Source: Fonticula alba ATCC 38817 (Eukaryota > Protista > Nucleariida). From it: a stretch of DNA of 10,845 nt. Positions 1 to 10,845 of the stretch are shown one piece after another. The translations under genes were made by a program, and so were the position numbers. Location: the NCBI GenBank assembly GCA_000388065.2, contig KK198107.1. One strand, written 5' to 3'. Each line of letters opens with the position of its first letter. Within the stretch, counting starts at the first letter, position 1. The notes beneath the pieces are model-generated. The model searched no databases. It saw only the letters and a list, made by a program, of their open reading frames with translations, and was not told the origin of the DNA.

Positions 1-95
1 TAGTTGTGATGTTGTTGATATATTGTTGTTTTGTGAGCTTTTTGAAATATTCTCTTCCTCCTATTTTTATTAGTGAGTTTTTATGTGTTTTTGTT
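1..95. repeat. Terminal overlap: identical to 10751-10845 and to 6936-7030 (right end of the 818-bp repeat; internal piece of the rps13 3' region)
   Basis: Base-by-base match of tagttgtgat...gtgtttttgtt at both window ends. Divergence from copy 1 starts at the next base (t96 vs g7031). Confidence 0.97.
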
Positions 96-336
96 TATTG
101 TTTTATTTGTAGCTGTTAATAGTCCTGTTTATTTGTATTATTGGTTTTGAATGTTATTTATTGGTTCTCATTGTAATTAAATGTTGTTTTTTTTATTTTG
201 TTTTATATTGAGTTTATGTACTTATATTTGTTATATAGCTTGGTTGTTGTAAGCTTATAGTTTTGTATGTTTATTCGATATTTAGGTGTGGTAATTATGT
301 GTTTAGTTTTTTTTTTATTTTATTTGTTTATATTTA

Positions 337-398
337 TGTGAGTTATGGGATTCGAACCCATGCAATATGGATGGATATTGCATTTCCATTATACTCAT
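337..398 (-). ncRNA. Aberrant tRNA-like element (pseudo-tRNA or t-element)
   Basis: Minus strand ATGAGTA TAATGGAAAT GCAATAT CCATCC ATATTGC ATGGG TTCGAAT CCCAT AACTCAC A. The T-arm is canonical and the acceptor stem has 5 of 7 pairs. There is a 7-bp central stem with a 6-nt loop and no canonical anticodon loop. Confidence 0.7.
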
Positions 399-400
399 TT

Positions 401-1714
401 TTATTTTGTTTTGTTTTTGTTTTGTTGTAGTTCTAGGCTAGGAATGCGGTATGGTTTTTCTCTAATTAGGTAGTCTTTGACTCCTAAGAGTAATGCGATC
501 CTGTGTCTTCGTTTGAAAATTCGGTATACGTGTAATGCATATTTTCTAGAATAACGTGGGTTGTTATATTTTCTCTTTAGTTTATTTTGTAGTTTATTTT
601 GTAGTATGTATAGGTTACATTTATGTTGTAATTTTATTAATTGTATTGTTGTTTTTTTATTTTGTTTCATTTTGTTTATTTTGTTGTGGATTTCTATGTT
701 TTTTCTTAGATTTATGATAGTTTTTCGTTGTTGTTTATATGTGTATTTATTTGTTCTTTCTAATCTGTTTTGTAATTGGTTTGGTGTATCTTCATGTATT
801 TTTATGATGTTGTATGGCTTGGTGCTATAGTTTAGGTTGTGTTTGATGGTTTGGTTTTGTTTATATATATTATTTTGTATGTTTTCTAATTTTATGATAT
901 GTCTTAAGTTATATTTTATCTTATTGATGTTTTTAATTTTATTATTTGAGGGGCTTGTTATAATATTTTTAAATAAATAGCTATTTGCCCTGCTGGATAA
1001 TAATATGTATTTATTAATTTTTTTTTTTATTGATTGTTTTAATATAGTGTCATCTATATTAAAATAATTTACTGGGGCTTCATCTAATTCATATTCCTCA
1101 TGAACATTTGGAATATGTTTGTTTATCCTCTTTTCTTTTTTTAAAAATGTTTTAGCTGATGCTTCTACATCTGTTCTTATAAAGCCCTTGTTTCTATCTT
1201 TAGAGTCTTGAGACATTTCTAAGCGTATTAATTCTTTTTCTAATTCTTTTATTTTATATAGAATTAATTCTATATCCTTAACAATATTTAATAATTTTTG
1301 ATTTAAACTTAAAATATCATCGTCTATAGAACTATAGCTCTTAGTAAATCTAAATGCCCCTTTTCCATGTCCATCATTTTTAATAATTGTTAATGTATTT
1401 AATAGTTTAGCTAAAGTTCTATATTGTAAGTCCTTCATCTTAAACCTTTTTTCTAGTTTTTTATAAAGGATTTCACCTTTAATCTTATTATCAGCATCAT
1501 ATTGATATGTTTCAAAATTATCTCTATATTGCTTATCCTTATATTTTACATCTCTTGAAAGCAATGAGTCTACAACTAACTCAGGATTTTCTAAGGCTCT
1601 TAATGCTATCATGGAAACTGCTATTAATATAATACAATGTATAAATGAGACATATAATATATAAAAATCAGTATAAAATCCTTTTCCTGTTACCATTTTT
1701 TTTTTTTTAACCAT
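401..1714 (-). CDS. Unassigned ORF, 437 aa (alternative ATG at 1696). It has one N-terminal hydrophobic segment, a probable coiled coil and a K/N/Q-rich basic C-terminal half.
   Basis: Long open frame in AT-rich DNA, on the same strand as all other genes and tightly packed between orf108 and a tRNA-like element. I recognise no family motif. Confidence 0.8.
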   Translation of the reverse strand: MVKKKKMVTGKGFYTDFYILYVSFIHCIILIAVSMIALRALENPELVVDSLLSRDVKYKDKQYRDNFETYQYDADNKIKGEILYKKLEKRFKMKDLQYRTLAKLLNTLTIIKNDGHGKGAFRFTKSYSSIDDDILSLNQKLLNIVKDIELILYKIKELEKELIRLEMSQDSKDRNKGFIRTDVEASAKTFLKKEKRINKHIPNVHEEYELDEAPVNYFNIDDTILKQSIKKKINKYILLSSRANSYLFKNIITSPSNNKIKNINKIKYNLRHIIKLENIQNNIYKQNQTIKHNLNYSTKPYNIIKIHEDTPNQLQNRLERTNKYTYKQQRKTIINLRKNIEIHNKINKMKQNKKTTIQLIKLQHKCNLYILQNKLQNKLKRKYNNPRYSRKYALHVYRIFKRRHRIALLLGVKDYLIREKPYRIPSLELQQNKNKTK

Positions 1715-2016
1715 TTATTTAACAACCTAACTTTTATAAATTCTACTAACGCTTCTTCACTATTATGGGGAACAATACTTGGCTTCTGTTCTACAAACAT
1801 ATAGAGTCCTTTAGAAGTTTCTACTGCTTCAGGAAAATGCATAGCATAAAATGGGTTATGAGAATATCTATAATTAGATATATACTTATTTCCCATTAAA
1901 TCATATAATGCACAAGCCGGCATTATGTTAGGTTCATACAATTTATTTTTGTCTAGAGGAGTATCCCTAAACTGAATTTTACCAGGACCTCTAGTTTTTA
2001 AGACTTTTCTATACAT
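1690..2016 (-). CDS. Unassigned ORF, 108 aa, soluble
   Basis: The ATG overlaps the nad2 stop (ATGTATAG, 8-nt overlap) and the 3' end overlaps the orf437 start. The amino-acid composition is protein-like. I recognise no motif. Confidence 0.65.
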   Translation of the reverse strand: MYRKVLKTRGPGKIQFRDTPLDKNKLYEPNIMPACALYDLMGNKYISNYRYSHNPFYAMHFPEAVETSKGLYMFVEQKPSIVPHNSEEALVEFIKVRLLNKWLKKKKW

Positions 2017-3439
2017 AAATTGTTTCTCCCATTCCTAACATCGTTCCACTAATAATAACTACTAACCAGGGCTTAGTAGAGACTAGCAAGACAACTCCTG
2101 TAGCCACAAACAAAGATAAACTTTGATAATAAGTAATAAACAAAGGTGTTTTAGACTCTGGTTTATCTAAGAAACAAGTTTTTATTAAATATAAATAATA
2201 AAATGCTGAAACACAACTTCCAATAATCAATGGGATCATTACAATAAATGTTTCATTATACATTGTATTATAAATAATTGAAAACTTAGAATAAAACCCA
2301 GCTAATGGAGGAACACCTGCTAATGAAAATAAAATTAATGCTGCTGCTATAGCTAAATAAGGATTAATTTCTATTAATCCTTTTAATGCTCTTAAATTAT
2401 TAGTTCCAAATGAAAAGAATAATATTGCTAATGCTACAGACATTAATGTATAAATAGTAATGAATACCGCTAATGTCTGAGCACTTGTTTCTGACATATT
2501 AGATACTGCAGACAAGGCTAATCCAATATTAGTAATAGAAGAGTATATAAATATAGTTTTAAAATTACTTTGGAATAAAAGACCTAATGAGCCCAATAAT
2601 ACAGATAAACAAACAGAAAGCCAGATTAATGTATAAAGAGATAAATCAGAAGATACTGAAACAAAATTTATAACAGAGAACATAATAAATAATAAAGGCA
2701 TTTTTGGAATTAACCCTTGAAAAATAACCATAAATAATGAAGAATCCCCATAAATTTTAGGAGCCCATAAATGGAATGGAGCTGCTGCTAATTTAAACAA
2801 TAAGCTTATAATAATCAACATTACCCCTAATGATAGTGTACTATCATTACCTAAAAATAAATTTATCTGTGATTGATTTAACCAATTAAAAGACCCAGTA
2901 GATTTGTAAACCATAACAATACCTAATAAATTAATAGCAGTCATAGCTGAACCAACCACATAATAGTTTAATCCTGCTTTAATAGAACTTTTTATATTTT
3001 TATCTAATGCTATTAAAATATAAAAAGATATCCCCATAAGTTCTAAACCAATAAACATTAATCTAAAATCATATGCCATCAATGCAAGAAACATCCCAAT
3101 AATAGATAACAAAAGCACTAATAATGCATCCGCTGTTAAATATTTAGATAAGTAAACTCTACATGAATAAATCAATAAAGCAGAAACAGTTAACACTAAA
3201 AATTTAATATTATTAGTAGCATCACTGAACCTAATCAAATGATCAAACCCAAAGAATACACCCTCAGGCTGAATTAACACTAGGATAACACCTGTAAATA
3301 AAACCACCAATACTAAGTTAACCAAAAATTTACCTGAATAAGATATTAAAGGGCTAATCAACACTAAAATTAAAATAGCGTTTAACAGATATAACTCTGT
3401 AGACAAACCAAAAAAAAAACTATTAAGATTAACTATCAT
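2009..3439 (-). CDS. nad2: NADH dehydrogenase subunit 2
   Basis: Very hydrophobic, 476 aa. Motifs include KAGLNYYVVGS, FKLAAAPFHLWAPKIY, YSSITNIG and FSLAGVPPLAGFYSKF. Confidence 0.96.
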   Translation of the reverse strand: MIVNLNSFFFGLSTELYLLNAILILVLISPLISYSGKFLVNLVLVVLFTGVILVLIQPEGVFFGFDHLIRFSDATNNIKFLVLTVSALLIYSCRVYLSKYLTADALLVLLLSIIGMFLALMAYDFRLMFIGLELMGISFYILIALDKNIKSSIKAGLNYYVVGSAMTAINLLGIVMVYKSTGSFNWLNQSQINLFLGNDSTLSLGVMLIIISLLFKLAAAPFHLWAPKIYGDSSLFMVIFQGLIPKMPLLFIMFSVINFVSVSSDLSLYTLIWLSVCLSVLLGSLGLLFQSNFKTIFIYSSITNIGLALSAVSNMSETSAQTLAVFITIYTLMSVALAILFFSFGTNNLRALKGLIEINPYLAIAAALILFSLAGVPPLAGFYSKFSIIYNTMYNETFIVMIPLIIGSCVSAFYYLYLIKTCFLDKPESKTPLFITYYQSLSLFVATGVVLLVSTKPWLVVIISGTMLGMGETIYV

Positions 3440-4215
3440 TAATTAGTTGTATCCTCTAAATAAGTTAATACTAAAATAACGAAAACTAATGATTGAAGGA
3501 AACAAACTAATAATTCTAAGAAAGAGAAGAATAAAATAAAGAAAAATGGAAATATAGCCAATAATAAATATATACCCCCTAACTCACCTATTTTTACTGT
3601 GAATGAACCTAATATATTTAATAATGTATGACCTGCAAACATATTAGCAAATAACCTCAACCCTAATGATAAAGATCTAGATAAATAAGAAATTACTTCA
3701 ACTAATACAACAAAAGGAGAAATAAAACCTGGAACCCCTTGAGGTAAGAATATAGATAAATACCCTAATCTTTTATTAACAAACCCTAAGAATGTAAAAC
3801 CTAAAAACACAGAAAAAGATAAAAAAATAGGAACTATACCTTGAGATGTAATAGAAAATGAGTGAGGAATTAAACCTATTAAATTTAATATAAATATAAC
3901 CATAAAAATAGTAACAATCAAAGGCACTAATGTAATAGATGAATTTCCTAATTGATTCACAACCATAGCCCTTAACATAGTATAAACTTGCTCTAAGCCA
4001 GATTGAAATCTATTAGGAACTAATAATAACGTATCTATAGATGTAGTAAATATATACGCTATAACAAATAAAGAAATTATATAATAAATCGTAGAAGATG
4101 TAAATGAAAAATCTAACCCTCCTATTAATACACTTAAATAAGAATGAATACTATATTGCGATAAAGGTGACATACAATATAATTCCCCCCCATATACCAT
4201 CATAGTAACAAACAA
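3439..4215 (-). CDS. atp6: ATP synthase F0 subunit a. The ORF-track start is TTG; ATG 4203 or ATG 4173 (MSPLSQY) is more likely.
   Basis: Motifs SPLSQY, PNRFQS, NLIGLIPHSF, and EVISYLSRSLSLGLRLFANMFAGH containing the essential Arg. The stop overlaps the nad2 start (TAATG). Confidence 0.97.
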   Translation of the reverse strand: MFVTMMVYGGELYCMSPLSQYSIHSYLSVLIGGLDFSFTSSTIYYIISLFVIAYIFTTSIDTLLLVPNRFQSGLEQVYTMLRAMVVNQLGNSSITLVPLIVTIFMVIFILNLIGLIPHSFSITSQGIVPIFLSFSVFLGFTFLGFVNKRLGYLSIFLPQGVPGFISPFVVLVEVISYLSRSLSLGLRLFANMFAGHTLLNILGSFTVKIGELGGIYLLLAIFPFFFILFFSFLELLVCFLQSLVFVILVLTYLEDTTN

Positions 4216-4221
4216 ACCATC

Positions 4222-4294
4222 TGGAATTAATGGGATTCGAACCCATGACCTTTTGCTTGCAAAGCAATTGCTCTACCAACTGAGCTATAACCCC
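4222..4294 (-). tRNA. trnA: tRNA-Ala(UGC)
   Basis: Full cloverleaf. Acceptor GGGGTTA/TAATTCC with G3:U70, anticodon loop TT TGC AA, T-arm ATGGG TTCGAAT CCCAT. Confidence 0.97.
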
Positions 4295-4304
4295 TAATAA
4301 AATA

Positions 4305-4376
4305 CACCCTCTATGGGATTCGAACCCATGTATTTACCATGAAAAGGTAATGTCCTGACCTCTAGACGAAGAAGGC
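4305..4376 (-). tRNA. trnE: tRNA-Glu(UUC)
   Basis: Cloverleaf. Anticodon arm TTACC TT TTC AT GGTAA, acceptor GCCTTCT/AGAGGGT. Confidence 0.96.
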
Positions 4377-4379
4377 ATT

Positions 4380-4461
4380 TAGAAAGGATGGGACTCGAAC
4401 CCATAAGACCAAAAGTCGTCAGTTTAGCAAACTGATGCATTAACCATTCTGCCACCTTTCC
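4380..4461 (-). tRNA. trnS: tRNA-Ser(GCU)
   Basis: Cloverleaf with long variable arm. Anticodon arm TCAGT TT GCT AA ACTGA, acceptor GGAAAGG/CCTTTCT. Confidence 0.96.
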
Positions 4462-4502
4462 AAAATATACTTGAATTTAGCCCTACCCAACATATAAATA
4501 TA

Positions 4503-4573
4503 AGGCGGGCATAGGAATCGAACCTATATACGAAGCTTTGCAGGCTCCTATTTTACCATTAAATTAGTCCGCC
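4503..4573 (-). tRNA. trnC: tRNA-Cys(GCA)
   Basis: Cloverleaf. Anticodon arm GGAGC CT GCA AA GCTTC, acceptor GGCGGAC/GCCCGCC with one A-C mismatch. Confidence 0.95.
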
Positions 4574-4584
4574 TTTTAACTTTG

Positions 4585-5377
4585 AAAATAATACTCCAAC
4601 GACAGGTTCCCCTACCATTACCTTGTTACGACTTCACCTCAGTCAATCAGTGACCCTAGAAAAATGCTAAATTAATTCATGACAGTGTCAATACGCCACT
4701 GCCTCCAGATTCTGCTAAATACAATTATTATTATTAAAATATAATAATAATTTATTATATTTGCGTAACCCTCCATTCCACTTCAGGCGAACATCTTTTC
4801 CGAGATGTGACGGGCGGTGTGTACAAAACTGATTCATAGCTTCACCGTGGCATGATGATCCACGATTACTAGCGATTCCATCTTGGTGGACTTATTTTCA
4901 AAGTCCAATCCGAACTTAGGCCAAATTTAGGATTTGCTTACTAGTGTTATGTAGGTAGCATTCTTATTGTTTTAGGCCATTGTAGCACGTGAGTAGCCCA
5001 GTTTATATGGGCCATGAGGACTTGGCGTCATCCTTATAAAAGAGCCAGCTATCAACTGGTCTCCTCTGAGTAACTAATTTCTATTATATTAATAAATAAA
5101 ATAAATTATATACTTATTAATATAATTTATATATAGGCTGTTACCGCACAATATCATTGCTAATTAGAAATTAGTTGGAATAAGCGTTAAATAAAACTAA
5201 ATTATAAAAAACGCTCAGGATTGCGCCCGTTAGCAGAGTTAACTAGAAACATTATTGCATCGGGCTTTCGGCAGCCATGCAACACCTGAATTTATCAAAA
5301 ACTGGTAAGGTTTATCGCGGAGTATCGAATTATACCACATGCTCCACCGCGTATATCAGTCCCCGTCACTTCCTTTA

Positions 5378-5410
<33 letters not shown>

Positions 5411-6192
5411 AACAGTAAGAATTATCTTTCGTAGGAACCTCCAAATTTGGCCTACAGCCTGCTCATCGTTAACAGTAGTGGACTACAGAGGTCTCTAATC
5501 TCTTTCGCTACCCACACCTACGTGCCTCAGCGTCAATAAGCGCCAGTTAAATGCTTTCGCCATTACAGTTCCTTAAGAGATCGATGGGGGTTAAGCCTCC
5601 CTCGAAAATTCCAAAAACCTCTCGCTTATTCATACAAAAAAGGTTGAATTATTAAAAGAGTACAGATTTGATATATGCACCACATAATAATAAAATTCAT
5701 ACCCGCCTACGCACCCTTTATGCCCAGTAATTCCGAAAAACGCTCGCCCCATCCAAATTACCGCGGCTGCTGGCATGGATATTTGCCGGGACTTTCATCC
5801 GTACCATTATCATTATTAAAAATACGGCTCCGGAGTTGTCTAGCTAAGCTCTTCATACTCCACTCGATATCGCTGGATCAAGGTTACCCTCATTGTCCAA
5901 GATTCCCCACTGCTGCCTTCAATTGAAAGGTGGGTCTCTTCTCACCCCCACTGTGGCTGTACGTTCTCACAAACCAGCTAAAGATCCCCGGCTTGGTGAG
6001 CCATTACCCCACCAACTACCTAATCTTATATAAGCCCATCTATAGACAATAAATCATCATATAGGAAAGTTCTCATACATTACTCACCCTTTCGCCATGC
6101 TACAAAGCAAAAAAAATGCAATACAATCAACTAGCATGTGTAAAGCATATCTATTAGCGTTCTTTCTGAGCCAGGATAAAGCTCATTAAAAA
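4585..6192 (-). rRNA. rns: Mitochondrial small-subunit rRNA, about 1.6 kb (ends approximate)
   Basis: Reverse complements of universal SSU motifs are present: ctgagccaggat (5' end), ttaccgcggctgctggca, ccgtca-ttcctttaagttt, gacgggcggtgtgtacaa and taccttgttacgactt. The 3' tail lacks CCUCC. Confidence 0.98.
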
Positions 6193-6233
6193 AACAAAAC
6201 AAAACACAAAAACATACCCACCTAAAACAAAAC

Positions 6234-6306
6234 AGCCGATAACAGGACTCGAACCTGCGACCTATTGATTACAAATCAATTGCTCTACCAACTAAGCTAA
6301 ACCGGC
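6234..6306 (-). tRNA. trnT: tRNA-Thr(UGU), copy 1
   Basis: Cloverleaf. Anticodon arm ATTGA TT TGT AA TCAAT, T-arm GCAGG TTCGAGT CCTGT. Confidence 0.97.
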
Positions 6307-6340
6307 CCAACTATCAACACCTAATAAAACAAAATATAAT

Positions 6341-6750
6341 TAATTATAGGTTATTCAACTAATAACCTAAAATTAATACCTTATCACATAAATACACTAT
6401 ATAATTAAAAAGCCACTACCTGAGATGATTGTTCTATTACTACTCCTCTGGATTCTAAACGACTAGCCCAATCACTCAGGTCATGCAGCTTGTTATATTA
6501 TAATATAACAAACTGCTATTAAATATTAAGACGAGTCCGTCTAAAAAATTACTACAAGCTACCAGTAGCTTAAAACTTATATGAGTAAAAATAATATAAT
6601 AATATTATTTTAACCTGAATTAAAAATAATAAAATAATACTATAGTATTATTGAGATATAGGTACCACTGAGCTAAAAACTATACAGAGCCATATAAAAA
6701 AATCTAAAAATCTAATATATGGCTGATGATACACTTTTGCTGGAAGCTAT
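6341..6750. promoter_or_regulatory. Hairpin-rich non-coding core, copy 1: candidate replication origin or control region, or an unidentified structured RNA
   Basis: Eight inverted repeats, including perfect 22-bp (6490-6511) and 20-bp (6633-6652) palindromes. It lies at the strand-composition switch and contains no ORF. Confidence 0.55.
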
Positions 6751-6752
6751 GT

Positions 6753-6809
6753 AAGGAGCAATTGGAATCGAACCAATGACCACATGCTCTACCACTGAGC
6801 TATACCCCC
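6753..6809 (-). ncRNA. 57-nt tRNA-like element lacking the anticodon arm, copy 1
   Basis: GGGGGTA TA GCTC AGTGGTA GAGC A TGTGGTC ATTGG TTCGATT CCAAT TGCTCCT T. Acceptor, D-arm and T-arm are all paired, with only 8 nt between the D-stem and T-stem. Confidence 0.85.
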
Positions 6810-6834
6810 ATTTTTATGTAATTATGTTGTTATA

Positions 6835-6862
6835 AATCTAATAGAAATTTTTCTATTAGATT
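6835..6862. terminator. 13-bp inverted repeat just downstream of the rps13 stop (possible transcript-end or stability hairpin)
   Basis: aatctaatagaaa tt tttctattagatt. The function is inferred from position only. Confidence 0.4.
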
Positions 6863-6873
6863 GTGATTTCTTA

Positions 6874-7350
6874 TTATTTTTTTTTTTTTGATGGTTTAAT
6901 AATTTTATAGTGTGCATGTGATGTGGATGTAATAGTAGTTGTGATGTTGTTGATATATTGTTGTTTTGTGAGCTTTTTGAAATATTCTCTTCCTCCTATT
7001 TTTATTAGTGAGTTTTTATGTGTTTTTGTTGTTTTTGCATTTGTTTTTGTTCTTTGTCCTTTTACGGGTAGTCCTAGTAGGTGTTTATATCCTCTATATG
7101 TTTTATTGTTGATAAGGTTGAATATATCGGATGTTGTTTCTTTTTTTAATAAGTGTCCTACTCTCATTTTAGCTACTAGTGTTTGTACTCGTCTTTCTTG
7201 TTGGTTATCTAGCTCTGATATTTTTAATTTATGGTGTATGTGGCATAGGTTGCATATTTCTTCTGCTTTTTTTTGTCCTATTCCACTGATTGTTTTTAAT
7301 CCTCTAATAATATTTAATTCTTTATCTATAACTACCCCTTGTAGATACAT
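6874..7350 (-). CDS. rps13: Ribosomal protein S13 with a C-terminal extension
   Basis: Motifs ISGIGQKKAEEIC and YRGYKHLLGLPVKGQRTKTNAKT. The ATG abuts the nad4 stop. Confidence 0.95.
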   Translation of the reverse strand: MYLQGVVIDKELNIIRGLKTISGIGQKKAEEICNLCHIHHKLKISELDNQQERRVQTLVAKMRVGHLLKKETTSDIFNLINNKTYRGYKHLLGLPVKGQRTKTNAKTTKTHKNSLIKIGGREYFKKLTKQQYINNITTTITSTSHAHYKIIKPSKKKK

Positions 7351-8829
7351 TTATAGTTGTGTTTTTATTAATAGAGGTGTCATATGAGATTCTAATAGAA
7401 TTTTAGGGTATACTCCTAATCCAATAAATAAAAAGATTAGAACTATGCTTACTGGTAATGTCATGTCATAGTTTATATCCCTAGTTTGATGAATATGAAT
7501 ACTTAATCTTCCCATGAATACTCTATTATAAAGCCAAATTGAGTATGCGGCTGTAGAAATAATTGATAATCCTGCTATAACTGCAGTTGTTGGTGATTTT
7601 TGAAATGTTCCTATTAATATTAAAAATTCTCCTACAAAGTTAGATGTTCCAGGCATACTTAGATTTCCTAAAACAGCTATAAAGAACACAGTACTTAATA
7701 TCGGCATAAATACTGTCAATCCTCTATAATATTTTAATACTCTAGTGTGGTATTTATCATATAAAGAACCCACTAATATAAATAATGTAGAAGAAATAAA
7801 TGCATGACTAACCATAATCAATAGAGCCCCATCTAATCCTTGAACATTAAACGAGAATATTCCAAGAGTAATAAAATTCATATGACCCACCGATGAATAA
7901 GCAATAATTTTTTTTAAATCAATTTGTCTCAATGTAGTTAGTGAACTATACAAAATACTAATCAAACTAACTAAATAAACAAAAGGAGCAAAGTACCAAG
8001 ATGCATCTGGAAATAATGCTAATGAGTACTTTATTAATCCAAAAGTACCCAATTTTAAAAGCAATGCTGCTAATAATACAGACCCAGATGTAGGCGCCTC
8101 TACATGCGCCTCTGGTAACCATGTATGAAATGGAACCATAGGAATTTTAATTGCAAATGCTAAAAAAAATGCACACCATAATAACCTTTCTTCTAAGAAT
8201 GACCAATCAGTACCTATAAGATCATTCAACACTAAAGTTCCTTTAGTAACATATATATAGGCAATAGCGAAAACCATAAATAAAGAACCAAATAATGTGT
8301 ACAAGAATAATTGAAATGCAGCTAAAACCTTTCTATTCCTAGAACCCCAAATACCAATTATAAAAAAAATAGGAATTAATACTAGTTCAAATAACATATA
8401 AAAAGCTATTATATTATTAGTTAAAAATGCCAATGTTAATATAGATTGAATTAACATTAATAATATAAACATCTCAACATACTTTTTATTAGACATATTA
8501 TAATTTACAAACATACAAATATGAACTGTAAACGCAGTTAAAACTACAAATATTAATGAGAATTTATCTAATAAAAATGTCACAATACCTTCAAATGGAA
8601 ATACAGACACTACAAAATTCAAAGTATAACCATTTAAAATAGAAGAAAAATCCTCATGACCCAATAATAAGCAGTAAAGAGAATATAAAGGTGTTATAGC
8701 AGAAGAAATTATTAAAGCTTCTTTAGTAAAATTATCTTTTTCAAGTTTAGATTTAAATAAAATACTGTGCACAACTATAATTAATGGAAACAATACTAAA
8801 CCAAACAATGGATTTATAGAAAATGTCAT
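7351..8829 (-). CDS. nad4: NADH dehydrogenase subunit 4
   Basis: Motifs FELVLIPIFFIIGIWGS, KIPMVPFHTWLPEAHVEAPTSGSVLLAALLLKLG, DLKKIIAYSSVGHM and NLSMPGTSNFVGE. Confidence 0.98.
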   Translation of the reverse strand: MTFSINPLFGLVLFPLIIVVHSILFKSKLEKDNFTKEALIISSAITPLYSLYCLLLGHEDFSSILNGYTLNFVVSVFPFEGIVTFLLDKFSLIFVVLTAFTVHICMFVNYNMSNKKYVEMFILLMLIQSILTLAFLTNNIIAFYMLFELVLIPIFFIIGIWGSRNRKVLAAFQLFLYTLFGSLFMVFAIAYIYVTKGTLVLNDLIGTDWSFLEERLLWCAFFLAFAIKIPMVPFHTWLPEAHVEAPTSGSVLLAALLLKLGTFGLIKYSLALFPDASWYFAPFVYLVSLISILYSSLTTLRQIDLKKIIAYSSVGHMNFITLGIFSFNVQGLDGALLIMVSHAFISSTLFILVGSLYDKYHTRVLKYYRGLTVFMPILSTVFFIAVLGNLSMPGTSNFVGEFLILIGTFQKSPTTAVIAGLSIISTAAYSIWLYNRVFMGRLSIHIHQTRDINYDMTLPVSIVLIFLFIGLGVYPKILLESHMTPLLIKTQL

Positions 8830-8830
8830 A

Positions 8831-9781
8831 TTAGATGTTTAAACCGTATATAATCCCACTGTTAAATAGTACTATACCTGTACCTACAGGTAAAAATACA
8901 AGCCATCCTAACCTCATCAATTGATCATACCTAAATCTAGGGAATGCAACCCTAACCCAAACGAATGCAATTAAAAAAAAACTAAGCTTTACAACGAATG
9001 AGAATTGGTTAAATAAAATAAAACCCCACCATCCACCTAAATATAAAATTACAGTAATACATGAAATTAATATAATATTAGCATATTCCCCCATATAAAA
9101 CATAGCAAAACCAATACCAGAATACTCAGTACTATAACCCGCCACTAACTCAGCCTCAGCCTCCGGCAAATCAAATGGAGGCCTATTAGTTTCAGCAACT
9201 GCTGAAATATAGAACATAACCAATAAAGGAAAACAACTTAAAATATTCCAATAAATCTCTTGATTCATAATTATCTCAACATAATTTAATGAACCAGCCA
9301 CAATAACAGTAGCTATAATTATCAAACCCAATGAAACCTCATAAGAAATCATCTGAGCCGCAGACCTAATCGCCCCCAACAATGAATACTTAGAATTTGA
9401 AGACCAACCTGCAATAACAATACCATAAACCCCCAAAGCTGACACCAACAAAGTAAATAAAATAGACACATTAATATCACTTACTAAAACATCTTCCCTC
9501 AAAGGAATAAATACCCAACCCAATAAAGAAAAACACAATGTAATTATAGGAGCCACAATAAACATCTTCTTATTAGCCTGAACCGGAATAACAATCTCCT
9601 TAACCAATAACTTCAATGCATCCGCAAAAGGCTGTAAAATACCCATAGGACCCACCAAATTAGGACCCTTCCTTCTCTGAAAAAGAGACATCACCTTCCT
9701 CTCCGCCAACGTTAAATAAGCCACCGCTATCAAAACTGGAACAACCACCAATAAAAAATCAATAAAACTAACCAAAATCAT
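8831..9781 (-). CDS. nad1: NADH dehydrogenase subunit 1. Start set at ATG 9781 (316 aa) rather than GTG 9919.
   Basis: Motifs [54 protein letters not shown] and PRFRYDQLM. The upstream 46 codons are low-complexity G/T sequence. Confidence 0.97.
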
Positions 9782-9952
9782 AAAATAAACAAATAAAATA
9801 AAATAAAAAACAAAACAACCACCACAAAAACTACCCCCCCCCAATAAAATAAAATAACAAAACCCAAACAAAACACAAAAACCCAAACAAAATATAACAG
9901 CTCTAAGGATAAACACCACAAGTGTTTACTACAACACCACCTAAAGAAAACA

Positions 9953-10036
9953 TATGGATAATGGGACTCGAACCCATAAGAAAATAAATTCACTTGTTTC
10001 TAAGACAAGCGTGTCTACCAATTCCACCATACCCAC
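9953..10036 (-). tRNA. trnL: tRNA-Leu(UAG); its first 9 nt lie inside repeat copy 2
   Basis: Cloverleaf with long variable arm. Anticodon arm CTTGT CT TAG AA ACAAG, acceptor GTGGGTA/TATCCAT. Confidence 0.96.
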
Positions 10037-10048
10037 CTAAAACAAAAC

Positions 10049-10121
10049 AGCCGATAACAGGACTCGAACCTGCGACCTATTGATTACAAATCAATTGCTC
10101 TACCAACTAAGCTAAACCGGC
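10049..10121 (-). tRNA. trnT: tRNA-Thr(UGU), copy 2
   Basis: Identical to 6234-6306. Confidence 0.96.
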
Positions 10122-10155
10122 CCAACTATCAACACCTAATAAAACAAAATATAAT

Positions 10156-10565
10156 TAATTATAGGTTATTCAACTAATAACCTAAAATTAATACCTTATC
10201 ACATAAATACACTATATAATTAAAAAGCCACTACCTGAGATGATTGTTCTATTACTACTCCTCTGGATTCTAAACGACTAGCCCAATCACTCAGGTCATG
10301 CAGCTTGTTATATTATAATATAACAAACTGCTATTAAATATTAAGACGAGTCCGTCTAAAAAATTACTACAAGCTACCAGTAGCTTAAAACTTATATGAG
10401 TAAAAATAATATAATAATATTATTTTAACCTGAATTAAAAATAATAAAATAATACTATAGTATTATTGAGATATAGGTACCACTGAGCTAAAAACTATAC
10501 AGAGCCATATAAAAAAATCTAAAAATCTAATATATGGCTGATGATACACTTTTGCTGGAAGCTAT
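10156..10565. promoter_or_regulatory. Hairpin-rich non-coding core, copy 2 (candidate origin or control region)
   Basis: Identical to 6341-6750, and again at a strand-composition switch. Confidence 0.55.
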
Positions 10566-10567
10566 GT

Positions 10568-10624
10568 AAGGAGCAATTGGAATCGAACCAATGACCACAT
10601 GCTCTACCACTGAGCTATACCCCC
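10568..10624 (-). ncRNA. 57-nt tRNA-like element lacking the anticodon arm, copy 2
   Basis: Identical to 6753-6809. Confidence 0.85.
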
Positions 10625-10688
10625 ATTTTTATGTAATTATGTTGTTATAAATCTAATAGAAATTTTTCTATTAGATTGTGATTTCTTA

Positions 10689-10845
10689 TTATTTTTTTTT
10701 TTTTGATGGTTTAATAATTTTATAGTGTGCATGTGATGTGGATGTAATAGTAGTTGTGATGTTGTTGATATATTGTTGTTTTGTGAGCTTTTTGAAATAT
10801 TCTCTTCCTCCTATTTTTATTAGTGAGTTTTTATGTGTTTTTGTT
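10689..10845 (-). pseudogene. rps13: 5'-truncated rps13 fragment (last 51 codons plus stop)
   Basis: Identical to 6874-7030. With circular closure the codon immediately upstream (97-95) is an in-frame TAA, so it has no start and forms no fusion. Confidence 0.8.

Follow-up and report, generated by a model that had tools for sequence, protein, structure and literature searches.

The contig KK198107.1 of Fonticula alba ATCC 38817 (assembly GCA_000388065.2), a window of 10,845 nucleotides that was analysed as a whole, carries mitochondrial genes and two copies of one segment, here called R, which divide it into two arms, A and B. The question raised by this locus is whether R is a constant cassette shared by the minicircles of a fragmented genome, as the preliminary description had proposed, or a repeat confined to these two arms, through which they might recombine. 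F. alba belongs to a group that is sister to the fungi, and a full-text literature search brought up no account of how its mitochondrial genome is organised.

Closure of the unit and presence of the repeat in the reads

Bases 1-95 of the window are the same as bases 10751-10845; this terminal overlap represents the assembler's closure and no extra DNA, and the unit measures 10,750 bp after closure. R copy 1 (6213-7030) lies between rns, at the end of arm B, and rps13, at the start of arm A. R copy 2 (10028-10845) lies between trnL, at the end of arm A, and, over the circular join, the start of arm B at position 96. Both copies are 818 bp in length and 100% identical, and the identity could not be extended at either side of R. 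The claim of two identical direct repeats in a 10,750-bp circle was thus correct, as was the arithmetic of the derived circles of 3,815 and 6,935 bp, since the copies are spaced by 3,815 bp and a traversal as 3.8 plus 6.9 kb is possible. Both the perfect identity of the copies and the 95-nt overlap are also expected by construction from a graph assembler with K=96, of which the overlap would be K-1; the assembler used was presumably ALLPATHS-LG.

A separate assembly with k=31, made from a source-sample run (X2), yielded contigs 66-4282, 4261-6242, 6213-6391, 6362-7030, 7001-7058 and 7030-10057. The breaks fell exactly at the R boundaries, which indicates that the reads contain the repeat as well as all four of its junctions. 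Contig 66-4282 runs into R by exactly k-1 = 30 nt, hence the R-to-B junction is itself contained in the reads. The k=31 contigs of all four runs, namely X2 and three environmental populations (X5, X6 and X7), stopped at both R boundaries. As none of them spanned the 818-bp R, the isomers A-R-A and B-R-B were not seen, and the four R junctions are identical in the one-circle and two-circle forms. Closure of the A/B/R component on itself in the lab strain is supported.

Gene content of the two arms

Every gene of the two arms is encoded on the minus strand, on which R, its gene pieces, its tRNA and tRNA-like elements and its core are also annotated. Arm A (7031-10027) carries the head of rps13, nad4 (7351-8829), nad1 (8831-9919) and trnL(tag), and arm B (96-6212) carries orf437 (401-1714), orf108 (1690-2016), nad2 (2009-3439), atp6 (3439-4215), the genes trnA, trnE, trnS and trnC (4222-4574) and rns (4584-6192), in agreement with the content previously listed. 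Full-length Pfam matches were obtained for nad1, nad2, nad4, atp6 and rps13, and rns was also full-length. The standard genetic code proposed earlier was borne out by the absence of in-frame TGA (0 vs 19 TGG); the suggestion that the host could be an alga was not, F. alba being an opisthokont amoeba. The 10,750-bp unit lacks cox1-3, cob, rnl, nad3, nad4L, nad5, nad6 and atp9, and because most mitochondrial genes are missing from it, other mitochondrial DNA must exist.

For orf437 and orf108 nothing was found above the Pfam threshold, and the ESM Atlas matches were at chance level only, so that their identification as a replicase or a ribosomal protein was rejected. Cluster look-ups with nad4, nad2, orf437 and orf108 returned no longer contigs in other assemblies, and a homology search with the partial TatC of a relative, aimed at the F. 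alba orthologue, found nothing. The location of a replication origin from strand-composition switches was given no weight, because these switches track coding content: the A-rich stretches correspond to the Lys/Asn-rich orf437 and to non-coding DNA, and the T-rich ones to membrane proteins.

The repeat is built from gene pieces and a structured core

As claimed in the preliminary description, R contains a trnT together with an anticodon-less tRNA mimic. The gene trnT(tgt) (6233-6307, second copy 10048-10122) scored 67.5 bits, and the tRNA-like element (6753-6809, second copy 10568-10624) scored 45.3 bits with the Rfam tRNA model. The latter comprises 57 nt and has no anticodon arm, with 2 nt in place of 17 model positions; it is probably an RNA-processing signal, and its 45-nt core was also encountered on a different contig of X2, 2160 nt long and with a depth of 448. 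Between these two elements lies a hairpin-rich non-coding core (6308-6752) with the palindromes I1, I4, I8 and I9, whose minimum free energy was -115 kcal/mol vs -85 kcal/mol for shuffled sequences (z = -5.6). No Rfam family matched the core at E values up to 10, and its assignment to a known RNA was rejected. An exact-pattern scan of JGI metagenomes, IMG/VR and GTDB genomes with 30 nt of the core gave no match.

The two ends of R are pieces of genes that are complete only on the arm A side. The 9 nt that adjoin rns (6213-6221) are a 5' stub of trnL; the same 9 nt at 10028-10036, in R copy 2, complete the real trnL(tag) (9953-10036). At the other end, the 3'-terminal 157 nt of rps13 (6874-7350, 158 codons) fall inside R, with codons 108-158 and the stop codon at 6874-7029. 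In R copy 2 this tail is duplicated in untranslated form (10689-10845), with an in-frame stop codon immediately upstream on the arm B side. The Pfam S13 domain of rps13 stops at residue 107, at base 7030; the tail beyond it is conserved and aligns without gaps to that of two related lineages, with identities of 57% and 68%. The deposited rps13 model, of 116 aa, is truncated with respect to this conserved 158-aa reading frame. The view of R as a dedicated control region is not supported, given the conserved rps13 coding sequence and the trnL stub that it includes. Moreover, in a relative (L013) rps13 is followed by unrelated sequence, and trnC, not trnT-trnL, is found upstream of nad1; given these other flanks, the R core cannot be a control region fixed here since ancient times.

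Depth of the repeat relative to its arms

It had been predicted that a repeat depth above the sum of the arms would imply further circles. The ratio of R depth to that of A plus B-left was 0.73-0.85 in X2, 0.79 in X5, 0.77 in X6 and 0.85 in X7, where each depth is a contig mean of k-mer counts and carries noise, as seen in a 29% difference between the halves of arm B in X2. The repeat was therefore below A+B in all four datasets, whereas the control regions of lice reach 4-12 times the coding depth (PMC7098387). Since R depth approximates the sum of the two arms in every dataset, R appears to be carried by these two arms only, its absence from other mitochondrial scaffolds being deduced from depth. 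Hence, R is not a constant region common to many chromosomes, and a minicircle system built on a shared constant cassette is not supported. From the broader idea of a fragmented mitochondrial genome there survive a unit that lacks most mitochondrial genes and its closure on itself in the lab strain, but not a cassette shared by many chromosomes.

The ratio of A to B-left was 0.81, 1.08, 1.17 and 2.4 over the four samples, with R following the sum; the value of 2.4 comes from the environmental X7, a possible strain mixture. Unequal arm depths, put forward earlier as a sign of independent circles, were thus seen in X7, but in X2, X5 and X6 the arms were equal within noise. This variation, with R tracking the sum, fits an A+R segment able to vary independently of B. 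Two other X2 contigs, which are probably mitochondrial, had depths of 196 and 448, against 300-384, and only short tRNA-type matches to the window; their similar depth fits a remaining genome that is near equimolar. Gene-by-gene counts of Logan contigs were rejected as a stand-in for the A:B ratio because the look-up needs exact proteins.

Arm B is joined to other DNA in environmental strains

In the environmental strains, the only part of R that adjoins arm B is its 26-nt end (7005-7030, equal to window positions 70-95; loci L011 and L012), which there links arm B to an unrelated sequence, D. Contigs with the order D-26mer-B measured 5870 nt in X5 and X6 and 4935 nt in X7. D comprises at least 1.66 kb of non-coding DNA, in which searches for ORFs of at least 60 aa, for tRNAs and for Rfam families were all negative. 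The environmental repeat, R', in turn takes in 29 nt of arm A (7031-7059) and spans 6213-7059 (847 bp); one X5 contig covers this whole interval, and the contigs of arm A begin at 7030. After 7059 a third context, C, a loose end starting GGAAAATTTTTG, was observed in X2, X5 and X7. In the environmental populations one copy of R' continues into arm A and the other into C, and an exact-pattern scan of IMG/VR and GTDB with 30 nt of the C context gave no match.

These populations carry the order D-26mer-B-R'-A-R'-C, or else an isomer of it from which A+R' has looped out as a separate circle. The short contigs fit both isomers and, because arm B is joined to D in either of them, it must be part of a longer molecule. 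The closed module was accordingly not encountered in nature, where it was open and joined to other DNA in all three populations. In the lab strain the D-B junction is absent or rare, since the contig of arm B reaches into R by exactly 30 nt, with no branch at the 26-mer.

A proposed two-copy recombining repeat and its alternatives

The reading that we favour, with somewhat better than even confidence, is that R is a two-copy segmental duplication acting as a recombination substrate in the style of plant mitochondria, with the A/B/R component of the lab strain forming a closed unit. The interval copied would have begun at the 3' end of rps13, included the tRNA-like element and trnT, and ended with the initial 9 nt of trnL, so that identical direct copies bracket the 3.0-kb nad1-nad4-rps13 block. 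Gene conversion would keep the copies identical, and homologous recombination between them would interconvert the form with both arms and a 3,815-bp circle (A+R) plus the remainder. The 26-nt repeat at 7005-7030 marks a rearrangement by which the strains differ, with arm B of the lab strain placed on a full R and the module thereby set apart from the remaining mitochondrial DNA.

The closest parallel is the multipartite mtDNA of plants such as Mimulus guttatus (PMC3381676). There, as here, long identical direct repeats with pieces of genes lie in one mapped circle, one crossover predicts two smaller circles, and short repeats of tens of nucleotides (here 7005-7030) mark rearrangements between lines. 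The stoichiometry of the repeat-bounded segments may also vary by sample here (A/B-left of 0.81-2.4, the outlier possibly due to mixed strains). However, the Fonticula unit is tiny (10.75 kb, with an 818-bp repeat), gene-dense, endowed with a partial gene set and found in an opisthokont amoeba, and the alternative arrangements across the repeat that were observed in plants are only predicted in Fonticula. The data show an architecture that is driven by repeats and varies between strains, for which plants are the best-known example. Should reads across R bear it out, an opisthokont protist would join the organisms whose mitochondrial genomes break into sub-circles by recombination, and a 10.75-kb module with repeats of 818 bp and 26 nt would provide a small and tractable example.

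A more elaborate version, for which our confidence is tentative at about one part in four, is a multipartite genome whose state depends on the strain. In the wild, an essential module (rns, atp6, nad1, nad2, nad4, rps13 and seven tRNA genes) would reside in the main chromosome; in the lab strain it would have been excised via the 26-nt repeat as an autonomous 10.75-kb circle that splits via R into 3.8- and 6.9-kb circles, with R giving each a start of replication and transcription.

It is unlikely that two autonomous chromosomes are the main form in vivo. They would be of 3,815 bp (trnL-nad1-nad4-rps13-tRNA-like-trnT) and 6,935 bp (rns to orf437), each with one R as origin and promoter, and the 10.75-kb circle would reflect no more than the route that the assembler took through a graph shaped like a figure of eight. 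The native junctions of R, namely the rps13 tail and the trnL 5' end, both face arm A and would render an A+R circle gene-complete alone; the hairpin richness of R and the excess of A in X7, with R at about A+B, point the same way. A precedent exists in Globodera ellingtonae (PMC5011991), with two multi-gene circles of unequal copy number that share one region; the Fonticula circles, too, would separate the rRNA and tRNA genes from the nad genes and might differ in copy number. The shared region of Globodera, in contrast, is about 6.5 kb of non-coding DNA, whereas R has 818 bp and includes the end of a coding sequence, one tRNA gene and the stub of another. The two Globodera circles make up the entire genome and were demonstrated by PCR and Southern blot, whereas those of Fonticula are predicted and hold a minority of the genes. 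Against such chromosomes stand the equal arm depths in X2, X5 and X6 and the environmental arm B, which starts at D and not at R and makes a closed 6,935-bp B circle impossible there; the choice of B-R-A-R by an assembler with mate-pair libraries may weakly argue in the same direction.

One stable chromosome of 10.75 kb, in which both R copies are fixed, stem from a recent duplication and do not recombine appreciably, agrees with the assembly path, with an R depth about 1.3-2 times that of each arm and with the near equality of A and B in the lab strain, and is nonetheless quite improbable. Perfect direct repeats as long as 818 bp generally promote recombination in mitochondrial DNA, all large-repeat arrangements were found in plants (PMC3381676), and the strains examined here differ by rearrangements at even shorter repeats. 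Furthermore, R differs at one base across the four populations, against 1-3 differences in the arms.

We regard as equally improbable that the closure is an artefact and that the lab-strain module also lies inside one large mitochondrial chromosome, the circle being a loop in the graph. The junctions to D and C in the environmental strains, and the X2 contig that leads into C as well, would be accounted for, but not the exact 30-nt entry of the X2 arm B into R with its unbranched 26-mer, and the depth of the R body (505-587) is too low to supply A (296-309), B (384) and also C (336).

A louse-like or diplonemid-like system of many minicircles, all with R as universal constant region, is highly improbable: most mitochondrial genes are missing from the window and more public runs contain R than arm A, but besides the depth of R its coding content, the intact genes that are not distributed in modules and the short tRNA-like matches to R on other probably mitochondrial X2 contigs all speak against it. 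Lice do share with Fonticula small circles of few genes and a common block with tRNA-like or structured sequence, but there 9-20 circles all carry a control region of non-coding DNA in 4-12-fold coverage excess (PMC7098387), whereas R is present in two copies without excess and includes 157 nt of rps13, trnT and 9 nt of trnL. The circular chromosomes of Diplonema papillatum also consist of a constant region plus a cassette (PMC3035467), but those cassettes are gene fragments joined by trans-splicing, and the Fonticula genes are all complete. Scaffold KK198107.1 should be annotated neither as a complete mitochondrial genome nor as a minicircle.

A polymorphism next to the arm A boundary

A G/C polymorphism was found at position 7028, within the rps13 tail. 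In the lab strain, where a reciprocal D-55 nt-C junction would be expected, a contig bearing C7028 has one end 8 nt from this position, either as a start at 7021 or as an end at 7035; the simple reciprocal model does not predict such an end. The G of the lab strain encodes Thr108 of rps13 and the C of the environmental strains encodes Arg108; in both relatives residue 108 is Arg.

Results

Two 818-bp segments of the window, 6213-7030 and 10028-10845 (R), were identical, and the identity ended sharply at both sides. The last 95 bases were repeated at positions 1-95, so that the unit is 10,750 bp; both points had been made in the preliminary description. A K=96 graph assembler would be expected to produce both the 95-nt overlap and the exact match of the two copies by construction, and closure by itself is weak evidence for a physical circle. 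The minus strand carries all the genes, namely rps13, nad4, nad1 and trnL(tag) in arm A (7031-10027), and rns, trnC, trnS, trnE, trnA, atp6, nad2 and two unassigned ORFs in arm B (96-6212), which agrees with the gene content first reported. As had also been proposed, the code is standard, since no in-frame TGA was found against 19 TGG codons. An exact protein look-up matched the window to record KK198107.1 of assembly GCA_000388065.2, listed in a published table as Fonticula alba ATCC 38817. This organism is a nucleariid-related amoeba in the sister group of fungi, and not an alga, the other option first considered. Full-text literature searches yielded no description of how its mitochondrial genome is organised.

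On the coding strand (minus), R comprises six parts: the last 51 rps13 codons plus the stop (7029-6874), a short hairpin, a 57-nt tRNA-like element (45.3 bits) in which 2 bases replace 17 anticodon-arm model positions, a 445-nt core, trnT(tgt) and the first 9 nt of trnL. The trnT and the anticodon-less tRNA mimic attributed to this region were thus confirmed. The core folds far more stably than shuffled sequence (z = -5.6), and no family was matched in an Rfam search. The tRNA-like element is a putative RNA-processing signal. Its 45-nt core, deletion junction included (6760-6804 and 10575-10619), was found again, apart from one mismatched base, on a different high-depth contig (2160 nt, depth 448) of the source-sample run of the lab strain, X2, and also on short contigs of run X7, so that it is a dispersed mitochondrial element rather than one confined to R. 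Nothing except the R hairpins favours the replication origin that had been placed here. Strand-composition switches were rejected as an origin signal, since they track coding content.

The rps13 genes of two related lineages from public data (L013 and L093) have 158 and 159 codons, and their tails align without gaps to that of F. alba, with many invariant residues, so that the rps13 tail inside R is genuine coding sequence. In the R copy facing arm B, a stop codon a short way upstream closes the frame of this tail. R is therefore a segment duplicated from the rps13-to-trnL interval and not a purpose-built control region; the constant region originally envisaged does not fit a segment that carries the conserved coding end of rps13. 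In L013, a close relative (metagenome contig SMFF01001046.1), nad1 is 84% identical to that of F. alba, unrelated sequence follows rps13, and the genes preceding nad1 are arranged differently, with trnC, trnL(taa), trnM and tatC (27-578, in mitochondrial DNA) in place of trnT-trnL(tag).

The mean k-mer depth per contig was then compared (Logan k=31 contigs only; metagenome rns contigs were left out, as conserved 16S words inflate their means). In X2 the depths were 384 and 298 for the left and right parts of arm B, 505-587 for R and 309 for arm A. The values for arm B (left part), R and arm A were 69, 114 and 74.5 in X5 (soil), 20, 34 and 24 in X6 (sediment), and 16, 46 and 38 in X7 (another organism's sample). 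The ratio R/(A+B) was 0.73-0.85 in all four runs, without the excess of louse control regions, whose depth is 4-12 times the coding depth (PMC7098387); therefore, R is confined to these two arms. The preliminary description had proposed a minicircle system sharing a constant cassette, in which a depth of R above A+B would imply further circles, and these depths do not support it. Two other X2 contigs, comparable in depth (196 and 448), have only short tRNA-type matches to the window and are probably mitochondrial. Unequal depths of the arms, taken beforehand as a sign of independent circles, were seen only in X7, where A was 2.4 times B and R still followed the A+B sum; in the other three samples the arms were equal within noise. 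The X7 excess fits an independently varying A+R unit, but would also be accounted for by mixed strains.

The X2 contigs formed the exact set of a figure-of-eight graph (66-4282, 4261-6242, 6213-6391, 6362-7030, 7001-7058 and 7030-10057). The arm B contig extends into R by exactly k-1 letters, so that in the lab strain this R-to-B junction is genuine. The four R junctions are the same in the one-circle and the two-circle forms, so that short contigs cannot separate them. The lab strain also holds a contig with C at 7028 (depth 336; one end lies 8 nt from this position) and a contig continuing past 7059 into a further sequence, context C. These are not fed by the body of R, because its depth of 505-587 is already spent on A and B.

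A different arrangement was observed in environmental strains. Runs X5 and X6 gave a 5,870-nt contig from trnA through the whole of arm B, with shorter equivalents in the X7 study, and these contigs include just the final 26 nt of R (7005-7030) before entering D, 1,658 nt of AT-rich, unrelated DNA in which searches for ORFs of at least 60 aa, tRNAs and Rfam matches found none. The X5 repeat (R') was unbroken over 847 bp (6213-7059) and led either to arm A or to context C. Therefore, the wild order is D-26mer-B-R'-A-R'-C, or an isomer with A+R' looped out, and the closed module first described does not hold in these strains, where arm B is joined to D. In all three environmental runs the repeat has C at 7028, giving Arg108 in rps13, the residue of both relatives, whereas the lab strain has G (Thr108). 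The lab-strain allele is that of the 26-mer adjoining arm B in wild strains, as would be expected after a crossover or gene conversion at the 26-mer.

Discussion

The contigs and their depths show that R is present in two copies, with no copies elsewhere by depth, that its ends cut genes, and that junctions at a 26-nt repeat are specific to strains. The native junctions of R both lie on the arm A side. Gene conversion would keep the R copies alike, and their recombination may free a self-sufficient 3,815-bp A+R circle. Recombination of the 26-mer beside arm B with its counterpart in the R' adjoining context C could interconvert the lab and wild states; its products would be a circle of exactly 10,750 bp and a remainder in which D is joined to C. 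The lab-strain module is probably physically apart from the remaining mitochondrial DNA.

In behaviour, the closest systems are the repeat-mediated multipartite mitochondrial genomes of plants, in which large repeats produce alternative arrangements that differ in stoichiometry, and in which chimeric ORFs are formed (PMC3381676). The genome of Globodera ellingtonae, whose two circles share a non-coding region of 6.5 kb and differ four-fold in copy number, resembles the two-circle picture first drawn; however, its circles contain the whole genome and were proven by PCR and Southern blot (PMC5011991). Louse minicircles and diplonemid chromosomes differ from F. alba in depth, in whether the shared block is coding and in gene integrity.

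Some minor observations were made. In 2012 runs of three other organisms (X29, X30 and X32), 76-90% of the sampled R words were present, in contrast to arm A, which was below the 5% listing threshold; library carry-over, made more visible because R has a 2x copy number, is possible, as is very abundant R RNA, if these are RNA libraries. The unassigned orf437 and orf108 (401-2016, minus strand) overlap by 25 nt and show 100% protein conservation in a soil-metagenome strain; Pfam, homology and Atlas searches gave no match, and highly diverged ribosomal protein genes are one possibility. The same 21-nt T-arm segment occurs in trnS(gct) (4388-4408) and trnL(tag) (9961-9981), and trnA and trnT are 82% identical over 60 nt; these short repeats interrupt k=31 contigs. 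Just downstream of orf437, a T-arm-like 21-mer (345-365) is 81% identical to the trnS/trnL segment and similar to the trnA and trnE versions; ARAGORN and Rfam found no full tRNA there, and a tRNA remnant or processing signal is the probable identity of this 21-mer. The deposited models are shorter than the ORFs for rps13 (6874-7350; 116 vs 158 aa, the latter being the conserved form), nad1 (8831-9919; 316 vs 362 aa) and nad2 (2009-3439; 438 vs 476 aa). At the nad1 ORF start, shortly ahead of the deposited 316-aa model, lie A-rich near-tandem 40-mers (9792-9882), within which the contigs from six runs of a single 2025 study all terminate at differing positions (9799-9841), which suggests length variation of this stretch.
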